Part shown: one piece after another, positions 1 through 64,000 of the stretch
Position numbering within the stretch: position 1 is the stretch's first letter
How the letters are laid out: every line of letters begins with the position of its first letter
Source of the DNA: a virus
Taxonomy: Duplodnaviria; Caudoviricetes
DNA: 64,000 nt
Virus record (IMG/VR): IMGVR_UViG_3300046820_001270
Span: 160,001 to 224,000 of that record
Strand: one strand, 5' to 3'
The notes under the pieces: generated by a model
The model's database searches: none
The model's input: only the letters and a program-made list of their open reading frames with translations
What the model was told of the DNA's origin: nothing
Position numbers and translations under genes: made by a program

Positions 1-1
1 C

Positions 2-520
2 GTTGGTGGTAAAACATATCAATCTTTAATATCTCAAGTAAAACCAACTGAAGGAGACACTAATACTAATACTGACACTAATACCAATACCGACACTAAT
101 ACAAGTGTGGATAATAATGTTGAAGGTGATTTTAATGTTGTGGATGATTTTATAAATGAGAGTTATGATGATGACTATAACGAATTAGATAGTTTATTCA
201 CAAATAATTTCGATACTGAGGATGATTACGACGGTGAAATGTTTAGAGGAGACGATGAAGGTTTCAGTAATAAAATGAGACAAAATCAAATCCACAAAAA
301 AATGAGATTATCATCAACAGGATTGGATACATATTATAAAGGTGGAGGTGATTTAAAATCAAATACAATTCCTCGTGATTCCGAAGGTGAAGAAGTTAAA
401 TGGAGTCCAATTAGAGATAATGAAATGCCGTTAGACAAATACCTTGAGAAAAAGAAAATGAAAAATTTGGATGAAGATGAGGACATTGCAATGTTAGACA
501 ATTTATTAAAAAAAGATTAA
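2..520 (+). CDS. Acidic hypothetical protein, 5'-truncated by the window edge, with a Thr/Asn/Asp repeat
   Basis: The frame is open from position 2, upstream of the tracked GTG at 107; it encodes DTNTNTDTNTNTDTNTS then a D/E-rich region. Confidence 0.75.
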   Translation, partial: VGGKTYQSLISQVKPTEGDTNTNTDTNTNTDTNTSVDNNVEGDFNVVDDFINESYDDDYNELDSLFTNNFDTEDDYDGEMFRGDDEGFSNKMRQNQIHKKMRLSSTGLDTYYKGGGDLKSNTIPRDSEGEEVKWSPIRDNEMPLDKYLEKKKMKNLDEDEDIAMLDNLLKKD

Positions 521-530
521 AACAAAATAT

Positions 531-641
531 ATGGGAACAAAGGCAAATAAACCACGTGCTATGAGAAGTAGAAGAAGTGGTATTAAATCATTAAACATAG
601 TTAAGAAAAATTTAGAAATTCTAAAGAAACTTAAGGGGTAA
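531..641 (+). CDS. Small basic protein (36 aa, MGTKANKPRAMRSRRSG...)
   Basis: Not in the ORF track; fills the gap exactly, and its TAA overlaps the next ATG (TAATG). Confidence 0.6.
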   Translation: MGTKANKPRAMRSRRSGIKSLNIVKKNLEILKKLKG

Positions 642-1285
642 TGAAAATATTAATTTCGGAAGAACAATTAAAACGTATTATATCCGAACAACCCGAATCA
701 AGGTTTGCACCAAGAGGTATGTCCAATAAAGAACATATGGATGCTCTTAATAGAACCACTTTAAATCCAAATTTGGATGCTGACGATTATGCGGATATAG
801 TGTCAGGTTTAATTGATGTTATACCTGGTATTGGTAATGGGATATCGGGAGCAATTGATATAACACATGGTATTACCTATATTGTTAGATATTATTATGC
901 AAAAACTATAGAAGAGAAAGTTGAATTGGCCGTAATGGGACTTATTACGTTAGGTATGACATTTATCCCTGTTGGGGGTAATGCAACAAACATATTAGCG
1001 AGAAGTGAAATTAAAACGTTATTAAAGAAAACTCCATATGAAGTACGTTTGATGATGAAAAATATGGGACTTATAAAAAGTGCGGGATTCCAATTATCAA
1101 AACAAGCGTGGAAATATTCTTTCTTAATTGCACTCGTAAAAATATTCAGAGGTCAATTAGATAGTGTAATTGGAGATGTTTCGAGAACTTTAACGTCTAT
1201 CTCCAACAAATCTAAGGAACTAAGTCCTATCTTACAAAACTATATGAAAACTATAAACGAACTTAAAAATATTAACAAGGCGTAA
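641..1285 (+). CDS. Leader-bearing putative virion protein with a pre-toxin-like hydrophobic helical hairpin
   Basis: MKILISEEQLKRIISEQ leader; LIDVIPGIGNGISGAID...LGMTFIPVGG motif. Confidence 0.7.
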   Translation: MKILISEEQLKRIISEQPESRFAPRGMSNKEHMDALNRTTLNPNLDADDYADIVSGLIDVIPGIGNGISGAIDITHGITYIVRYYYAKTIEEKVELAVMGLITLGMTFIPVGGNATNILARSEIKTLLKKTPYEVRLMMKNMGLIKSAGFQLSKQAWKYSFLIALVKIFRGQLDSVIGDVSRTLTSISNKSKELSPILQNYMKTINELKNINKA

Positions 1286-3192
1286 TGAAAATACTTTTAA
1301 GTGAAGAACAATATGGTAAATTGATTGAAGCGAATCAAACTTATTCATTTCCTGAAAATAAAGGGGATCTTGATGCGTATATAAGAAGTTTTACCGAGAA
1401 AAACACTAAAAAAGAATTACAAGTAAAACATAATCCAATTTATTATAGATTATGGGCGGGTGGATTGTTAGATAAGTATTATCCCCCTAAAAAACCAATT
1501 ACCAAAAATGAAATAAAAAAATACATTAAGGATAATAATATTACATTAAAATCAAGTGATATAAAAGGGGATACAAGATCATTATCTCAAATGAATGGAA
1601 CTTATTACCGAGCTGCGTGGAGTAATGGATGGTTAGATGATTTATTTCCAAAAGAAAGTGATAAAAAAATATTTAGTAGAATAAAAAAATATATCAAGGA
1701 TAATGATTTAACAAGATCAACATTTAGGTTCAAAAAGTATTATCATATTGCTATCTCAAAAAATTGGATGGATTTGTTATTTCCACCAACAATTGGAACT
1801 AAAGATGAATTTATTAAAACTTGTAAAAAATCACATAAAGGAAGAGATTATGACTATACGGACATAGATTTTAAAGGTACTGGATATGAAATAACAATTA
1901 TTTGTCATAGAAAAGATAATGAGGGAAATGAACATGGACCATTTACTGTGGGGGCTGGAAAACATAAGTTAGGTGATGGAGAATGTAAAAAATGTTTATG
2001 TCAAGACAGAACAGAAAATTTCATTAAAAATGCAATTGAAAAACACGGGAATAAGTATGGTTATGATAAAGTCGATTTTTGTGATCCAAAGTATCAAGTA
2101 AAAGATACCTCAGGAAAAAATAAACATAGATGGTATTTTCCAATATATTGTGAAACACATAAAACTTATTTTAGACAAAGAACGGATATACATTTAACTC
2201 CACATGGATGCCCTTATTGTGCGGAATCACAAGGTGAATCGGCAATTAAAAAAACATTAGATGAGATGGGGTTAAAATATTCGGCGTGGGAAAGTTTTGA
2301 TTTTTGTACCAATCAAGGTTATAAAGGAAGAAAATGTACTGATTTAGAATTTGATGTTTATATCCCCGATATGAAAACTATTATTGAATACGACGGAGGA
2401 GGACACTTTGGACCAATTGATTATTTTGGAGGACAAGATACTTTTACACAAGTTGTACATTACGATAATTTGAAAAATGAATTTTGTGATGGACAATATA
2501 ATATACGTGGAACTCATATTGAAAAACTAATACGTATATCAGATAAAACCCCATTAAACGAAATACCAAGTGAAGTTAAACGTTTAATTATGGGTAAAAG
2601 AAAAGGTTTGTTATTATCAAAAAATTACCCATCCGCTGGTTGGAATGGAGGTGGTATAAACGAATCCAAATTATCGTTTGAAAATGTCTTAACCGAAAAG
2701 TTAAGAGATATGGTGTCAATTCCAATCTATCACCATACCACAGAGGAACGTGCTTTGGGTATTATGAATAGTAATATGTTAAAAGGATCTAAACAATATG
2801 AGGAGGTTTTAAATTTAGATAGAACATTAAAACAATCCAAACATAAAACAATGGTTTCCTTTACTCGTGATAAGAACTTTATACCAGATGGGTCTATTGG
2901 TAATTCTGGGGATGGTCCTCGTATTAAACCTGATATGTTGAACGTAATCTTTGTTGCAGATAGAAGTCGTCTTAAATCACGTTATAGGGTGGTTCCTTTT
3001 GATTATGGAACAATTGCAAATAAAGCTTGGATGGATCCAGTTCCACGTAGTCGTAAAAACCCTGAGGTAGAAGAAAGAGTATTAACTGATCGAATATATC
3101 CATTAAGACAATACCTTACAAATATTATTTATACAGGTCAAGATCTTGAGATACAAAAGAAGATAGATGAGTATCTATCGGGTATTAAATAA
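1285..3192 (+). CDS. Leader + homing-endonuclease-like region (Y..A...GWLD repeats, Zn-ribbon repeats, PD-(D/E)XK/Vsr-like nuclease) + C-terminal ADP-ribosyltransferase-like domain
   Basis: HG..YDY...IIC...HG.F..H..G..C..C repeats; FDVYIPDMKTIIEYDGGGHF; C-terminal YHHT / VSFTR / EVEER. Confidence 0.65.
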   Translation: MKILLSEEQYGKLIEANQTYSFPENKGDLDAYIRSFTEKNTKKELQVKHNPIYYRLWAGGLLDKYYPPKKPITKNEIKKYIKDNNITLKSSDIKGDTRSLSQMNGTYYRAAWSNGWLDDLFPKESDKKIFSRIKKYIKDNDLTRSTFRFKKYYHIAISKNWMDLLFPPTIGTKDEFIKTCKKSHKGRDYDYTDIDFKGTGYEITIICHRKDNEGNEHGPFTVGAGKHKLGDGECKKCLCQDRTENFIKNAIEKHGNKYGYDKVDFCDPKYQVKDTSGKNKHRWYFPIYCETHKTYFRQRTDIHLTPHGCPYCAESQGESAIKKTLDEMGLKYSAWESFDFCTNQGYKGRKCTDLEFDVYIPDMKTIIEYDGGGHFGPIDYFGGQDTFTQVVHYDNLKNEFCDGQYNIRGTHIEKLIRISDKTPLNEIPSEVKRLIMGKRKGLLLSKNYPSAGWNGGGINESKLSFENVLTEKLRDMVSIPIYHHTTEERALGIMNSNMLKGSKQYEEVLNLDRTLKQSKHKTMVSFTRDKNFIPDGSIGNSGDGPRIKPDMLNVIFVADRSRLKSRYRVVPFDYGTIANKAWMDPVPRSRKNPEVEERVLTDRIYPLRQYLTNIIYTGQDLEIQKKIDEYLSGIK

Positions 3193-3197
3193 ATTAT

Positions 3198-3869
3198 ATG
3201 ATAATTCATAGACCAGCACATACAAGATCTAATCCAAAAAATAATTGGATTAATTCGTATAGAACATTTAGTTTTCCTCCGTATTTTGATCCGAAGTATA
3301 TTAACTTTAGTTATTTACAAACAATCAATGACGATAGAGTTCAACCAAAAGGTCAAGTCGCAATGCACGAACATAAGAATATGGAAATATTTGGTTATGT
3401 TGTTGAAGGTGTTTGTAGGCACACGGATAGTCACGGAAACATATTAGATATACCAGCGGGAGCCGTCCAAAGAATGTCTTGCGGTTCAGGTATAAGACAC
3501 ACTGAGGGAAACACAACAGACACCCCAAATCGTTATTTACAACTATGGATAAGACCTAATGTAAAAGATACAGAACCAATACACGAATGGTATCAATTCA
3601 CAAGAGAAGATAAACTAAATAAGTTTTGCGATATAACGGAGAAATTACCCATAAAACAGGACGCAAGATTGTTGGCAGGTATATTCACAGAAAACTTTAG
3701 TTTTGACCTTAATTCGTCTCGTAAGTACTACCTGTACGTAGTATCAGGAATGTCTACCTTAAACGACACACCATTAATAGAAGGAGATGGTTTAAGCTTC
3801 ACAGAGGAAGATAAAATCAATATAATTACGGATACGGAAATCGAAATCATTTTGTTTGATTTAGGGTAA
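3198..3869 (+). CDS. Pirin family protein (YhhW/quercetin 2,3-dioxygenase-like)
   Basis: SYRTFSF..YFDP, INDDRV, HEHKNMEI, HTDSHGN, VQRMSCGSGIRHTE, LQLWIRP. Confidence 0.9.
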   Translation: MIIHRPAHTRSNPKNNWINSYRTFSFPPYFDPKYINFSYLQTINDDRVQPKGQVAMHEHKNMEIFGYVVEGVCRHTDSHGNILDIPAGAVQRMSCGSGIRHTEGNTTDTPNRYLQLWIRPNVKDTEPIHEWYQFTREDKLNKFCDITEKLPIKQDARLLAGIFTENFSFDLNSSRKYYLYVVSGMSTLNDTPLIEGDGLSFTEEDKINIITDTEIEIILFDLG

Positions 3870-3877
3870 TATTTATA
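3870..3877 (+). promoter_or_regulatory. TATTTATA motif, putative phage late promoter (representative copy)
   Basis: Same 8-mer on the sense strand about 4-14 nt before ATG at 6105, 6636, 17923, 25067, 25521, 27692 and 50958, and 35 nt before it at 60572; reverse copies precede minus-strand genes at 11306, 15028, 19658, 31735 and 37923. Confidence 0.7.
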
Positions 3878-3881
3878 TCTA

Positions 3882-5330
3882 ATGAAGCTTCAGGTAACAG
3901 AATCACAATTAAAACTTATTGAACAACAACAGTTAAATGAACTGAAGTGGTTGGCTAATGTTCAATCACACATTGTTAAAATGGACGTTCCGTTGACACC
4001 GTCGTTGGTAAACTATATTTGGGGAAGTCAAAGAGTTACAACATTCCACGTCGGAGATGTTAACGGTATTAATGAGATTGGTGCAATGGTTGGAACGAGA
4101 AAATCTTTATCTACATTTAGATTTATGGATAAGGAATTGGTTAAAAATATGAAAGGGGTTCAAACCGAAGGTGGAATTATCTATCAAATTGTTGGAGATT
4201 TACAATTCGACTCACCAACAGATGTTATGAGTGCTCCTGATGAGACAGGTAGAAGATGGGTAAACATTAGAAGTTTCCATAATGACTTTCAAAATAAAGT
4301 CGAACTTGAATATGTAAAGTATGAGAAATTTGGAGATATGGATGAACTATCAAAATCCCCAAAAAATTTAATAGAATATTATAGACTAATGGACCAATTG
4401 GTTCGAGAAAATGCAAAAGAAATTCGTGAATATTTTACCGACATTAAAAAGAACAGAGGTGGAAGGGAAAGTTTATGGAATGAAACTGTTGTGAATAATA
4501 TTGAGGTTAAGGACATATTATGGAAAGAGGATATTGTTGCATTTTTAGATAATTGGGAAACAAAAGAACAAAGGTTAAGTGTACTTGACAAAATTGGTAT
4601 AAAATTGAGTTCTATATCCACAGGAACCGTTTATTTGGCTGATAGAGGTGGTACGTTTGGTTTTAGAGATATTAATCCAGTTAAATGGGTTGAACAAAGA
4701 GGAGGTCTAACTAATTTTAAAAAATACGTTAAAAAATTCCATGTAGATAGTGAACCAAAGAGAATACGGATCAATGAGGATAAACCAAACCCTAATAACC
4801 CACCATTTATAAAATATGGTCAGGGTTATGTTTTAATTACACCCGACAAACCTATAGATAAAACTGCGTGTGTTATTTTCGGTGGTTGGAATACTACAGA
4901 TGGTAATCACAAACATTTAGTAAAATTTATTCCTGAAAATTTACAATATAAAAAAACAATATTAATTACAGTACCTGGTGCAAGTATGGGTGATTTAAAA
5001 AGGATGTTAGGTAATACAAAAATTAAATCTATAATAGGTTTTGAGGAAGGTGGAATGAACGCATGTAAGTATGCTGGTGAATATGATGTAGTTGGGTTAA
5101 TTAACCCCGTTTTAAATAAAGATTCACAAAGATATCATATTAACGATAAAAGAGTTTTCATGTTATATGACCCAAATAAGGGAATTTTAAATGGTAATAA
5201 AATTGAACGAGGAGATAAATACCAAAAAGAATTTGCTTCAATTATGACGGGTAATGCTATACCACTTAAAGATTATAAAAGTGAAAATATGTTAACTTAT
5301 TTCCTTAATAAGTTTCAAAATAATATTTAA
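3882..5330 (+). CDS. Leader-bearing two-domain protein: ART-like N-domain + alpha/beta-hydrolase-like C-domain
   Basis: MKLQVTESQLKLIEQ leader; TFHV / SLSTF / LWNET; CVIFGG and IIGFEEGG elbow-like motif. Confidence 0.5.
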   Translation: MKLQVTESQLKLIEQQQLNELKWLANVQSHIVKMDVPLTPSLVNYIWGSQRVTTFHVGDVNGINEIGAMVGTRKSLSTFRFMDKELVKNMKGVQTEGGIIYQIVGDLQFDSPTDVMSAPDETGRRWVNIRSFHNDFQNKVELEYVKYEKFGDMDELSKSPKNLIEYYRLMDQLVRENAKEIREYFTDIKKNRGGRESLWNETVVNNIEVKDILWKEDIVAFLDNWETKEQRLSVLDKIGIKLSSISTGTVYLADRGGTFGFRDINPVKWVEQRGGLTNFKKYVKKFHVDSEPKRIRINEDKPNPNNPPFIKYGQGYVLITPDKPIDKTACVIFGGWNTTDGNHKHLVKFIPENLQYKKTILITVPGASMGDLKRMLGNTKIKSIIGFEEGGMNACKYAGEYDVVGLINPVLNKDSQRYHINDKRVFMLYDPNKGILNGNKIERGDKYQKEFASIMTGNAIPLKDYKSENMLTYFLNKFQNNI

Positions 5331-5882
5331 TTAAATTGTAATTCCCTTTTTTTGATTGTATTTGATCATTGATTTAATATTTTTAGAATAATTACATCCG
5401 GGACAATAATCAGTATCCAATTTTTTATAATATCCATCAACGTTTAATGAACTATAACCAAGTTCGTCTTGCATTAATTTGTAATCTTTAACTGAATCAA
5501 CCCAATTGTTATATGTTGCATGATTTCTATTAGTACCTGTTGCAACATTTTTTCTTTGTTTTGGTTGTTTCATCCCAAACAAATTATTATTCTCTTTGAA
5601 CACATTACTTTTAAAATGTTCGCTTTCCCAAAAAGCTTGTGCTAGTGCAATATTTGGGTACTTAATACCTTGTTTAATAATCTCAGCTTTTAAATTTTCT
5701 AAACTAAATGGTTTAGGTTCTGTTTTTTCGGATGTTTTTGGTTTATTAGATTTAGTTAAACGATCATAAGCCGATTTACCCATATCATAAACCGATCTAC
5801 CAAGATTAACAGCATTTAAACCATCTATTTGTTCATTAATTAACCTATCAAGATCACTTTTTTTAATTCTAATAATTTTCAT
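5331..5882 (-). CDS. Leader-bearing glucosaminidase (FlgJ/GH73-like peptidoglycan hydrolase)
   Basis: ALAQAFWES, NNLFGMK, ATYNNWVDSVKDY. Confidence 0.8.
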   Translation of the reverse strand: MKIIRIKKSDLDRLINEQIDGLNAVNLGRSVYDMGKSAYDRLTKSNKPKTSEKTEPKPFSLENLKAEIIKQGIKYPNIALAQAFWESEHFKSNVFKENNNLFGMKQPKQRKNVATGTNRNHATYNNWVDSVKDYKLMQDELGYSSLNVDGYYKKLDTDYCPGCNYSKNIKSMIKYNQKKGITI

Positions 5883-5925
5883 ATGAAACTATATACTTTT
5901 TTAATATTTTAAGTTAAAATGATAC

Positions 5926-5992
5926 CCAGTATATACTAGTATTATTTATTACTAGATTAATAGCTAGATTCTAGTACTAGAATAAATACTGG
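5926..5992. repeat. CTAG-rich inverted-repeat element between divergent genes
   Basis: CCAGTAT(5926-5932)/ATACTGG(5986-5992); perfect palindrome ATTCTAGTACTAGAAT 5968-5983; five CTAG in 45 bp. Confidence 0.8.
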
Positions 5993-6125
5993 ATAAAATA
6001 GAAAAGTTGAGATGTTTTAATTGAAAAAGATGTACACCTTAAAGTACATGAACCCATGTTAATTGATCTTAAGGGTAAAATTGATACTAATCTCTAAATC
6101 CAAGTATTTATATAAAAACACACAA

Positions 6126-6587
6126 ATGGGAAAGAAATTTAAAATTACAGAAGACCAACTAAAAAGATTGGTTGAAAACAAAAGTAGAATTCAAGAACAA
6201 AATGAAGGATATATGGATGAAGAACTTGACGGACCTTCAAGAGAAGAATATTTTGCTAAACACGGAGATGATAATATGGGTTGGACAGGTAGTTCAAACA
6301 AAACATATCAAGATTTACCTGATGGTGACTATGATGATGAAACGTATGATGATTTTGATACATTACATAATGCTTATCCTAATTTTCATTCACATTATTC
6401 AGGTAAAGGTGAGGTAGATCGAGCAAGAGGAATGTTTGGTACATATAAAAACCTTCGTGGTCCATTACGTATAAAGAAAAGAAGATCTATGGATGAGATG
6501 GGCGTGAAAGAAGATGGTATGATGAACGAATCGATTAAACAATATAAAACCGAATTTGAGAGGTTTTTAAAGAAACCAAAACAATAG
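6126..6587 (+). CDS. Leader-bearing acidic hypothetical protein (start revised from 6063)
   Basis: TATTTATA at 6105 precedes ATG 6126; MGKKFKITEDQLKRLVE. Confidence 0.75.
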   Translation: MGKKFKITEDQLKRLVENKSRIQEQNEGYMDEELDGPSREEYFAKHGDDNMGWTGSSNKTYQDLPDGDYDDETYDDFDTLHNAYPNFHSHYSGKGEVDRARGMFGTYKNLRGPLRIKKRRSMDEMGVKEDGMMNESIKQYKTEFERFLKKPKQ

Positions 6588-6593
6588 TTAATG

Positions 6594-6619
6594 AACCCTT
6601 CAGAAATGAGGGGTTTTTT
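6594..6619 (+). terminator. Intrinsic terminator
   Basis: AACCCTTCA-GAAA-TGAGGGGTT followed by a T-tract. Confidence 0.8.
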
Positions 6620-6647
6620 ATTATATCTATAGGGATATTTATATACA

Positions 6648-8825
6648 ATGAACTTTAACAACATTTTTGAAGAATTACTACTTGAGTTAAGTGGACAGGA
6701 GATATACCAAAAGTATTATTCTAAAATACCATATGAGACTTTTTTAGATATTGTAATGGCTGACCCGAAAACAAACATAAGTGGATCAGGTGAATTACTA
6801 TCAATAGGAAAATATTCAAAATTATTATTATCATTTTATCAAAAGGGTAGTTTAAGGGATGAGGATTTAGCAAAGGCTGAAGAATATTTGGAATGTGTTT
6901 ATTCCCATAATATCGCATTAGACGTAAGTAAATTAAAAAATTTAGGGGACTTATATCAAGTAGTTCAAAAATATCTTATTTCGGACACACAAGATCTTAA
7001 TGAAATTTTAAAGGCACTTGTTATCGATCAAGATTACAAATTACTACATCAAGGTAAAGATTGGGATTTTTATCAACCTCTTACCGAAAAAGGATCATCA
7101 TATTTAGGATTTGCTACCGAGTGGTGTACCGCTTGGGGTCAGTATTGTCTTAATAAAAAATATAGAGAAAGGCAAAACCATTTTGAAAGACATAACGGAC
7201 AAGGACCTTTATTCATTATGATGAGTAAAATTAATCCATTAAACAAATATCAATTTCATTTTGAAACAAATCAATTTATGGATCCAAAGGACAGTAGAAT
7301 TAATTTTACTGAATTTTGGCCAAATAAAGATGAAATTAAAAATTATTTCTTCCCATCATTAGTTAGAGAAACATCTGAGGAAGAAGTAAAAAATGAATTA
7401 CAAAGAATTTCAATTTTACCTGATGCAGATGGTATGGTAATATTAAAGAAATCAATCGGAACTGTTAACAATCCTTTAGTGGAAGCAATCATAAATGAAG
7501 ATGAAGACGCATTAGAAGATTTGGTTGATGGTGAAGAAAGAGATGGTTCTGTTTATGTTTATAGTGGTAGACTTATTATACAAGTTGACGGGATACCAGG
7601 AGACGATGCTGAGGGTGTTGAAAGATCAATAGATCAATATAGGGGAGAGTCGAATAATGGTTGGGAGTGGGTTCACAGTGATATTGAAAATAGATATTAC
7701 GACGTAAGTGATTATGAAGATGATTTTGAAAAAATTTTTAAATCTTATTACGATAATCACAAAATAATATTACAACAAGAATTGGGTATTAATTCATATG
7801 AAATTTTTAAAGAAGATTATTTTGACAATTATCTTGGTGATAATCATATTGTAGATACTTTTGTAGATGATATAACTGATTTATCATATGCAAGTTATGA
7901 AGCCGAAAATGATAGAGAGGCGGATGCGATTGAAAAGTATTTGTCTTTTGGTTCTTCAGATGAACTTAATTTTTCAATTGTTTTTTTAGTACAATTTTTA
8001 ATTAAAAGAAATATTGTTGGACTTGGTGGGAATTATGATTGGACAATACAAGACATGGTTAGTAGTTATATTAGTCATTATAAATTAACAACTGAAATAG
8101 ATGAACCGGTATATAATTATGAGACAACATATCCAAAATATGGAGACAATAATTATATTACGAAAAGTACTGATGAACATTTCGGTAAATTATTAGATAA
8201 CCCTGAAACAAATCATCAATGTGTAGAATTAAGAAAACAATTAAATTATATTATTAAAACTTTATTTAAAGGATCAAACAAATTTGAAAATGATCATGTA
8301 AAAATTAAGTTAAAATCAAATAAAATTGATTGTGAAAAGGGGACAGTTAATATTGAATTTGTAAATAAAGATACGGGTCAGGTTTTCTACGATAATAATG
8401 TTAAAGTTGAAAATTTACCGAGATATGCAACTAACTACGAATTGAATTTAAAAGAAAATAAAAAAATGAAATTAGTTATAACAGAATCTCAATTAGAAAA
8501 TTTAAAGAAGTCGGTTGGTAAAGGAGAAGATATAGGTGAAAGAAGTCGTAGTTTTGCGTTTACAAGAAAGAAAAGAAAATTTAGTAAACCTGAAAGAATG
8601 TCTAATCCACTTAGATATAAAGAAAAGGATAGATTGGAAGAGGAAGGTGAAGAACATAATTTTAATAAACCGTTAACACCTGAACAAATAAAAAGTATTG
8701 AACAAATAAACAAAGACGCTAAGTTCCTTACTTGTAGAAACTGTAGACATAAATTTACACAAACGACACATAAAAAGAAGAAATCTTTACCTATTTGTCC
8801 AACTTGCGGAACACATAATAAATAA
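6648..8825 (+). CDS. Large hypothetical protein with a conserved phage 'WC' domain, an internal second leader and a C-terminal Zn ribbon
   Basis: TEWCTAWG...KYQFHFETNQFMD; in-frame MKLVITESQLENL at 8466; CRNC..CPTC. Confidence 0.7.
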   Translation: MNFNNIFEELLLELSGQEIYQKYYSKIPYETFLDIVMADPKTNISGSGELLSIGKYSKLLLSFYQKGSLRDEDLAKAEEYLECVYSHNIALDVSKLKNLGDLYQVVQKYLISDTQDLNEILKALVIDQDYKLLHQGKDWDFYQPLTEKGSSYLGFATEWCTAWGQYCLNKKYRERQNHFERHNGQGPLFIMMSKINPLNKYQFHFETNQFMDPKDSRINFTEFWPNKDEIKNYFFPSLVRETSEEEVKNELQRISILPDADGMVILKKSIGTVNNPLVEAIINEDEDALEDLVDGEERDGSVYVYSGRLIIQVDGIPGDDAEGVERSIDQYRGESNNGWEWVHSDIENRYYDVSDYEDDFEKIFKSYYDNHKIILQQELGINSYEIFKEDYFDNYLGDNHIVDTFVDDITDLSYASYEAENDREADAIEKYLSFGSSDELNFSIVFLVQFLIKRNIVGLGGNYDWTIQDMVSSYISHYKLTTEIDEPVYNYETTYPKYGDNNYITKSTDEHFGKLLDNPETNHQCVELRKQLNYIIKTLFKGSNKFENDHVKIKLKSNKIDCEKGTVNIEFVNKDTGQVFYDNNVKVENLPRYATNYELNLKENKKMKLVITESQLENLKKSVGKGEDIGERSRSFAFTRKKRKFSKPERMSNPLRYKEKDRLEEEGEEHNFNKPLTPEQIKSIEQINKDAKFLTCRNCRHKFTQTTHKKKKSLPICPTCGTHNK

Positions 8826-8840
8826 TATTATTAAGATTAA

Positions 8841-9971
8841 CTACAAACACTTAGCCCCTAAATTCCATTGTGTTCCTACAACGGGACTATATACTCTCAT
8901 AGTAACGGATGACATACTTTCATCTTTTGTTATGGTGATACCAACAGAACCATTATGATAAGGATTTAATTCCCAAAAATCGGGATCGTCGGTTGTGGTT
9001 TGTTTAATTGTGGTATTATCAGTAAAGGTATATAATGGTGTAGTTTGTAAAAACTCATCAATAAGTTTCATATTATTTGTTCCTTCACGCATAAATCGTT
9101 CATGATCAATAACATGTCTAAATAAACTCCATAAATCACTTACTCTCTTTCCTTCGAACATATCCAAAGCGTCGTATTTATCTAAACGAACAAAATTATT
9201 TGGAAAGTAATTAGGGATTTTACCTCCGTAACCATAAACTAAAGTTGTCGCAATACATGCGTTGACGAGTGGATCCGATGCTTGGTTGGAAACAAGTCCA
9301 GTGCTTTGAGAAAAAGAACCCGCATTAACCACTAACATATCCGCCATTGAATGTGGAGAAAATACTATTTTAAATTTAGTACCATTTGGTAATTTACTAA
9401 CATCAATTGTTTTTGTGTAACCAACAAAATCATCTTCTTTTTTGGCAACACCACCCTCCATATTTTCAGTAAAATTACAGATTGTTTCTATCGTTCTACT
9501 ACCAATAATTTGTAATGATAATGTAACGTATTGATTTTTTTTGTACTCTATCCAATCCTTACCCTTTTTCGGGTCCCAAGAAGGTCCTTGAACTCCTTTG
9601 TCTATTTTATTGATTTTAACATTTTCCGGTACACTTGATAACATAAATTTTTCTACCTCATCGGCCCTTAAACGTGATAAATCACCAACCTTCATTCCCG
9701 CTGGAGGTGGTACCGCTGATTCGGAGGATTCTACATTAATAATAAATTGTTGATTATTTGGGTAATCTTTAATTTCAGTATTTATTTTATTCATTGCGTC
9801 ATTAATTGATTTAGTGTTTGTCAATTTATATTGACCACTTGCAAATGAATTACTAATGTTGTAAACTTGTGACGGTTTAGTTTCAGTATAACTAGATAAT
9901 ACTTTTTGTTCATTAATCACCACTTTAGTGATTAAATCTTCAATCTGTTTTTCTAATAATATAATTTTCAT
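8841..9971 (-). CDS. Leader-bearing OmpA-C/MotB-like domain protein
   Basis: FASGQYKL...SSES...DLSRLRADEV...NQYV pattern; paralog of the neighbouring gene. Confidence 0.55.
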   Translation of the reverse strand: MKIILLEKQIEDLITKVVINEQKVLSSYTETKPSQVYNISNSFASGQYKLTNTKSINDAMNKINTEIKDYPNNQQFIINVESSESAVPPPAGMKVGDLSRLRADEVEKFMLSSVPENVKINKIDKGVQGPSWDPKKGKDWIEYKKNQYVTLSLQIIGSRTIETICNFTENMEGGVAKKEDDFVGYTKTIDVSKLPNGTKFKIVFSPHSMADMLVVNAGSFSQSTGLVSNQASDPLVNACIATTLVYGYGGKIPNYFPNNFVRLDKYDALDMFEGKRVSDLWSLFRHVIDHERFMREGTNNMKLIDEFLQTTPLYTFTDNTTIKQTTTDDPDFWELNPYHNGSVGITITKDESMSSVTMRVYSPVVGTQWNLGAKCL

Positions 9972-9991
9972 TGTTATTTCTAAATTGTTTT

Positions 9992-11299
9992 TTATTTCTT
10001 AGGTGGTTTACCACATAAGTCAGTTCTAAGAAGTGCGGTTTCACTCATACTACCTCTTGCCATTTTTACATTTGGTTCACCTTGGTAGAGGTTTCCTTCT
10101 TTATTATTAATTATAACAAATGGAACTTCAGCATGTGAACCATATAAATAAAACATACTATAATCACCCTCACTACCAACTAAAGGTTTAATTGATAAAA
10201 CTATTTCTTCCGCAGGGGCATTGTCTATTATTGATTTGGCCGTTTTACCATCTAATATAAATGTTTGTGAACGAACCCCACCCCATTTATTATCACTATA
10301 TCTATTATTATTTTTATTAATAGAATTATTAACCTTTTCTATATATTCAATATATGGTTCGTATTCATAAGAACCGGTTAATTCTGCATGTTTTGATATA
10401 TATTTATTTAAAAAAACTATTCTATTATCTTCAATAACCGGAGTGGGCTCATCACCTACAATTTTATAAATGTATTGTGCCATTTTTTGGTTGTTTGGAT
10501 TTTTTATTTTACCTTTTTCAATATCCGATAACCAAATTTGATATGCCATTTTTTGTTTATTTTCATATTCAGATTTTACATCAACACCTTTTTTAATGAT
10601 TTGTCTAAATTCAGGTGATGAAATAGTATCTAAAACACCATTGTTTAAATTTACAACTCCTATTGAAACTCCATTCATTTTTAAATCAAATATCGCCTCA
10701 TCACAATTATGTACAGCTTTAGTTTTACTTTGGTCATACATTAACGTAATTTCTAAACCTATAAGACATTCGTAATCTTTACTAGTACTAATAATTGCAC
10801 TTACAAATTGTTCTTTTTGATATAAACTTGTTAATTTCGGATTTTTTAAATCGTTAGATCCACTGTATGGGGTATCCCCAGTTTTTGTTTGAGGTTCTGG
10901 TATTTTAGGTAATTTATCTATGGATCCATTATCAAGAAGATCTTTAAAATATTTACCTAAATAATTAACCATTTGTTCTCCTCTTTTTTGTGATAAAATT
11001 CCTGTGGCTAATTTTGGTTTAGATGGATCTTCATTATCTACGTTTGTTACTTTACTTTCTCCTGCAACAATTTGTATTGTTATATTACTTCCTTTATTCT
11101 TATTGATAAAATTGGTTATTTTAGATAATTCAGGATTTAATTTACTTATTTGACTAGAAGTTAATTTCCAATAACCCATCGGCCAAATAGACCCTAATGG
11201 AACGGTCAATGATTCTGTTCTAACTTCATTTTGTTCGTTGACAACTAATTTATCGACCATCCTCTTAATCTGATCTTCCGTTAAAATTACTTTCTTCAT
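9992..11299 (-). CDS. Leader-bearing OmpA-C/MotB-like domain protein
   Basis: WPMGYWKL...AGES...ILSQKRGEQMVNYL...EQFV. Confidence 0.55.
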   Translation of the reverse strand: MKKVILTEDQIKRMVDKLVVNEQNEVRTESLTVPLGSIWPMGYWKLTSSQISKLNPELSKITNFINKNKGSNITIQIVAGESKVTNVDNEDPSKPKLATGILSQKRGEQMVNYLGKYFKDLLDNGSIDKLPKIPEPQTKTGDTPYSGSNDLKNPKLTSLYQKEQFVSAIISTSKDYECLIGLEITLMYDQSKTKAVHNCDEAIFDLKMNGVSIGVVNLNNGVLDTISSPEFRQIIKKGVDVKSEYENKQKMAYQIWLSDIEKGKIKNPNNQKMAQYIYKIVGDEPTPVIEDNRIVFLNKYISKHAELTGSYEYEPYIEYIEKVNNSINKNNNRYSDNKWGGVRSQTFILDGKTAKSIIDNAPAEEIVLSIKPLVGSEGDYSMFYLYGSHAEVPFVIINNKEGNLYQGEPNVKMARGSMSETALLRTDLCGKPPKK

Positions 11300-11359
11300 G
11301 TTATATATAAATACTTTAAAAAGATAAGTTGTATTTATTAGTATATAAATAGAAAAATT

Positions 11360-12202
11360 ATGTTATTAAAATTAGGATCAACGGGAGACGACGTTGTAAA
11401 ATTACAAAATAAATTGGGCGTTGACCCAATAGGTAAATTCGGACCTAAAACCGAAGCTGCGGTAAAAGCTTGGCAATCTCAGAACGGGTTAACCGCAGAT
11501 GGTATTGTTGGAGATGGTACTTGGAGTAAATTATTTGCTGAAGGTACAGTATCCGCTCCGACCTTAATAACTGAGCCTGCACCAATTAGGAGTTCAGGTG
11601 GGTTAAAATTAGAAAAATTAAAGGGACATATTCCCGATGCGGTTATAGCTCAAATTCCTGACACAGCAGCTAAATTCCAAATAGACACACCGTTACGTTT
11701 GGCTCATTTCTTAGCTCAATGTGGACATGAAAGTGGTGGGTTTAGACTTACAAAAGAAAATTTAAATTATTCAGCGAAAGGTCTAACAGGTACATTTAAG
11801 AAGTATTTCCCAACAGAAGCTGCGGCAAAACCATACGAAAGACAACCTGTAAAGATTGCAAATAAGGTATATGGTGGAAGAATGGGTAATGGTCCTGAAT
11901 CATCAGGAGAAGGGGCTAAATTCTGTGGTAGAGGATATATCCAATTAACGGGTAAAGACAACTACACGGCATTTGGTAAATCAATTAATGAGGATATCTT
12001 ATCAAATCCTGATAAAGTTGCAAGTGATTATGCGTTATTATCTGCGGCTTGGTTCTTCTCAAAGAACGGTTTACATAAGATGGCCGATGAGGGTTCATCT
12101 GATACAGTTGTAACTAAAATTACAAAAAGAGTTAATGGAGGTACAATTGGTTTGGCTGATCGTATTAAACACTTTAAAGAATATTATTCATTATTATCAT
12201 AA
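11360..12202 (+). CDS. Endolysin: PG_binding_1 domain + GH19 lysozyme/chitinase
   Basis: LQNKLG..G.FGPKTEAAVKAWQ..GLTADGIVG; AHFLAQCGHESGGF, ENLNYS, GRGYIQLTGKDNY. Confidence 0.92.
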   Translation: MLLKLGSTGDDVVKLQNKLGVDPIGKFGPKTEAAVKAWQSQNGLTADGIVGDGTWSKLFAEGTVSAPTLITEPAPIRSSGGLKLEKLKGHIPDAVIAQIPDTAAKFQIDTPLRLAHFLAQCGHESGGFRLTKENLNYSAKGLTGTFKKYFPTEAAAKPYERQPVKIANKVYGGRMGNGPESSGEGAKFCGRGYIQLTGKDNYTAFGKSINEDILSNPDKVASDYALLSAAWFFSKNGLHKMADEGSSDTVVTKITKRVNGGTIGLADRIKHFKEYYSLLS

Positions 12203-12228
12203 AAAAAGGGACTTTATAGTCCCTTTTT
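12203..12228. terminator. Bidirectional terminator between convergent genes
   Basis: AAAAAGGGACT-TTAT-AGTCCCTTTTT. Confidence 0.85.
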
Positions 12229-12231
12229 AAT

Positions 12232-13866
12232 TTAATACATTTCTTTTATATCTACATCCGTTTCAGGATCTAAATCACTGAATCTACGTGAATCGTCATC
12301 ATCATTTTCTTCGTCTTTAGGATGCATTTTAGTACCTTCTAATTCCGCCCATTTCTTAGCACCAATAAAGTGGCCTCCGGCCAATTCATTATCCTCATCG
12401 ATAGGATAAACACAATATAGTGTACGATTATCAATCGGACCATTCTCACCTACCACATATGTCTCAACTAAGTATGACTTGTCTTGATCATCAATGTATA
12501 ATATAGTTGATGATTCCGTATAATGAGGTTCAAACATAACTCCATCGTAAACAACCCAATTTGTTTTATCTAAATGATATAAACCAAAATTTTTCTTATT
12601 CTTCTTACTTTTATATAATCTAATCTTAGGATTATCAATACTTGTTCTAGCAGTAATAAATTCATTCTCCATTAAATGTTGGTAAATGAACGCCACACCT
12701 AAATCCGCTAAACTCTGATTTGAAATTCTACCTTGTTGATCTTGTCTTGATCCTACAGATTTAAGTGTACTATCTAATAGTCTAAATTCATTACCAACTT
12801 TTTTAATAGCAGACATTATTTCATATGACGAAAATTTATCAATAGCGTCTCTTGCAGTTACCGTTAAGATATATAGATTTCTAAGGTTGGTATCCATACT
12901 CTTCCAAGACTTTTCGGTTGATATTACCCCTCCTCCATCTAAATAAGCCTTTTTTAATTCTCTTCTTGCCGCTGCAAATTCATTTCTACCTGGATTTTCA
13001 GTAAGTCGATTGGCCATGTTTCTGTCGAATAATTCGGCCTCATCGTAAGCGATGTATTCAAACTTATCTTTATGTTCCGCCAATTGTGGATATATTCGAA
13101 TAACTTCTTCCCATGTTTTAGGGTTATCACCATCATTCAACATACTAGTCATTCTAAAACCGGTATATCCATTATCACGTACACAATATTGTAATGCACA
13201 TATGTAATATCTGTTAATATCCTTATTTGGGTTGTCTTTAGGATTTTTAGATTCATCCATAACAAACCAAAACGTTCTTCTTGGTCTATATGTTCCCCAT
13301 AAATTAGAACGAGAATCTGACGTATTTCTACCCGTTACACACCATTGAAGACCCCCGTGTTTTTCAGCCATTGCTTGTTGGTAAAATCCATACTTAATTG
13401 ATTCTCTAGCGTCAGATACATAGTGTACTTTAAATCCTTCTTCACTAATAATTACGTCTCTATCACTTGACCATAATTTTTTAGATGCTGCAATCTTCTT
13501 TTCGTCAGATGTTAATTTACCTTTAAATTCATCTTCTTCACCTGCAGTTAACACAGCATCTCTAAATTCGTGTAATAAAGATTCAATTTCTTCTAAACTG
13601 TATTGACTAATATCCATTAATTTAGATGGATCAAATGCGGGTAAACCACGAGTACCGTCGTGTCTCATTAAAAAAGTATAGACGGCCGGATTATTAACGG
13701 TTAAACTTTTTTGTTTTTCCATGAATAATGTTAAATCGGCTTCAGCTTGTTGTATTTGTTCTGGAGTTGGATTATCACCAAACCATTTTTTTAATAGAAA
13801 GTTAAATAGTTTCTTATTTTTAACCTCTTCTACTATAACGTCATAAACTAAATCTTGTATGTTCAT
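12232..13866 (-). CDS. Hypothetical protein with a 'WC' domain, paralog of 6648..8825
   Basis: GLQWCVTG...NLWGTY...FWFVMD. Confidence 0.7.
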   Translation of the reverse strand: MNIQDLVYDVIVEEVKNKKLFNFLLKKWFGDNPTPEQIQQAEADLTLFMEKQKSLTVNNPAVYTFLMRHDGTRGLPAFDPSKLMDISQYSLEEIESLLHEFRDAVLTAGEEDEFKGKLTSDEKKIAASKKLWSSDRDVIISEEGFKVHYVSDARESIKYGFYQQAMAEKHGGLQWCVTGRNTSDSRSNLWGTYRPRRTFWFVMDESKNPKDNPNKDINRYYICALQYCVRDNGYTGFRMTSMLNDGDNPKTWEEVIRIYPQLAEHKDKFEYIAYDEAELFDRNMANRLTENPGRNEFAAARRELKKAYLDGGGVISTEKSWKSMDTNLRNLYILTVTARDAIDKFSSYEIMSAIKKVGNEFRLLDSTLKSVGSRQDQQGRISNQSLADLGVAFIYQHLMENEFITARTSIDNPKIRLYKSKKNKKNFGLYHLDKTNWVVYDGVMFEPHYTESSTILYIDDQDKSYLVETYVVGENGPIDNRTLYCVYPIDEDNELAGGHFIGAKKWAELEGTKMHPKDEENDDDDSRRFSDLDPETDVDIKEMY

Positions 13867-13917
13867 ACTACATAAATATATAATAAATACCTTTTTATCA
13901 ATATAAAAACGGGTATA

Positions 13918-14271
13918 TTATTGAGATATGAACACGTCGGAGTTTGTTAGATTTTTTTTAAGGGTAGATAGTTCATCTGTCACCGATTTTAATAACCTCT
14001 CAATCATAAGGATTTTCATTAAACTATCAGCATCCGTTGTACTAACATCATTGGTTTGACCACCGAAAAGAGCTAACTTAATTAAACTATCGGTTTCATT
14101 TTTAGATTGTTTTTCTTTCTTTCTTTGGAAATATCTTCTAGAATTCTCCCTTGTACAGTCAATACAGTAATTACTATGACCATCTAAAACTAACTTGTTC
14201 TTGTAAAAATTGTCAAGTGTTTTCGGTGTTTTACACCCCGAACATCTCTTCTCATTTTTCTCTTCAGACAT
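13918..14271 (-). CDS. Zn-finger protein resembling the N-terminus of endonuclease VII/HNH proteins, without a nuclease core
   Basis: CSGCKTPKTLDNFYKNK...GH..YC..C. Confidence 0.65.
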   Translation of the reverse strand: MSEEKNEKRCSGCKTPKTLDNFYKNKLVLDGHSNYCIDCTRENSRRYFQRKKEKQSKNETDSLIKLALFGGQTNDVSTTDADSLMKILMIERLLKSVTDELSTLKKNLTNSDVFISQ

Positions 14272-14294
14272 AAATCTATTTTTTGATTAAGAAA

Positions 14295-14327
14295 CAAAGG
14301 TAATGTATATTAAAAGAAAAACCCAAA
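14295..14327 (-). promoter_or_regulatory. Bacteroidota sigma70-type promoter
   Basis: TTTG-N21-TACCTTTG on the minus strand. Confidence 0.75.
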
Positions 14328-14376
14328 TATCATAAAAAATATTTGGGTATAACTTATTTTATATTATATTTTAATA

Positions 14377-14718
14377 TTACCACCAACTTTCATGTTTAGA
14401 TACTAATTTGTCAAAAACCTCCTTTTCTTTTGGTGGCATTTTCTCTTCGGTATCAGGTCCCCACACACCATCGGTTGGGTAAACACGGACAATATCTTGA
14501 TACATTCTAATTGCCTCTTCAGTTGCAGAATTACGTCCAGTTCTACCATCAATAGTTAATTGTTTGAACTTTGGTATTGTTTTTAAACGAAGATTTAAAA
14601 ATTCCTGTACCGCCTTTATTTTATTTCTTTCGTAATTCTGTTCATTGATTTGAGTTCCCGTCATTTGACTATCAATAATTTTCTTAATTTGACTTTCAGT
14701 GAATATATATTTTTTCAT
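14377..14718 (-). CDS. Leader-bearing peptidoglycan-binding domain protein
   Basis: KAVQEFLN...IDGRTG...AIRMYQ...DGVWGPDT. Confidence 0.7.
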   Translation of the reverse strand: MKKYIFTESQIKKIIDSQMTGTQINEQNYERNKIKAVQEFLNLRLKTIPKFKQLTIDGRTGRNSATEEAIRMYQDIVRVYPTDGVWGPDTEEKMPPKEKEVFDKLVSKHESWW

Positions 14719-14719
14719 A

Positions 14720-15022
14720 TTATTTAGTTATTGTCCTTCTTTTTTTAATTAAATTATCGTTCTCTTTAGTTAGATATTCAACTTTAACGGTCAACGCGGC
14801 CACTTCTCTTGTTAAATTCAATACCATTGTACGTAGTTCATCTTTTTCACTTGCGGATTGTTCCAATAAGGCCTCCAATTTAGAGATACGATCTTTACAG
14901 TCATGTCTGATGAAGTCCTCATCTTTCTCCTTATGCATTGCTCTTCTTTCGTAGTATCTCCAAGCACCTCCACCACCTAAGATGGTTACTGCGGTGATTA
15001 ATACTGAATAAATGTTTTCCAT
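14720..15022 (-). CDS. Membrane-anchored coiled-coil protein (start revised from 15046)
   Basis: One N-terminal TM segment then heptads; motif at 15028-15035 precedes ATG 15022. Confidence 0.7.
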   Translation of the reverse strand: MENIYSVLITAVTILGGGGAWRYYERRAMHKEKDEDFIRHDCKDRISKLEALLEQSASEKDELRTMVLNLTREVAALTVKVEYLTKENDNLIKKRRTITK

Positions 15023-15244
15023 ATTGTTATAAATAGTGTAATACAAAATAAAATTTAACTTTTTCTAAGTTGGTGGGGGTAATAACCCGAATTAATTTTT
15101 ACCTGTCAAATCGACACTCTTTTTTTGGGTATTTTCCTAATCAATAACTTATTTATTTTTGTTGTCGGGGGACAAAATAAACTTATTAAATTAATATACG
15201 GGAGATTTCACAAACTCCCCTTTTTTATGTATATTAGGTAAGAT

Positions 15245-15796
15245 ATGAGTAAGATAATTAATTTTTTTGGTGGGCCGGGTATAGGTAAATCCACCCAAGC
15301 ATCAGGTTTATTTACAGAGATGAAAAAACACCATATGAGTGTTGAATACACTTATGAGTTTCCAAAAGAAGTTGCATGGGAAGGAAATGTGTCCCAATTG
15401 AAGGATCAGTTCTTTATTACCGCAAATCAACATAGAAACATTAGTCGTCTTTATGGTAAGGTCGATTATATTATTGTTGATTCACCGATAGTATTGGGTT
15501 GTTTTTACGAACAACGATACGGTGAAGGTTATCCCGCATCACATTACTCAATGTCAGGTTTAAGTAATTTTCTTTGGAGTTTATTTAAAAGATATGACAA
15601 TATAAACATTTTATTAAAAAGGAACGATGAGACATATGATACAAATGGTAGACTTCAGGATTTACAGGAAGCTATCGAAATTGATGAAGACATTAAACAA
15701 ACATTGGATGTTAATAACATACGTTATAGCGAATTTTCTGTTAATAATGATACTGCTTTGGACATTTACAGCTATTTAATAGAAAACAATTTATGA
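15245..15796 (+). CDS. P-loop nucleoside/nucleotide kinase (NadR/AAA_28-like)
   Basis: GGPGIGKST Walker A; EFPKEVAWE. Confidence 0.8.
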   Translation: MSKIINFFGGPGIGKSTQASGLFTEMKKHHMSVEYTYEFPKEVAWEGNVSQLKDQFFITANQHRNISRLYGKVDYIIVDSPIVLGCFYEQRYGEGYPASHYSMSGLSNFLWSLFKRYDNINILLKRNDETYDTNGRLQDLQEAIEIDEDIKQTLDVNNIRYSEFSVNNDTALDIYSYLIENNL

Positions 15797-16452
15797 GGAA
15801 AAATTTAGGTTCTTATGTGGGAATTACATTGATGACTTTAATGTTATTAACGATCACAGTATTCACTTTTGCACAAGATGTGGTGGTTTTAAAACATACA
15901 AATTATACATCACATTTCAGTAAATCAAAGAAATACCCCGTGATGGTTGAATGGTGGGAAACTAAAGCAAAAGTTGCTTGTGAAAAACCAATACCAAGAA
16001 AAGATAATTTTAAACCTGACCCATTATTGGTTAGTGAGACTAATTTAGCTGCAGATTACGTTGGTAGTGGTTTTGATAGAGGTCATTTAATGCCTGCCAA
16101 ATCAAATCAATGTCAAACACCGGCAATACAAGATGAGTGTTTTTATTTTTCCAATATGGTGGCACAATATCATAGATTAAATGCTGGTGATTGGAAATCA
16201 TTAGAAACTTTAACCAGAGATGTTGCAACAATAACCGACTCAGTTCACATATGGGCAGGAAATATCGGTGAAATTAAAAAAATAGGTAAAGTTTCTGTAC
16301 CAAAACAGTGTTGGAAGGTGTTTTATGTTGTTAAAAGTAAAGAATGGTTTGCTTATTTGTTTGAAAACGATTTATCCAATCCTGATGGTATAAATAACAA
16401 TAAAGTTTCAAAAACGGACATAGAAAAATTAACAGGTTTTAAATTCAAGTAA
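15793..16452 (+). CDS. Secreted DNA/RNA non-specific endonuclease (NucA family)
   Basis: Signal peptide ending FAQ; DRGHLMPA; FYFSNM..Q...LN. Confidence 0.9.
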   Translation: MRKNLGSYVGITLMTLMLLTITVFTFAQDVVVLKHTNYTSHFSKSKKYPVMVEWWETKAKVACEKPIPRKDNFKPDPLLVSETNLAADYVGSGFDRGHLMPAKSNQCQTPAIQDECFYFSNMVAQYHRLNAGDWKSLETLTRDVATITDSVHIWAGNIGEIKKIGKVSVPKQCWKVFYVVKSKEWFAYLFENDLSNPDGINNNKVSKTDIEKLTGFKFK

Positions 16453-16661
16453 TGTTAAATAAAGAATTAGTAAATTATCAAAATAAACTTTATTATATCT
16501 TTAAAAAGATAAAACAAGAACGTATTGTGGAAGGTTCTGTTAATGATTTAAGGGTACATTGGAGATGTGATATTGTTGTTAAAAGTAGAGTCAATAACGA
16601 CGACACACTTCTTTTTTTAGTGGAAATTCCTGAAGCTGAGATCGTAAAAGATCTTATTTAA
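16452..16661 (+). CDS. Hypothetical protein
   Basis: Translationally coupled ORF. Confidence 0.65.
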   Translation: MLNKELVNYQNKLYYIFKKIKQERIVEGSVNDLRVHWRCDIVVKSRVNNDDTLLFLVEIPEAEIVKDLI

Positions 16662-17054
16662 TTACATATTTTTCTTAATGTGTTTTATACACATATTAGT
16701 ATACTTTTCTTCATTACGTTTAGCCTCCTTTTCCAATGGATTTTGAGAGTAATAATGAGTTTTTTCGTAATTTCTATATTTTGTACGAGATTGTAAATAA
16801 TGAGTATATTCGTGGATCATGGTCGCCACAATATCGTGTATTGTGGTATTATTTGGTAGATATAAAGTTATAGTGTTCCTCCAAAAACAGTAGTTTCCGT
16901 AAACATCACAATTACCCATTTTACGTTTTCTTTCACTAACTTTAAAAATAATTTTACGTCTTTTTCTATCACACATCCCAAAATACTCCTTACACCACTT
17001 TAAGGCTTGATGAGCGTAATAAGTTTTGGATCCTATGTCGATAGTTCTAGCCAT
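16662..17054 (-). CDS. Zincin-like metallopeptidase
   Basis: HEYTH (HExxH). Confidence 0.65.
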   Translation of the reverse strand: MARTIDIGSKTYYAHQALKWCKEYFGMCDRKRRKIIFKVSERKRKMGNCDVYGNYCFWRNTITLYLPNNTTIHDIVATMIHEYTHYLQSRTKYRNYEKTHYYSQNPLEKEAKRNEEKYTNMCIKHIKKNM

Positions 17055-17406
17055 TATTTTTATCTATTTTAATCGTCCTTGGTGATCTTTTAATTGGTTT
17101 TGAGGTTACTTCATTAACTGCATCAAAGTTCTGTGCAATGTCATTTAAAATAGCGGCAAACTCATAATTCTCCGACTCTTCGTTCTTCTTCCAAAGAACA
17201 CTAACAAAACTCCTTAATTCTAAATCTGTCAGTTTAGCCCTTACTTTAACCGCATTTTTCATCAGTTTTAAGACCATGTACTGAACACCTAATTTCTTAT
17301 CTTGATTTAAGGAGAAGTAATTATTGATCGTCACATTAGATAAAATTGATGCCGATACGTTCTCCAAAAATGAAATGAACGACGGATGGTTAATGTTTAC
17401 ATTCAT
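17047..17406 (-). CDS. Hypothetical protein with a UVR-like motif
   Basis: EESENYEFAAILND. Confidence 0.6.
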   Translation of the reverse strand: MNVNINHPSFISFLENVSASILSNVTINNYFSLNQDKKLGVQYMVLKLMKNAVKVRAKLTDLELRSFVSVLWKKNEESENYEFAAILNDIAQNFDAVNEVTSKPIKRSPRTIKIDKNNG

Positions 17407-17513
17407 AAGTCTTTTCGTTTTTAATAAATAGTATTGTTATTGTTCTAAAAATGGAAAAGGGGATAAGTTTTTTAATTACTTAACCCCTTGACCTTCAATT
17501 TAATCGATATTCT

Positions 17514-17873
17514 CTATTTCGCCCATTTACCATTTTTTACCAATTGAGCAATAATGGAATAAACCGATAAGTCTTGGTAAGTGTCGTCTACCGCCTCTCC
17601 TACGTTATCCTGACCCCCTAAAACGACGAGTTGTTTGATCCTTTGGATCTTATCGTTCATTCTAAACCAAAGTCCCATTTGGGACAATTTACGGTCTTCT
17701 TCCTTAGTTAGATCTTTACCTAAGGCGATGTTATCAGGACCGTAATTGGACTGTTTTTTACAAAAAGTCTCATATTGGTCTCTCATTATTTTTTTGAATT
17801 CTCGGGTCATTTCTGGGTACTTATCCTCAATTTCTTTGATGACCGGATTTACTTGTGGTTTCTCTTCAGACAT
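17514..17873 (-). CDS. DUF1599/nucleotide-modification-associated domain protein
   Basis: KKQSNYG, RMNDKIQRI, DTYQDLSVY. Confidence 0.8.
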   Translation of the reverse strand: MSEEKPQVNPVIKEIEDKYPEMTREFKKIMRDQYETFCKKQSNYGPDNIALGKDLTKEEDRKLSQMGLWFRMNDKIQRIKQLVVLGGQDNVGEAVDDTYQDLSVYSIIAQLVKNGKWAK

Positions 17874-17945
17874 AAAATATCATTTATATTATAATATAAC
17901 GATTTTCTTTTGTAATACAAAATATTTATATAAAAACATATACAC

Positions 17946-18191
17946 ATGTCTTCTAAGAAATACCAAGAAATGCAGGCTTCGGGTGAAAAACCACATTCAG
18001 ACCAACCTAAACACAAACAACTTATTAAAATGTTGACTTTCAGAGTAGTACCTGCCTACTATAAGGAAATTGAGAAGGTTGCAAACCATAAAGATATGAC
18101 TGTTTCTAAATTAATTAGAACATACATTAAGGATGGTATGAAAAAAGACGGAGAATTAACCGATAAAGAGGAAAAAGATTTTGGTTTATAG
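17946..18191 (+). CDS. Ribbon-helix-helix DNA-binding protein
   Basis: LTFRV...EIEKVA...TVSKLIRTYI. Confidence 0.65.
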   Translation: MSSKKYQEMQASGEKPHSDQPKHKQLIKMLTFRVVPAYYKEIEKVANHKDMTVSKLIRTYIKDGMKKDGELTDKEEKDFGL

Positions 18192-18199
18192 TAAATTAT

Positions 18200-18526
18200 A
18201 TGAAAAAAACAATTATTACCGAAAATCAGGTAAAAAACGTATTAGATAAAGTTTTAATGGAAGAAACCTCCAAAGTTTCTCGTAATGAGTTCAGTAGAGT
18301 TCAGTTCAAAATTGAAGAACTACAAAATTCCCTTAATGAAACTGTTAGAGAACTTAGAAAATTGGAAGATTCTATCCCAAGTGGTTTACAAACCCTTACA
18401 AAATCAAGAATTTCGATGATTTCATCAAATTTGTTAAATTCGCAGAAATTATTGGTAATTGTTAAAGAAAAGATCAGAAATTATAAAAAAAGTTTATATT
18501 CACAAACAATAGAAGAAAAGAAATAA
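18200..18526 (+). CDS. Leader-bearing coiled-coil protein
   Basis: MKKTIITENQVKNVLDKVLMEE. Confidence 0.7.
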   Translation: MKKTIITENQVKNVLDKVLMEETSKVSRNEFSRVQFKIEELQNSLNETVRELRKLEDSIPSGLQTLTKSRISMISSNLLNSQKLLVIVKEKIRNYKKSLYSQTIEEKK

Positions 18527-19287
18527 TGAAACTTATCCAATTAATAGAAGAGTTTGATCCAAATTTAAAGAAAGATGACCCAAGTTATAAGAAACTTGTT
18601 AAAACTGTCAAATTTCTTGAAAAAAAGGAAAAAGTGTTGTTCATAACAACCTCAAATAGAGGTGAATGGGCGATGAAGGAACTCAAGGAGGAACCAAAGT
18701 CAACAAAATTGGCTAAGGCGGTTCAATCATACTTAGGTAAGTCAAAATGTACACTTTTCGAGACAATAAAATTACAAATACATCATTGTGAGGGTAATGT
18801 GTCCCATTTTGAGGGTAATTCATGTGGTGTTAAGAAGGCGTCCCTAAAAGATAAAGATAAGAACCCAACTGGTAATCATAGATGTTGGAGGAGTATTAAC
18901 AATCCCGATGATGAACTATGGAAAATCACCAAAGAACTCTTTGAATGTGATGCTGTGGTGTTTTTTGGGTCAATTAGATGGGGTCAAATGAATGCTCAAT
19001 ACCAAAATCTAATAGAAAGACTAACATTTTTACAGAATAGACACTCTACATTGAGTGAATCTAACATTTTAGGGGATATTTCATGTGGTATCATCGCCAC
19101 AGGTCAAAACTGGAACGGAAAAGAAGTGATCAACACCCAAAAACAAGTTCTTTCTTTTTTCGGATTTGATGTAAAGGATGAATTATCTTGGAATTGGCAA
19201 TTTACCGAGAATGTACTTGATGAAACATTAAAAAGTTATAAAGCGTCAGGTAAAAAATTTAACGATACTTTTGAATTAGATCAATAA
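18526..19287 (+). CDS. Flavodoxin-fold NAD(P)H-dependent FMN reductase/iron-sulfur flavoprotein-like protein
   Basis: CEGNVS..C...CW...DD...ECDAVVFFGSIRWG. Confidence 0.75.
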   Translation: MKLIQLIEEFDPNLKKDDPSYKKLVKTVKFLEKKEKVLFITTSNRGEWAMKELKEEPKSTKLAKAVQSYLGKSKCTLFETIKLQIHHCEGNVSHFEGNSCGVKKASLKDKDKNPTGNHRCWRSINNPDDELWKITKELFECDAVVFFGSIRWGQMNAQYQNLIERLTFLQNRHSTLSESNILGDISCGIIATGQNWNGKEVINTQKQVLSFFGFDVKDELSWNWQFTENVLDETLKSYKASGKKFNDTFELDQ

Positions 19288-19643
19288 TTCTTTTTCATCA
19301 CTCTTTTACCCTTTTTAGTAAGAAAAAACATCTCCTCGGTTGTCTCATCTTCATACGAGTCAACTAATCCTTTCTCTTTTAGTTCGTATAACACACTACC
19401 GGCAACGATTTCACGTAAAACAACGTCAAATTCCTCATCGTTAAAAACACCTAAAAATTCGTCCTCGTCATTTTCTAATTCACCCAATATAAACTTTTCG
19501 GTTAGTTTATCTAAAAGGTATTTCTCAGCAAACACAGTAGAATTAATCTCATAATCTTCAAAAAATTCACTTTCAGTCAAATCGGTAATGATTTCGTTAG
19601 TCATTTCGATTACAATAGGTTGGTATATCTTATTCATTATCAT
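19281..19643 (-). CDS. Acidic hypothetical protein (start revised from 19715)
   Basis: TATTTATA motif at 19658-19665 precedes ATG 19643. Confidence 0.65.
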   Translation of the reverse strand: MIMNKIYQPIVIEMTNEIITDLTESEFFEDYEINSTVFAEKYLLDKLTEKFILGELENDEDEFLGVFNDEEFDVVLREIVAGSVLYELKEKGLVDSYEDETTEEMFFLTKKGKRVMKKNY

Positions 19644-19750
19644 TAAAATTGTTCTATTATAAATAATAATCAAAAACCTTATAAAAAAGAAATTTGATGG
19701 ACTTTTGTTTTCCACATTTATTTGTTATATTATTAAAAAATTAATTATAC

Positions 19751-21004
19751 ATGAAGAAAGGTAAAATTTTTATCCAAATTGCGTCATATCGAGACCCACA
19801 ATTAGTTCCAACAATTAAAGACTGTATTGAAAAGGCAAAGAACCCTAAAAACTTAGTGTTTTCAATTGCTTGGCAACATTCAACTGAAGATGCTTGGGAT
19901 AATTTAGATGAATTTAAAGATGACAAAAGATTTAAAATTATTGACATTGATTATAAAGATGCCAAAGGTGCTTGTTGGGCGAGAAACCAATTACAACAAC
20001 AATATAACGATGAAGAGTACACATTACAATTAGATTCACATCATAGATTTTTAGAAAATTGGGATGCTGAGTTAATCACGATGTATAAAGGACTAGTAGA
20101 GAAGGGTCATGAAAAACCATTGTTAACAAGTTATATTTCATCATTTGATCCTGATAACGATCCTGCGGCAAGAGTACAAGTTCCTTGGAAAATGAACTTT
20201 GATAGATTTATTCCTGAAGGTGCAGTATTTTTCTTACCAGCAGGTATCGACAACTATAAAGAATTAAGTGAACCTATTCCTGCAAGATTTTACTCAGCAC
20301 ACTTTGCATTTGCTTCAGGTAGTTTTGTAAAAGAAGTTCCACACGATCCTGAATATTATTTTCACGGAGAAGAAATCTCAATTGCCGTTAGAGCGTACAC
20401 ATGGGGATATGATTTATTCCACCCACATAAGACTTTAATTTGGCACGAGTATACAAGAAAGAATAGAACTAAACAATGGGACGATGATAGAACTTGGGTT
20501 GACAAAAACAATGCATGTCATAAAAGAAACAGAAAATTATTCGAAATGGACGGTGAAGTAAAGGACATCGATTTCGGACCATATGATTTTGGTACAGTTA
20601 GAACATTGGAAGATTACGAAAGATATTCTGGTTTATCTTTTAAAAAGAGAGCAGTACAAAAATTCACATTAGATAATAATATTGCACCAAATCCGCCATT
20701 ATATGGCCAAGAATTCGAAGATTCATTTTTGAAGATATTTAAACATTGTATAGATGTACATAAAGGATCATTTAATAAAGAAGAGGATTACGATTTTTGG
20801 GCGGTTATTTTCGAAGACGACTCAAGTCAGCCTTTACATAGAAAAGATCTTGAACTAAATGAAATTAATTCGTTATTAAACAATAACGATCAATTTGTTA
20901 GAATTTGGAGAACATTTGATACTGAAACAAAACCAAGTAAATGGATTGTTTGGCCTCACTCAACAACTAACGGTTGGTTAAATAAAATTGAAGGTAGAAT
21001 ATAA
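19751..21004 (+). CDS. GlcNAc transferase-like glycosyltransferase (GT-A, Skp1 GlcNAcT-related)
   Basis: IFIQIASYRDP, GACWAR, LQLDSHHRF, YFHGEE. Confidence 0.85.
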   Translation: MKKGKIFIQIASYRDPQLVPTIKDCIEKAKNPKNLVFSIAWQHSTEDAWDNLDEFKDDKRFKIIDIDYKDAKGACWARNQLQQQYNDEEYTLQLDSHHRFLENWDAELITMYKGLVEKGHEKPLLTSYISSFDPDNDPAARVQVPWKMNFDRFIPEGAVFFLPAGIDNYKELSEPIPARFYSAHFAFASGSFVKEVPHDPEYYFHGEEISIAVRAYTWGYDLFHPHKTLIWHEYTRKNRTKQWDDDRTWVDKNNACHKRNRKLFEMDGEVKDIDFGPYDFGTVRTLEDYERYSGLSFKKRAVQKFTLDNNIAPNPPLYGQEFEDSFLKIFKHCIDVHKGSFNKEEDYDFWAVIFEDDSSQPLHRKDLELNEINSLLNNNDQFVRIWRTFDTETKPSKWIVWPHSTTNGWLNKIEGRI

Positions 21005-21016
21005 AATAAAAAAAAT

Positions 21017-21577
21017 ATGGATTTAACTTTAGAAAGAATGTATCACATTGGGAGACCTAGACCACCTAAAGGTCAGGGATTTGGTGGTATATATGAAAAT
21101 GGATATTATATTAATTATTTACATGGATTAGATTTTTTTTGTAGAAAACACATAAATAAAACGACTAAAATTTTAGAATTAGGTTGTTTTTATGGTGCTT
21201 CTTCGGAATTATTTAGTGAATATTCGGATTTTGTAACCAGCGTTGACTTGGAGTTACATAATGAAATGAAAGATGTTATTGAAAGAAAAAATGTTAAATT
21301 TATTCAATCAGATTCTATTGAATTTTTAAGTAAATTAGAGGTTGGTGAATATGACATCATTTATATTGATACAACACACGACTTCGGTCAAACCAAAAAA
21401 GAAATTTTATTATCTTATGAAAAATTATTAAACGGACAGTTTATTTCTGGACATGATTATAATTCTCCCGGTGTGTATAATGCGGTAATGGATGTTTTTG
21501 AATATCCTGATATTGAAATATACTTAGATAGTTCTTGGTTAATTAAGAAGACAGAAAATTTAGTGATAAAAAAGTAA
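21017..21577 (+). CDS. Class I SAM-dependent methyltransferase (Methyltransf_24-like)
   Basis: ILELGCFYGAS, DIIYID..H, GHDY. Confidence 0.85.
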   Translation: MDLTLERMYHIGRPRPPKGQGFGGIYENGYYINYLHGLDFFCRKHINKTTKILELGCFYGASSELFSEYSDFVTSVDLELHNEMKDVIERKNVKFIQSDSIEFLSKLEVGEYDIIYIDTTHDFGQTKKEILLSYEKLLNGQFISGHDYNSPGVYNAVMDVFEYPDIEIYLDSSWLIKKTENLVIKK

Positions 21578-21580
21578 AAA

Positions 21581-22399
21581 ATGAAAAAAGCATTATTAGG
21601 GTTATCAAATAATATTAGTCAACATAAAGAAAAAATAAAAATTTGGTCAGATAGTTTTAGAAAGTTTTCGGATGGAGAAGTAATTCTATTAGCTGCAAAT
21701 TCAAATGAAGAAGATATTAGGGTTTGTAATGAATTGAACATTAGACCCATTCCTGTAGTTGTTGAAGATACTTGGTATATTAATCATAAAAGATTGGAAC
21801 ATACCTATAATTTCTTAAAAGATACTGACATTGATTTGTTTATGATAACAGATGTGTTCGATGTGGTATTTCAGTCTGACCCATTTCAAAAATTTGATTT
21901 GGAAAACTATGACTTATTTATGGGCGCTGAAGGTATTTTAATGTCTGAAGAGCCTTGGAATAGTGATGTTATAAATAAAGTATTTCCAGGTGAAATAGAA
22001 TGTTGTAGAAACCACGAAATCATTTGTAGTGGAGTGATCGGCGGAAAGAAAGATCAATTGGTTTCATTATATAAACGTATGTACGATAAATGTGAATCTG
22101 GAACTAACAATCATAATATAAAGGATCAGGCAGCATTAATCATTATGATTGCTAAAAACGAAATTGATAAATTAAAGATTTTTAATTTAAATGATGCATG
22201 GGCGATGCATTGTTCTACCTCAGGACCAACACAATTCTTCGAATCGTGGGGACTTAGAAATAATATTGAAAGGAGGTATAATGTTCCTAAAATGATAGAC
22301 GGTAAAATTTACACAAACGATAATAAACTTTACGATATTGTACATCAATTCAATAGAGTACCGGAATGGAAAGATATTTTAACAGATGAGTTTAAATAA
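21581..22399 (+). CDS. Putative glycosyltransferase
   Basis: ITDVFDVVFQSDPF, CSGVIGG, IKDQA. Confidence 0.7.
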   Translation: MKKALLGLSNNISQHKEKIKIWSDSFRKFSDGEVILLAANSNEEDIRVCNELNIRPIPVVVEDTWYINHKRLEHTYNFLKDTDIDLFMITDVFDVVFQSDPFQKFDLENYDLFMGAEGILMSEEPWNSDVINKVFPGEIECCRNHEIICSGVIGGKKDQLVSLYKRMYDKCESGTNNHNIKDQAALIIMIAKNEIDKLKIFNLNDAWAMHCSTSGPTQFFESWGLRNNIERRYNVPKMIDGKIYTNDNKLYDIVHQFNRVPEWKDILTDEFK

Positions 22400-23147
22400 T
22401 GCATATTGTGTATGTACCGTACCGGGTACTTACCAATCATACGTAAGACATTGGGATTCATTTAAAGAAACCGGAAGAGAATTAACATTCGTATCGGATA
22501 TTAGTTCCGATGGATCTTTTGATGTTGGTTTTTTATATAATGAAACCAATATTAGAATGAGTCTTAATTTTTATAAAGATGTTGATAAAAGAAATTTTTG
22601 GAACTCGGTTGGTAATAGAAACATTATATGGTTTTATGCACATTTTAGAATGTTAAATTATTACATACATAATCCACATTACGATAACTATTGGTTTTTC
22701 GATGATGACGTTAGAATGGATGATTGGAACGCGTTTTTTAATGGTGTTGATAACGACGATTCAGATTTTATGTCTTACTTTTGTTTTAAAAATAAAAATG
22801 TAGAATCTCAGTTATCAATTCCAAAAATAGATAGTAATACACATTCTTGTGATGCGTGGTTTTTAAGATTTCCAGGTCCAGGTGATGTAGTACCTGAAGA
22901 TGTTAAAGAAATATTTGGATCATTTTTTCCCGTTGTAAAATATTCAAACAGAGCAATGAAAAAATTATTAGATTTAAATAACGAAGGATTAAGTGGATAC
23001 TCAGAAGGATTTGTACCTACAATGTTAAATAAACATGGAATGAAAATAAACACATTGATTAAATCAGATGACACGTCAGATTTTTTTGATGTTAACGAAG
23101 TTAATATTAAACATAAAAATATAAAAATAGAATGGTCATGGATATAA
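22386..23147 (+). CDS. Putative glycosyltransferase
   Basis: YWFFDDDV DxD motif; lies in a GT cluster. Confidence 0.55.
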   Translation: MSLNNAYCVCTVPGTYQSYVRHWDSFKETGRELTFVSDISSDGSFDVGFLYNETNIRMSLNFYKDVDKRNFWNSVGNRNIIWFYAHFRMLNYYIHNPHYDNYWFFDDDVRMDDWNAFFNGVDNDDSDFMSYFCFKNKNVESQLSIPKIDSNTHSCDAWFLRFPGPGDVVPEDVKEIFGSFFPVVKYSNRAMKKLLDLNNEGLSGYSEGFVPTMLNKHGMKINTLIKSDDTSDFFDVNEVNIKHKNIKIEWSWI

Positions 23148-23935
23148 AAAAACCAGTAATAGTAACAGCACTATATGATATCGGTAGAGATAAATGGGAA
23201 AAATTTACATCGTCTTATGGTGGTTATATTCATATGATGGAAAGAACATTATCAATTGATAATGAGATGGTTATCTATACACAAGAAAAATTTAAAGATG
23301 AGATCATTGAACTTAGAAAAAAGTATGATGTTAATTTAAATAAAACGGTTTTAATTATTCAAGAATTAGAAGAGTTGGATGCGTATAAATTGTATAATGA
23401 AAAATTAAACGATTTAATGTTCTCCGATGAATTTGTTAAGAAGGTTTCTTTTCCTGACGTTCCCGAAATGTGTAAACCATTATATAATGTAATCATGTTC
23501 AATAAAATGTTTTGGTTAAAAGATACAGTCGATAAAAAATATTTTGATGGGGATTTGATCATTTGGGCAGATGCGGGTGGTTTAAGAGAACCAATGGAAT
23601 TGTATAAAGGGAAGGTTTGGCCAAGTATTACTAAGATAAATGAAATTGAAGGAGAAAAAATTATTTTCTTTAGTCATCATGAAGATTTTAATGTTGACGA
23701 CAAAGAATTCTTATCATTATCTCAAATTAGAAATATACAAGGTACGGCTTTCTTTGTACCAACAAATATGGTGAATTATTTGACAGAAGAGTTTTGTAAA
23801 ACAATTGACGAATCTATTGATAACAAATATATTGGTAGTGATGAAAAAGTTTTTGACATTACTTATGTAAGAGATAAATCCAAATATCATTTGGTTAAAT
23901 GTACATGGAGAGAATACTTTAAAATATTTGAATAA
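23132..23935 (+). CDS. HtrL/YibB family protein
   Basis: IVTALYDIGR, YNVIMFNK, IWADAG. Confidence 0.75.
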   Translation: MVMDIKKPVIVTALYDIGRDKWEKFTSSYGGYIHMMERTLSIDNEMVIYTQEKFKDEIIELRKKYDVNLNKTVLIIQELEELDAYKLYNEKLNDLMFSDEFVKKVSFPDVPEMCKPLYNVIMFNKMFWLKDTVDKKYFDGDLIIWADAGGLREPMELYKGKVWPSITKINEIEGEKIIFFSHHEDFNVDDKEFLSLSQIRNIQGTAFFVPTNMVNYLTEEFCKTIDESIDNKYIGSDEKVFDITYVRDKSKYHLVKCTWREYFKIFE

Positions 23936-23938
23936 TAA

Positions 23939-23961
23939 AAAACCACCTATTTGGTGGTTTT
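23939..23961. terminator. Bidirectional terminator
   Basis: AAAACCACC-TATTT-GGTGGTTTT at a convergent junction. Confidence 0.7.
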
Positions 23962-24087
23962 CTTTTCTTCAGGTTTCTTTAAACCTTTCTTTAATTCTTC
24001 TTTTTTCTCACGAGCGATTTGTTCAAGTTTTTTATGTTGCTCGGAAATTCTTTTCTTTTCCTCTTCGGACATTCCAAATACTGACAT
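23947..24087 (-). CDS. Small charged protein (46 aa, MSVFGMSEEEKKRISEQH...) with a leader-like motif
   Basis: Not in the ORF track; ATG 2 nt after the stop of the upstream minus-strand gene. Confidence 0.6.
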   Translation of the reverse strand: MSVFGMSEEEKKRISEQHKKLEQIAREKKEELKKGLKKPEEKKTTK

Positions 24088-24089
24088 GA

Positions 24090-24410
24090 TTATATTGTTT
24101 TATTATCTATTATTTCAATTGCATCATCTTTTTTATGTTTTAACATTTCACATTTTTCATATTCTTCTCGGTCTTCAAAAATAAGAATTAAAGCATCCAA
24201 TATTTCAATGTAAAGTTGTAAATCATTATCATAAGATAAGATGGTACACGTATTATTATAATCATTTAATATCTCATTGTCAACTGCAACCATAAAATTC
24301 GATATCATCTCCAATTCATCTTCATCATAATTGTCGTTATGTAAGACTCTTGTTGATTGTAAAAGAAAGTTGGATGACATACTCATACTATTATCATAAA
24401 TATCACTCAT
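24090..24410 (-). CDS. Acidic protein with a UVR-like motif
   Basis: EDREEYEKCEMLKH. Confidence 0.6.
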   Translation of the reverse strand: MSDIYDNSMSMSSNFLLQSTRVLHNDNYDEDELEMISNFMVAVDNEILNDYNNTCTILSYDNDLQLYIEILDALILIFEDREEYEKCEMLKHKKDDAIEIIDNKTI

Positions 24411-24730
24411 ATAGTGTCTTTTAATTTTTTATCTAATATCCTGAAACATTCAATAAACCCGTCCGTTTCAGTTTCATCTCTGGTTGTTCTTGAATCTTGT
24501 GTTGGACCAAATACAATACCATTTTTAAGTGATATAGTAAAAACCCATTGATGTGGGGTATACATTTCAATGGTTAGGTACACACCTTCTTTATCAAAAA
24601 ATTGATATAATTTTTTTGAGTCGTATAACCCTAAAGTTGATAAACTAATAACCCCAACATTTGGGAACATAATATCCTTAAACCTTTGAAAGGCAATTGG
24701 ATATAGATATTCAATAACATACCAATCCAT
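24407..24730 (-). CDS. Hypothetical protein
   Basis: Coupled ORF. Confidence 0.65.
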   Translation of the reverse strand: MDWYVIEYLYPIAFQRFKDIMFPNVGVISLSTLGLYDSKKLYQFFDKEGVYLTIEMYTPHQWVFTISLKNGIVFGPTQDSRTTRDETETDGFIECFRILDKKLKDTI

Positions 24731-24826
24731 ATTATTAATAATAAGAAAAATATCTCTATTTTGTATCTATAAAAGGTATAATTTTTGATTTTGATTAAAA
24801 TCAATATAATTATGATTGTTTAGCCC

Positions 24827-25066
24827 ATGTACATAAGAGAATTTTATTATAATGACGACAATAGAATATTGTACGTTGAATTTTCAACCGATAATGACGG
24901 TGACGAGACATATCGTGTTTTAGAATTAACTATTGAGGACGTTATGTATTACTCTCCCAGTATTATTCATGAAAATGATATGTATAATATGGAGGAAAAT
25001 GATGTCATTGAATTAATTGACCAATATTCAACGGAAAATGATTTACCCGAAGAATCAATTTTGTAA
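24827..25066 (+). CDS. Acidic hypothetical protein
   Basis: ORF with normal composition. Confidence 0.65.
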   Translation: MYIREFYYNDDNRILYVEFSTDNDGDETYRVLELTIEDVMYYSPSIIHENDMYNMEENDVIELIDQYSTENDLPEESIL

Positions 25067-25078
25067 TATTTATAAAGT

Positions 25079-25447
25079 ATGAGTTTTTTAACAGACGAGA
25101 AAAAGGAAATATTAGACAAGTTTGTCCTATTTGTAAAGGAACAATTGGAACTTGAAACCGTTCCTACCATCAAGATCCAAAATCATAGAGATGGTCTAAA
25201 AACGACTGCAAACTACGATTACACCAAAGAAAACAAGATTATTAAGGTATGTGCTAAGAACCGAGCATTAGTTGATGTATGTAGAAGTATTGCTCACGAA
25301 ATGGTTCACCACAAACAATATGAACAAGGACGTTTAGAGAAAAGACCACCCGATATCGGTGGTGAGATCGAGGACGAAGCGAACGCTAAGGCCGGTCAGT
25401 ATATCAAAATGTACTCTAAAAAAGATCCTAATATCTACGAAGAATAG
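25079..25447 (+). CDS. Zincin-like (HExxH) protein
   Basis: AHEMVHH. Confidence 0.65.
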   Translation: MSFLTDEKKEILDKFVLFVKEQLELETVPTIKIQNHRDGLKTTANYDYTKENKIIKVCAKNRALVDVCRSIAHEMVHHKQYEQGRLEKRPPDIGGEIEDEANAKAGQYIKMYSKKDPNIYEE

Positions 25448-25532
25448 TTAAATCTTTATTTTTAACCCAAAAAAGGGTATTTTTCCCTATACCAATATCG
25501 TTTTCAAAAGTTTTATTGGATATTTATAAACT

Positions 25533-27677
25533 ATGAAGTTGGGCTTAACCGATAAACAATACAACAATTTATTAAATTTAATTTTAGAACAGGCGGAACC
25601 CCCTGCGTCAGAACCTGAAGCTGGTACATCAAGTAAACAGTCTGGAGGTCAAGGATATCCTCAAGTGGGTAAATGGGAAAGTGGTGTTACAAGAGGTCCC
25701 GGTAATCAAGTTGGGGTAACTAAATGGGCTGATGTGGTTGGAGCGAAATTGAATAGAGGTAAAGCTAATCCATTAAAAGAAATTAAGTATACAAAGAGAA
25801 GTCTTTTACGTTTAATGAGTGAACAGACACCTATATCCGATAAGGATACTCCGGGAGTTAAAGTGGGAGATGTAAACACGAGTGGGTTTTTGGGATCAGA
25901 ACAACCATCAGAACCCATTCCTGCAATACAAAAATATCCAAATCAGTGTCAATATTATGAGTATGGTAGATGTCCATTTGAGATGAAAAACAGGGAAGGG
26001 GAAATATATTTTTGGCATTATCATAGTGTTGCACCTGTTGGATTTTGGACTTACGTTGGTGAATTACACGGAGAGGTACCTGGTTTAGGGGATTATAAAC
26101 TTGGGAACTATAATTCAAATGATTTTGTCGGTAATAAAAAAGACATGATGGATTATTATGAAAATGAACTTGATTGGTGGTTGAAAGAAAATATGGATAC
26201 TACCTTAGAACAGTGGAAAAGATATCAAAATAGATTAAGTAAAAGTGGTAAAGAAGTTCCTAAAGGATTTGATCCTGATAGATATGACGAATATTTAGCT
26301 AAAATCGGCCCAATACAACAACAAATCGATACTATAGAAAAAAAACATAAATCTAATTGGAATCCATTAAAACCAAATTTTGGACCCGGAGGATATTGGG
26401 ACAAAAAAGACTTAAATGTTTTAAATAATCTTAAACAACAACTTACAAATATAACAAATGAATATTCCAATAATGAATTTAGTTATGGTATCACTAATGA
26501 AGAGTTAGAACAATATAATCAAAGGAAAAAAGAAATTACAGTTGAATATGAAAAAGAGGTTAATGAAATAAAGGGAAAATATGGATCATATGATCTTGAT
26601 CGTGCGGACAATACAAGAACATACAATCAAACCGCATATGCCGAACTTCCACCAGAAAATAATACACTAAAACAACAAAGAGATCAAGAATTATACCAAT
26701 TGCAACAAAAATATCAAAAAAATTTAATGGAACTTGATGTGGTATTTGGTAAAGATGACTTTGGTAAAGATGTTAGTATGTTTGGTCAATCATTTGATAA
26801 ATTTTGGGATAAATGGGGAGGGGCCATACAGACAGTAGGTAATATTGCAGTCATTGCACTTTCGGGTGGTATTGCGGGTATGGTTGAGGGGGTGGTAGGG
26901 GCCGTTGGGTTTACGTTCACCTCTGGAGTACTTAGAGCTATAGCACCTTATGCGGTGGATGCGACTTTTAATGCATTAGTCGGTACATATCAAGCTTCAA
27001 GAGGTAAAAATGAAAATGCGGTCATATCTTTTTTATGTGCAATGATACCGTTTATTTCATATGGAAGAAATGTTGGTAAGGTATCTATTGAAGTTGCTGA
27101 AGGGTTATCCAAAAAAGTTGCTGTAGGTAAATTTGACACTAAAGAAAGTATGGAAATTTTTATAAAGGCATTAACACCTGAAGAAAGATATATTTTTAGA
27201 GATGTTATGACATTACCAAAAGAATCAATTAAAGCTAATTTTGATAAGGCAGTTAAAGAACTTAGTAAAAAAATGGCAGGAAATGGTGTGAAGGTGGCTA
27301 AAGCGGGAACTGCAGTATGGTTACCTAAAATTTTGAAACAATTAGGATTTGAAGCCGTACCACCTACAGCGGCAATGATAACTAACGGGTTTTTAAAAGT
27401 GATTAAAGATAGTGGACATGCGTATACCCAAGATGAACTAATAAGAATTAAACAAACATTAAAGAATATAGAAAAGGAGGGGTTAGCTAAACAATTAATG
27501 ATTTTTGGTGAAGCTAGTAAAATATTAAAAGAGACAAAAGTATCATCTAAGAATAAACCCGATTTAGTGAACTTATTAGGGGCAATCCAAAGTAAACGTC
27601 AAAAAGAAATACCTGAACAAGAAGCTGAAAAGTTTTTTACTGAAATGACCGAAATAATGAAAAAAGGTAAAAATTAA
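25533..27677 (+). CDS. Large leader-bearing putative virion/ejection protein
   Basis: MKLGLTDKQYNNLLNLILEQ; Gly/Ala hydrophobic hairpin region ending CAMIPF. Confidence 0.65.
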   Translation: MKLGLTDKQYNNLLNLILEQAEPPASEPEAGTSSKQSGGQGYPQVGKWESGVTRGPGNQVGVTKWADVVGAKLNRGKANPLKEIKYTKRSLLRLMSEQTPISDKDTPGVKVGDVNTSGFLGSEQPSEPIPAIQKYPNQCQYYEYGRCPFEMKNREGEIYFWHYHSVAPVGFWTYVGELHGEVPGLGDYKLGNYNSNDFVGNKKDMMDYYENELDWWLKENMDTTLEQWKRYQNRLSKSGKEVPKGFDPDRYDEYLAKIGPIQQQIDTIEKKHKSNWNPLKPNFGPGGYWDKKDLNVLNNLKQQLTNITNEYSNNEFSYGITNEELEQYNQRKKEITVEYEKEVNEIKGKYGSYDLDRADNTRTYNQTAYAELPPENNTLKQQRDQELYQLQQKYQKNLMELDVVFGKDDFGKDVSMFGQSFDKFWDKWGGAIQTVGNIAVIALSGGIAGMVEGVVGAVGFTFTSGVLRAIAPYAVDATFNALVGTYQASRGKNENAVISFLCAMIPFISYGRNVGKVSIEVAEGLSKKVAVGKFDTKESMEIFIKALTPEERYIFRDVMTLPKESIKANFDKAVKELSKKMAGNGVKVAKAGTAVWLPKILKQLGFEAVPPTAAMITNGFLKVIKDSGHAYTQDELIRIKQTLKNIEKEGLAKQLMIFGEASKILKETKVSSKNKPDLVNLLGAIQSKRQKEIPEQEAEKFFTEMTEIMKKGKN

Positions 27678-27702
27678 TAAAATATAACAAATATTTATAT
27701 AA

Positions 27703-29751
27703 ATGAAGAATAGTAAAAATTTATTGACCGAGATATTAAGAGTACAAGAATTAATGGGGGTCAAACAACTAATAAGTGAAGAAGGAGGTAAATTTGATCC
27801 AGTGGTGGAATTTTTTAAATCTATGTTGAAAATATCGGCAAAGGATGTAAAATTCACAAAAATGTTTGATGAGGCTTTTGAACATATTAAATATAGAAAT
27901 TCTGAACTTTTTGAAAAACTTAAAAAATCATTGAACTCTACTGAAATTTCAGTTAATGGATTAAAAGGTTTAAGGAATTTATCATCTATTAAATCTTCTG
28001 AATTAAAGGCCATGTTAGAGGAATTACAAAGTGAGATGATTTCGTACGTTTTTACCAAATACACCGATGATTTTATTGAACTAGGTGATGATATAATTGA
28101 AGCTTCTCTTGTTGGTAAACCTCAGGCTAAAAGAGTATATGATTTTATGGTAGATTTGGCCGAAAAAGGTCAAGCAGAAGAATTACAGATTGCCATCCAA
28201 AAACAAAGAGGTAATTTCCCATCTTATGTTTTGGATCATATTCAAAATACTAAATTCATACAAAAGGCGGAAGATGCTGTTGTTGATACAATAGGTAAGA
28301 CAGGTGATGAAATTGTAGATGACGTTAGTGATGAGATGATTGATCAGATTATAGACGCTGGTGATAAATCTCTATCAAGGGTTAAAGAATTTTTTGGATC
28401 GGCTTGGGCTAAAATTGTATACGGTTGGGATAAAATAGGTGATTGGACATTATTATTAAGAAAATATAGTGGATTAAATGGTCCATTAGAAGGTGTTTTC
28501 ACTTCTTTTCCGTTTAAACAAGTTGCCAATGCACCTGGACTTTCTATCATAGCTAAAAAAATGCATCTTACTTATGATAAATTAATGGTAGACCCAATTC
28601 AAATTAAAAAAGATTTAGATGAAATTTTTAAAAGAATTTTAGTTAAACTTGAATCGGGAACGAACACTGACATTACAAATGAACAATTAGAATTAACAGC
28701 AAAATTTTCTCAATTTTTAGCAAAAAGAAATGAGTCACATAAAATAATTTTTGATGAATGGATGATTTTGTGGAAAGAAGATGATAGATTAAAAAGGTTA
28801 TTTAACCCAACACAAAAAAGACCAACAGGTCAATTAGATGCCAATAAAAACCCAATATTTTATGACGTTCCAGAACCTTTATATTTTAAAAATGGATGGA
28901 GTGATCCTAAGTTTATACAAATGATGGAAGCATTTGAAACTGCTAAAGGAAACAATGTTGGTGCAATAAAACAAACATATAATAAAATATATGGATCAAT
29001 ACAATTAGCAAAAAATTTAATAAAAATAATACCACATAGAAGACCTACAATAAAAAACTTTATGAATTATGGTGCAAATGTTTTGGAATTGATTCAAAGA
29101 TTAATAGGTGCATTAGTGGTTTATACTCCAAATACATATAAAGAAGTAGCACATAATGTTAGAGTTTTAGGTAAAGGTAGATGGTTTGGAGTTGGTCTTG
29201 GACAAAAAATAGTGATGTCAACTATAGATATACCATTAATATTAGCCTCTTATAGAACTATTGGTTCATTCATTCAGGATTATGTTAATAGTAGAAGATT
29301 AGCTCAAACAAAACCAGGACAACCATTACCTAAAGAGATGAAATGGTGGTTATTGAGTGATGAAGAATGGTCTATAATGACTAGTGGTCCAGATGGGGAT
29401 GCATTCAAGACAACTATATCATTTTTTGGTGAAAGTTTTAAAAAATTTAGTATAACAAACACAAAAGAATTAACAAATTCAGTTCTTCCATGGACAATAG
29501 CGGGGTGGGCGTATTTTGAAAAATTTAAAGGGGATTGGAAAGTAAGTGATTTCTACGATCAATTCAATTCTGTTGAGTCAAATAGTAAAGAAAATCTGAA
29601 CAAAGTAAATACAGAGGCAGTAAAAGATACAAATCTTAACAAAATAGTAAAAGATAATAATATACAAACATACGAAGAAACAAGTAATAAAATTGATACT
29701 GCACTTAAAACTAGACCTAAATTAGTGCCGACTGAAGAGGCAAATTATTAA
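27703..29751 (+). CDS. Large putative virion protein
   Basis: LLTEILRVQELMG...LISEE leader variant; follows TATTTATA. Confidence 0.65.
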   Translation: MKNSKNLLTEILRVQELMGVKQLISEEGGKFDPVVEFFKSMLKISAKDVKFTKMFDEAFEHIKYRNSELFEKLKKSLNSTEISVNGLKGLRNLSSIKSSELKAMLEELQSEMISYVFTKYTDDFIELGDDIIEASLVGKPQAKRVYDFMVDLAEKGQAEELQIAIQKQRGNFPSYVLDHIQNTKFIQKAEDAVVDTIGKTGDEIVDDVSDEMIDQIIDAGDKSLSRVKEFFGSAWAKIVYGWDKIGDWTLLLRKYSGLNGPLEGVFTSFPFKQVANAPGLSIIAKKMHLTYDKLMVDPIQIKKDLDEIFKRILVKLESGTNTDITNEQLELTAKFSQFLAKRNESHKIIFDEWMILWKEDDRLKRLFNPTQKRPTGQLDANKNPIFYDVPEPLYFKNGWSDPKFIQMMEAFETAKGNNVGAIKQTYNKIYGSIQLAKNLIKIIPHRRPTIKNFMNYGANVLELIQRLIGALVVYTPNTYKEVAHNVRVLGKGRWFGVGLGQKIVMSTIDIPLILASYRTIGSFIQDYVNSRRLAQTKPGQPLPKEMKWWLLSDEEWSIMTSGPDGDAFKTTISFFGESFKKFSITNTKELTNSVLPWTIAGWAYFEKFKGDWKVSDFYDQFNSVESNSKENLNKVNTEAVKDTNLNKIVKDNNIQTYEETSNKIDTALKTRPKLVPTEEANY

Positions 29752-29752
29752 T

Positions 29753-30904
29753 ATGGAAAATGCAATAGATAGAAAAGCAAATAGACGAGCCCTTTATAAT
29801 AAAGTTTTTACACAGTTTACTAATAAGAAAAATATTACATTTACTTTTGAAGAATGGGAAAATTTATTTTTTCAAAATGAAGAAAACTGTGTTACGGGTA
29901 AGGCATCTCCTGCTGATGGAAATGGTTATGTAAAACAAGGAAATTTATTTGACATATTAACACATGTAAATAAAAGAGGAAAAATAATTAAAGACGAGTT
30001 TTTAAAAAATGGTAGTTCAGAATATAATTCATTGAGTGACAAAGTTACATTTGTAAAAATATACGCTTGTTTTGATTTTGATTGGACAACCACAAGTACC
30101 ACAAAATATTGTGGTAATGCTGAAAAATCTAAAACAGATACTAAAACTAACACTAACACTAGTACTAGCACAATAAATTTACCTGACTATATTGGAGCGT
30201 TTAAAACTAAAGAACGTGAAATATTAAATATTATAATGAGTGGTGAAAACGGTATACAAAAATTAAAAATTAATGCCGAACATTTACCTTCAGGAATGAA
30301 TAGTTTTTTCTTAGAACAATCATCGGATAAATATACTTTTGATGTAAAATTACCTTCAGATGTCTCCTCAAAGATTGTAGATTTACTTAAAGATAAAAAA
30401 TCAACTATAAAATTTGCAAATGACTTACAATCGTTTGATTATGATTTAGCGGGACTAAGAAAAGGTACCGCAACTAAAGTTAAGTATGTTGAGAATAAAA
30501 AAACAGACAATAAAAAAAAGGTACAAGACGATGATGACGATGATGATACTAATGATGGAAACGTTATTATAAACAAGAAAGTTTATAACTATCCTGATGT
30601 TAACGTTAAAGACGAACCACCTATAGAGGGTAATAGAGATTGCGACGATTATCCATTCAAACCTGGATGTATAAATGATGATATTGGAGATCTTAATCTA
30701 ATGTTTTTTAACGATCGTAGAGGTAACGTTTTTGGTACTCGTTTATTAAAAAAATTAAATTCAATGGGACTAATTAGTCCTAACGATAAAAATCCAGAAA
30801 TTACTCCAGAGATATTCAATCAAGTTATGAGTAAATTCAAGAAAAATGTAATTAAAGAATCGGTAAAAAAAGTTTTAAAAGAATATACCAATAAGAAAAA
30901 ATAA
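29753..30904 (+). CDS. Hypothetical protein with Thr/Asn and Asp tracts and a C-terminal IKESVKKVLKE motif
   Basis: Coupled ORF. Confidence 0.7.
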   Translation: MENAIDRKANRRALYNKVFTQFTNKKNITFTFEEWENLFFQNEENCVTGKASPADGNGYVKQGNLFDILTHVNKRGKIIKDEFLKNGSSEYNSLSDKVTFVKIYACFDFDWTTTSTTKYCGNAEKSKTDTKTNTNTSTSTINLPDYIGAFKTKEREILNIIMSGENGIQKLKINAEHLPSGMNSFFLEQSSDKYTFDVKLPSDVSSKIVDLLKDKKSTIKFANDLQSFDYDLAGLRKGTATKVKYVENKKTDNKKKVQDDDDDDDTNDGNVIINKKVYNYPDVNVKDEPPIEGNRDCDDYPFKPGCINDDIGDLNLMFFNDRRGNVFGTRLLKKLNSMGLISPNDKNPEITPEIFNQVMSKFKKNVIKESVKKVLKEYTNKKK

Positions 30905-30915
30905 CATATTTATAA

Positions 30916-31012
30916 ACAGAGTTTGGCGGTTTGGTCGCCGTTAAATGATAACTCTGTAAACGAAAAGGAGGTATTCTAAATCTCGACAAAGGGTCTTCGG
31001 ACCTTTTGTTGT
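30916..31012 (+). ncRNA. Candidate small RNA A
   Basis: TATTTATA at 30907; stem ACAGAGTT/AACTCTGT enclosing GGCG/CGCC; ends in a 10-bp C(UUCG)G hairpin plus T-rich tail; no ORF. Confidence 0.55.
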
Positions 31013-31019
31013 TTTATAG

Positions 31020-31043
31020 AAAAACCCATCCGAAGATGGGTTT
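31020..31043 (-). terminator. tmRNA terminator
   Basis: AAACCCATC-TTCG-GATGGGTTT followed by Ts on the minus strand. Confidence 0.8.
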
Positions 31044-31045
31044 AA

Positions 31046-31443
31046 GGTGGAGACGAAGGGAGTCGAACCCTTGTCTTTCCTGTTCAACAATAAATGACTA
31101 CACGTTTATTCAATTGGTTCTCAATTGACAAATAGAAGGTTAATATCAGGAAACCATCAATACTGTTCCTAACCGGATTTTCAAGAGCCGTCAAGTTTGC
31201 TCCAACACTCTAGGGTTATGTTCCACCGAAAGGACTTCTGTTCCTAGGTTATATGTCCGTCGACCCGTGCGTAGAGGCTAATCTAATTAGGCTGCTACTT
31301 TAGAAGTTGCAAGAATACCTGCAATTTCCATTGTGTTGTAAACGTTGTCGTTTAATTTTCTTCACCGTGGATTTAAGTCATAGATGAATTCTGACTACGT
31401 GCCATTTACCCCTGATACCTGAAATCAAATCCAAGGCGTCCCC
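31046..31443 (-). ncRNA. ssrA: tmRNA; predicted tag (A)DNVYNTMEIAGILATSKVAA*
   Basis: GGGGACG/CGTCTCC acceptor stem with G3-U70; T-arm AAGGG-TTCGACT-CCCTT; internal ORF ending GCA GCC TAA. Confidence 0.93.
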
Positions 31444-31456
31444 AGTAAATAGAATA

Positions 31457-31464
31457 CAAATATA
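31457..31464 (-). promoter_or_regulatory. Bacteroidota -7 element for the tmRNA
   Basis: TATATTTG 13 nt upstream of the mature 5' end. Confidence 0.65.
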
Positions 31465-31523
31465 GATAAAAAAGGGTTAAAAAACTAATTTTAACCCTGA
31501 ATAACCTATATGTTAGAAAAAAA

Positions 31524-31721
31524 TTACTTAGTAGTAGTTTTCTTAGCTTTTGGTGCTTTATCAGTTACTTTTTTAACTTTAGCTTTAACTTCCGCTACTT
31601 TCTCTTTTACAACTTTAACTTCGGCAACAACCTCAGTTTCTAATTGTTGTAATTCAACGGCCTTTTCAGCCATAGTTCCAGTACCTAAAAGTTTCTTAAT
31701 TAAATCAATAATTTTTTTCAT
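31524..31721 (-). CDS. Small Lys/Val/Ala-rich basic protein (start revised from 31748)
   Basis: Motif at 31735 precedes ATG 31721; histone-like tail. Confidence 0.65.
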   Translation of the reverse strand: MKKIIDLIKKLLGTGTMAEKAVELQQLETEVVAEVKVVKEKVAEVKAKVKKVTDKAPKAKKTTTK

Positions 31722-31754
31722 AATTTTTCTTTTATATAAATATATCAAAAATGA

Positions 31755-32435
31755 CTAAATTGTCAAGGGTAGTTGTTTTTCAAATAACGATTCAAACAGT
31801 AGTTTATTCTTTTCCCATTGCTTATTAGTCATACCTACAGATTTATGAGTAATCCCAAATTTGGTGGTTAAACCGACTTTAACACCTTCCATATAATTCT
31901 CAACACAGAATAAAATATCATAGAAATGAAACCCTTCAAACTGTTCGTTAAATTCCTTCTTTAGAATACTTTTATGAACCATAAAGAACAAACCATCCAC
32001 AATTACAACATCTTTAAGAACATCGTTAAATACCCCCTTAGAATAATGATTTACGTGTCTTTTACCCTCATGAAGATGACCAACTACGCCAAACATATTT
32101 TCACGGTTTTGCCACCACATTCCACTCGTTAATTTATCGGTCCCCGCAATCCCAATAATTCCATATTCAGGATGTTTCTCAAATAACTTAACAATCTTAG
32201 GTGTCATATTAGGTGTCTCCAAAATAAGGTCATCGTGCATGAAAACAACGATGTCGTTAACACTTTCTTTTAACCCTTTGTTATAGACTTGTGTTAAAGA
32301 CATTTCACCGTTATTTTCATACATCAATATTTCTGTATTTGGATGGGAAAACATTCTTTTTACATGATCGTAATATGTCGGATCAATTTTTCTTGTGGAT
32401 ATAACCACACTTACAACTTCATTATTCTTCGACAT
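31755..32435 (-). CDS. GT2-like glycosyltransferase
   Basis: VVFMHDD, GIIGIAG, VDGLF, GFHFYD. Confidence 0.8.
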   Translation of the reverse strand: MSKNNEVVSVVISTRKIDPTYYDHVKRMFSHPNTEILMYENNGEMSLTQVYNKGLKESVNDIVVFMHDDLILETPNMTPKIVKLFEKHPEYGIIGIAGTDKLTSGMWWQNRENMFGVVGHLHEGKRHVNHYSKGVFNDVLKDVVIVDGLFFMVHKSILKKEFNEQFEGFHFYDILFCVENYMEGVKVGLTTKFGITHKSVGMTNKQWEKNKLLFESLFEKQLPLTI

Positions 32436-33171
32436 ATAATACTTGTATTTTACCGTTAATTTCAACTAAGTCAACAACGATTGGTTTATTGGTTGGTTCA
32501 TATCCTGTGGTACATATCGCCGCATTTACAAATACAGTTTTTTTACCGTACTGAACCCCATATCCCTCGTGAATATGACCAAACACATTTACCAATGGAT
32601 TAATTTCACCAATTCTATTTATTAAACATTCACAACCAACGTGTGTATTTGGTTGTCTCCAATTATTAACTAAATCTCCATATCCATTAGGTGGACTATG
32701 TGTGATTAAAACATCCGTATCCTCAGGTATCATATTCCATTTCTCCTGTAATTCAGTTCCTAATCTCGGTAAGTTAAATGCCCAATCATAGAACCAAGGT
32801 TGCCAAGGACTACCATAAAATTTGATAGGTCTTGAAAATTCGGGAGTTTCAATTGTAATAAAACTGTCCTCTAAATAAGTCACGTCAGATTGTGATAAAT
32901 TTTCAGGAGACATTAAATGACTTAACCATTCATATGTACCTTTATAAGAAGGTTTATTAATTCTTTCAAAACAATAATCATGATTACCTGATATGAATAT
33001 TTTTTGATCCCATCCACCTAAGTTTTGAAACCAATCGATGAAATCTTTAACATCTTGTTCTCCACCTTTATTTGATAAATCTCCCGCATGAATTAATATA
33101 TCACCTTTTGGTAAAGGATGTTCCATCTGATGATGAAGGCTGTGGGTATCTGATATACATACTAATCTCAT
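32422..33171 (-). CDS. Calcineurin-like metallophosphoesterase (MPPED/239FB-like)
   Basis: CISDTH, IHAGD, GNHD, ITHSPP, FGHIHE; TATATTTG promoter at 33176-33183. Confidence 0.9.
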   Translation of the reverse strand: MRLVCISDTHSLHHQMEHPLPKGDILIHAGDLSNKGGEQDVKDFIDWFQNLGGWDQKIFISGNHDYCFERINKPSYKGTYEWLSHLMSPENLSQSDVTYLEDSFITIETPEFSRPIKFYGSPWQPWFYDWAFNLPRLGTELQEKWNMIPEDTDVLITHSPPNGYGDLVNNWRQPNTHVGCECLINRIGEINPLVNVFGHIHEGYGVQYGKKTVFVNAAICTTGYEPTNKPIVVDLVEINGKIQVLYVEE

Positions 33172-33204
33172 AAAACAAATATACAAATTATTTTCGAATA
33201 TGCA

Positions 33205-33232
33205 TAAAAAAAGTCAGAATTTCTTCTGACTT
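33205..33232 (-). terminator. Terminator downstream of the large ncRNA
   Basis: AAGTCAGAA-GAAA-TTCTGACTT followed by a T-tract. Confidence 0.85.
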
Positions 33233-33243
33233 AATTTTGTATA

Positions 33244-34115
33244 GGCCGTATGGTTTTACATACATTCACCACCACTTTGTTTTTCTAAACAAAGAAAATA
33301 AAACTCTGAGAATACAAGTTTTAACAATCGACTTAGGAACATTATTTGTTTCTTTCCCTTTCCACAACCTTTTGAGTTGTACCGATCAATGACGGTCAAT
33401 TAGATTAACCAATCCTAAAGTCATCAGATACTCTTTTATTACTTATTACTCAACAAATCTGCCGACCTGTTTCAACCTTGCGGGTTTAGAGAACTTTCTT
33501 AAAAATCATATTGGGATTGAGTCCCTTTATGGCCGTGAACCCCTCACGACTAAGTAGTCACCTGTCTCCAATGACTGACGAACACTTTTTCTTGTTATAT
33601 TTAAGTTGTTAAACCGTAATTAACAAAATTTAGTTATCCGAATTGGGAAAGTAGTGGTTCGTCACCTAGCCAAGTTATCTTTTGAACAACTCGATACTAA
33701 ACTACTCTCTGAAGTGTCCCCACCTCCATATTTTTGGTTTCCTTCGAGATTAAACCCTTGGTAGGATTTATTCAAGGACACTAACAGCACCACCTGTTTT
33801 TTGTCATACCTTCCATCTTACGATGCTACGGTTTTAAGACCACCATTGTATTGAATTACGCAATAATAAAGTCGGATAACTATACTTCTTACATTAATTC
33901 TATGGATTATTCTTATTGATGTTCCCATCTCAACCAAACAACTCGGATTGCTTGGTCATCCAACCCTTTCGCTACGGAGTTACCCTCACTACTTCAGGTT
34001 AAATGATATTCCACTTGTCTACTCGAGATCCATTTCTGAATCCGCAACTTACCCCAACCAAGGGTTTGTCACTTTATCCCACTTTCGTGGTTTATTTTAT
34101 TGACTATAGACGGCC
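33244..34115 (-). ncRNA. Large structured RNA, ~872 nt, probably GOLLD-class
   Basis: No credible ORF; own promoter (TATCTTTG 34167-34174), boxA-like site and terminator; ends pair (GGCCGT/ACGGCC); many hairpins with GNRA loops; adjacent to tRNAs. The family name is an inference. Confidence 0.7.
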
Positions 34116-34125
34116 AATATTTTTA

Positions 34126-34135
34126 TTCAAAGAAC
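34126..34135 (-). promoter_or_regulatory. boxA-like antitermination motif GTTCTTTGA
   Basis: Also at 37970-37979 and 38761-38770, always inside stable-RNA transcription units. Confidence 0.55.
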
Positions 34136-34205
34136 ATTATCTTTTGGGTTATTCACCCTTCTTTTACAAAGATAAGAAACTATTTCTAAAAAAAGAAATT
34201 ATTTC

Positions 34206-34430
34206 TTAATTATTTTCTACTTTATTTTTTTTAGACTGTTTTTTAGATGATACTTTATTATCACTTTTACCAGTTTTATATTCTGGATTCTTATAAAGTT
34301 TATATTCGGTTTTAGGTGCAAATGCCCAATTACCTCCTTTAACTCTTAAATCTGCTTCATTATTATCGATTCTTACCATTTCACCGATTTCATGACCCTT
34401 ACTTAATTTAATTAATTTAATACATTTCAT
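34206..34430 (-). CDS. Small basic protein with a canonical SD sequence
   Basis: GGAGGT 5 nt before ATG. Confidence 0.7.
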   Translation of the reverse strand: MKCIKLIKLSKGHEIGEMVRIDNNEADLRVKGGNWAFAPKTEYKLYKNPEYKTGKSDNKVSSKKQSKKNKVENN

Positions 34431-34484
34431 AGTTTACCTCCACGTTTTTTAAAAGATAAGTAATAATATTTTAAAAACAAAATT

Positions 34485-35663
34485 TTATTCACATTTTCCA
34501 CAATTTATTTTACAAACCTTTAGTTCGTTTCCACTACCTAAATCGTTATAAATAAACTTATCTAATATGTTGGTTTCCAATACTTCTTTTAATTTTTTAC
34601 CCTTCAATGAGAAGCTGTCAAATCCCAAATCTAACATTTTATTTAATATTTCTTTTTGAAACGAGTTTTCAAATCCATCCGAATAATTCATTGATATTGA
34701 TATATTAGGAGGTATTAAACAACACGGCATTATCATTTTATTATATGTAATAAATAAATGATAATCATCCGATTTAAGATCTGACGGATTTGAATAGTTT
34801 TTTGAATAACATGTTTGTTTTTTAATTAAATCAAAATTATTAATTTCATTTTGAGTAAAATTGTAATCGGTTCTCTCATACACTTTAGAAGTCCCTTTAA
34901 GTTCTTGTGATTTTTTAAAATCACCAATTTCTAATTCTTTAACAGGTATTGATGGAAGAGTATTTTTTAATTTTTCAAGGTCATCAAATTTCCATATTGT
35001 GTCATAGAATGGAGTATATTCTTCATTTTTAATTTCAGTTAAAAAATGAGTCAATTCACTTTTCATATTATGAACTGAAATTTTACCACCATTTGAAAAT
35101 GGTTTTTTAAGTAATAGATTACCTTTACCTAATGATTTAATAAAGTCAATCATCGGTATTATTTGATCCGTAGTTTCAGACCACATTAAAAATTGAATAA
35201 ATAACTTTTCTTTTTGACAATATTTGGTAAATGAATTGATGTTTTTAAGTATATTATCCCATTTAACATTAACCCTATATAATTCATTTTTTTCTCCAAT
35301 ACCATCTAACCCAAACATAATTTGCACACCTAATTTACCTAATTCTTCATAATCATTACTATTACCAATACCTCCATTGGTATTAATATTAACGGCAATT
35401 TTTGGGTTTAGTCGAATAAAGTATTTGATAATTTCTACCACATCTGGATTACCCATTGGATCTCCAAAATTACCACAAAGAGTTAATGTTTTTAAATTTG
35501 TTATTATGTCAATATCAATCGTATCAACAACATCATTTATTGACCAATATGTGTGTTCAAAATTACCGTAATGACCGAAACGTCTTCTTGAACAAACAGT
35601 ACAACCAGCATTACAAATTGATGAGATTTCAAAATCTAAATGTTGGATTGATTTTATGTTCAT
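34485..35663 (-). CDS. Radical SAM protein with C-terminal Cys cluster (SPASM/twitch-like)
   Basis: CNAGCTVC; MPCC; CKINCGKC. Confidence 0.88.
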   Translation of the reverse strand: MNIKSIQHLDFEISSICNAGCTVCSRRRFGHYGNFEHTYWSINDVVDTIDIDIITNLKTLTLCGNFGDPMGNPDVVEIIKYFIRLNPKIAVNINTNGGIGNSNDYEELGKLGVQIMFGLDGIGEKNELYRVNVKWDNILKNINSFTKYCQKEKLFIQFLMWSETTDQIIPMIDFIKSLGKGNLLLKKPFSNGGKISVHNMKSELTHFLTEIKNEEYTPFYDTIWKFDDLEKLKNTLPSIPVKELEIGDFKKSQELKGTSKVYERTDYNFTQNEINNFDLIKKQTCYSKNYSNPSDLKSDDYHLFITYNKMIMPCCLIPPNISISMNYSDGFENSFQKEILNKMLDLGFDSFSLKGKKLKEVLETNILDKFIYNDLGSGNELKVCKINCGKCE

Positions 35664-35809
35664 TTTTAAAATTTATTTTGAATGAGAATAATCAATAGGG
35701 ACAGTTCCTTCACTTCTGTCTTGTAACTCCGTACCAACTCAGCACTATTGATGTTTGATGGATGAAAAACATCTATTCTTCTTGTGGACTTCCATCGGAG
35801 TCCCATATC

Positions 35810-36040
35810 TTACAAAAATCTACTACCTTGTCTTCTTCTTGCTTCTTCAGCTTCTCTATACCAACGAATCCACGTTAATGCTACATCAATTGGTGCTAAG
35901 ACCCAAGCCATCATTATCACCATAATTGTATCTAACTCAGGTGAACCACCTGTTGGATCGTTAGAATACCTTTTGTTTAAATTTTTAAACAACTGGTATA
36001 AACAATAAATAATACAAATAACATAATAACCTAAAAACAT
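35810..36040 (-). CDS. Small membrane protein
   Basis: Two hydrophobic segments. Confidence 0.6.
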   Translation of the reverse strand: MFLGYYVICIIYCLYQLFKNLNKRYSNDPTGGSPELDTIMVIMMAWVLAPIDVALTWIRWYREAEEARRRQGSRFL

Positions 36041-36092
36041 AATATAAATTTTTTATAAATTACGAAAAATATCCCAAAAAACAAAATAACAT

Positions 36093-36908
36093 TTAAATTA
36101 ACATTTGCTTAAATTCCGTATCTGAAATTAATTTTTGATCATATCCAAAAAAATAAGACTCATTTGAGGTATACTGACATACTTTAGAATATTCATTTTT
36201 AGTTACTTTATCATTATAGTTTATGTTCAAATGATGTTCCCTTTGTCCATATAAATTTTTAAAATATGAATAGAATAACATAAACATAAAATTAAATTCA
36301 GCAGGAAAATCAGACAAAAACGGAAATTCTATAGTGTCAGTATTAAATGCAGTTTTTTTTAATTTATCATTAAACCCAATATTTTCTTTAATTATGGTGT
36401 TATTATTTGATTTAATAACATCGTTTATAGATTCAATTTTGATAAATTTAAAATTATTTTTAAATTTATTTTTATATAAAAGATTTAAATCTCCGTCAAG
36501 TACCTCTTCCTTAAAAAAAGAATTATCGTAAAAAAGTAATTGTGAACTCTGAGGTATGTAATGAAAATCATCACAAAATTGTAAAAATGTCCTATAATTT
36601 ATAATATACGAATTAATGTCAGTTATTTTGGAACTCCTTAAATAATCATTAATTTTTATTTTTTCCTCATGATCATTATCAAATTCAATCATTTGTTTCA
36701 TCCAAAAATATGAAGAAAAAAAACGATCAATAGGGTCTCGTGTAAAAATTATTTTTTTATCTAAAGATGTAGTTGTGTCAAATGAAAATTCAATTTCAAT
36801 TTTAAAATGTTGAAATAAATGACTTAATGTGGTATAAATTAAAGTATGTCCATTTTTAACAGGTATAAAAAAAGAGGTATTGTATTTCTTTAAATTAAGT
36901 ATTTCCAT
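36093..36908 (-). CDS. Sulfotransferase family 2-like protein
   Basis: FIPVKNGHT; RDPIDRFFSSY; HYIPQS. Confidence 0.7.
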   Translation of the reverse strand: MEILNLKKYNTSFFIPVKNGHTLIYTTLSHLFQHFKIEIEFSFDTTTSLDKKIIFTRDPIDRFFSSYFWMKQMIEFDNDHEEKIKINDYLRSSKITDINSYIINYRTFLQFCDDFHYIPQSSQLLFYDNSFFKEEVLDGDLNLLYKNKFKNNFKFIKIESINDVIKSNNNTIIKENIGFNDKLKKTAFNTDTIEFPFLSDFPAEFNFMFMLFYSYFKNLYGQREHHLNINYNDKVTKNEYSKVCQYTSNESYFFGYDQKLISDTEFKQMLI

Positions 36909-36925
36909 TATCTAATATATATCGG

Positions 36926-36997
36926 TATTCCCGACGGGATTCGAACCCGTATTACCTCCGTGAAAGGGAGGTGACCTAACCCTTAGTCGACAAGAAC
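36926..36997 (-). tRNA. tRNA-Glu(UUC)
   Basis: Cloverleaf, anticodon loop CTTTCAC, T-loop TTCGAAT; GU-rich acceptor stem. Confidence 0.88.
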
Positions 36998-37021
36998 AAA
37001 TAATCACTCAAATGGGTATTT

Positions 37022-37118
37022 GTTATAGTATCACAATCGGTGCACTGTACTCTGGTTAATTACTCCGTCTGTACCCAACAGCTTTATGTTGGCTTATAAT
37101 TGGCTACTTTACTATAAC
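37022..37118 (-). ncRNA. Candidate small structured RNA within the tRNA array
   Basis: 9-bp closing stem GTTATAGTA/TACTATAAC; CCAACA/TGTTGG hairpin; GG-AGTAATTAA-CC loop. Confidence 0.45.
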
Positions 37119-37149
37119 TCACATTTTTATTTGTGATTAAAAAAGATCC

Positions 37150-37258
37150 CGTTTTTTTTCTACATTTAGCCCAAGCACCAGTAGGTCAGTGTTTTGGGTT
37201 TTGACGCGAGAAGTCTACAAGGTTTCCCCATTAGACCGTTACCACGGGCAAACTCTAC
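37150..37258 (-). ncRNA. Candidate structured RNA with a possible pseudoknot
   Basis: CCGT/ACGG, GTCTA/TAGAC and CCCAA/TTGGG stems; loop CTAC complementary to downstream GTAG. Confidence 0.35.
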
Positions 37259-37260
37259 AG

Positions 37261-37347
37261 CGGAAGCGTAGGGATTTGAACCCCAGATACCTTTCGGTAT
37301 GCCAGTTTTCAAGACTGGTGCAATAAACCGGACTCTGCCACACTTCC
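37261..37347 (-). tRNA. tRNA-Ser(UGA)
   Basis: Cloverleaf with long variable arm, anticodon loop CTTGAAA. Confidence 0.93.
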
Positions 37348-37348
37348 A

Positions 37349-37909
37349 TTATTTATTAGAAACAATATATCCATTATATTCCAATACTTGAATACATTTT
37401 TCTAAAAATTCTTCTACAGAAATGTCACTTTTCATTTTATTTATCGAAAAACTTATTAATCCCGCATTTTCTATAGTGTTTTCACCACCTTTAGATGCCG
37501 GTGTAATATGATCAATACTATATGATTTAGTCTCATATAAATTAATTGGTTCACCCGATAAATAACATTTAGGTTCGTTTCCTATTTTTAACAAAAAATC
37601 TCCTATATTAAAAGTAAGTTCAGGTTTAGTAATTGATATTTTTGAACCTTCCCTTCTTTGAAAATCTCTAACTTTACTGAGAACTCTTTTACCTAAATTA
37701 TTCCTATATCTAAAATCATATAGTTTTTTTTGTAAAATAAATTCAGGTTTAGATGTTCTTTTAATACTTCTATTTTTTGTTTTTTCTTTTTGGTTATCAC
37801 CCAAATAATATGAAATTGTCGATTTACTACAATTCAATTCTTTCATTATTTTATTATAGGTATAACCTTCTTTTTTTAATTCAATAATTCTATTTCCAAG
37901 CTCTGTCAT
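37349..37909 (-). mobile_element. Free-standing HNH homing endonuclease (HTH + HNH) inside the tRNA array
   Basis: CSKSTISYY HTH; CYLSG..IDHITPASKGGENTIEN...N.MK. Confidence 0.85.
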
Positions 37910-37984
37910 GATATTCTTTATATATAAATATCAGGTTCGAACTAAAAAGTTAAAAATCGAACTTCTTATTTCAAAGAACGTTTG

Positions 37985-38058
37985 CGGAACAGACGAGACT
38001 CGAACTCGCGACCCCGGCAGTGACAGTGCCGTATTCTAACCAACTGAACTACCATTCC
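37985..38058 (-). tRNA. tRNA-Asp(GUC)
   Basis: Cloverleaf, anticodon loop CTGTCAC. Confidence 0.93.
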
Positions 38059-38063
38059 TAATT

Positions 38064-38153
38064 ATCACATCAAACAGGGATTCTACTTCCCGCAGCACGA
38101 AATTGTATCTTACTTAGCCCTACGTTAGCGGTATGGGTACCTGAAGATATGAT
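38064..38153 (-). ncRNA. Candidate structured RNA
   Basis: ATCATATC/GATGTGAT and CAGG/CCTG stems; CCC-TAC/GTA-GGG hairpin; CCGC/GCGG possible pseudoknot. Confidence 0.4.
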
Positions 38154-38156
38154 TTG

Positions 38157-38232
38157 TGGGTGAGTTTGGATTCGAACCAAAGACCTAAAGTTTATGAGAC
38201 TTTTGCTCTAAAACCAGCTGAGCTACACACCC
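38157..38232 (-). tRNA. tRNA with CAU anticodon (elongator Met or lysidine Ile2)
   Basis: Cloverleaf, loop CTCATAA, no initiator features. Confidence 0.88.
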
Positions 38233-38256
38233 TATTAGTCTTTTCCTTACCTCTTA

Positions 38257-38317
38257 ATAACCACATTGCCATCCCGGTGTTACTGCCGGGTGCTTACCAC
38301 TTGCGTGGAGTGATTAT
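38257..38317 (-). ncRNA. Candidate 3-way-junction RNA (~61 nt)
   Basis: ATAATCAC/GTGGTTAT; CCAC-GCAA-GTGG; CCCGG/CCGGG. Confidence 0.5.
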
Positions 38318-38324
38318 CACGTTG

Positions 38325-38397
38325 CGCTCCCTGAGGGTCACGATCCCCCGACTTCAAAATTAACAGTTTTGCGCTCTACCAACTGAGCTAAGGAAGC
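38325..38397 (-). tRNA. tRNA-Asn(GUU) with atypical T-loop ATCGTGA
   Basis: Cloverleaf, anticodon loop CTGTTAA. Confidence 0.85.
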
Positions 38398-38483
38398 GTG
38401 TTTGATTCCAACCCAACTTAAGTTGCACCATCCGTGTCATGCACTGGTTAACAAAGTCCTCGTTGAGTTAGTTTCAAAAAGTT

Positions 38484-38666
38484 ACAGGTTTTTCGTACCA
38501 TCTATGTACATCATGTCCGAGACTGATTCATGAATCGGAGGTTACTTTTCGCTTAATGGTTAATTACTCCAACTTATAGTAACTCTACTCTCACCGTTCT
38601 ACATCTAGATTCAAACGGATAGTTGAGATTCATAGACAGTGGGGTCACACCACCGTCGTCACCTGT
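38484..38666 (-). ncRNA. Candidate multibranched RNA (~183 nt)
   Basis: ACAGGT/ACCTGT, TCTATG/CATAGA, GTTACT/AGTAAC, CCGTT/AACGG and TCCGA/TCGGA stems. Confidence 0.5.
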
Positions 38667-38668
38667 TG

Positions 38669-38741
38669 AGCCTAAGGTCAGATTCGAACTGACGACCTGC
38701 TGATTACAAATCAGCTGCTCTACCAACTGAGCTACTCAGGC
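38669..38741 (-). tRNA. tRNA-Thr(UGU)
   Basis: Cloverleaf, anticodon loop TTTGTAA. Confidence 0.95.
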
Positions 38742-38781
38742 TTATTTTCTACTATTTTATGTCAAAGAACCACTTATCTTA

Positions 38782-38812
38782 CAAAGATAATAAATAAATT
38801 CGGATATACAAA
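38782..38812 (-). promoter_or_regulatory. Internal Bacteroidota sigma70-type promoter in the tRNA array
   Basis: TTTG-N19-TATCTTTG followed by a boxA-like site. Confidence 0.75.
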
Positions 38813-38834
38813 ATTATTCTTAAATCTTTTTTTG

Positions 38835-38906
38835 AGGTCTCGGGTAGGGTCGAACTACCAACTTGAAATCCGTAGTTTCATGTGATCACCATTTCACCAC
38901 AAGACC
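38835..38906 (-). tRNA. tRNA-Arg(ACG)
   Basis: Cloverleaf, anticodon loop CTACGGA. Confidence 0.88.
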
Positions 38907-38913
38907 ATTTTAG

Positions 38914-38982
38914 TTGCGGGACCGGTAGTCGAAACCGGAAAAACACAGCTTATGAGACTGGTCGGGAACCCTCCTCCCCGCA
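38914..38982 (-). tRNA. Short-D-arm tRNA with CAU anticodon (69 nt)
   Basis: TGCGGGG/TCCCGCA acceptor stem, CTCATAA loop, CCGGT-TTCGACT-ACCGG; only 14 nt between acceptor and anticodon stems. Confidence 0.7.
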
Positions 38983-38986
38983 ATTT

Positions 38987-39060
38987 TGGATGTCCCTCGT
39001 GGATTCGAACCACAGCTAGATGGACCAAAACCACCTGTACTACCTCTATACTAAAGGACA
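38987..39060 (-). tRNA. tRNA-Gln(UUG), CCA encoded
   Basis: Cloverleaf, anticodon loop TTTTGGT. Confidence 0.92.
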
Positions 39061-39065
39061 ATATG

Positions 39066-39145
39066 TACCCAAGGTCGGACTCGAACCGACACGTCTCTCG
39101 ACACGGTTTCTAAGACCGCCGTGTATCCCATTCCACCACTCGGGT
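39066..39145 (-). tRNA. tRNA-Leu(UAG)
   Basis: Cloverleaf with variable arm, anticodon loop CTTAGAA. Confidence 0.92.
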
Positions 39146-39152
39146 ATTGTTG

Positions 39153-39224
39153 CACCCATGTAAGGACTCGAACCTTCATCTTCGGTTTTGGAGACCGACG
39201 TTCTACCAATTGAACTACACAGAT
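39153..39224 (-). tRNA. tRNA-Trp(CCA)
   Basis: Cloverleaf, anticodon loop CTCCAAA; wobble-rich acceptor stem. Confidence 0.88.
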
Positions 39225-39231
39225 ATGTTTG

Positions 39232-39307
39232 TCTAGATGGCTGGATTCGAACCAACGTGTTCTGCTTTCCAAAAGCAGCGAGAAAAGCCGGACTCCTCTA
39301 CATCTAG
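39232..39307 (-). tRNA. tRNA-Pro(UGG)
   Basis: Cloverleaf, anticodon loop TTTGGAA, C1-G72/A73. Confidence 0.92.
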
Positions 39308-39316
39308 ATATAAAAC

Positions 39317-39351
39317 AAAAAACCCCGAGATTTTTAAGTCTCAGGGTTTTT
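39317..39351 (-). terminator. Intrinsic terminator (putative attenuator) immediately before the first tRNA
   Basis: AAAAACCCTGAGA-CTTAAAAA-TCTCGGGGTTTTTT. Confidence 0.8.
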
Positions 39352-39374
39352 AATATTATTAGTTAAACTTACAT

Positions 39375-39470
39375 TTAACCGTGATTAATATCTCCGAGAC
39401 ATATAGACATAGGACGATCATTCCAATTTTGTTGGTTCATCGGCGACGTTGTATATAGGTTTTGTCTCAT
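39375..39470 (-). CDS. Putative leader peptide MRQNLYTTSPMNQQNWNDRPMSICLGDINHG (31 aa)
   Basis: Lies between promoter and terminator; A-rich initiation region; contains GTCTCGG, complementary to the terminator 5' arm. Confidence 0.6.
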   Translation of the reverse strand: MRQNLYTTSPMNQQNWNDRPMSICLGDINHG

Positions 39471-39500
39471 TGAATTTTGTTTAATTTTTGTTTCTTTTTA

Positions 39501-39531
39501 CAAAGATACATATAAATATATACATAAACAA
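39501..39531 (-). promoter_or_regulatory. Promoter of the leader/tRNA operon
   Basis: TTG-N20-TATCTTTG with an overlapping TATTTATA (39511-39518). Confidence 0.7.
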
Positions 39532-39594
39532 TAAAAGGTTAAAATATTTTATAATCAATTATGAATCAATCGATAAGAACTGATATTTATCAAT

Positions 39595-40110
39595 ATGACA
39601 AAAATAAAGGGACTCTCTCTCCTTTTATGTACTTTGTTCTTGGCATTCTCTTCATTTGCTCAGGACACGCAAAAAGTGTACATATCTGGCGTTGAGAATA
39701 AAATCAAGATTGGTCGTATGACATCTAACCGAAACTTGGCTTTCGGTGTTAAAAACATTTTCGAAGAAATTTTACAGGATAAGGATTTCACAATCGTAGA
39801 GGTACGTAGTGAGGCTGACGTTTTATTAAACGTTGATTTATTATTTTTTGACGTTAATAAAACTAAAAGAAACGTTTCAGTATTTCATTCTAATGTTGAA
39901 GAAACATTGGTAATAATGAAAGGTACTATCACCGATAAATCAGGTAAAAAATTAAAAGAGGTGGTGGCCGAAGAATCAAGTTCAGAAATTTCTACGTCAA
40001 CGTTAATCACTGACGAAGGAAGTGGACAAATAAACCAACAGGCATTGTCTTCAGCAATTAAGAAGACATGTGTTTCACTTGTAGATAAAATATTTTTAAA
40101 TAAGAAATGA
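39595..40110 (+). CDS. Secreted CsgG/LpoB-like fold protein
   Basis: Signal peptide ending FAQ; alpha/beta pattern ending ALSSAIKKTC. Confidence 0.5.
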   Translation: MTKIKGLSLLLCTLFLAFSSFAQDTQKVYISGVENKIKIGRMTSNRNLAFGVKNIFEEILQDKDFTIVEVRSEADVLLNVDLLFFDVNKTKRNVSVFHSNVEETLVIMKGTITDKSGKKLKEVVAEESSSEISTSTLITDEGSGQINQQALSSAIKKTCVSLVDKIFLNKK

Positions 40111-41759
40111 AAAAACTAACATTATTAATGGGATTATTTTTATTAATGTCCCTATCATCATTCGCACAATTAACTATCAGTCAATCATTAACACCAACAA
40201 CGGGTTTAAAGGTGGGTGATACAATTACCGTTAGATATAATCTAACAAAAGGTCAGGTAATCGTAAATCCTCGTTACCTTTGGTTTAGATATCAATTTAA
40301 CAACAAGGCGTTGACTTATCTTTCAACTGAATTTAATCAGGGTGCATCTACACAAACATTCTACACAGGTTGGAACAACTATAAGTTCACACCGAATACT
40401 AATAATAACGCTAGTGATAATGAATTGAATGTTCAATATGGTTTAAGTCCATGGAATTACACAGTAAATTCGGATTGGAATGTCGGACAATTAACCATTC
40501 AAAGAGCAGACCGTTCTATTGATGGGTTACTTGCAACTCAAAAGTATATTTTAAAAGATCAAAACACATATGATAATATATTCAAAATAGATTTGGCAAC
40601 AGGTACCGATACAACTGGTGCTGTTGTTGGAACTATCTTTGGTGGTGGGTGGTCATCCATATCTAATGTAGTTGGTAACACGTCACAATTCAAAGTTAGA
40701 GTGTTATTCCCACAAGGATATACGATTAGCGACCACAATGTTCAATTGATGAGATTGAAAACAGATGGTAGTGGTGACATTGATTGGTCACAACAACCAA
40801 TTACACAAAAAGCGTTGGATGCAAGTGGTGAAGCAATATTCACATCAGGTGTTAAAGTTGGTGATTCGGTTGGTGTATTTATATCACCCGCATCACAAAA
40901 GACTTGGATGAATAATGTAATCACAGTTTCAGATGCATATAAAGCATTCTTAGGTCATTCTCAAACTGATATTAGTGGAACCGCAAACTTCTTTACAAGA
41001 CCTGTTTTAGAAAGAAAAATAGGTAATGTAACAAAAAATGATATGACATTCAACGAAGCTGACTCATATAACTTATTTGCATATGTAATCGGACAAGATG
41101 TATCAATAAATGCATTCATTCCGACATCAACTGCAACTTCTTGGAGATGGCATAGTGGTTTATTAAATCAAAGTTGGTTAGATGGTGTTACTAAAAATAG
41201 AGTATTAGTTACAGCACCATCACAAACTGTTGATGCGGTATTTGCATGGGCAGGTGACTTAAACTGGTCACACTCATCTCATCCTGACACAATTGCAACT
41301 AGAATTACACAAGGTAATTTTACAAACTCAGTAAACGATAGAAACTTCCAATCACTTTCAGTGAAATCAATGTCATATACTCAACCTACATTTGAAAAAA
41401 TGACATTGGGTATTAACTCTACTTTAGAAAATGGTAAAGTTGTATTAACTACAACATTAACAAAAGAAGGATTGGCAGGTTTACAAGTTATTATGAATTA
41501 TGACGAAAGTAAATTAACGTTGGATAATGTTTCATTTGATGCGGGATCTACAATTACAAACTTCTCAACTCGTGATGGTAATAGATTAACATTTGGTTCA
41601 ATTGATCAAATGAAAACTGCGAGAATTAAAGTAGGGACACCGTATAAATTAATTTTCACCCCTAAAGTTCAATTAACAAATACCGCAGGTTTATTCTTCT
41701 TTGTATTAGCAGACGCGGTTGATGGTTTGGGTAAGAAAATTGATTTGACAATAGAATAA
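40107..41759 (+). CDS. Secreted Ig/cohesin-like + dockerin-like protein
   Basis: Signal peptide; VSDAY and FNEADSY dockerin-like segments; C-terminal GLQVIMNYDESKL cohesin-like domain. Confidence 0.55.
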   Translation: MKKLTLLMGLFLLMSLSSFAQLTISQSLTPTTGLKVGDTITVRYNLTKGQVIVNPRYLWFRYQFNNKALTYLSTEFNQGASTQTFYTGWNNYKFTPNTNNNASDNELNVQYGLSPWNYTVNSDWNVGQLTIQRADRSIDGLLATQKYILKDQNTYDNIFKIDLATGTDTTGAVVGTIFGGGWSSISNVVGNTSQFKVRVLFPQGYTISDHNVQLMRLKTDGSGDIDWSQQPITQKALDASGEAIFTSGVKVGDSVGVFISPASQKTWMNNVITVSDAYKAFLGHSQTDISGTANFFTRPVLERKIGNVTKNDMTFNEADSYNLFAYVIGQDVSINAFIPTSTATSWRWHSGLLNQSWLDGVTKNRVLVTAPSQTVDAVFAWAGDLNWSHSSHPDTIATRITQGNFTNSVNDRNFQSLSVKSMSYTQPTFEKMTLGINSTLENGKVVLTTTLTKEGLAGLQVIMNYDESKLTLDNVSFDAGSTITNFSTRDGNRLTFGSIDQMKTARIKVGTPYKLIFTPKVQLTNTAGLFFFVLADAVDGLGKKIDLTIE

Positions 41760-41762
41760 TTT

Positions 41763-44045
41763 ATGAAAAAACTATTAGTAGTATTATTTTTATTTATATC
41801 ATTTTTAGGGTTCGGACAGAGTGTATCTGCTCCGGACTCTAAATCGTTTATACCATCCACAACTGCACAAGATGGAAGTGGATTCGTATTAAGTGGATTT
41901 AGTGCAACATCTACTTTGTTAGCATCAATCAGTTTAATAAATCCATCAACAAATACTACATTTTATTTAACTACAACAACGGGTTTAACTGCAGCAAGTG
42001 GATTTACTTTAAGTGGTAACAAAACTCGTTTGGTTGTAACGGGAACGATGGCTAATATCAATACCGCATTGGAATCGTTAAAAGTTAATACAGGTTCAGT
42101 AGTAGGTAATGTTCAATTATCAGTAGCGGCAACTGTCAACCCCGTTGGGTATTTCTACAATGGTGTTAATGGACACTTTTATAGACCTATATCAACCGGA
42201 GCAACTTATACAAATGCAAGAACACTATCATCTCAACAAACATTCAAAGGACAGACAGGATATTTGGTAACAATTACTTCTGCGGATGAAGATGCTTTTA
42301 TATTTGCTAATGTTCCACAAGCTAGTATTTGGTTTGCATTAACCGATGAAGCAAGTGAAGCTAGATGGACAATCGATGCTGGTCCTGAAAACGGAACTCT
42401 AATTAAAATCAATAACGGACAACTAAACGGAAACATTCCTGGTCAATATAACAACTGGGCACCTGGTGAACCAAACAATAGTGGTAACGAAGATTATGCA
42501 GTAACTAAATGGGGTGGAGGTTCTCAATGGAACGATTTACCAAATCATTTTAGTTGTGCTTATGTAGTTGAATTTGGAACTTGGACTAACCCTGATGACC
42601 AAACATTTACAGAATTTTATACTAATAGTGTAACTCACTCAAACGGAGAAGTATTAAGAGCATCATTCAATGTAGATTTTGGAACTAATGTAGATGAAAC
42701 TAAATTTACAGCAAAAGGATACACATATACTAACAACACATGGAATATAGTAAACGGAACTGCTAGACAATTGAGTGGATTGGGTAAAGTTGATTTAACT
42801 ACCTTATTAGATACTAATAAAATTGCTGGAAATGGATATAGAGCAACAACCTCTACCGGACAAGTTGAATGGGCAATAATAAATCCATATAATGAAACTT
42901 TGGGTGGCCATCAATTATTAATAGACGAAAGAGAATTCGACGGAACAGGGGTATCCCCAAATAATGTAACATCAATTAAATTATTTGACATATACGATGG
43001 ACCAGTTAGTGTTAATAGTGTAAGTGGATGGTGGAAAACATATGTAATTCCTGGCAATTTGACAACCAAAATAACTTCATCTACGTTTCAAGCTCAATTA
43101 AGATTACAAGATGGTTGGTATGGAACAAGAGCCGAATTTACTTTCTCACCAATAATGTCATACAAATCACATGGAATAGAATTATCTCATTCAAATCAAA
43201 CTGAGTTAAACACATTGTATAGTAGTATTGTGAGTGTGGCTGATGTATATTTAGCATTCAAAGAATTAGCAGATAGGGGTATATTAGGAAATCAAAGTGG
43301 ATTAGGTTTGACAAATGGTATTCAGTATTTGAATGCAGATGTGGATGGGAATGGGGTATTCAATGAAGCGGATACCTACAAATTATTACAACATCTAACA
43401 GGAGTTCAATCACTTTCACAATCCACTGCATTAACTTATTTAATGAAGTTATACAATAAATCAGCATATGATACAATAACAACATCGAATTGGGGAACTC
43501 AATTTAATTACACTCGTAACTTAATTCCATTTACATTAACTAGTTTGAATAACACATATAATTTAAGTGTAACTTGGTTAGGTGATGTAAACTTATCACA
43601 TTCAGCACAACAAAGTGTAAGTAGTGTTGCAACTAATTCATATAGAAGTATGAGTGTATTTTCATCACCGATATCAAATGAAATCAATGCATCAATCTTA
43701 ACTGAAATGATTGGTGATAGTGTTTATGCATATATCACAATTGACCCAATAGGACAAGAATTGGTAGGAACACAATTCAAATTAAATTACGATAATAGTT
43801 TATTGAAATTTAACAATGTAAGTTTCAAAACAAAAGGTTTTCCTACAAATTATGGAACTGACAAAGGTGATTATATCAATTTAGGTTCTTTAATTACGGA
43901 TGGTGGAATTTTGGATAATACAACTGAATATAGAATATCATTCACATCAAAAACAAAATTGGATAACATATTAGGATTGATTTCAGTAGATACAACGGAT
44001 GCGGTTAGTAAAGATGGTAAACAATTAAAAGTAAAAATAAAATAA
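41763..44045 (+). CDS. Secreted C-type lectin + dockerin-like + cohesin-like protein
   Basis: GYLVTITS..E, WAPGEPNN, EDYA, QWNDLP; ADVDGNGVFNEAD; GTQFKLNYDNSLL. Confidence 0.65.
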   Translation: MKKLLVVLFLFISFLGFGQSVSAPDSKSFIPSTTAQDGSGFVLSGFSATSTLLASISLINPSTNTTFYLTTTTGLTAASGFTLSGNKTRLVVTGTMANINTALESLKVNTGSVVGNVQLSVAATVNPVGYFYNGVNGHFYRPISTGATYTNARTLSSQQTFKGQTGYLVTITSADEDAFIFANVPQASIWFALTDEASEARWTIDAGPENGTLIKINNGQLNGNIPGQYNNWAPGEPNNSGNEDYAVTKWGGGSQWNDLPNHFSCAYVVEFGTWTNPDDQTFTEFYTNSVTHSNGEVLRASFNVDFGTNVDETKFTAKGYTYTNNTWNIVNGTARQLSGLGKVDLTTLLDTNKIAGNGYRATTSTGQVEWAIINPYNETLGGHQLLIDEREFDGTGVSPNNVTSIKLFDIYDGPVSVNSVSGWWKTYVIPGNLTTKITSSTFQAQLRLQDGWYGTRAEFTFSPIMSYKSHGIELSHSNQTELNTLYSSIVSVADVYLAFKELADRGILGNQSGLGLTNGIQYLNADVDGNGVFNEADTYKLLQHLTGVQSLSQSTALTYLMKLYNKSAYDTITTSNWGTQFNYTRNLIPFTLTSLNNTYNLSVTWLGDVNLSHSAQQSVSSVATNSYRSMSVFSSPISNEINASILTEMIGDSVYAYITIDPIGQELVGTQFKLNYDNSLLKFNNVSFKTKGFPTNYGTDKGDYINLGSLITDGGILDNTTEYRISFTSKTKLDNILGLISVDTTDAVSKDGKQLKVKIK

Positions 44046-44051
44046 AAAATT

Positions 44052-44348
44052 ATGAATGTATCGTTTGATTATAATGAAATGAAGAATTTTATATCACACA
44101 CAGGTAAATATAAAATCGTAAATGTTAAGTGTTTTATTATAGTAGCCGGTAGTTGGTATAATCAATTTAGAAGAGAAGAAGAAGAGGTAGATATGGAAGT
44201 GGCTTATCTAATAGATGATATTGAAACTGAAAAATGGATATTTGATGAAAGATATAGGAAAAGAAAAGACGAACTTATGATGTGGAGTATCGAATCGGTT
44301 TTTTATAGAGAGTACAAAAGTAAAATATTAAATTTATTATATAAGTGA
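44052..44348 (+). CDS. Hypothetical protein
   Basis: ORF within the operon. Confidence 0.55.
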   Translation: MNVSFDYNEMKNFISHTGKYKIVNVKCFIIVAGSWYNQFRREEEEVDMEVAYLIDDIETEKWIFDERYRKRKDELMMWSIESVFYREYKSKILNLLYK

Positions 44349-45238
44349 AAAAACTAATAATCATATTATCCTTACTTTGTATAAGTTTTGTTTCAAACGC
44401 ACAAATCGTAAAACCTGATACATTACAATTATCACCAAAAGAATTATTTGGAGAGAGTGATGATTGGAACGATGTGGGTATATTGCAATCCTATGTTAAT
44501 TTTTCAAAAGATGTTCTCTCATCATCAAACCTTTCAGTTGGTATAATTGGTAGGCAAGTATCTACAACTCTTAATTTAGGTTACAATAAATCATCTATGA
44601 ATGGTCAATGGGCCCACACATTTGCGGCATCAATAAATCCTATATGGAACTACTATGGAGTAGGTTATGGACTTAGTAGAAATACAGAAAAAAGAACAAC
44701 AACAATACAAACATTTTATTCTACGGATTTTGATTTCCAAAAAGATATTACATTATCATTTATAGATGTGTTTAGAACAAAAAAGTATGGAACATTCGGT
44801 TATAGTTTAACAGCATCAAAATCATTTTGGGGAACTTATCAAGGTGAATGGGAAGGAAAATATACGGTAGATGAAAATGGTGATTTTAAAGATTTAATAT
44901 ATCCACAAATGCCGGCATCATCCGAACTTTCTTATAGAGGTATGGTGATGTACACTTATACATTGAAAACAAAAAGGGTGAATATTTCACCGCAAATATT
45001 TGCAATGAGTGATGTATATAAAGTATTTAAAGATGGTACCAAATCGGATTTAGCATATGTAGATGATTTCAATTTGGATTTATATTATGGTACATCTATT
45101 GATTGGAAAATAACTAAAAGATTTGTGTTGAATACTAATATTAGATATAACACAACTTGGGATAAATTAAGTGAATCAGTTGGTTATAAAAAAAGTAACC
45201 CAATAATGTTTATGATAGGAACAAACTTTCAATTTTAA
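44345..45238 (+). CDS. Outer-membrane beta-barrel protein
   Basis: GTG start, signal peptide ending NAQ, alternating aromatic strands, C-terminal FMIGTNFQF. Confidence 0.7.
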   Translation: MKKLIIILSLLCISFVSNAQIVKPDTLQLSPKELFGESDDWNDVGILQSYVNFSKDVLSSSNLSVGIIGRQVSTTLNLGYNKSSMNGQWAHTFAASINPIWNYYGVGYGLSRNTEKRTTTIQTFYSTDFDFQKDITLSFIDVFRTKKYGTFGYSLTASKSFWGTYQGEWEGKYTVDENGDFKDLIYPQMPASSELSYRGMVMYTYTLKTKRVNISPQIFAMSDVYKVFKDGTKSDLAYVDDFNLDLYYGTSIDWKITKRFVLNTNIRYNTTWDKLSESVGYKKSNPIMFMIGTNFQF

Positions 45239-45582
45239 TGAAAAAGATAATAATCATATTAATTTTATCGTTGGTGTCGTGTAAAAAAACACAAGTTCCA
45301 CCCACACCACAAACCATAAATAAAGAATTTTTCAATTCACGTGAAAATAACGTTAAAAATGGGGATATTATTAATTTTACCTTAACCACAGTTGGTGTTT
45401 ATACTTTAACAATGATTGATACGGTTCAAAATCAAGTTATTACCAGAGAAAAATTCACAGGTAAAATTGGTATAAACTCACTTAAAATATTTACAAAAAC
45501 TTTACCGACAAAATACCTAAGTGTCGTTTTAAAGGATCAAAATAATCAACAGATAGGTAAAACAAGAATAACAATAAACTAA
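45238..45582 (+). CDS. Lipoprotein with Ig-like/T9SS-CTD-like domain
   Basis: Lipobox LVSC; GVYTLTM..; YLSVVLKD. Confidence 0.6.
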   Translation: MKKIIIILILSLVSCKKTQVPPTPQTINKEFFNSRENNVKNGDIINFTLTTVGVYTLTMIDTVQNQVITREKFTGKIGINSLKIFTKTLPTKYLSVVLKDQNNQQIGKTRITIN

Positions 45583-45595
45583 AAAATAACAAAAA

Positions 45596-45964
45596 ATGAA
45601 AAAAGTATCTCTCGTACTCTTCGGTTTAATTCTACTTGCTGGATGTAGAAAATCAGATTTTCCAACACCTCCTCAATCAATTAGTGATGATTTAAAAATT
45701 GCTAGTTTATCAGGGTTAAAATTACAAACTGCATTTGTAACAAGTGAAGTTTCAATGAACATAAAAAGTGAGGCATCTCAAACTGTCACTATCAAAATCT
45801 TTGATATTGCAAATAGAGTAGTGTCTAAATCAACAAGCGAGGTAAAATCAGGTGATAACATATTGAAGGTATATACCTCAGCATTACCGTCATCAGGATA
45901 TAGAATTGCAATTTACGATCGTGCCGGTAATATGTTAGGTATTACGGACTTTAATAAAATTTAA
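45596..45964 (+). CDS. Lipoprotein with T9SS type-A CTD-like domain
   Basis: Lipobox LAGC; TIKIFDIANRVV...GDN...SALPSSGYRIAI...FNKI. Confidence 0.65.
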   Translation: MKKVSLVLFGLILLAGCRKSDFPTPPQSISDDLKIASLSGLKLQTAFVTSEVSMNIKSEASQTVTIKIFDIANRVVSKSTSEVKSGDNILKVYTSALPSSGYRIAIYDRAGNMLGITDFNKI

Positions 45965-45995
45965 GATAATTATATAAAGACAAAAACACAAAATT

Positions 45996-46304
45996 ATGGC
46001 AGAAGAAGTAGAACAAGAATCAACAGGTAAATCCTTTAAAGGAATTATTATCACATTAGTAAGTACAGTTACATTAGGTGTAGGTGGATTTATTACGAAC
46101 AAATTAACAGGTGGTGGAGATGATGAAAAACCGGCAGTACAACAAGCGGCTCCCGTAATCAACATTCAAAACACTCAAAACCAGTCTCAATCGGCGGGTG
46201 GTGGTAAGACAGTCATTATTAAAGAAAAGGAAACTGTTAAAGAACAACCAAAACCTAAGAAGAAAGAAGGTGATGAGTTTAAAGAAGAAGCTCCAAAGTG
46301 GTAG
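45996..46304 (+). CDS. Single-TM protein with low-complexity tail
   Basis: GIIITLVSTVTLGVGGFI. Confidence 0.65.
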   Translation: MAEEVEQESTGKSFKGIIITLVSTVTLGVGGFITNKLTGGGDDEKPAVQQAAPVINIQNTQNQSQSAGGGKTVIIKEKETVKEQPKPKKKEGDEFKEEAPKW

Positions 46305-46411
46305 TATCTGTAACAGGATACCAAATTGGGACACTAATCTTTACGATTATAATAATGGGGTTTTCAATAAAGACGACCTTGGATTTAATAAAAAAAGAAA
46401 AAAATGGCTGA
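46298..46411 (+). CDS. Possible 37-aa single-TM microprotein
   Basis: GTG start; overlaps both neighbours; one hydrophobic helix. Confidence 0.35.
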   Translation: MVVSVTGYQIGTLIFTIIIMGFSIKTTLDLIKKEKNG

Positions 46412-47030
46412 TCAACAACCACCAAGTGGATTTAAAGAATTATTAGCAAGTATGATGAAACGTAGATGGTTCATCACCGCCATCGTATTAGGTGGATTCA
46501 TGATTATCATAATGGGTATATTTGGAGCAATTCTAAATAAATCTGCAATCGAGGGAGAGTGGAAAGAACTTTTATTATTGTTATTGGGTGCTTTCATTGG
46601 TTCTTATGGTAAAATCATTGACTATTGGTTTAGTGATACTGATAAGGATAAAATGTTAGTTCAGAAAATGGATGAGGAAGACGGTACATCATTAAGTAAT
46701 ACCGCGGATTTACCAAATAACCCAATTGTCCCAATGTCAACAGCACCTTTAGTTTTACCAACAACACAAGATACGGTAGAAGTCGAAACTCCACAACAAA
46801 GTGATGAAGTTATTACTCAAGTTACACCAAAAGTAGGTGTGGAGATTGATGAAGATGGTGATGGAACTATGGATGGTTTAGATTTTGACGGAGATGGTAA
46901 AATTGATGAATATTTTACACACAGACAATGTGAACACGTTTGGGGAGACTTAGACGGTGATGGTACAGAGGAGTGTTTGAAATGTGGTAAAGTAAAAGAT
47001 GAATTTGCAGAAATGCATATGGAAGGATAA
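46404..47030 (+). CDS. Two-TM protein with DxDGDG Ca-binding repeats and a Cys/His knuckle
   Basis: DEDGDGTMDGLDFDGDG, DLDGDG, CEH..CLKC. Confidence 0.7.
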   Translation: MADQQPPSGFKELLASMMKRRWFITAIVLGGFMIIIMGIFGAILNKSAIEGEWKELLLLLLGAFIGSYGKIIDYWFSDTDKDKMLVQKMDEEDGTSLSNTADLPNNPIVPMSTAPLVLPTTQDTVEVETPQQSDEVITQVTPKVGVEIDEDGDGTMDGLDFDGDGKIDEYFTHRQCEHVWGDLDGDGTEECLKCGKVKDEFAEMHMEG

Positions 47031-47056
47031 TAAACAAAGACAAAAAATAAAAAACT

Positions 47057-47305
47057 ATGAATTTTAAACAATGGGTTATTGAACTTTTCAAAGATGAAAG
47101 AGGTTCTATATCGGTAAAACCGGTAATTGCAATGATAGGTGCTATGTTCCTATGTATTACGATGATATTAAATTCGTTCTCTCACGCGGATTTTGCTCCA
47201 TCACCTGAATTGGTTAACGCGGTTATGTTAATCACAGGTATTGGAATGGGTGCAGATACTTTAGATAAGTTCTCACACAAAAAGAAAGAAGAAACAGAAG
47301 GTTAA
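47057..47305 (+). CDS. Small two-TM holin-like protein
   Basis: DERGSIS.KPVIAMIG; two TM segments; charged tail. Confidence 0.55.
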   Translation: MNFKQWVIELFKDERGSISVKPVIAMIGAMFLCITMILNSFSHADFAPSPELVNAVMLITGIGMGADTLDKFSHKKKEETEG

Positions 47306-47309
47306 TATT

Positions 47310-47337
47310 AAGGAGGGTTTATCCCTCCTTTTTTTTT
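47310..47337 (+). terminator. Intrinsic terminator
   Basis: AAGGAGGG-TTTAT-CCCTCCTT followed by a T-tract. Confidence 0.85.
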
Positions 47338-47362
47338 GTATATATTTATTAAAAATGATTAT

Positions 47363-47575
47363 ATGAAAAAATTAAAAGAAACATTAGCTTTAAGATTTGT
47401 TCAGTTAGTTTTTGTATGGGTAAACTTGGCACTAGCATTTCAAGTGTTTATGTTAGTCACACATTTTACTAATCCAGAATTAAGTACAAAAATAGGTAAT
47501 GAAATAATGTGGAAAATTGACGGGACATTCAAAAATGACCCTAATAATATATGGTACGAAGGACCATCAAAATAG
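47363..47575 (+). CDS. Single-TM protein (start revised from 47336)
   Basis: TATTTATT at 47343; one TM segment. Confidence 0.6.
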   Translation: MKKLKETLALRFVQLVFVWVNLALAFQVFMLVTHFTNPELSTKIGNEIMWKIDGTFKNDPNNIWYEGPSK

Positions 47576-47581
47576 TAGATA

Positions 47582-48160
47582 ATGATTTTCCCAAAAAGAA
47601 TTAGTAATAATATTTTTTTTAAAAAAGAATTTATTGACGGGTTGTTACTAAATGTACCAAAAGAAACCATGAACTATTGGGGGGTTTCGATTATTGACAC
47701 TAACAAAATAGAAGGGGGAATTCGTTATATCAATGGCATAATAGATGTTATCTATATCGTTATAAATTGTAAAAAAGGGGTTGATCGTTCAGAAAAATTA
47801 ATAAAATTCAATTTAATTGAACAAAATTATGTTTTTGATTCTTTATACATAAAATATGATATTAAAACTGATTCTCCGTCCTTTCCAATTGAATATAGGT
47901 ACGATAACGATTTAAACGTAATTGCGACATATAAATGGAATAATAACATTAATGAATATCTTAGAACAGGTATTCTTACCACACAATATAAAGATAATAT
48001 TAAATTAAAAGAATATATATTATGTGCAAATAAAAAGGTACCCGAATCATTTAAAGAACTAACCGATATATTGATAATTCCAGAAAGTATTTATAATAAT
48101 GATATAGAATACTTATCTGTTAAAGATAATCAAGAATTATTATATTATTATATTAAATAA
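47582..48160 (+). CDS. Hypothetical protein
   Basis: ORF. Confidence 0.6.
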   Translation: MIFPKRISNNIFFKKEFIDGLLLNVPKETMNYWGVSIIDTNKIEGGIRYINGIIDVIYIVINCKKGVDRSEKLIKFNLIEQNYVFDSLYIKYDIKTDSPSFPIEYRYDNDLNVIATYKWNNNINEYLRTGILTTQYKDNIKLKEYILCANKKVPESFKELTDILIIPESIYNNDIEYLSVKDNQELLYYYIK

Positions 48161-48166
48161 AAAAAT

Positions 48167-49240
48167 ATGAAAAAAGAACAAATTCCTACGGGATGGAAAG
48201 GTGGTTTTCCCTCAGAAAATCAAAAACAAATGTTATATCCTACTTCGGATTTAACTTCATTACCTATGTTGGGTAATATGGATAACATCGATTTACTACA
48301 AAGACAATGGGGTGTTAAATGGCCAATGTTTAGTTGGAATACTCTAAATGGAGAAAAGGATCCAAAGCGTTGTTATGTACAATTTGCTCCTTATATCTCA
48401 AGAATAGGATATACCAATGAAGGTAGAATTTATTCCATAATCTGTCCTCAACAAGGGATGTGGATTGGGGATGAAATTTGTATCAATGTTGAAGTAACAG
48501 TTACAGGACAAAGAGGTTGGGTTAATGAAACCACAAAAGAAATTTCTGCAGATATGATGGTTGAGGGAAAAATTTGGTTAACACCAAGTGAACATCAAGG
48601 TAGTCATTTAAAAGCAATTTGGCCATTATTAAAATACGGATCTCACAAATACCCTATCGACAAAGAAAACGCTATTCGTGTTGGAACACACCTACCAGGA
48701 AATCCTAAAGAACCTATATTCCAACTCGGAAAAGGTCTATCCTCAAGATTTAAAAATCCAGAATATGCTTTACACGAAGAAGGATCATTTACAACAGGAC
48801 ATATTGATGTTGAGATAGGAGGAATGATCCCCACAAACGATGAAAAATTAGATAAGTTTAATCAATATTTTTTAAACATTTTTAATATAGCTACGGGTAA
48901 TATGCTACAAAAGGGTAATGTATTATCGTGGAATTTATGGTTTAATTCACCTGAGTTAGTTTCAGTTCCTGAATGGAAAAATCACGCTGAATATTGGCGT
49001 ACTTCTATAAACGCCCATCACGGTTCACCAGGTGGTGAGGGAACAAGTGCAAGATATTTTGACGGAACATATTTTGACACTAAATCATTTGCTGTTAAAG
49101 AGATTGTTAAAGAAATTTTAAATCACACCGTAAAAAATTCCGTGTTGAGGAAGGTTTTAATATTCACTATAGAACATTTCCCTAAAACAATTTTGGATAT
49201 GTTTTTAAAGAAAAGTAATAAAGATAAAACAAATACATAA
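48167..49240 (+). CDS. Hypothetical protein
   Basis: Long Trp/Pro/Gly-rich globular ORF. Confidence 0.75.
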   Translation: MKKEQIPTGWKGGFPSENQKQMLYPTSDLTSLPMLGNMDNIDLLQRQWGVKWPMFSWNTLNGEKDPKRCYVQFAPYISRIGYTNEGRIYSIICPQQGMWIGDEICINVEVTVTGQRGWVNETTKEISADMMVEGKIWLTPSEHQGSHLKAIWPLLKYGSHKYPIDKENAIRVGTHLPGNPKEPIFQLGKGLSSRFKNPEYALHEEGSFTTGHIDVEIGGMIPTNDEKLDKFNQYFLNIFNIATGNMLQKGNVLSWNLWFNSPELVSVPEWKNHAEYWRTSINAHHGSPGGEGTSARYFDGTYFDTKSFAVKEIVKEILNHTVKNSVLRKVLIFTIEHFPKTILDMFLKKSNKDKTNT

Positions 49241-49983
49241 TGACAAAAAACGAAATACTATACAATGTCGGTTTAACCGACAAAGTTTATTCAGAACAAA
49301 AAGATATTGATTTTAAGGCACAAAGATTAAAATTAATTAAATGGATTGAGGATAAAAAATCAGATACTCAAGGATTTGTTGCAACTAAAGACAACACAAT
49401 TTATATTGTGTGGAGAGGTAGTTCTTCTAAAAAAGACTTCCAAAACGACGCATCAATAGATAAGGTACCTTTTGTTGAGGAAGGTGAAAAAGTTCACATT
49501 GGGTTTAAATCTTGTTGGGATGCCGTTAAGGACGACACATATAAGGCTTTAGATATTGCACTTAAAAACTTGGGTCAAGAACATTCAATTGACAATATTG
49601 TTGTTTGTGGACATAGTTTAGGTGCCGCAATTTCAACCTTATGTGCATATGAGATCTATTCAATTTATAAGTCAAATAAAATTATATGTTGTACAATTGG
49701 TAGTCCAAGAGTTGGTAATAAAGTGTTCAAACAAAACTTTGACAAATCTCCAATTGAATCATTAAGGATTGTAAACAATTTAGACGTTGTTACTCGTGCT
49801 CCAAATATCGGATATCATCATGTTAATACCGAATTACGTATTGATAGTGAGGGTAAAATCAAAAAATGGATGATTGATTGGCAAAGAGTTGGTGAATACC
49901 TTAAAGCCGTATTTACAGGTAGGACAGCTAAAGATCATATGACAAATAACTACATAAGTGCATTAAATAAATGGAACCCATAA
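49240..49983 (+). CDS. Class 3 lipase
   Basis: WRGS, VHIGF, CGHSLGAA, GSPRVGN, DVV..P, DH. Confidence 0.88.
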   Translation: MTKNEILYNVGLTDKVYSEQKDIDFKAQRLKLIKWIEDKKSDTQGFVATKDNTIYIVWRGSSSKKDFQNDASIDKVPFVEEGEKVHIGFKSCWDAVKDDTYKALDIALKNLGQEHSIDNIVVCGHSLGAAISTLCAYEIYSIYKSNKIICCTIGSPRVGNKVFKQNFDKSPIESLRIVNNLDVVTRAPNIGYHHVNTELRIDSEGKIKKWMIDWQRVGEYLKAVFTGRTAKDHMTNNYISALNKWNP

Positions 49984-49992
49984 AAAAAATAT

Positions 49993-50712
49993 ATGAAAAA
50001 ATTATTAACATTATTAATCGTTTGTTTAGTAAGTCTTGTTGCAAATAGTCAAACAATAGGTAAGACTAAGACAGAGGACTTTAAGGCGGACTTTGAAAAG
50101 AAAAAAGATATAAGTGCTTACTTAGATTATGAGGGTCCTCAAATACCCGTTCAAATCCTTAAATGTGGTATTTCTGACGAGGTGTATGAAATGTACCCTG
50201 AATTGAAAGAAAAACGTGTAGGTTTGGGTGTTGCGAATATTTCTATGGAATACCTTGAAAACTTAAACAGATTCAAATTTACCGAAGATAAAACGGAAAT
50301 TAAGAATCGTATGGTAAAACAATTTCAAGCGTCTGCCGCAGGTATTTCTGAAAACAAATTAGACGGTCGTGGTAAAATCAATTTAGCCAAGTATTTTGTA
50401 ACTATTGAGTGTTATGACTATTCCGTATCAGAAGACGAAACTATCAACCTAAAAGACGGTATTAAGGACAATATGGTTACTCGTATCGGTTTACAAGTTA
50501 GATTTACAGATGCGGAAACAGGTTTAGTGTTTGCAGGTTCAGGTTTAGGTGAGGCTAAAACAACGAGAGAATTAACTCTATTGTCTGACGCAACTATAGA
50601 CCCAATAAAATTTAACCAATCAACTATCAGTATTTCAACCAAAAAAGCATTAGACATTGCGGTTGCAAATATCCTTGATAGAATGATTAAAAAAGGTATA
50701 TTCACAAAATAA
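49993..50712 (+). CDS. CsgG/HfaB family secreted protein
   Basis: Signal peptide ending NSQ; GLGVANI..E.LENLNRF; GLQVRFTDAETG...GSG.GEA. Confidence 0.7.
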   Translation: MKKLLTLLIVCLVSLVANSQTIGKTKTEDFKADFEKKKDISAYLDYEGPQIPVQILKCGISDEVYEMYPELKEKRVGLGVANISMEYLENLNRFKFTEDKTEIKNRMVKQFQASAAGISENKLDGRGKINLAKYFVTIECYDYSVSEDETINLKDGIKDNMVTRIGLQVRFTDAETGLVFAGSGLGEAKTTRELTLLSDATIDPIKFNQSTISISTKKALDIAVANILDRMIKKGIFTK

Positions 50713-50942
50713 TGAAATACGAAATTGTGGACGTCCCACAACCTGAAAATTGTGAAAAATGTACCCCATGTTTAAGAATAAGATTAATGGAAATGGGGTT
50801 TATTACAGGTGAAAAAATTGAATTTGGAGAAAAAAGGTTAGGGTTATACACGGTTAACATACTAACCGAAAACGATCATGTTTCATCGGTCGTCGCATTA
50901 AGACAAGAAGAATTAGATAGAATATGTTTAAAAGGGGTTTAA
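50712..50942 (+). CDS. FeoA-domain protein
   Basis: RLMEMGFITGEKI...G...V...VALR. Confidence 0.7.
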   Translation: MKYEIVDVPQPENCEKCTPCLRIRLMEMGFITGEKIEFGEKRLGLYTVNILTENDHVSSVVALRQEELDRICLKGV

Positions 50943-50969
50943 TAACCCCTTTTTTAGTATTTATATAAT

Positions 50970-51149
50970 ATGAATAAGTTTTATAGAATATATGATGATA
51001 GAGTTTTCTTTGGTGTATGTGGGGGATTAAGCCACAGAACCAATATAGATCCATTAGTTTGGAGACTATTATTTTTCTTTCTAATATTTTCACCATTACC
51101 AATAATAACAGGATATTTATTAACCTCAATTTTAACTAAAAGCGTATGA
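50970..51149 (+). CDS. PspC-domain membrane protein (59 aa)
   Basis: Not in the ORF track; YR..DDRVFFGVCGGL..TNIDP..WRL. Confidence 0.85.
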   Translation: MNKFYRIYDDRVFFGVCGGLSHRTNIDPLVWRLLFFFLIFSPLPIITGYLLTSILTKSV

Positions 51150-51988
51150 AAAAAGTTTTATTAGTTACAGGATTAATTTTTATATTAATTCTAATATGTA
51201 CTTTCATGTTAAGTGCACAAGTGTCATCTTGGAGAAGTAATCCTCCACAACAAAAAACTGAAACACCAAGAGTTCAACCATCTGTATCACAACAAAATAA
51301 TGTGAGTCGATGGAGAACACAAACCGCACCTATTAGACCAGGTGATAAATATGAATTACCACAATCAACTCGTAGAGTTAGAGTACAAAATTGGGGTAGA
51401 CCAAATCCCTACGGTTACTATTGGAGTAATTGGGGTTGGTATCAACCATTCCCTTATATTTGGTACGATGACTTTGGATGGAGACAACGAAGTGTAATTC
51501 ATGTATATGAAAATGGTAGAAGAGATACGATTAAAAAAGAATCGGTTTATACCTCTTTTGGTATCGGACACACAAATAATAAACAATCGTCTTTTTGGGG
51601 TGCTGTAGGAAGAAAGAAAGGTTATTTTATTTTAGATTATACAATGTCTTACGATATTGACCAAAATAAATTTTACCCGAATGGTAGAATTAATGAAGTG
51701 GATTTCCCATTAAGTAAGAATGACTTTATCAAAGAAGGAACTTTATATCTCGGAGGAGGTAAAAGATTTGGTAAGTTAGGTGTTCACGGAATGATTGGTT
51801 TTGGGAATGAGAATATCAGATATCAAGGTAAAGATGATCTTGGAGGTATATCTTTTCCTAAATCAAACTCAAATTTTACAACACTTAAATTTGGTATTAT
51901 AAGAGACTTCAATTTCTTTACATTAAAATTAGACAGAGATCCAATAAGAAATTTTAATCAAATATCAATAGGATTACATAATAAGTAA
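51146..51988 (+). CDS. Secreted protein: Pro/Gln/Trp-rich N-region + small beta-barrel
   Basis: Signal peptide ending SAQ; C-terminal amphipathic strands. Confidence 0.6.
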   Translation: MKKVLLVTGLIFILILICTFMLSAQVSSWRSNPPQQKTETPRVQPSVSQQNNVSRWRTQTAPIRPGDKYELPQSTRRVRVQNWGRPNPYGYYWSNWGWYQPFPYIWYDDFGWRQRSVIHVYENGRRDTIKKESVYTSFGIGHTNNKQSSFWGAVGRKKGYFILDYTMSYDIDQNKFYPNGRINEVDFPLSKNDFIKEGTLYLGGGKRFGKLGVHGMIGFGNENIRYQGKDDLGGISFPKSNSNFTTLKFGIIRDFNFFTLKLDRDPIRNFNQISIGLHNK

Positions 51989-53430
51989 TGAAAAAAATAA
52001 TATTACTCATTTTTATTATTTTTAACGTTTTAACTTTAAAATCACAAACGTACACACAAACTTTTATAGATAAGTGTACGGGTGAAAAAAAAGTTGCAAC
52101 AACTACCATGATAAATGGTAATGCTCAAGTTTCATTTTATAGTCAAGTTAGAACATTTACACCAATTGAAGTTCAGACAGGACAATTACAAATATGGTTG
52201 CAAACAACATATGCCACATATAACTCTTTAGCTTGCCCTACTAGTCAAGTGGTACAACAAACTGTACAGAATACCGTAACTCAAGCAACTTCACAAGCGG
52301 CAAGTGCTGCCGCATCAAATGCAGCTTCAAATGCCGCAAGTTCGGCAGCATCTTCTTCGGCGTCCGCTGCCGCAAGTAGTACCGCATCATCTGCGGCTTC
52401 AACCACAGGTTCATCTGTATCAAGTAGTGGAGCATCCACTTCGTCATCAGCACCACCTCCAAGTTCATCATCAAGTAGTTCATCATCAAGTAGTTCATCG
52501 TCGTCTTCGTCTGAAAGTAGTTCATCATCTTCAAGTAGTTCTTCATCTGAAAGTAAAACAGAATCTAAATCAGAAACTAAGAGTGAATCTAAATCAGAAG
52601 AAAAGAAATCGGAAAGTAAGAGTGAAGAAAAAAAGGAAGAGAAGAAATCTGAAGAAAAGAAAGAAGAGAAAAAAGAGGAAAAGAAAGAAGAAAAAAAGGA
52701 AGAGAAGAAAAAGGAAGAGAAGAAAAAGGAAGAAAAGAAAAAAGAAGAGAAGAAAGAAAAAAAGAAAAGTGGCGTATTAAACCCAATGTTAATTGCTTCA
52801 GATTATACCGTAGCACAAAATGCGGATAAAAGTTTTGGTTCTATGTTAGGTTTGGGTTGGAGTAAATCTTCTTTAATGGGAGATGAATCATTTTCGGTAA
52901 ATTCAATTATTTGGACTAACCTTAAACAATTTGCACTTGGTGGTGGTTATACAAAAATGGATTTTAAAGATGGTAAGTTAAACGCAATACATTCATATGG
53001 AGTGACTACGGCGTATCTCGATGGTAATTATATGGCACTATTAGGATACACATGGATTAAACCACATCCAAAATACGGAACGTTTGGTTACAACTTAGGT
53101 GTAGTAAATTTATTTTTAAAAGGAACAAAACAAAAATTTGATTATAGTACTGTGACATCGGCAGTTGTGTTTTGGACTAAACCTTATCAGTACAGTAAAA
53201 AATTGTCTATATCTCCACAGGTATTCGTAATGTCATCTCCATTGTCATATAATTCTTTTATGGGAACATCTTCTGTTAATAGACATGCAGGATTTTTAAT
53301 GGGTAGTTCTTTTGATTATAAATTAAGTAAAAGATTTGGATTTAGTTTTAATTATAAAATGAATTTCTCAACTCAACCGTACTCACCAGTTTTACATAAC
53401 TTCTTAGTTGGTAGTAGAATGGTATTATAA
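51988..53430 (+). CDS. Outer-membrane beta-barrel with Ala/Ser-rich, poly-Ser and EEKK spacers
   Basis: Signal peptide ending KSQ; low-complexity linker; C-terminal alternating strands. Confidence 0.65.
   Translation: MKKIILLIFIIFNVLTLKSQTYTQTFIDKCTGEKKVATTTMINGNAQVSFYSQVRTFTPIEVQTGQLQIWLQTTYATYNSLACPTSQVVQQTVQNTVTQATSQAASAAASNAASNAASSAASSSASAAASSTASSAASTTGSSVSSSGASTSSSAPPPSSSSSSSSSSSSSSSSSESSSSSSSSSSSESKTESKSETKSESKSEEKKSESKSEEKKEEKKSEEKKEEKKEEKKEEKKEEKKKEEKKKEEKKKEEKKEKKKSGVLNPMLIASDYTVAQNADKSFGSMLGLGWSKSSLMGDESFSVNSIIWTNLKQFALGGGYTKMDFKDGKLNAIHSYGVTTAYLDGNYMALLGYTWIKPHPKYGTFGYNLGVVNLFLKGTKQKFDYSTVTSAVVFWTKPYQYSKKLSISPQVFVMSSPLSYNSFMGTSSVNRHAGFLMGSSFDYKLSKRFGFSFNYKMNFSTQPYSPVLHNFLVGSRMVL
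52440..52770 (+). repeat. Poly-Ser and (EEKK)n coding repeats
   Basis: tcatca/agtagt runs followed by gaagaaaagaaa-type repeats. Confidence 0.85.
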
Positions 53431-53517
53431 AAAAATCCTCGAAGTAGAAACCTCGAGGATATGACAAAAAATAAATGTACCTCTCTCCTGATACAATGTA
53501 AATTTAACTAAGATTTT

Positions 53518-53856
53518 TTAAAAAGTCAATTCTTTGTGGAGATTCAATACTTGACTACACATTTCGTAATCTTCATTTTCTTCAAAAAAAGGAAGAATAT
53601 CTCTTTTCAAAACAATCGTTTCACTACGGTGAAATTCAAATTCAGTATTCCAATCCGCGTCTTTAAATTTAGCAGATAATTTTAATACCAAAGATTTTTT
53701 TCTTGTGTTTTTAAATTCCTCAAAGATTTCAATTATTGATTTATAAATTTCTTCTTTGTTAGGTTCGTAAAAACTTTTCCAATCCTTATATACTCCATTG
53801 ATAATCAATTCTTTATAAGGTTTTTTTCTCCTCTTAGGTTGGTTTAGTTCTTCCAT
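53518..53856 (-). CDS. Hypothetical protein with a UVR-like motif
   Basis: EENEDYEMCSQVLNL. Confidence 0.6.
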   Translation of the reverse strand: MEELNQPKRRKKPYKELIINGVYKDWKSFYEPNKEEIYKSIIEIFEEFKNTRKKSLVLKLSAKFKDADWNTEFEFHRSETIVLKRDILPFFEENEDYEMCSQVLNLHKELTF

Positions 53857-53927
53857 ATGTTATTGGGTTTAGTTTAGTTTAGAAACGGAGATAAAATTAA
53901 GTAAATTTATCAAACAAAAAAAATTAT

Positions 53928-54416
53928 TTATTCGTTTTCCACACTTCGATCCCACTTTGCCTTACGGGCCTCGGGAGAAAGGTGGAAAACTTCATCTATG
54001 GTATGTTCAATTTGGACTCTTACACAAGTTTGAGGTAATCTACAATTCATTAAATAATTGTTGATATAACCCATCATATTACCCGCACCGATCGGGTTTG
54101 CCGAATGAATGTATATTTGAGGTAAAGGTATTTTTTCATTCATACTCTCACTTACAATATAACGACAACAATCCATACCAGTCCTTTCATTAATGTTGTT
54201 ATAATCCAACATATAATTATTTTTTACATTTGTATAGTATTCAACCATAGCACCCTCACCTAAATCGTGATCTAATGATATCACTTCAAATGATGACAAT
54301 CCGTGCAGTTTAATTTGTTTTATAAATTCGTCATAATCTCTCGCAACAATCCATTCAGAATCTTTTGGTGTTCTTATATCATCAAGGTATAATCTCAATC
54401 TTTTATTAATTTTCAT
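53928..54416 (-). CDS. Cyclic-phosphate-processing receiver-domain protein
   Basis: LYLDDIR, ISLDHDLG, TGMDC, IHSANP.G. Confidence 0.82.
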   Translation of the reverse strand: MKINKRLRLYLDDIRTPKDSEWIVARDYDEFIKQIKLHGLSSFEVISLDHDLGEGAMVEYYTNVKNNYMLDYNNINERTGMDCCRYIVSESMNEKIPLPQIYIHSANPIGAGNMMGYINNYLMNCRLPQTCVRVQIEHTIDEVFHLSPEARKAKWDRSVENE

Positions 54417-55476
54417 CTTTTTTAAATGGTTTTTCGTATTTAGGTTTCATTATTCTCCAAATAATTTGATCATATGGTTTTCCGTCCCACATTGCAAATA
54501 ATATTGGTCTATAAAATGTCTCAACATCACATTTTTCTAAATGTAATGCAAAATCTTTTTTTGTTGGCATTGGGTCTACATCTCCATATTTTCCATATCT
54601 AAAATAATCATGTATCTTACCACAATGTTCTCCAATTCTGTATTTGGCATATTCAAAAGAACTCACTTGTTGTTTAACCCACTTGTAAAATTCATCAGGT
54701 ACCCTATCTAAAAATTCATCCATAGGTTTTCCTTCTTTCATTAATTCCCAAATATCTTTTGATGAAAAATTGGTTAATATTTTATGTAATCTTTTATATT
54801 CTTCTCCTTTGATTTTCATACGAAAACCATTTTTAAAACGAATTACATAACCTTCTCTATCTTTACTAATTTCTTCTTTAAGTAAATCATATCCTTCTCC
54901 CCATGTTTTGTATGTCATAACAATTTCAAATCCAGATTCCTGCATCCAAAAAATACTACTATCAGGTATTTCATAACCAGTTTCAGTATGTATTGCACCA
55001 AGAACAACTAATTTTTCTTCACCTTTATAATCGACAACAATTCTATTTTCAGGATAAATAATTTCAAACAAATATGTATTGTCTTTTCTCCATGCACTAA
55101 TGTCATGTCTATCAAGAATTTCTTTACCCTTAATTGCCTGCGGTGATGTGAATGATCCGCGTGTTGCGAATATCCATTCATTTTCATAATTAAAAAGAAT
55201 ACCTAATGAACCATCCATTTTTTCATAAACAACATAATCTTCATTTGGAATATCTTCTGGTTTATGTTCTTCATAATTAAAAAATTTCTTAAATGGTCTT
55301 GCAACAATATCACCTTTTGAATTAGTAACTAATCCACGACATTGCAAAGTAATATCATCCCACAATCTTTCGTATTGAACTTTAGGAGAATAATTCCATA
55401 TGGTCAAATCTTTAGTAGGATGTGTTTGTTTATGCAACAAACCATCATTATAATATTTTTCTAATATGTCTAACAT
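54406..55476 (-). CDS. T4 Rnl1-like RNA ligase
   Basis: YEKMDGSLG, ATRGSF, FEII, EGYV, MKIK. Confidence 0.9.
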   Translation of the reverse strand: MLDILEKYYNDGLLHKQTHPTKDLTIWNYSPKVQYERLWDDITLQCRGLVTNSKGDIVARPFKKFFNYEEHKPEDIPNEDYVVYEKMDGSLGILFNYENEWIFATRGSFTSPQAIKGKEILDRHDISAWRKDNTYLFEIIYPENRIVVDYKGEEKLVVLGAIHTETGYEIPDSSIFWMQESGFEIVMTYKTWGEGYDLLKEEISKDREGYVIRFKNGFRMKIKGEEYKRLHKILTNFSSKDIWELMKEGKPMDEFLDRVPDEFYKWVKQQVSSFEYAKYRIGEHCGKIHDYFRYGKYGDVDPMPTKKDFALHLEKCDVETFYRPILFAMWDGKPYDQIIWRIMKPKYEKPFKKDEN

Positions 55477-55479
55477 AAA

Positions 55480-55722
55480 TTATTTTACGGGTCTGAATAA
55501 ACCGATGTTGTACGTATATTTTAACCAGTTTATAGACAAATATACACCACATATTTTGTTTTTCCAAATAGATACATGGGAATCGGGATGACAAGTATCA
55601 AAATAAAAATAAACAAAAGGTAATGGATATAATGACCATTGGTTTCTATGTAAGTTAGCGTGGAATTTCATCTTAGGTTTTGGATTTACGGATTCAACAT
55701 AAGAAGAAATAAATTGACTCAT
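55480..55722 (-). CDS. Hypothetical protein
   Basis: Coupled ORF. Confidence 0.55.
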   Translation of the reverse strand: MSQFISSYVESVNPKPKMKFHANLHRNQWSLYPLPFVYFYFDTCHPDSHVSIWKNKICGVYLSINWLKYTYNIGLFRPVK

Positions 55723-56150
55723 TAAAGTTTAACTTGAAATCTATTTTTCATTTGTTGAAGTTTATCTTCGGGAACTCCGTGGACATTTTCATTACCATGT
55801 CTGTTTTCAACAATTACTGTATGAACACGATAATTGTATCTTTCCGCCATTTTAAAATATTCGTCCATTTCCCATTCTTGGGTAAAAGTATTCGCAACAA
55901 CTATCCTAGCCTTTTGTTGTCTCATTCTTTCTGAGCATCTAAATTGACAATAGTTATGTGCTTCTTTTATTTTAGTCGGATCAAAATTGTAATCACCTTC
56001 TTTATCTTCAAAAAAATCATCAGCAGATAAAACCTCAGGTTCATCTGTACTTCTAAGTTGTAGTATGATTTTTGCTAATGTTGATTTACCTGAACCAGGT
56101 AATCCTCTCAATAATATTAATTCACCTTGTGTCTCGTTTACACTATCCAT
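55722..56150 (-). CDS. Polynucleotide kinase-like P-loop protein (AAA_33/N4BP2-like)
   Basis: LRGLPGSGKST, SADDFF, VANTF, NVHGVP. Confidence 0.85.
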   Translation of the reverse strand: MDSVNETQGELILLRGLPGSGKSTLAKIILQLRSTDEPEVLSADDFFEDKEGDYNFDPTKIKEAHNYCQFRCSERMRQQKARIVVANTFTQEWEMDEYFKMAERYNYRVHTVIVENRHGNENVHGVPEDKLQQMKNRFQVKL

Positions 56151-56203
56151 AGGAGAGATTTAAGATTAAAAAATTGGGGTTAGACTAATCCAACCCCGAT
56201 TTC

Positions 56204-56416
56204 TTATTTTACAGCTTCATTAGATACTGGTTTTTCAGCATCTTCTTTTACTGCACCACCTTCAACAGGGGCAACAGTTGAATCCGCTACCACTGCAGTT
56301 GTGTCTGCAACAGGAGCTACTGTAGAGTCAGTTGTTTGAGTTGCGGTTGACCCAGAACCACATGCTGATAGTGTTAATACAACACCAAGAGCCAAAATAA
56401 ATGTTACTTTTTTCAT
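56204..56416 (-). CDS. Small Thr/Ala/Val-rich lipoprotein (start revised from 56473)
   Basis: MKKV..LSAC lipobox; DSTVA/DTTAV repeats; upstream TTTG-N20-TATATTTA. Confidence 0.75.
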   Translation of the reverse strand: MKKVTFILALGVVLTLSACGSGSTATQTTDSTVAPVADTTAVVADSTVAPVEGGAVKEDAEKPVSNEAVK

Positions 56417-56460
56417 ATATAGTAAATATACGAAAATTAAATTAGAAAACCAAATCCAAT

Positions 56461-56562
56461 AAAAAAACCCCAACGAGATGTCGGGGTTTAAGGTCTTTGG
56501 GTGGGTTCAACCCCACTTACTTTTGAAAAAAACGAAAAGGTAATCGACAAAGAGAACCTATA
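56461..56562 (-). ncRNA. Candidate small RNA B with its own terminator
   Basis: TATTTATA at 56567-56574 (minus strand); TCTTTG/CAAAGA and GTGGG/CCCAC stems; terminator AAACCCCGAC..GTTGGGGTTTTTTT. Confidence 0.5.
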
Positions 56563-56607
56563 GTGATATAAATATATATAACTTTAGTAAAAAGTCAAGT
56601 ATTTACA

Positions 56608-58620
56608 TTATTTTTTTGAGATTATTAAATTTTCGTCCTTATATTTCAAAGTATATTGTACGTTTTCTAAAATTGTACCTTTTAAAATTTCTTCACTTAA
56701 AAAGTCTTCACAAAGATTTTGAATGATACGTTTTAAAGGACGTGCACCATATTCTTCTTGTGAATTCAAATCATAGATTCTATTAATCACAGTTTTATCA
56801 AAATTAATTTTGTAGTTCTTTTCAATTAAACGTTTATTCAATCTATTAACTTCAATATTAATAATTTTCTTTAATGTATCGTTATTCAATGAATTGAATA
56901 AAATAATATCATCAATACGATTTAAAAATTCAGGATTGAATTGTTGTTTCAACGCCTTTTGGATCATTGTCTTTCTAACTTCGTATTGTTGTTCTTCACT
57001 TGATGAGGTTTTAAATCCAACACCACCACCTAAATCAGAAACACGTTTTGCACCAACGTTGGAAGTCATGATAACAATCGTATTTGTAAAATTAATTTTT
57101 CTACCAAATGAATCAGTTAAATGACCTTCATCTAAAATTTGTAATAAAATATTGAATACATCTTTATGTGCCTTTTCAATTTCATCAAATAATACAACAG
57201 AGAATGGGTTATTTTTAATTTTCTCAGTCAACTGACCTCCTTCATCATAACCAACATAACCTGGAGGAGAACCAATTAATTTAGATACATTATGTTTCTC
57301 CATGTATTCACTCATATCAACACGAATAATTTTATCAGGATCACCAAATAAAGTTTCCGCAATTGATTTAGCAAGATATGTTTTACCAACACCTGTCGAT
57401 CCGATAAAGATAAACGAACCAATTGGTTTATTTGCCTCTTTGATACCGACACGATTTCTTCTGATTGCCTTTGAGATGGTTTTAACTGCCTCATCTTGAC
57501 CGATTACTTTAGAAGTTAATGTTTCTTCTAATTGTAATAACTTTTTAGTTTCTTTTGTGTCAAGTTTAGTAATTGGAACTCCTGTCATATCACTAATAAT
57601 GTCATAAACATCGTCTAATGAAACTGGTGTCTTATTATCTTTTTGTTTTTCCGACCATTTTAATTTTTCATCTTCCAGTTTTGTTGTTACTTTTCTTTCT
57701 TCATCACGAAGCTTCGCAGCTTGTTCGTAATTTTGATTTTTTACAACTTGAACTTTCTTTTCTTTAATAGTATCAATTTCCTTTTTTAATTTTTCAATTA
57801 CTTCAGGAATTTTAGATGATACTCTTTTTTCAGAACCTAATTCATCCAACACATCAATTGCCTTATCAGGAAATTGTCTATCAGTAATGTAACGTCCTGA
57901 AAGTTTAACAATTGTTTCTAATACACCTTCTTCATAACTTACTTTGTGGAAGTCTTGATATGATGTTGTTAGATTTTTAAGAATTTCTAATGTTTCTTCT
58001 TCGGTTGGTTCTTGTAAAACTATTTTTTGAAAACGACGAACTAATGCCGCATCTTTTTCAATGTGTTTTTTGAATTCATCAAAAGTTGTTGCACCAATAC
58101 ATTGTAATTCACCACGTGCTAATGCGGGTTTCAAAATATTAGCAGCATCCATCGCACCACTTGCATTACCCGCACCAACCATAGTATGTAATTCATCTAT
58201 GAAGATAATAACGTTTGGGGCTTCTTGTAATTCATTAATAATTGCTTTAATTCTCTCTTCAAATTGACCACGGTATTTTGTACCCGCAACTAAAGATGTT
58301 AAATCTAAAGACATGATACGTTTATCTAAAAGATTTGAAGGGCAATCTCCTTTATGAATCATCAATGCTAATTTTTCTACTAATGCTGATTTACCAACAC
58401 CAGCCTCACCAACAATAACAGCATTGTTTTTCTTTTTACGAGAAAGAATTTGTGCAATTCTTTTTACCTCTTTATCTCTACCAACAACAGGATCAATTTT
58501 ACCCTCTTCAGCCATCTTAATAAGATCACGAGAGAAATTGTCTAAGATTGGTGTGTTTGACCCTTTTCTAACCTTCTTGGGGTTTGTGGTTGGTCCGTCC
58601 TCAAAAAAATCTACTGACAT
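56608..58620 (-). CDS. clpC: ClpC/ClpA-family AAA+ chaperone lacking the N-terminal Clp repeats (start revised from 58656)
   Basis: [16 protein letters not shown] middle domain [33 protein letters not shown]. Confidence 0.9.
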
Positions 58621-58644
58621 AAATAATAAGTTTAGTTTACAGTA

Positions 58645-58676
58645 CAAACATAACATATTCCATACTAAAAACCAAA
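58645..58676 (-). promoter_or_regulatory. Bacteroidota sigma70-type promoter
   Basis: TTTG-N20-TATGTTTG. Confidence 0.8.
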
Positions 58677-58798
58677 TGGTTGTGTATAAATTTATTTTAA
58701 TGACAAGTTGTCAAATAAAATTATAAAACTATGACAAGTTGTCTAAATTTATGTGTTGGCAAATATTTTGATAATTTAAGGGTATAAAACAATTTATT

Positions 58799-59155
58799 AT
58801 GATAACATTATTTAAAGACCCATTTTTTAGAGGAATAGATACGAAGGGATTTCTATCTACTCCTGAAACTAACATCGAAAAAGATGAATTAGGATACACG
58901 GTATCCATAAGCGTTCCTGGTTTAACAAAGGAAGATCTAAAAATTTCCGTTAAAGAAGGTGTACTAAAAATTACCTATCAAAAAGAAGAAGGTGATATTA
59001 CAAGACACTTTATTGGAAGTTTTGTGAAATCCTATAATATTCCAGAAGATGTTAAAGAAAAAGATATCGAAGGTAAAGTGGAAAATGGTGTTCTAACTAT
59101 CTCATTACCAATTGATAAGAAGAAAAGTTTAGAAAGATTAATTTCTTTGAATTAA
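58799..59155 (+). CDS. Hsp20/alpha-crystallin small heat-shock protein
   Basis: VPGLTKEDLKI, FVKSYNIP, ENGVLTISLP. Confidence 0.9.
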   Translation: MITLFKDPFFRGIDTKGFLSTPETNIEKDELGYTVSISVPGLTKEDLKISVKEGVLKITYQKEEGDITRHFIGSFVKSYNIPEDVKEKDIEGKVENGVLTISLPIDKKKSLERLISLN

Positions 59156-59223
59156 AATATTTCCTCTAAAATTTTTTTTTACGGATATATTTGTGTAGAT
59201 TTATAATATAAAATTTATACACC

Positions 59224-59475
59224 ATGTCAGTAAAAAAAGAAAAAATCAACGGTAAGATGATTGAGGTATCAATCAAGTCAACAAGTTTAAACAAAGCAAC
59301 TTACGATGCTTTAAAAGAAAACTTGAGAGTATCTTTTGTAAATGGAGGCATTTACGAATATCAAGGGGTACCTTCTAAAACTTTTACACAGTTTAGATTG
59401 GCTAAATCACAAGGTAAGTTCTTAAACGAAAGTATCGCTAAGACTTACAAATACAAAAAAGTTAGAACTATCTAA
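59224..59475 (+). CDS. KTSC-domain protein
   Basis: STSL..ATYD...LRVSF.NG.IYEY.GVP...F..A.SQGKF. Confidence 0.88.
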   Translation: MSVKKEKINGKMIEVSIKSTSLNKATYDALKENLRVSFVNGGIYEYQGVPSKTFTQFRLAKSQGKFLNESIAKTYKYKKVRTI

Positions 59476-59482
59476 TTAAACT

Positions 59483-59512
59483 TAAACCCCTCTAAATGAG
59501 GGGTTTATTTTT
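59483..59512 (+). terminator. Intrinsic terminator
   Basis: TAAACCCCTC-TAAAT-GAGGGGTTTA followed by Ts. Confidence 0.75.
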
Positions 59513-59548
59513 TGGTATTTATTAACTATAATATATAAACAATATAAT

Positions 59549-59794
59549 ATGGGAATAATATCAGAAAAAATTGATGGTAAACTTATTACTGTCGTTGTCC
59601 AATCATCCAATCTTAAAGAAGCTACTTACAATACCGAAACAGAAGATTTGACCGTTATATTCAATAACGGAAGTATTTATGAGTATAATAAAGTTCCTTG
59701 GTCTAAGTTCACCAAATTTAGGTTAGCCGAATCTCAAGGAAAACACTTTAACGAAAACATCGCTAAAGCACATAAGTACACAAAAAAAGGATGA
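59549..59794 (+). CDS. KTSC-domain protein (second copy)
   Basis: SSNL..ATYN...L.VIFNNGSIYEY..VP...AESQGKHF. Confidence 0.88.
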   Translation: MGIISEKIDGKLITVVVQSSNLKEATYNTETEDLTVIFNNGSIYEYNKVPWSKFTKFRLAESQGKHFNENIAKAHKYTKKG

Positions 59795-60543
59795 GTTTAT
59801 TTGAAGAACTTATTGAGGGTAAAAAGAAAGACAAACAAATTGTAAAATCTTTCGAGACAAAAGAAACTTTATCTAATCAAATTTTTGAGGAGAAGAAGGG
59901 TCATTTTGTTATGCGTGATGAAATTAAAAAAAGACTTCTTGAGGTATCTAATAATTTTATTGAGAGTTTGGGAGTTGAATTTTTTATTCATGACATCGTT
60001 CTTACAGGTTCATTGGCGAATTATAATTGGTCTCAATATTCAGATGTTGATTTACATATCCTTATCGATTTTGAAGAATCCAAGTATGAAATGGATATTT
60101 TAAAGGAGTTTTTTGATGCGAAGAAAAACGTATGGAATGAAAAACATGACATTAAAATAAAGGGTTATGACGTTGAAGTTTACGTACAGGACGTAAACGA
60201 GGAACATATTTCATCAGGTGTATATTCAATACTACATAATAAATGGGAAATTGAACCTGAAAAAGATAATCCAAATATTGACGATAGAAAGATATTGGAA
60301 AAGGGAGAAGAGTTTGGTAAAAAAATAGATCATTTATTACAAAACCCTAAAGAGATTACAATTGACCAACTTGAGGATCTTAGAAAGAAGATAAAAGAGT
60401 TTAGACAGAGTGGTTTAGAATCTGGAGGGGAGTATTCTTATGAAAACCTTACGTTCAAATTATTGAGAAGAAACGGATATATCCAAAAACTTTTAAAACT
60501 AAAAACACAACTGACGGATAAGAAATTGTCCATAACACAATAA
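59791..60543 (+). CDS. Pol-beta-superfamily nucleotidyltransferase
   Basis: LTGSLANYNWSQYSDVDLH, DVEVYVQD. Confidence 0.8.
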   Translation: MSLFEELIEGKKKDKQIVKSFETKETLSNQIFEEKKGHFVMRDEIKKRLLEVSNNFIESLGVEFFIHDIVLTGSLANYNWSQYSDVDLHILIDFEESKYEMDILKEFFDAKKNVWNEKHDIKIKGYDVEVYVQDVNEEHISSGVYSILHNKWEIEPEKDNPNIDDRKILEKGEEFGKKIDHLLQNPKEITIDQLEDLRKKIKEFRQSGLESGGEYSYENLTFKLLRRNGYIQKLLKLKTQLTDKKLSITQ

Positions 60544-60614
60544 TTATACCTAATTTTTCTATATATCTATGTATTTATAGGATAAGAATAAGTATATCTT
60601 AACAAATTTAAAAA

Positions 60615-61592
60615 ATGGGAGATTTAAAACCACTAGGAAGTGAAAAATTAAACGGGAATGACAAGTTAAAAAGAATTCTCGAATTAACATACTTCAACAG
60701 CAATAAAAATAATAGTCGTTCTTCGAGTAAACCCGAATTAGTGAAAGAATCTAAAAACGGGGGTGTATATGGTGTCGTTAAAGAAAAAGACGGTTACTAT
60801 GTAAAGAGAGGATTAAATGAATCATCACTAGATTATATCGGTGGAATGTTCATGAAGAACAAGAATAAGTTCTCTTCGTATGCCGAAGCGTTCAAACGAC
60901 TTGAGTTGTTGCAAGGACAAGAGGAATTACAGGAAGCGACAAAATATGTGTTAAAGCAAAACAAACCTCAACAAGAGGCTCCAATGCCAGAACCACAAAT
61001 GGATTTACCTCCAGCACCTGCGGCTGACGCATCAGGTGATGTTCCTCCTGCTTCTCCTGAAGGTGGTGAAGCTCCAATGGATGCTCCAACAGACGCTCCT
61101 CCTGCTGAAGGTGGTGATGACGCTGAAGATGAAAGTAAAAGATCGTCTTACATGGCTGAAGCTCAAAAATATGCTGGTAAATTAGGTCAAGAATTACGTG
61201 ATTTACATGATAGAATGGAAAGTGATGATATCAAATACATTTTAAACATGATCATATCTGCGGTTGATTTAGATAAATTATCTGATGAAGATATTGAAGA
61301 AATAGGTAAGAAATTTGAAAGAGAGGAAGAAGAAGGTGGAATGGGTTCTGAAGAACCAATGGGTGATGAACCATCTCCTGAAGAAGCTCCTTCTGATATG
61401 AATGAATATGATTCAATAGAGGCATTAGATGAGTTTGTTAACACTCCTATGGATACTGACGAAGTAAATTTGAGTAAGTATTCAATTAAAGAAGAAGGTG
61501 AAATAGGTGGTGAAGAAGATGATATTCAAGAATTAGATTTAGATGAAATAAAGACGGCGATTGGTGATACATTAAGCAAATATTTTAAATAA
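60615..61592 (+). CDS. Acidic Pro-rich protein, possibly head scaffold/core
   Basis: Many [LIM]xE motifs; very acidic C-terminal half. Confidence 0.55.
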   Translation: MGDLKPLGSEKLNGNDKLKRILELTYFNSNKNNSRSSSKPELVKESKNGGVYGVVKEKDGYYVKRGLNESSLDYIGGMFMKNKNKFSSYAEAFKRLELLQGQEELQEATKYVLKQNKPQQEAPMPEPQMDLPPAPAADASGDVPPASPEGGEAPMDAPTDAPPAEGGDDAEDESKRSSYMAEAQKYAGKLGQELRDLHDRMESDDIKYILNMIISAVDLDKLSDEDIEEIGKKFEREEEEGGMGSEEPMGDEPSPEEAPSDMNEYDSIEALDEFVNTPMDTDEVNLSKYSIKEEGEIGGEEDDIQELDLDEIKTAIGDTLSKYFK

Positions 61593-61595
61593 AAA

Positions 61596-61997
61596 ATGCA
61601 TCTAATATATGTCAATGAAATCGGGTCAGATTACAAAGGTCAAAAACAATACGAATTCGTATTCAGTCAGACCACTGAGATTGATATGGGTGACTGGTTC
61701 GTTATTCCTGCTTCGGCTTGCCAACGATCTAAATCGCCTGACATCGAATATGTTGATGTAGTTGGTTTATTAAAAGATACAGATTTACAATTAGAATTAG
61801 TTCAAGACTCCGATCATTTCGGAGTTATTGATGCTGTAGATGGTGTAATTTCAATGGCTTGGGAAAAGTTTGATTTTGAAAATACAGAACAAAGATTGAC
61901 ATTTAAATTTGGTGAACCAATAGAGAATGTAACAAAGAAATTAAAATCAAGAGGGTTTATCCTCTTAAAAGAAGAAATAAAATTCAAGGAATCATGA
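61596..61997 (+). CDS. Hypothetical protein
   Basis: Coupled ORF. Confidence 0.7.
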   Translation: MHLIYVNEIGSDYKGQKQYEFVFSQTTEIDMGDWFVIPASACQRSKSPDIEYVDVVGLLKDTDLQLELVQDSDHFGVIDAVDGVISMAWEKFDFENTEQRLTFKFGEPIENVTKKLKSRGFILLKEEIKFKES

Positions 61998-63631
61998 AAA
62001 GAACAGAATTAATCGGAAGACTTTTAAAAGAAGGGTTTTCAGAAAAAACATTAGTAAACTTTAGCGATAACCAATTAAAACAATTGGCTTCAAGAATATT
62101 ATCTGAAGAAGATTTGATGGTGTCTAAAAAAGATCCTCAATATCAACAAAAAGTAGCTGACGCTAAAAAACAAAATAAAACTATTGAAGCTTACGAAGAA
62201 CTTAAGGGAAACCAAAAAGTATTAGATAAGAATGACAATGGTAAAATTGATTCCGATGATTTTGCTATTTTAAATAAAGAAAAGAAAGGTGAAGTTAAAG
62301 AAGGTATATTCGGTGGAAAACACAAAAAAGTTAGTACCATCAAACATGACGGACATGAAATAGATGTTTTTTCAAAAGACGATAAAAAGGTATACGGACA
62401 TCCAAGAAAAGAAGGTTCAAAAAATCAAAACGATAAAGAACGTTTAGTATATAATGATTTAGAAAGTTTGAAAAAATCTGTGAGTTCTATGGGTAAAGGA
62501 GAAAAGAATGTAAATTTCCCAAAATCTAAAAAAATTAGTAATCCTGATTATAAATCAACAGTTGTAGATATTAACGAAGTTGATATGGGATTAACCATAA
62601 AAGGTTCAAAATCAAGTAGTTCATCTGTATTTGGTGGAGTACCTAAAAAATCAAGTTCTCCTAAAAAGAAACCTACACCTAAGAAAAAAGAAATGGGAGA
62701 AGAAGGTGAAGTGGATGAATCTTTACATGGTATTATGATTGGAGCAACTAAAGAAAAATTAAAGAAAGATTTAGGTAGAGATCCTAAAGATCATGAAGTG
62801 GAAAAAGAACTTGAAAAATTTGTTGATAGTTGGAAAAAAGATAACGAGTCGAAAGAAAAAAAGGGAAAAAATCCCTATAATCCAGGGAAACCACCTAGTC
62901 CAGATTTTAATGGTTATAATAAGAGAAAAGAAAAGAAAGAAGGTGAAGTAGAAGAGGGTGATTATCACAATGAAAGAAGTGAAAAGGCATTAGAGAAATC
63001 AAAAGAAGATTTCCCACAACTTAAAAACGTTAAAAAATGTAAAGAGTGTGGAAAGGTAGAGTCTAAGTGTAAGTGTGAAAAAGAAGAAGAAGTGGATGAG
63101 TTATTACGTTTTTATGATGATGACGGAAACCCAATAAAAAATAAAAAAGGTGAACAAGACGCGGTTTCTACAAAGGATAAAAACTTTAAAAAGAAAACCA
63201 AAAGTAAGAAATGTTCAGATTGTGGGGAAGATACAAAAGATTGTAAATGTGATCACAGTCATTTAGATGAAAATAAAACAATAAAAAATTGGGTTAAAAG
63301 TTTGGTAGAAAACAAAGAATTTCATAGCTTTACGTCTAAAAACGAAATTATGGAACTTATCCAAACTAAACTTACTGAGTCTGAAACAATGACACACGAA
63401 TTTGGTCCTAAAGTTAAAAAAGGACATAACGGTATTCCTGAGTTTATGACTTATGACGCGATTACAAGTGCAGAACCAAAAACAGCACCAAGTAAACCAG
63501 AACCATCAACTAAACCTGGAACAAGACCAACACCAACAAGAAGAGAAGACCCAAGAAAAACTCCTTTTCAACCTGGACCAGGAACAAACCCTAAACCAAA
63601 GGCTAAAATAGCTGAGGAGAAAAAAAAGTAA
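61994..63631 (+). CDS. Lys/Glu-rich low-complexity protein with an EF-hand-like motif and CxxC knuckles
   Basis: LDKNDNGKIDSDDF; CKECG, CSDCG; P/T-rich tail. Confidence 0.7.
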   Translation: MKRTELIGRLLKEGFSEKTLVNFSDNQLKQLASRILSEEDLMVSKKDPQYQQKVADAKKQNKTIEAYEELKGNQKVLDKNDNGKIDSDDFAILNKEKKGEVKEGIFGGKHKKVSTIKHDGHEIDVFSKDDKKVYGHPRKEGSKNQNDKERLVYNDLESLKKSVSSMGKGEKNVNFPKSKKISNPDYKSTVVDINEVDMGLTIKGSKSSSSSVFGGVPKKSSSPKKKPTPKKKEMGEEGEVDESLHGIMIGATKEKLKKDLGRDPKDHEVEKELEKFVDSWKKDNESKEKKGKNPYNPGKPPSPDFNGYNKRKEKKEGEVEEGDYHNERSEKALEKSKEDFPQLKNVKKCKECGKVESKCKCEKEEEVDELLRFYDDDGNPIKNKKGEQDAVSTKDKNFKKKTKSKKCSDCGEDTKDCKCDHSHLDENKTIKNWVKSLVENKEFHSFTSKNEIMELIQTKLTESETMTHEFGPKVKKGHNGIPEFMTYDAITSAEPKTAPSKPEPSTKPGTRPTPTRREDPRKTPFQPGPGTNPKPKAKIAEEKKK

Positions 63632-63637
63632 GTTAAA

Positions 63638-64000
63638 ATGCAATTTTCTAAGAAAAAACTCTTATCTTTAATTCAAGAAAATTTGAATGAAATGCCAATG
63701 GATTTTGATAGTCAGGATAGACCTGACCAAGGAGTACAAGATGACTTAGCTGCGGGAGAAACCCCGTTGAAAAAGATACCTTTCCCACAAACAGGGGATG
63801 AACCTAACAAGAACTTCCAAGAACTATTAGCTTCAGAAAGATATAGACAAGTTGTTGCTAAAATGAGACAATATACCGGTACAAATGCTACTATTAGAGG
63901 TACACAAGGTATGACCCCATTGATGCAACAAATGATGAGTGCTCACAACCAAATCTTACAGTTTGAACAAAACCACAGAGGAGAATTAGAAGCGTTAGCG
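63638..64000 (+). CDS. Leader-bearing protein, 3'-truncated by the window edge
   Basis: MQFSKKKLLSLIQENLNEMP...; frame open to the end. Confidence 0.75.
   Translation, partial: MQFSKKKLLSLIQENLNEMPMDFDSQDRPDQGVQDDLAAGETPLKKIPFPQTGDEPNKNFQELLASERYRQVVAKMRQYTGTNATIRGTQGMTPLMQQMMSAHNQILQFEQNHRGELEALA

Follow-up and report, generated by a model that had tools for sequence, protein, structure and literature searches.

Conserved, folded elements between the tRNA genes of a phage: a likely set of small-RNA genes outside catalogued families

The window, a 64,000-nucleotide stretch of phage DNA, contains a tRNA array with an HNH homing-endonuclease reading frame inside it, and a GOLLD gene and a tmRNA lie 3-6 kb downstream of the array. 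An earlier note, made from the letters alone, had proposed that five spacers in this array, here called S1, S2, S3, S4 and S5a, are structured RNAs other than tRNAs. Every one of the five intervals has homologues in related uncultured phage contigs and is conserved on the minus strand, which is the strand of the tRNAs. The count of five was too low, since a sixth element, S5b, had been overlooked. The spacers are also richer in GC than normal spacers, at 0.38-0.51 (S1 0.38, S2 0.46, S3 0.43, S4 0.51 and S5a 0.42) versus 0.19-0.23 (0.19 in the promoter spacer at 38742-38833 and 0.23 in the linker between S1 and S2), the window as a whole standing at 0.31. The features of the locus are listed in Table 1.

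Table 1. Features of the tRNA array and of the elements within it (window positions)
Feature	Position	Strand	Description
tRNA array carrying the elements	36924..39307	(-)	11 tRNAs at default settings (ARAGORN and Rfam)
S1	37022..37118	(-)	97 nt; 9-bp terminal stem; GG-AGUAAUUAA-CC hairpin common to S5a
S2	37150..37259	(-)	110 nt; begins 1 nt past tRNA-Ser
HNH homing-endonuclease ORF	37349-37909		inside the tRNA array
S3	38062..38155	(-)	member of a widespread phage RNA motif
S4	38233..38323	(-)	corrected boundary; includes the invariant 25-nt 3' tail
S5b	38398..38483	(-)	86 nt; between S5a and tRNA-Asn
S5a	38484..38667	(-)	184 nt; first base directly after tRNA-Thr
L4 loop palindrome of S5a	38561..38566	(-)	UAAUUA; within a 14-mer common to S5a and S1
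L3 loop palindrome of S5a	38603..38610	(-)	AUCUAGAU here; tip of the P3a hairpin
Promoter/boxA-like AT-rich spacer	38742..38833	(-)	read from sequence; not an RNA domain
tRNA(CAU)-like gene	38913-38982	(-)	weak D arm; ARAGORN call only at -ps80

Various searches have been used to place the spacers among known genes. ARAGORN calls no minus-strand tRNA in the five intervals, even at -ps60, and the Rfam tRNA model (RF00005) has no match in the five spacers at E<=10. The wider Rfam search, which the earlier note had named as a check, gave no credible match for the spacers, neither when 9.5 kb were scanned at E<=10 nor in three scans of small windows under laxer filters, and none of the papers in the collection searched describes these RNA motifs. 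S3 and S5a+S5b have no blastn match at all among the 50,697 records of cultured phages, nor any to T4 rnaC/rnaD, T4 being assumed to be included in that set; S1, S2 and S4 were covered by the phage search with the whole array, in which the listed matches lie on tRNAs. A synteny search through the 271-aa ORF adjoining the array found no relatives, and the closest relatives by a 550-aa protein (L001-L009) carry no tRNAs within 10 kb and could not contribute to the comparison. Folding of single spacer sequences is unconvincing, with z values of -0.4 to -2.7 that are barely better than shuffles; the case for the spacers rests on comparison.

Across homologues, the terminal stems and internal hairpins described in the earlier note are maintained through compensatory changes. 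The note had named degradation of the spacers and missing covariation as the outcome that would speak against its proposal; S5a and S3 covary strongly and S2, S4 and S5b clearly, and the changes in S1 support its fold weakly. G-U pairs are common, e.g. at S5a pair 14-31 (GU in 56 sequences and UG in 41), as would be expected of an RNA transcribed from the tRNA strand rather than of a signal in the DNA.

The largest element, S5a, was compared through covariance model R1 in an alignment of 100 distinct sequences (A8). It has nine scored helices, comprising a closing stem P1 (ACAGGU/ACCUGU) followed by P2 to P6 with their sub-helices. Pairing is kept in 95.4% of cells, 28 of the 42 pairs show changes on both sides, and covariation is 0.313 versus 0.159 in shuffles (0/500), with values of at most 0.097 when partners are slid. 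No open reading frame runs through S5a in any of the 100 sequences or through S4 in any of 15. The adjoining S5b forms a long irregular hairpin with invariant internal loops (55 distinct sequences; pairing 98%; both-side changes at 6 pairs; covariation 0.169 versus 0.090 in shuffles, 0/500). It is missing from some phages that retain S5a, and the comparison of the two revealed no helix between them, the scattered single-column coincidences forming no runs of pairs. S5a occurs in bacterial genomes only in two short contigs binned into MAGs, so these genomes give no clue to the host. Two 12-nt palindromes, at 38525-38536 and 38414-38425, were considered and set aside, as neither is conserved in homologues. 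Mimicry of tRNA-Pro by L3 was likewise rejected: L3 and the 5' end of a tRNA-Pro in the window have 13 nt in common, but L3 and tRNA-Pro show no covariation over 35 phages.

As small, conserved RNAs of several helices that have invariant junctions and lie at processing borders, the elements could be self-cleaving ribozymes that cut the precursor themselves, an idea raised in the earlier note, and a UGAUG...CGAAA arrangement in S5a loosely recalls the hammerhead core. As read from the sequence, this hammerhead-like core has neither C3 nor A9, and four scans with Rfam 15 at E<=10, small windows included, gave no match to hammerhead, twister, pistol, hatchet, HDV or any other self-cleaving family. 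Both ends of the elements would, moreover, already be accounted for by tRNA enzymes (see below), and self-cleavage is very unlikely.

S3 belongs to a motif whose 17-base core pattern has matches in at least 120 IMG/VR contigs. From the outside inwards it consists of a variable outer stem P0, an 8-bp P1, the junction CCCAUAC, a 4-bp P2, a 3-bp P3 and the return junction GGAGUAGAAUG, and P3 closes a 24-nt near-invariant loop, GGGCUAAGUWAGAUACAAUUYC. In 84 sequences (76 distinct) pairing is 97.3% and 11 of 15 pairs show both-side changes; covariation reaches 0.489 versus 0.173 in shuffles (0/500), and slides give at most 0.095. The CCC and GGG columns, a candidate pseudoknot, are invariant. The 24-nt loop probably binds a conserved partner.

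S2 and S4 have fewer homologues, and both keep their folds. S2 comprises three hairpins, the invariant single-stranded blocks AGUUUGCCCGUGGUAACGG and UUGGGCUAAAUGU and an A-rich tail; among 16 distinct sequences 98.7% of cells are paired, 5 of 24 pairs change on both sides, and covariation is 0.209 versus 0.114 in shuffles (0/500; partner slides at most 0.076). S4 has a 10-bp closing stem, a first hairpin that is variable in length and sequence, a second hairpin (CCCGG/CCGGG) with the invariant loop CAGUAACA, and a purine-rich 3' tail at 38233-38257 that abuts tRNA-Met. Its pairing is 99.4% in 15 distinct sequences, with both-side changes at 4 of 21 pairs and a covariation of 0.195 versus 0.123 in shuffles (0/500).

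S1 has homologues in 15 IMG/VR contigs and in metagenome loci, with about 98% identity over 11 variants. Because it is nearly invariant, support for its fold comes from two diverged copies, L351 and L356, in which both-side changes preserve the terminal stem; changes of this kind occur at 9 of 29 pairs. The flanks, AAUCAC...GUGAUU, are conserved as well (14 of 16 contexts), and with them the unit may span 37001-37139; its gap to tRNA-Glu would then be 3 nt, versus 24 nt with the original boundary.

The 9-bp terminal inverted repeats and near-identical copies of S1, the HNH homing endonuclease in the array and the resemblance of the loop palindromes of S5a to type II restriction sites could suggest that the elements are remnants of mobile elements, decayed tRNA genes or DNA-level signals, the palindromes being protein-binding or restriction-type sites. 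The folds are not cloverleaves, however, and they carry compensatory changes across 60-90% identity; read on the opposite strand, the G-U pairs would turn into C-A mismatches; S1 occurs as a single copy per contig, mostly directly ahead of tRNA-Glu; and the palindromes vary yet stay complementary, contrary to what is expected of a protein recognition site. This explanation is extremely improbable.

The placement of the elements is modular. They lie 0-8 nt from tRNAs, a flush packing that agrees with the boundaries described in the earlier note, and their neighbours vary among related phages in a cassette-like manner. The preceding tRNA is Ser or Asp for S2 and Met, Asp or Gly for S3, the gene after S4 is tRNA-Met or tRNA-Leu depending on the phage, and S5a is preceded by a Thr, Asn or Met-like tRNA or by tmRNA. 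Within the window, the AT-rich spacer at 38742-38833 precedes tRNA-Thr, S5a, S5b, tRNA-Asn, S4, tRNA-Met, S3 and tRNA-Asp; it carries a -7 box, TATCTTTG, at 38782-38789 (plus strand) and a boxA-like GUUCUUUGACA at 38760-38770, and its fold z is +0.11. Among 96 distinct contexts upstream of S5a, a TAnnTTTG box ends 2-9 nt before the RNA in 17, giving S5a a promoter of its own, and a tRNA/tmRNA T-arm motif lies within 45 nt in 64. The first base of S5a would thus be set by tRNA processing or by initiation. That S5a can begin directly behind a promoter box of Bacteroidota type or behind a tmRNA argues that the elements are genes, with tRNA processing as the most likely means of their release.

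In several systems the enzymes that process tRNAs also set the ends of adjacent non-tRNA RNAs, e.g. the tRNA punctuation of animal mitochondria, the tRNA-snoRNA units of plants and MALAT1-mascRNA. Those systems are eukaryotic or organellar, whereas the present one is a bacteriophage operon in which such processing is proposed. Since the elements are flush with tRNAs, 5' and 3' processing of the tRNAs would release them. Promoters of Bacteroidota type (-7 box TAnnTTTG) would drive minus-strand transcription of the elements together with the tRNAs, and each element would be closed by its own terminal stem. The 5' end of an element would arise from removal of the 3' trailer of the preceding tRNA, a step probably carried out by RNase Z or an equivalent because the tRNAs here have no encoded CCA, and its 3' end from RNase P, which would cut where the following tRNA begins. 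For an element with no tRNA ahead of it, transcription initiation would set the 5' end. The products would be stable, folded RNAs acting in trans.

The same flush packing would also suit elements that act only in cis, as folded spacers that aid the polycistronic tRNA precursor (RNase landing sites or rulers, insulators, protective 3' structures) and are degraded after processing. The invariant S4 tail also makes up the 5' leader of the tRNA that follows, the end of S2 is A-rich, and a search of the window with the S4 tail, the conserved single strand that was searched, found no trans target with complementarity of at least 10 nt. The same result leaves the suggestion of sponges, made in the earlier note, with no target in the window for this strand. 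Against a role confined to cis, one element adjoins different tRNAs in different phages, S5a has its own promoter in the 17 contexts above and stands beside no ARAGORN-called tRNA at some loci, e.g. L071, the 60 nt upstream of S3 are free of tRNAs in about 60% of its copies, and long invariant single-stranded loops are needless for a mere spacer. A cis-only role is unlikely, though it deserves slightly more weight than the other rival explanations, and release as separate RNAs is preferred.

As to what released RNAs might do, the best guess is that they bind or sequester a host factor of the tRNA/translation sphere, alongside the phage tRNAs, the tmRNA and the GOLLD RNA. A more specific possibility is that they serve as decoys or sponges for tRNA-attacking host defences (anticodon nucleases, tRNA-cleaving toxins) or for tRNA-processing enzymes, and genes placed among tRNAs in a phage that also has tmRNA and GOLLD, together with the structural findings, are compatible with it. 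Anticodon-nuclease decoys had been suggested in the earlier note. No element, however, has a hairpin with the 5-bp stem and 7-nt YU-NNN-R loop of an anticodon arm, which leaves that idea with no basis in sequence: among the candidates, the S4 loop CAGUAACA is 8 nt long and the S5a P2 loop UGURACC has no U33. Nothing tRNA-like is found by ARAGORN at -ps60, and the T-loop consensus is absent. Decoys are thus improbable, slightly more so than spacers acting in cis. The note's comparison with Y RNAs also finds little to build on. The elements resemble YrlA (RF02553) as small structured RNAs with closed ends, but the spacers match no such model and have no tRNA-like domain; the sole YrlA match, at 39183-39274, lies on tRNAs and scores 23.3 bits against a gathering score of 69.

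S5a also carries self-complementary sequences in its loops. The covarying P3a helix closes the loop in which L3 lies, and L4 belongs to the P4b loop. In the 100 S5a sequences the aligned L3 6-mers are UCGCGG (44), UCGCGA (26), UCUAGA (15) and GCCGGA (11), with UGCGCG, UGCGCA, UCAUGA and ACCGGA occurring once each. When positions 1-6, 2-5 and 3-4 are scored as pairs, 93.7% of cells hold standard pairs, and double-change cells number 27 versus 10.5 +/- 2.5 in shuffles (0/500). The centre pair takes the states GC, UA, AU and CG, the 2-5 pair CG and GC, and the flanking pair of the 8-mer A-U and C-G; in 12 of the 100 sequences the palindrome is reduced to the 4-nt CCGG. No consistent second site for the L3 palindrome was found within 3 kb, so that its only consistent pairing partner is another copy. 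L4 reads UAAUUA in 91 sequences and UAGCUA in 8, the remaining one having an odd loop; in S1, the homologous loop changes from UAAUUA to UGAUCA in L351. The 14-mer common to S5a and S1 (37053-37066) has 2 copies in the window against 0.03 expected.

Loops of this kind have known counterparts. The HIV-1 dimerisation initiation site exposes a self-complementary loop of 6 nt, phi29 pRNA, which is located on the packaging motor, pairs through non-palindromic complementary loops, and variants keep the pairing. As in the HIV-1 site, S5a holds self-complementary sequence of at least 6 nt in apical hairpin loops, both in L3 and in L4, and paired changes keep it self-complementary. For L4 the change events are few. 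The tree on which changes were counted, drawn from about 200 columns, is poorly resolved. The HIV-1 and phi29 molecules and their settings are unrelated, and nothing ties S5a to packaging. By nearest-neighbour calculation, the self-duplex of L3 has an energy of -5 to -13 kcal/mol and that of UAAUUA one of -0.4 kcal/mol; a duplex so weak alone, and the commonness of AT-rich palindromes in a 31% GC genome, make L4 pairing doubtful. Taken as a whole, the 6-8-nt palindromes in apical loops of S5a and S1, which vary yet remain self-complementary, suggest self-association through kissing loops. S5a would pair loop-to-loop with a second S5a copy via L3 and, less surely, L4, into a dimer or higher oligomer; S1, bearing the same L4-type loop, may self-pair likewise or join S5a. 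Records with a changed S1 loop hold no S5a, but these records are only 40-46% complete.

Taken as a whole, the explanation that at least six separate small-RNA genes, S1, S2, S3, S4, S5a and S5b, lie within this phage tRNA operon, with the proposed maturation, self-pairing of S5a and partner binding of S3, is likely. The small RNAs RNAC and RNAD, whose role is unknown, come from the tRNA region of T4 (PMC3014915), and that cluster also holds a homing-endonuclease gene (PMC3014915; PMC2330249). The present locus resembles the one of RNAC and RNAD (species 1 and 2 RNAs) in both respects, and the elements are likewise encoded inside the tRNA cluster on the tRNA strand, as read from the G-U pairs. 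It differs in that T4 has two such RNAs and there are six here, in its Bacteroidota-type host, in folds backed by covariation, and in one family that is widespread in uncultured phages. No function has been assigned to RNAC and RNAD for decades, and a larger, more diverse set provides more handles on such RNAs.

GOLLD and ROOL RNAs also lie near phage tRNA islands and form RNA-only multimers through covarying kissing loops (bioRxiv 10.1101/2024.12.08.627333). The likeness extends to the window, in which GOLLD (RF02032) matches at 33303-33709 with 298.5 bits; no spacer was matched. GOLLD and ROOL are 600-800+ nt in length, whereas the elements here are 90-185 nt and have no sequence or model match to them; GOLLD and ROOL form homo-oligomers, whereas self-association of S5a is deduced from its palindromic loops. 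It is possible, and put forward tentatively, that S5a and perhaps S1 are small RNA-only assembly units in which docking of L3 and L4 would build symmetric dimers, rings or chains. S5a would then be a 184-nt cousin of the GOLLD/ROOL cages, made with the tRNAs in the same RNA island, and the array a toolkit comprising at least six phage RNA classes not described before, the widespread S3 motif among them. If S5a does self-assemble, RNA-only quaternary structure would extend from giant to small RNAs.

The tRNA islands of phages are commonly interpreted as sets serving codon usage or anti-defence, with no regard to the DNA that separates the tRNAs. In the present array this intervening DNA comprises several conserved folded RNA genes outside catalogued families, for which alignments and an S5a covariance model are now at hand, and the set includes an RNA whose self-complementary loops covary as well as a motif present in at least 120 contigs of uncultured phages. 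The phage itself is a giant lake phage. Its tRNA(CAU)-like gene, missed at default settings, is kept in 27 loci.

The earlier note held that five intervals interleaved with the tRNA genes (S1, S2, S3, S4 and S5a; see table) are structured RNAs other than tRNAs. Rfam at E<=10 gives nothing credible on them in a 9.5-kb scan and three small-window scans with laxer filters, and ARAGORN makes no minus-strand tRNA call in them down to -ps60, which bears out that they are not tRNAs. Their GC content (0.38-0.51) is indeed higher than that of spacers (0.19 in the promoter spacer ahead of tRNA-Thr, 0.23 at 37119-37149; window 0.31). Terminal stems are present in single-sequence folds, but these folds hardly beat shuffles (z -0.4 to -2.7), and the window sequence alone cannot settle whether the intervals are structured RNAs. 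The suggested roles fared less well: no anticodon-arm mimic, as would be expected of an anticodon-nuclease decoy, was found in the elements, and the spacers match neither YrlA, as a Y-RNA-like molecule might, nor any ribozyme, nor the GOLLD model.

Relatives were fetched with the 550-aa protein encoded upstream of the array, yielding 55 syntenic IMG/VR loci among which homologues of all five spacers are present. Covariation in S2, S3, S4 and S5a, and in a sixth element, S5b, is summarized in the table; none of 500 shuffles reaches the real value for any of these five, and slid-partner values are given for S5a and S3. The S5a alignment was fitted to its model, but compensation had been seen in 22 of 37 pairs by an independent MAFFT/RNAalifold run. 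S3 is built from helices of 8 bp (P1), 4 bp (P2) and 3 bp (P3), a near-invariant 24-nt loop and two conserved junctions. S4 combines an invariant 25-nt 3' tail, with no target found within the window, and a first hairpin variable in sequence and length. The 11 variants of S1 say little on its fold because they are 98% identical; its terminal stem is kept through two-sided changes in two diverged copies, L351 and L356 (9 of 29 pairs), and conserved flanks suggest that the unit may span 37001-37139. G-U pairs are frequent and show that the RNA reads from the tRNA strand, and no reading frame stays open across S5a or S4. One pair of S5a helix P2 (alignment columns 14/31, about 38637 and 38654) is G-U in 56 sequences, U-G in 41 and never Watson-Crick, which suggests a requirement for the wobble itself.

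Features of the array and its surroundings
Feature	Position	Strand	Sequences	Cells paired	Pairs with two-sided changes	Covariation, real vs shuffled	Covariation, slid	Remark
tmRNA	31045-31443	minus						downstream of array; ARAGORN/Rfam scans
GOLLD RNA	33303-33709	minus						downstream of array; Rfam, 298 bits
tRNA array	36924-39307	minus						11 tRNAs; ARAGORN and Rfam
S1	37022-37118	minus
S2	37150-37259	minus	16	98.7%	5	0.209 vs 0.114
HNH homing-endonuclease ORF	37349-37909							inside array
boxA-like GUUCUUUGAAA	37966-37979							after tRNA-Asp
S3	38062-38155	minus	84 (76 distinct)	97.3%	11/15	0.489 vs 0.173	<=0.095
S4	38233-38323	minus	15	99.4%	4	0.195 vs 0.123
S5b	38398-38483	minus	55	98%	6	0.169 vs 0.090
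S5a	38484-38667	minus	100 distinct	95.4%	28/42	0.313 vs 0.159	<=0.097
Internal promoter	38742-38833	minus						-7 box TATCTTTG, then boxA-like GUUCUUUGACA; ahead of tRNA-Thr
tRNA-like gene	38913-38982	minus						anticodon CAU, poor D arm; ARAGORN at -ps80

Pattern scans locate the S5a hairpin in 59 viral and 115 metagenome stretches, the S3 loop in at least 120 viral contigs and the S1 hairpin in 15. Neither S3 nor S5a+S5b is found by blastn in cultured phages (INPHARED), and among prokaryotes (one genome per species) S5a occurs only on two short contigs, both binned into MAGs. No description of the six elements was found in Rfam 15 or in the literature searched. They would be new RNA families within an already known kind of arrangement. 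The T4 tRNA region produces RNAC and RNAD, whose role is unknown (PMC3014915) and which are the nearest precedent; GOLLD and ROOL also occur in this kind of genomic setting.

The elements are genes, not filler. They lie 0-8 nt from neighbours that differ between phages, and S5b and S1 are sometimes missing from loci that keep S5a. In 96 distinct contexts upstream of S5a, a tRNA/tmRNA T-arm motif lies within 45 nt in 64, and a TAnnTTTG box, the Bacteroidota -7 promoter element, ends 2-9 nt upstream in 17; either tRNA 3' maturation or transcription initiation therefore sets the RNA's first base. S5a would be released by cleavage of the 3' trailer on its upstream side and by RNase P on its downstream side; tRNA-Thr, as read from sequence, has no encoded CCA. 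The spacer ahead of tRNA-Thr was rejected as an RNA domain and is a promoter spacer, since it carries a TAnnTTTG box and a boxA-like sequence. At three loci (L084, L093, L071) S5a comes after the tmRNA 3' end, either immediately or with a short terminator/promoter in between. Five others (L219, L190, L138, L144, L146) have, 40 nt upstream of S5a and with no tRNA or promoter there, a conserved unit ending ...CAACGUAGRAAAAAGUAAAGAUA, which may be a further RNA element.

Two apical loops of S5a, L3 (38603-38610) and L4 (38561-38566), are palindromic. The aligned 6-mer of L3, whose loop is closed by the covarying helix P3a, reads UCGCGG, UCGCGA, UCUAGA, UCAUGA, UGCGCA or UGCGCG; one clade has CCGG only, shifted by one column. 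In three types a flanking A-U or C-G pair extends the palindrome to an 8-mer, and complementary states number four for the centre pair and two for the 2-5 pair. Because neighbouring bases of a single strand cannot pair with each other and no second copy is consistently nearby, the natural partner of L3 would be the same loop on another molecule. With three self-pairs each, L3 and L4 show 93.7% standard pairs across the S5a alignment and 27 double-change cells vs 10.5 +/- 2.5 in shuffles (0/500), counts that reflect few independent events on a poorly resolved tree. L4 reads UAAUUA in 91 of the sequences, with UAGCUA in another 8; S1 shares an L4-type hairpin (common 14-mer), with UGAUCA in the matching loop of L351. 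The self-duplex energy of UAAUUA is only -0.4 kcal/mol vs -5 to -13 for L3 variants. Judged from these sequence patterns, S5a has close to an even chance of self-associating through L3, and a lower one through L4. GOLLD and ROOL self-assemble through covarying kissing loops (bioRxiv 10.1101/2024.12.08.627333), a property common to S5a only if its self-association is real. An S5a-S5b helix was sought and not found. A link between L3 and tRNA-Pro was rejected, as the two show no association across the tRNA-Pro genes of 35 related loci; in those genes, the acceptor stem of tRNA-Pro(UGG) exists in five or more widely differing forms among phages with S5a.

Small hairpins with the loop AUUAAUUAC, containing the UAAUUA palindrome, adjoin odd tRNA-like genes upstream of S5a at three loci (L100, L113, L120); at L120 this loop remains UAAUUA while L4 is UAGCUA. 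The tRNA-like CAU gene of the window, overlooked by default ARAGORN and by Rfam, is kept in 27 related loci, often immediately 5' of tRNA-Thr and S5a, and is a candidate tRNA-Ile2 or elongator Met variant. The predicted tag of the phage tmRNA is unusual in ending KVAA. The nearest relatives by the 550-aa protein (L001-L009, 84-91% identity) lack tRNAs altogether in the 10 kb upstream, so even closely related phages differ in having or lacking the entire RNA island. Between a radical-SAM gene and a 271-aa ORF, the stretch 35700-36000 has only short ORFs; its GC content of 0.35-0.41 contrasts with the AT-rich DNA around it, and a further RNA may lie there.

Follow-up and report, generated by a model that had tools for sequence, protein, structure and literature searches.

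A codon-matched leader upstream of a phage tRNA array: a probable ribosome-mediated transcription attenuator

The leader locus and its tRNA array

The window, the whole stretch of 64,000 nucleotides that was analysed, looks like part of a large lake-water phage: sequences related to it are located on viral contigs of up to 298 kb, and its DNA is present in many lake metagenomes. Signal peptides ending in SSFAQ and promoter boxes of the type TAnnTTTG, taken together with general knowledge, suggest a Bacteroidota host. On the minus strand, eleven tRNA genes form an array of two blocks, the second of which includes an HNH endonuclease ORF (Table 1). A tmRNA and a GOLLD RNA are located just downstream of the array. 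The order of promoter, 31-codon ORF, terminator and first tRNA gene on the minus strand had been described in an earlier note on this DNA and was confirmed, each element lying where it had been placed.

Table 1 Features of the leader and the tRNA array in the window
Feature	Position	Strand	Basis or remark
Bacteroidota-type promoter	39501..39534	-	read by eye from the sequence
A-rich 5' untranslated leader	39471..39500	-	sequence; unpaired in the predicted fold
Leader ORF, 31 codons and stop	39375..39470	-	ORF call
Segment 1, AUGAGACA (start codon and codons 2-3)	39463..39470	-	pairs with segment 2
Putative sensing codons 4-23	39402..39461	-	N L Y T T S P M N Q Q N W N D R P M S I
Segment 2, GUCUCGG, codons 24-26	39394..39400	-	alternative partners: segment 1 or segment 3
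Small hairpin enclosing the stop codon UAA	39362..39379	-	RNAalifold helix
Intrinsic terminator including U-tract	39312..39351	-	hairpin 39351-39318, then T-run
tRNA block 1: Pro-UGG, Trp-CCA, Leu-UAG, Gln-UUG, Arg-ACG	38834..39307	-	ARAGORN, Rfam
Internal promoter before tRNA-Thr	38782..38815	-	-7 box TATCTTTG at 38789-38782
tRNA block 2: Thr, Asn, Met/CAU, Asp, HNH ORF, Ser-UGA, Glu	36924..38741	-	tRNA calls
HNH endonuclease ORF inside the array	37909-37349	-	

The promoter presents a -33 TTG within 39534-39523 and, separated by about 20 nt, a -7 box TATCTTTG at 39508-39501. This box follows the consensus TAnnTTTG, which we take to be the promoter motif of Bacteroides and Flavobacterium, and is kept across all homologous leaders. 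A sigma-70 promoter scan, based on a model unsuited to Bacteroidota promoters, yielded no excess of sites over shuffled sequences and was discarded. The start codon of the leader ORF lies 30 nt downstream of the -7 box and is preceded by the A-rich stretch. Initiation without a Shine-Dalgarno sequence is established for Bacteroidota, and the A-rich 5' leader would fit this mode. The encoded peptide has 31 amino acids, MRQNLYTTSPMNQQNWNDRPMSICLGDINHG (39470-39375, minus strand). The terminator hairpin comprises 13 pairs, five of them G-C; its 5' arm contains segment 3, CUGAGAC (39344-39338), and its 3' arm is segment 4 (39330-39318). The gene for tRNA-Pro(UGG) starts at 39307, about 10 nt past the terminator, a distance too short for a promoter, thus block 1 can be transcribed only by terminator read-through. 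Since the region from 39308 to 39594 is a divergent intergenic region, the terminator is not required by any upstream minus-strand gene.

The internal promoter before tRNA-Thr was overlooked in the first reading. Since a terminator scan detected none between the two blocks, transcripts that start at the leader promoter and read through probably extend into block 2. Because this block has a promoter of its own, an attenuator in the leader would not be the sole control over the codons sampled there. The 270-nt spacer between tRNA-Thr and tRNA-Asn folds no better than its shuffles (z=-1.4). Contigs from RNA libraries graze the leader and the junction of terminator and tRNA-Pro at a depth of 2-6, possibly as DNA carry-over, and most RNA-library reads at the region are cross-matches to conserved tRNA parts.

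Conservation of the leader and its RNA pairings

Homologous leaders were gathered from lake viral contigs by pattern searches and by searches for the neighbouring gene. Sixteen distinct leaders were obtained. In all of them the frame is open over 30-32 codons, their length varies by whole codons, and the remaining two frames hold 1-5 stops each. Common to the 16 homologs are the promoter box, the A-rich 5' leader, the start ATG AGA CAA, the stop-codon hairpin and the terminator, followed by a tRNA gene. Within the ORF, conservation is confined to the start region and codons 21-26, which are the RNA pairing segments, and extends to third codon positions. Codons 4-20 vary freely and non-synonymously; the most variable part of the leader family are the putative sensing codons. 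An unconserved ORF had been named in the earlier note as an argument against attenuation; instead the open frame is kept in all 16 distinct homologs while the middle codons change non-synonymously. Such a pattern would be expected for a translated leader with a functionless peptide.

The earlier note had pointed out that GTCTCGG (39400-39394) is complementary to CTGAGAC (39344-39338) in the 5' arm of the terminator and is repeated in the 3' arm. Both statements hold, the complementarity including one G.U pair. The leader of the window folds with -43.8 kcal/mol (z=-5.0), a value reached by none of 200 shuffles. The consensus fold of nine aligned leaders, calculated with RNAalifold, contains four helices: helix 1:2, the stop-codon hairpin, the terminator and the 2:3 antiterminator. 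Helix 1:2 pairs AUGAGACA with UGUCUCG (columns 45-55 with 120-130) and is present in the minimum-energy and consensus folds as well as in ribosome-free folds; segment 1 is identical in 9/9 aligned leaders, and as both sides of the helix are invariant, covariation is uninformative. The stop-codon hairpin (columns 141-146 with 156-161) occurs with varying length in all nine leaders and, enclosed by the antiterminator, may act as a pause or spacer element. The terminator is conserved in the family and includes two covarying pairs.

For the antiterminator, the pairing of segments 2 and 3, covariation was observed in the family. All 63 cells (seven positions in nine leaders) are paired and two pairs have changed on both sides, one from G-C to A-U, the other appearing as GC, GU and AU. 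This degree of pairing was matched by 2 of 500 shuffles, and sliding the partner by 1-3 columns reduced it to 4-56 %. One homolog, L089, carries an identical G-to-A change in segments 2 and 4, which compete for one U of segment 3. The segments can thus be arranged in the full 1:2 / 2:3 / 3:4 layout of an attenuator, with 1:2 as a predicted pairing. Staged folding predicts helix 1:2 and the terminator for ribosome-free RNA, and the terminator once a ribosome has arrived at the stop codon. For a ribosome held at codons 5-15 it predicts the 2:3 antiterminator (-14.5 to -19.8 kcal/mol), which is present before segment 4 exists. The 7-bp antiterminator is thermodynamically far weaker than the terminator and would therefore have to win kinetically.

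An Rfam scan at a permissive threshold gave only sub-threshold matches to amino-acid operon leaders (His_leader 25.4 bits, cut-off 49; Thr_leader 24.6 bits, cut-off 55), and these rest on the terminator hairpin. The covariance model of the T-box had no match in 36800-39650 with E up to 5.

Codon content of leaders and tRNA content of arrays

The codon match was scored on codons 4-23 against the tRNA set of the 64-kb window, with random 20-codon windows from the long ORFs of the phage itself as background. Eighteen of the 20 codons can be read by array tRNAs, compared to a background mean of 8.9 (P=6.5e-5). Of the 11 array tRNAs, 10 are sampled by the leader (P=2e-4); both values together were reached by no random window. 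The earlier note had named shuffled ORFs as a yardstick for the match, and here the leader stands out as well: when its bases were shuffled 20,000 times without creating stops, the mean was 9.8 readable codons and the maximum 17. The absence of Lys, Phe, Val and Ala from array tRNAs and leader codons alike, stated in that note, was likewise found. Its assignment of readable codons stood for these 18, but not for ATA, which had been counted on condition that one CAU tRNA is Ile2: ARAGORN and Rfam call only one CAU tRNA. A degenerate tRNA-like element with a CAU loop at 38986-38907 is a second CAU candidate. The leader codons without a match in the array are hence ATA and TAT (no tRNA-Tyr). AGA, codon 2, had also been listed as unmatched; it is not a sensing codon but belongs to the invariant segment 1, and the missing cognate tRNA is therefore no counter-example to the codon match. 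Per tRNA the leader has only 1-4 codons, and these are scattered, without tandem runs. Classical attenuators draw their sensitivity from tandem codon runs, and modelling indicates that scattered single codons lower it (PMC1183508).

The codon match is specific for the ORF frame, 18/20 codons versus 10/19 and 9/19 in the other frames. This bears on the reading of the locus as an element acting at the RNA level only, in which the hairpins serve processing or stability, for example as an RNase site setting the 5' end of tRNA-Pro or in the form of a stable small RNA, with the ORF left untranslated. The leader fold is indeed strong and conserved, and the terminator is situated immediately 5' of a tRNA that needs RNase P processing anyway. 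Such an element explains neither the frame-specific match nor why 16 variants keep 30-32 codons open, with indels of whole codons and 1-5 stops in the other frames; moreover, every Rfam family stayed below threshold and a T-box match was not obtained. We regard this explanation as highly improbable.

Relatives found via the neighbouring gene and the leader pattern fall into two clades with homologous leaders and different arrays. Pro-first arrays start with Pro, followed by a varying set from Asn, Trp, Leu and Gln; their leaders contain P, N and Q in 9/9 cases and A, C or K in 0/9. Ala-first arrays have the order Ala-Ile-Phe-Lys-(Glu)-Trp, then Arg-Cys-His-Met, the Ala tRNA being detected solely by Rfam or by ARAGORN at low threshold. 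Leaders of this clade contain A, C, K, F, I, H, R and W in 7/7 cases and P in 0/7. Where the Pro-first leaders have codons for Pro, Asn and Gln, these have codons for Ala, Ile, Phe, Lys, Cys and His. The Ala-first leader L087 matches its own array with 21/21 codons versus 7-13 for Pro-first arrays, and the leader of the window, with 18/20 for its own array, has 7 matches to the array of L089. Codon content was expected by the earlier note to follow array content, and it does: over 13 leaders and 24 anticodons, presence and absence of codon and tRNA agree in 258 of 312 cells (odds ratio ~23). Permutation of the arrays among the members gave 205 +/- 14 agreeing cells, and 258 was reached in 0/20,000 permutations. 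Permutation within clades only resulted in P=0.045; tracking inside a clade is loose. In the Pro-first clade, Leu-UAG with CUA and Arg-ACG with CGU track perfectly, whereas Trp, His, Phe and Thr fail to do so, and L002 and L010 retain Trp, Thr, His and Phe codons without such tRNAs in the available sequence.

The close relatives L082-L085 are without leader and block 1, and their array is headed by the internal promoter of tRNA-Thr. Leader and block 1 therefore behave as a cassette of about 0.7 kb. The search with the tRNA-Pro pattern also found L003, L005 and L006, a separate phage group with the order gene, terminator, promoter, tRNA and no leader; the leader design is consequently not universal among phage arrays.

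The earlier note had proposed a search for equivalent leaders in related phages. Besides the 16 homologs, leaders of this kind were found in two cultivable phages, both non-homologous to that of the window. Cellulophaga phage phi4:1 has three modules, each consisting of promoter, short ORF, terminator and tRNA block, and each leader ORF contains a segment complementary to the 5' arm of its terminator. The leader MKIQRLHLQELEQP... is located upstream of Pro, Glu, Gln, His, Leu, Leu and Arg, the leader ...TKTGITVIDKTKGARA... upstream of Ala, Lys, Ile, Gly, Met, Asp, Thr, Val, Arg-UCU and Met, and the leader ...NYCTYNNSNWSFSY... upstream of Tyr, Ser, Asn, Trp and Phe; a sixth (pseudo) tRNA of block 3, Cys, Ala or Gln, was excluded from the count. 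Matches to the own block amount to 11/15, 15/19 and 10/17 codons, those to the other blocks to 0-4. The correspondence reaches the codon level, with CGT where the block has Arg-ACG and AGA where it has Arg-UCU. A clear equivalent of the 1:2 pairing is absent from modules 2 and 3. Phage phi17:2 is a near-twin of phi4:1 and adds solely one synonymous Gln change. A search for RNA runs of phi4:1 returned none. A search with the 16-mer of the phi4:1 promoter returned 67 mostly unrelated loci, none of them with a terminator directly before a tRNA. In Caulobacter phage phiCbK, the annotated ORF gp083 and an annotated terminator precede Pro, Pro, Lys, Lys, Leu x3, Ala, Ser and Ser. Of the 44 codons of gp083, 29 match the own block (background 13.6, P<1e-5), 10/10 tRNA species are sampled, and the other three blocks are matched by 0-1 codons. 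The codon-matched design recurs across three phage lineages.

AT-rich intergenic DNA often has short ORFs and 7-mer complementarities, so ORF, complementarity and codon match might coincide by chance. This is rejected by the covariation, codon-match, permutation and shuffle tests together with the independent recurrence in three phage lineages; we consider a coincidence practically negligible.

A further explanation sees in the ORF the gene of a small functional phage peptide, equipped with a terminator of its own; the tRNAs would be expressed by constitutive leakage through this terminator or from a promoter that escaped recognition, with no sensing involved. The conserved ends of the 16 homologs, an MRQ start and MSICLDDTDVG or similar in the C-terminal part, would agree with a functional peptide, as does the annotation of such ORFs as hypothetical proteins in phi4:1 and phiCbK. 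However, what is conserved at the two ends overlaps with pairing segments 1 and 2, third codon positions included, while the middle codons are replaced non-synonymously as the array changes. In phi4:1 and phiCbK this place is taken by unrelated peptides, each of which fits the tRNA block behind it, and the gap of ~10 nt between terminator and tRNA-Pro is too small for a promoter. A functional peptide is thus very unlikely.

The locus may also be a real attenuator that acts as a general switch for translation capacity or timing, for instance between early and late infection or upon host shut-off. It would then report ribosome or elongation activity as a whole instead of the supply of particular tRNAs. 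The codon resemblance would reflect a codon preference shared by phage tRNAs and phage genes, which is expected from established knowledge. Few codons per tRNA, the lack of runs and the weak fine-scale tracking within the Pro-first clade (P=0.045) are in line with such a switch. On the other hand, the leader match is strongly above a background that was drawn from genes of this very phage, and the residues that set the two leader clades apart are exactly those whose tRNAs differ. The leaders of phi4:1 and phiCbK fit the block behind them and are poor in codons for the remaining blocks of the same genome (0-4 codons), a pattern that a shared codon preference cannot yield. We hold this general switch to be unlikely.

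Proposed attenuation and its meaning for phage tRNA supply

Anatomy, conservation, covariation of the pairings, codon match and tracking lead us to consider it likely that a ribosome-mediated (leader-peptide) transcription attenuator gates the phage tRNA array. The interpretation as an attenuator in the earlier note is thereby supported, by the equivalent leaders and the kept open frame as much as by covariation, tracking and codon match. On this reading we infer leader translation, termination and its efficiency, the kinetic competition, in which direction the switch responds and what sets it off in nature. Transcription would start at the Bacteroidota-type promoter, and a ribosome would load on the A-rich leader and translate the 31-codon ORF, in which codons 4-23 would serve as a sample of the codons read by the downstream tRNAs. 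During fast decoding, the ribosome would mask segment 2 or get to the stop codon while the terminator is synthesised; the terminator would form ~10 nt before tRNA-Pro and the array would be off. If charged tRNA is scarce for any sampled codon, slow decoding would stall the ribosome upstream of segment 2, which could then pair with CUGAGAC in the 5' arm, prevent the terminator and allow transcription of the tRNA genes. In an untranslated leader, the start region (AUGAGACA) would capture segment 2 and the terminator would form. The phage thus probably makes the array tRNAs only when the sampled codons are decoded slowly, as judged from the sequence. As the phage tRNAs relieve the stall, the circuit would be a self-limiting negative-feedback control of supply for a whole tRNA set. 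Cleavage or uncharging of host tRNAs, the trigger favoured in the earlier note, is one possibility among others. Such a sensor cannot distinguish host from phage tRNA, nor tRNA loss from amino-acid starvation.

The mechanism itself is known from the trp and his attenuators; new are the tRNA genes as targets and the sampling of about ten different tRNAs. Leader-peptide attenuators are represented by trpL, hisL, leuL, pheL and thrL of E. coli and Salmonella, and comparative genomics has predicted similar ones in further phyla, Bacteroidetes/Chlorobi among them. The phage leader shares with those of the amino-acid operons the promoter-proximal short ORF with regulatory codons, the intrinsic terminator before the regulated genes and the mutually exclusive 2:3 and 3:4 pairings, with 1:2 as a predicted third; the signal would likewise be the ribosome position. 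Amino-acid operon attenuators control biosynthetic enzymes, whereas the phage leader precedes tRNA genes; it would consume the regulated product, tRNA, itself, so that the loop would be direct. It also addresses ~10 tRNAs with 1-4 scattered codons each in place of a run of one codon, is phage-encoded, and belongs neither by sequence nor by Rfam membership to the amino-acid operon leaders. Leaders with mixed regulatory codons for several amino acids are present in ilvGMEDA (Ile/Val/Leu) and thr (Thr/Ile), but there the amino acids number two or three, each with many codons, and the targets are enzymes, compared to at least 10 tRNA species and tRNA genes in the phage. The pheST attenuator of E. 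coli with its leader pheM likewise places a component of the translation apparatus under control of charged-tRNA supply; it is encoded in a cellular genome, regulates a synthetase and senses one amino acid via runs of Phe codons. T-box riboswitches resemble the phage leader in the choice between terminator and antiterminator in a leader that reports tRNA status to translation-related genes. They bind one uncharged tRNA directly and ribosome-free, in contrast to the leader of the window, in which the signal is frame-specific and no specifier architecture was detected. To our knowledge, all described leader-peptide attenuators regulate genes of amino-acid biosynthesis or synthetase genes, and a full-text search of the literature did not find leader-peptide control of tRNA genes described.

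Phage tRNA arrays have been explained as compensation for a mismatch in codon usage, for host tRNA decay or for anticodon nucleases. This work supplies a biological reason for providing tRNAs on demand, and leader-peptide control is not known to be part of it. We think it more likely than not that codon-matched leader-peptide attenuators are a widespread, undescribed control of phage tRNA supply, by which each block is turned on only when its tRNAs run short. In phages of Bacteroidota and Alphaproteobacteria they would have originated independently or diverged beyond recognition, and leader and block would be gained, lost and exchanged as a cassette.

Phage tRNA genes are usually viewed as constitutive helpers against codon bias or as counter-measures to tRNA-cleaving defences. 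If a leader samples the very tRNAs under its control, their production would follow demand and limit itself, and a textbook mechanism would be extended to a new gene class and to ~10 simultaneous signals. Such a leader would also explain the many small hypothetical ORFs and puzzling terminators annotated directly before phage tRNAs; the annotation of phiCbK has both, a small ORF and a terminator, and that of phi4:1 has the ORFs (gp075 is one of the leaders). Phage phi4:1 on Cellulophaga baltica and phiCbK on Caulobacter are cultivable systems for this proposed control. The leader may further be considered a compact natural part that senses translation elongation on chosen codons. Each leader would list the decoding steps monitored by its phage and indicate which host tRNAs may become limiting. 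If this is true, the leaders are built-in reporters of the host tRNAs limiting in infection, a limitation that could stem from codon mismatch, host shut-off or anticodon-nuclease defence.

Leader, first tRNA block and insertions around the array

Four related lake viral loci (L082-L085) lacked the promoter, the leader ORF, the terminator and the tRNAs Pro, Trp, Leu, Gln and Arg when compared with positions 38822-39520 of the window, and their arrays started at the internal promoter before tRNA-Thr. These loci are close relatives; the neighbouring protein was 88-99% identical to that of the window. Because both the leader and the first tRNA block are missing there, while the array begins at the internal promoter, the two behave as an indel cassette, roughly 0.7 kb long, that lies between two similar promoters.

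Within the array, between tRNA-Asp and tRNA-Ser, lies an ORF with an HNH domain, probably a homing endonuclease. Comparable array gaps in relatives hold different insertions. The left border of the array is an insertion hot spot: in some relatives (L083, L084 and L089) an additional gene of ~0.9 kb separates the divergent neighbour gene from the tRNAs, and L089, which has a homologous leader, has a further small gene ahead of the leader promoter.

Features in and beside the tRNA array and terminators in Caulobacter phage phiCbK
Feature	Location	Strand	Size	Evidence
tRNA-like spacer, tRNA-Gln to tRNA-Arg	window 38907-38986	minus	81 nt	
Non-coding spacer, tRNA-Thr to tRNA-Asn	window 38398-38667	minus	270 nt	
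HNH endonuclease ORF	window 37349-37909	minus	186 aa	Pfam HNH_4, E=1.5e-6; N-terminal helix-turn-helix
GOLLD RNA, full-length	window 33303-33709	minus		Rfam RF02032, 298 bits (cut-off 150)
tmRNA, phage-encoded	window 31045-31443	minus		Rfam, 80.7 bits; ARAGORN tag peptide DNVYNTMEIAGILATSKVAA
Rho-independent terminators besides the gp083 module	phiCbK (L110) 821-867 and 4166-4203			record annotation

Spacers within the array

The Gln-Arg spacer resembles a tRNA in its acceptor-like stem, its T-arm and its anticodon-like loop, CUCAUAA (CAU), but its D-arm is degenerate. No tRNA was called in it by ARAGORN (default settings) or by Rfam. The spacer may hold a tRNA(CAU) that has decayed or is unusual, possibly of the Ile2 type, and its identity bears on whether the ATA codon of the leader is served. 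The Thr-Asn spacer is conserved in L085 and has an apparently higher G+C content than its flanks; it had no match in Rfam, and its predicted folding was no better than that of shuffled sequences (z=-1.4).

Terminators in phiCbK

One annotated phiCbK terminator directly precedes tRNA-Glu/Asp, and another is located ~130 nt before the Phe-Val-Ile block. The 20-aa ORF ahead of tRNA-Glu/Asp includes the residues E and D. The codon-match test in this phage covered only the module of gp083, its leader-like ORF.

GOLLD RNA and tmRNA

Phage occurrences of GOLLD RNAs are known, frequently with tRNAs nearby. In the window, ~3 kb separate the tRNA array from the GOLLD RNA downstream of it. Both lie on the strand that also carries the tmRNA, and the three make up an RNA island related to translation.
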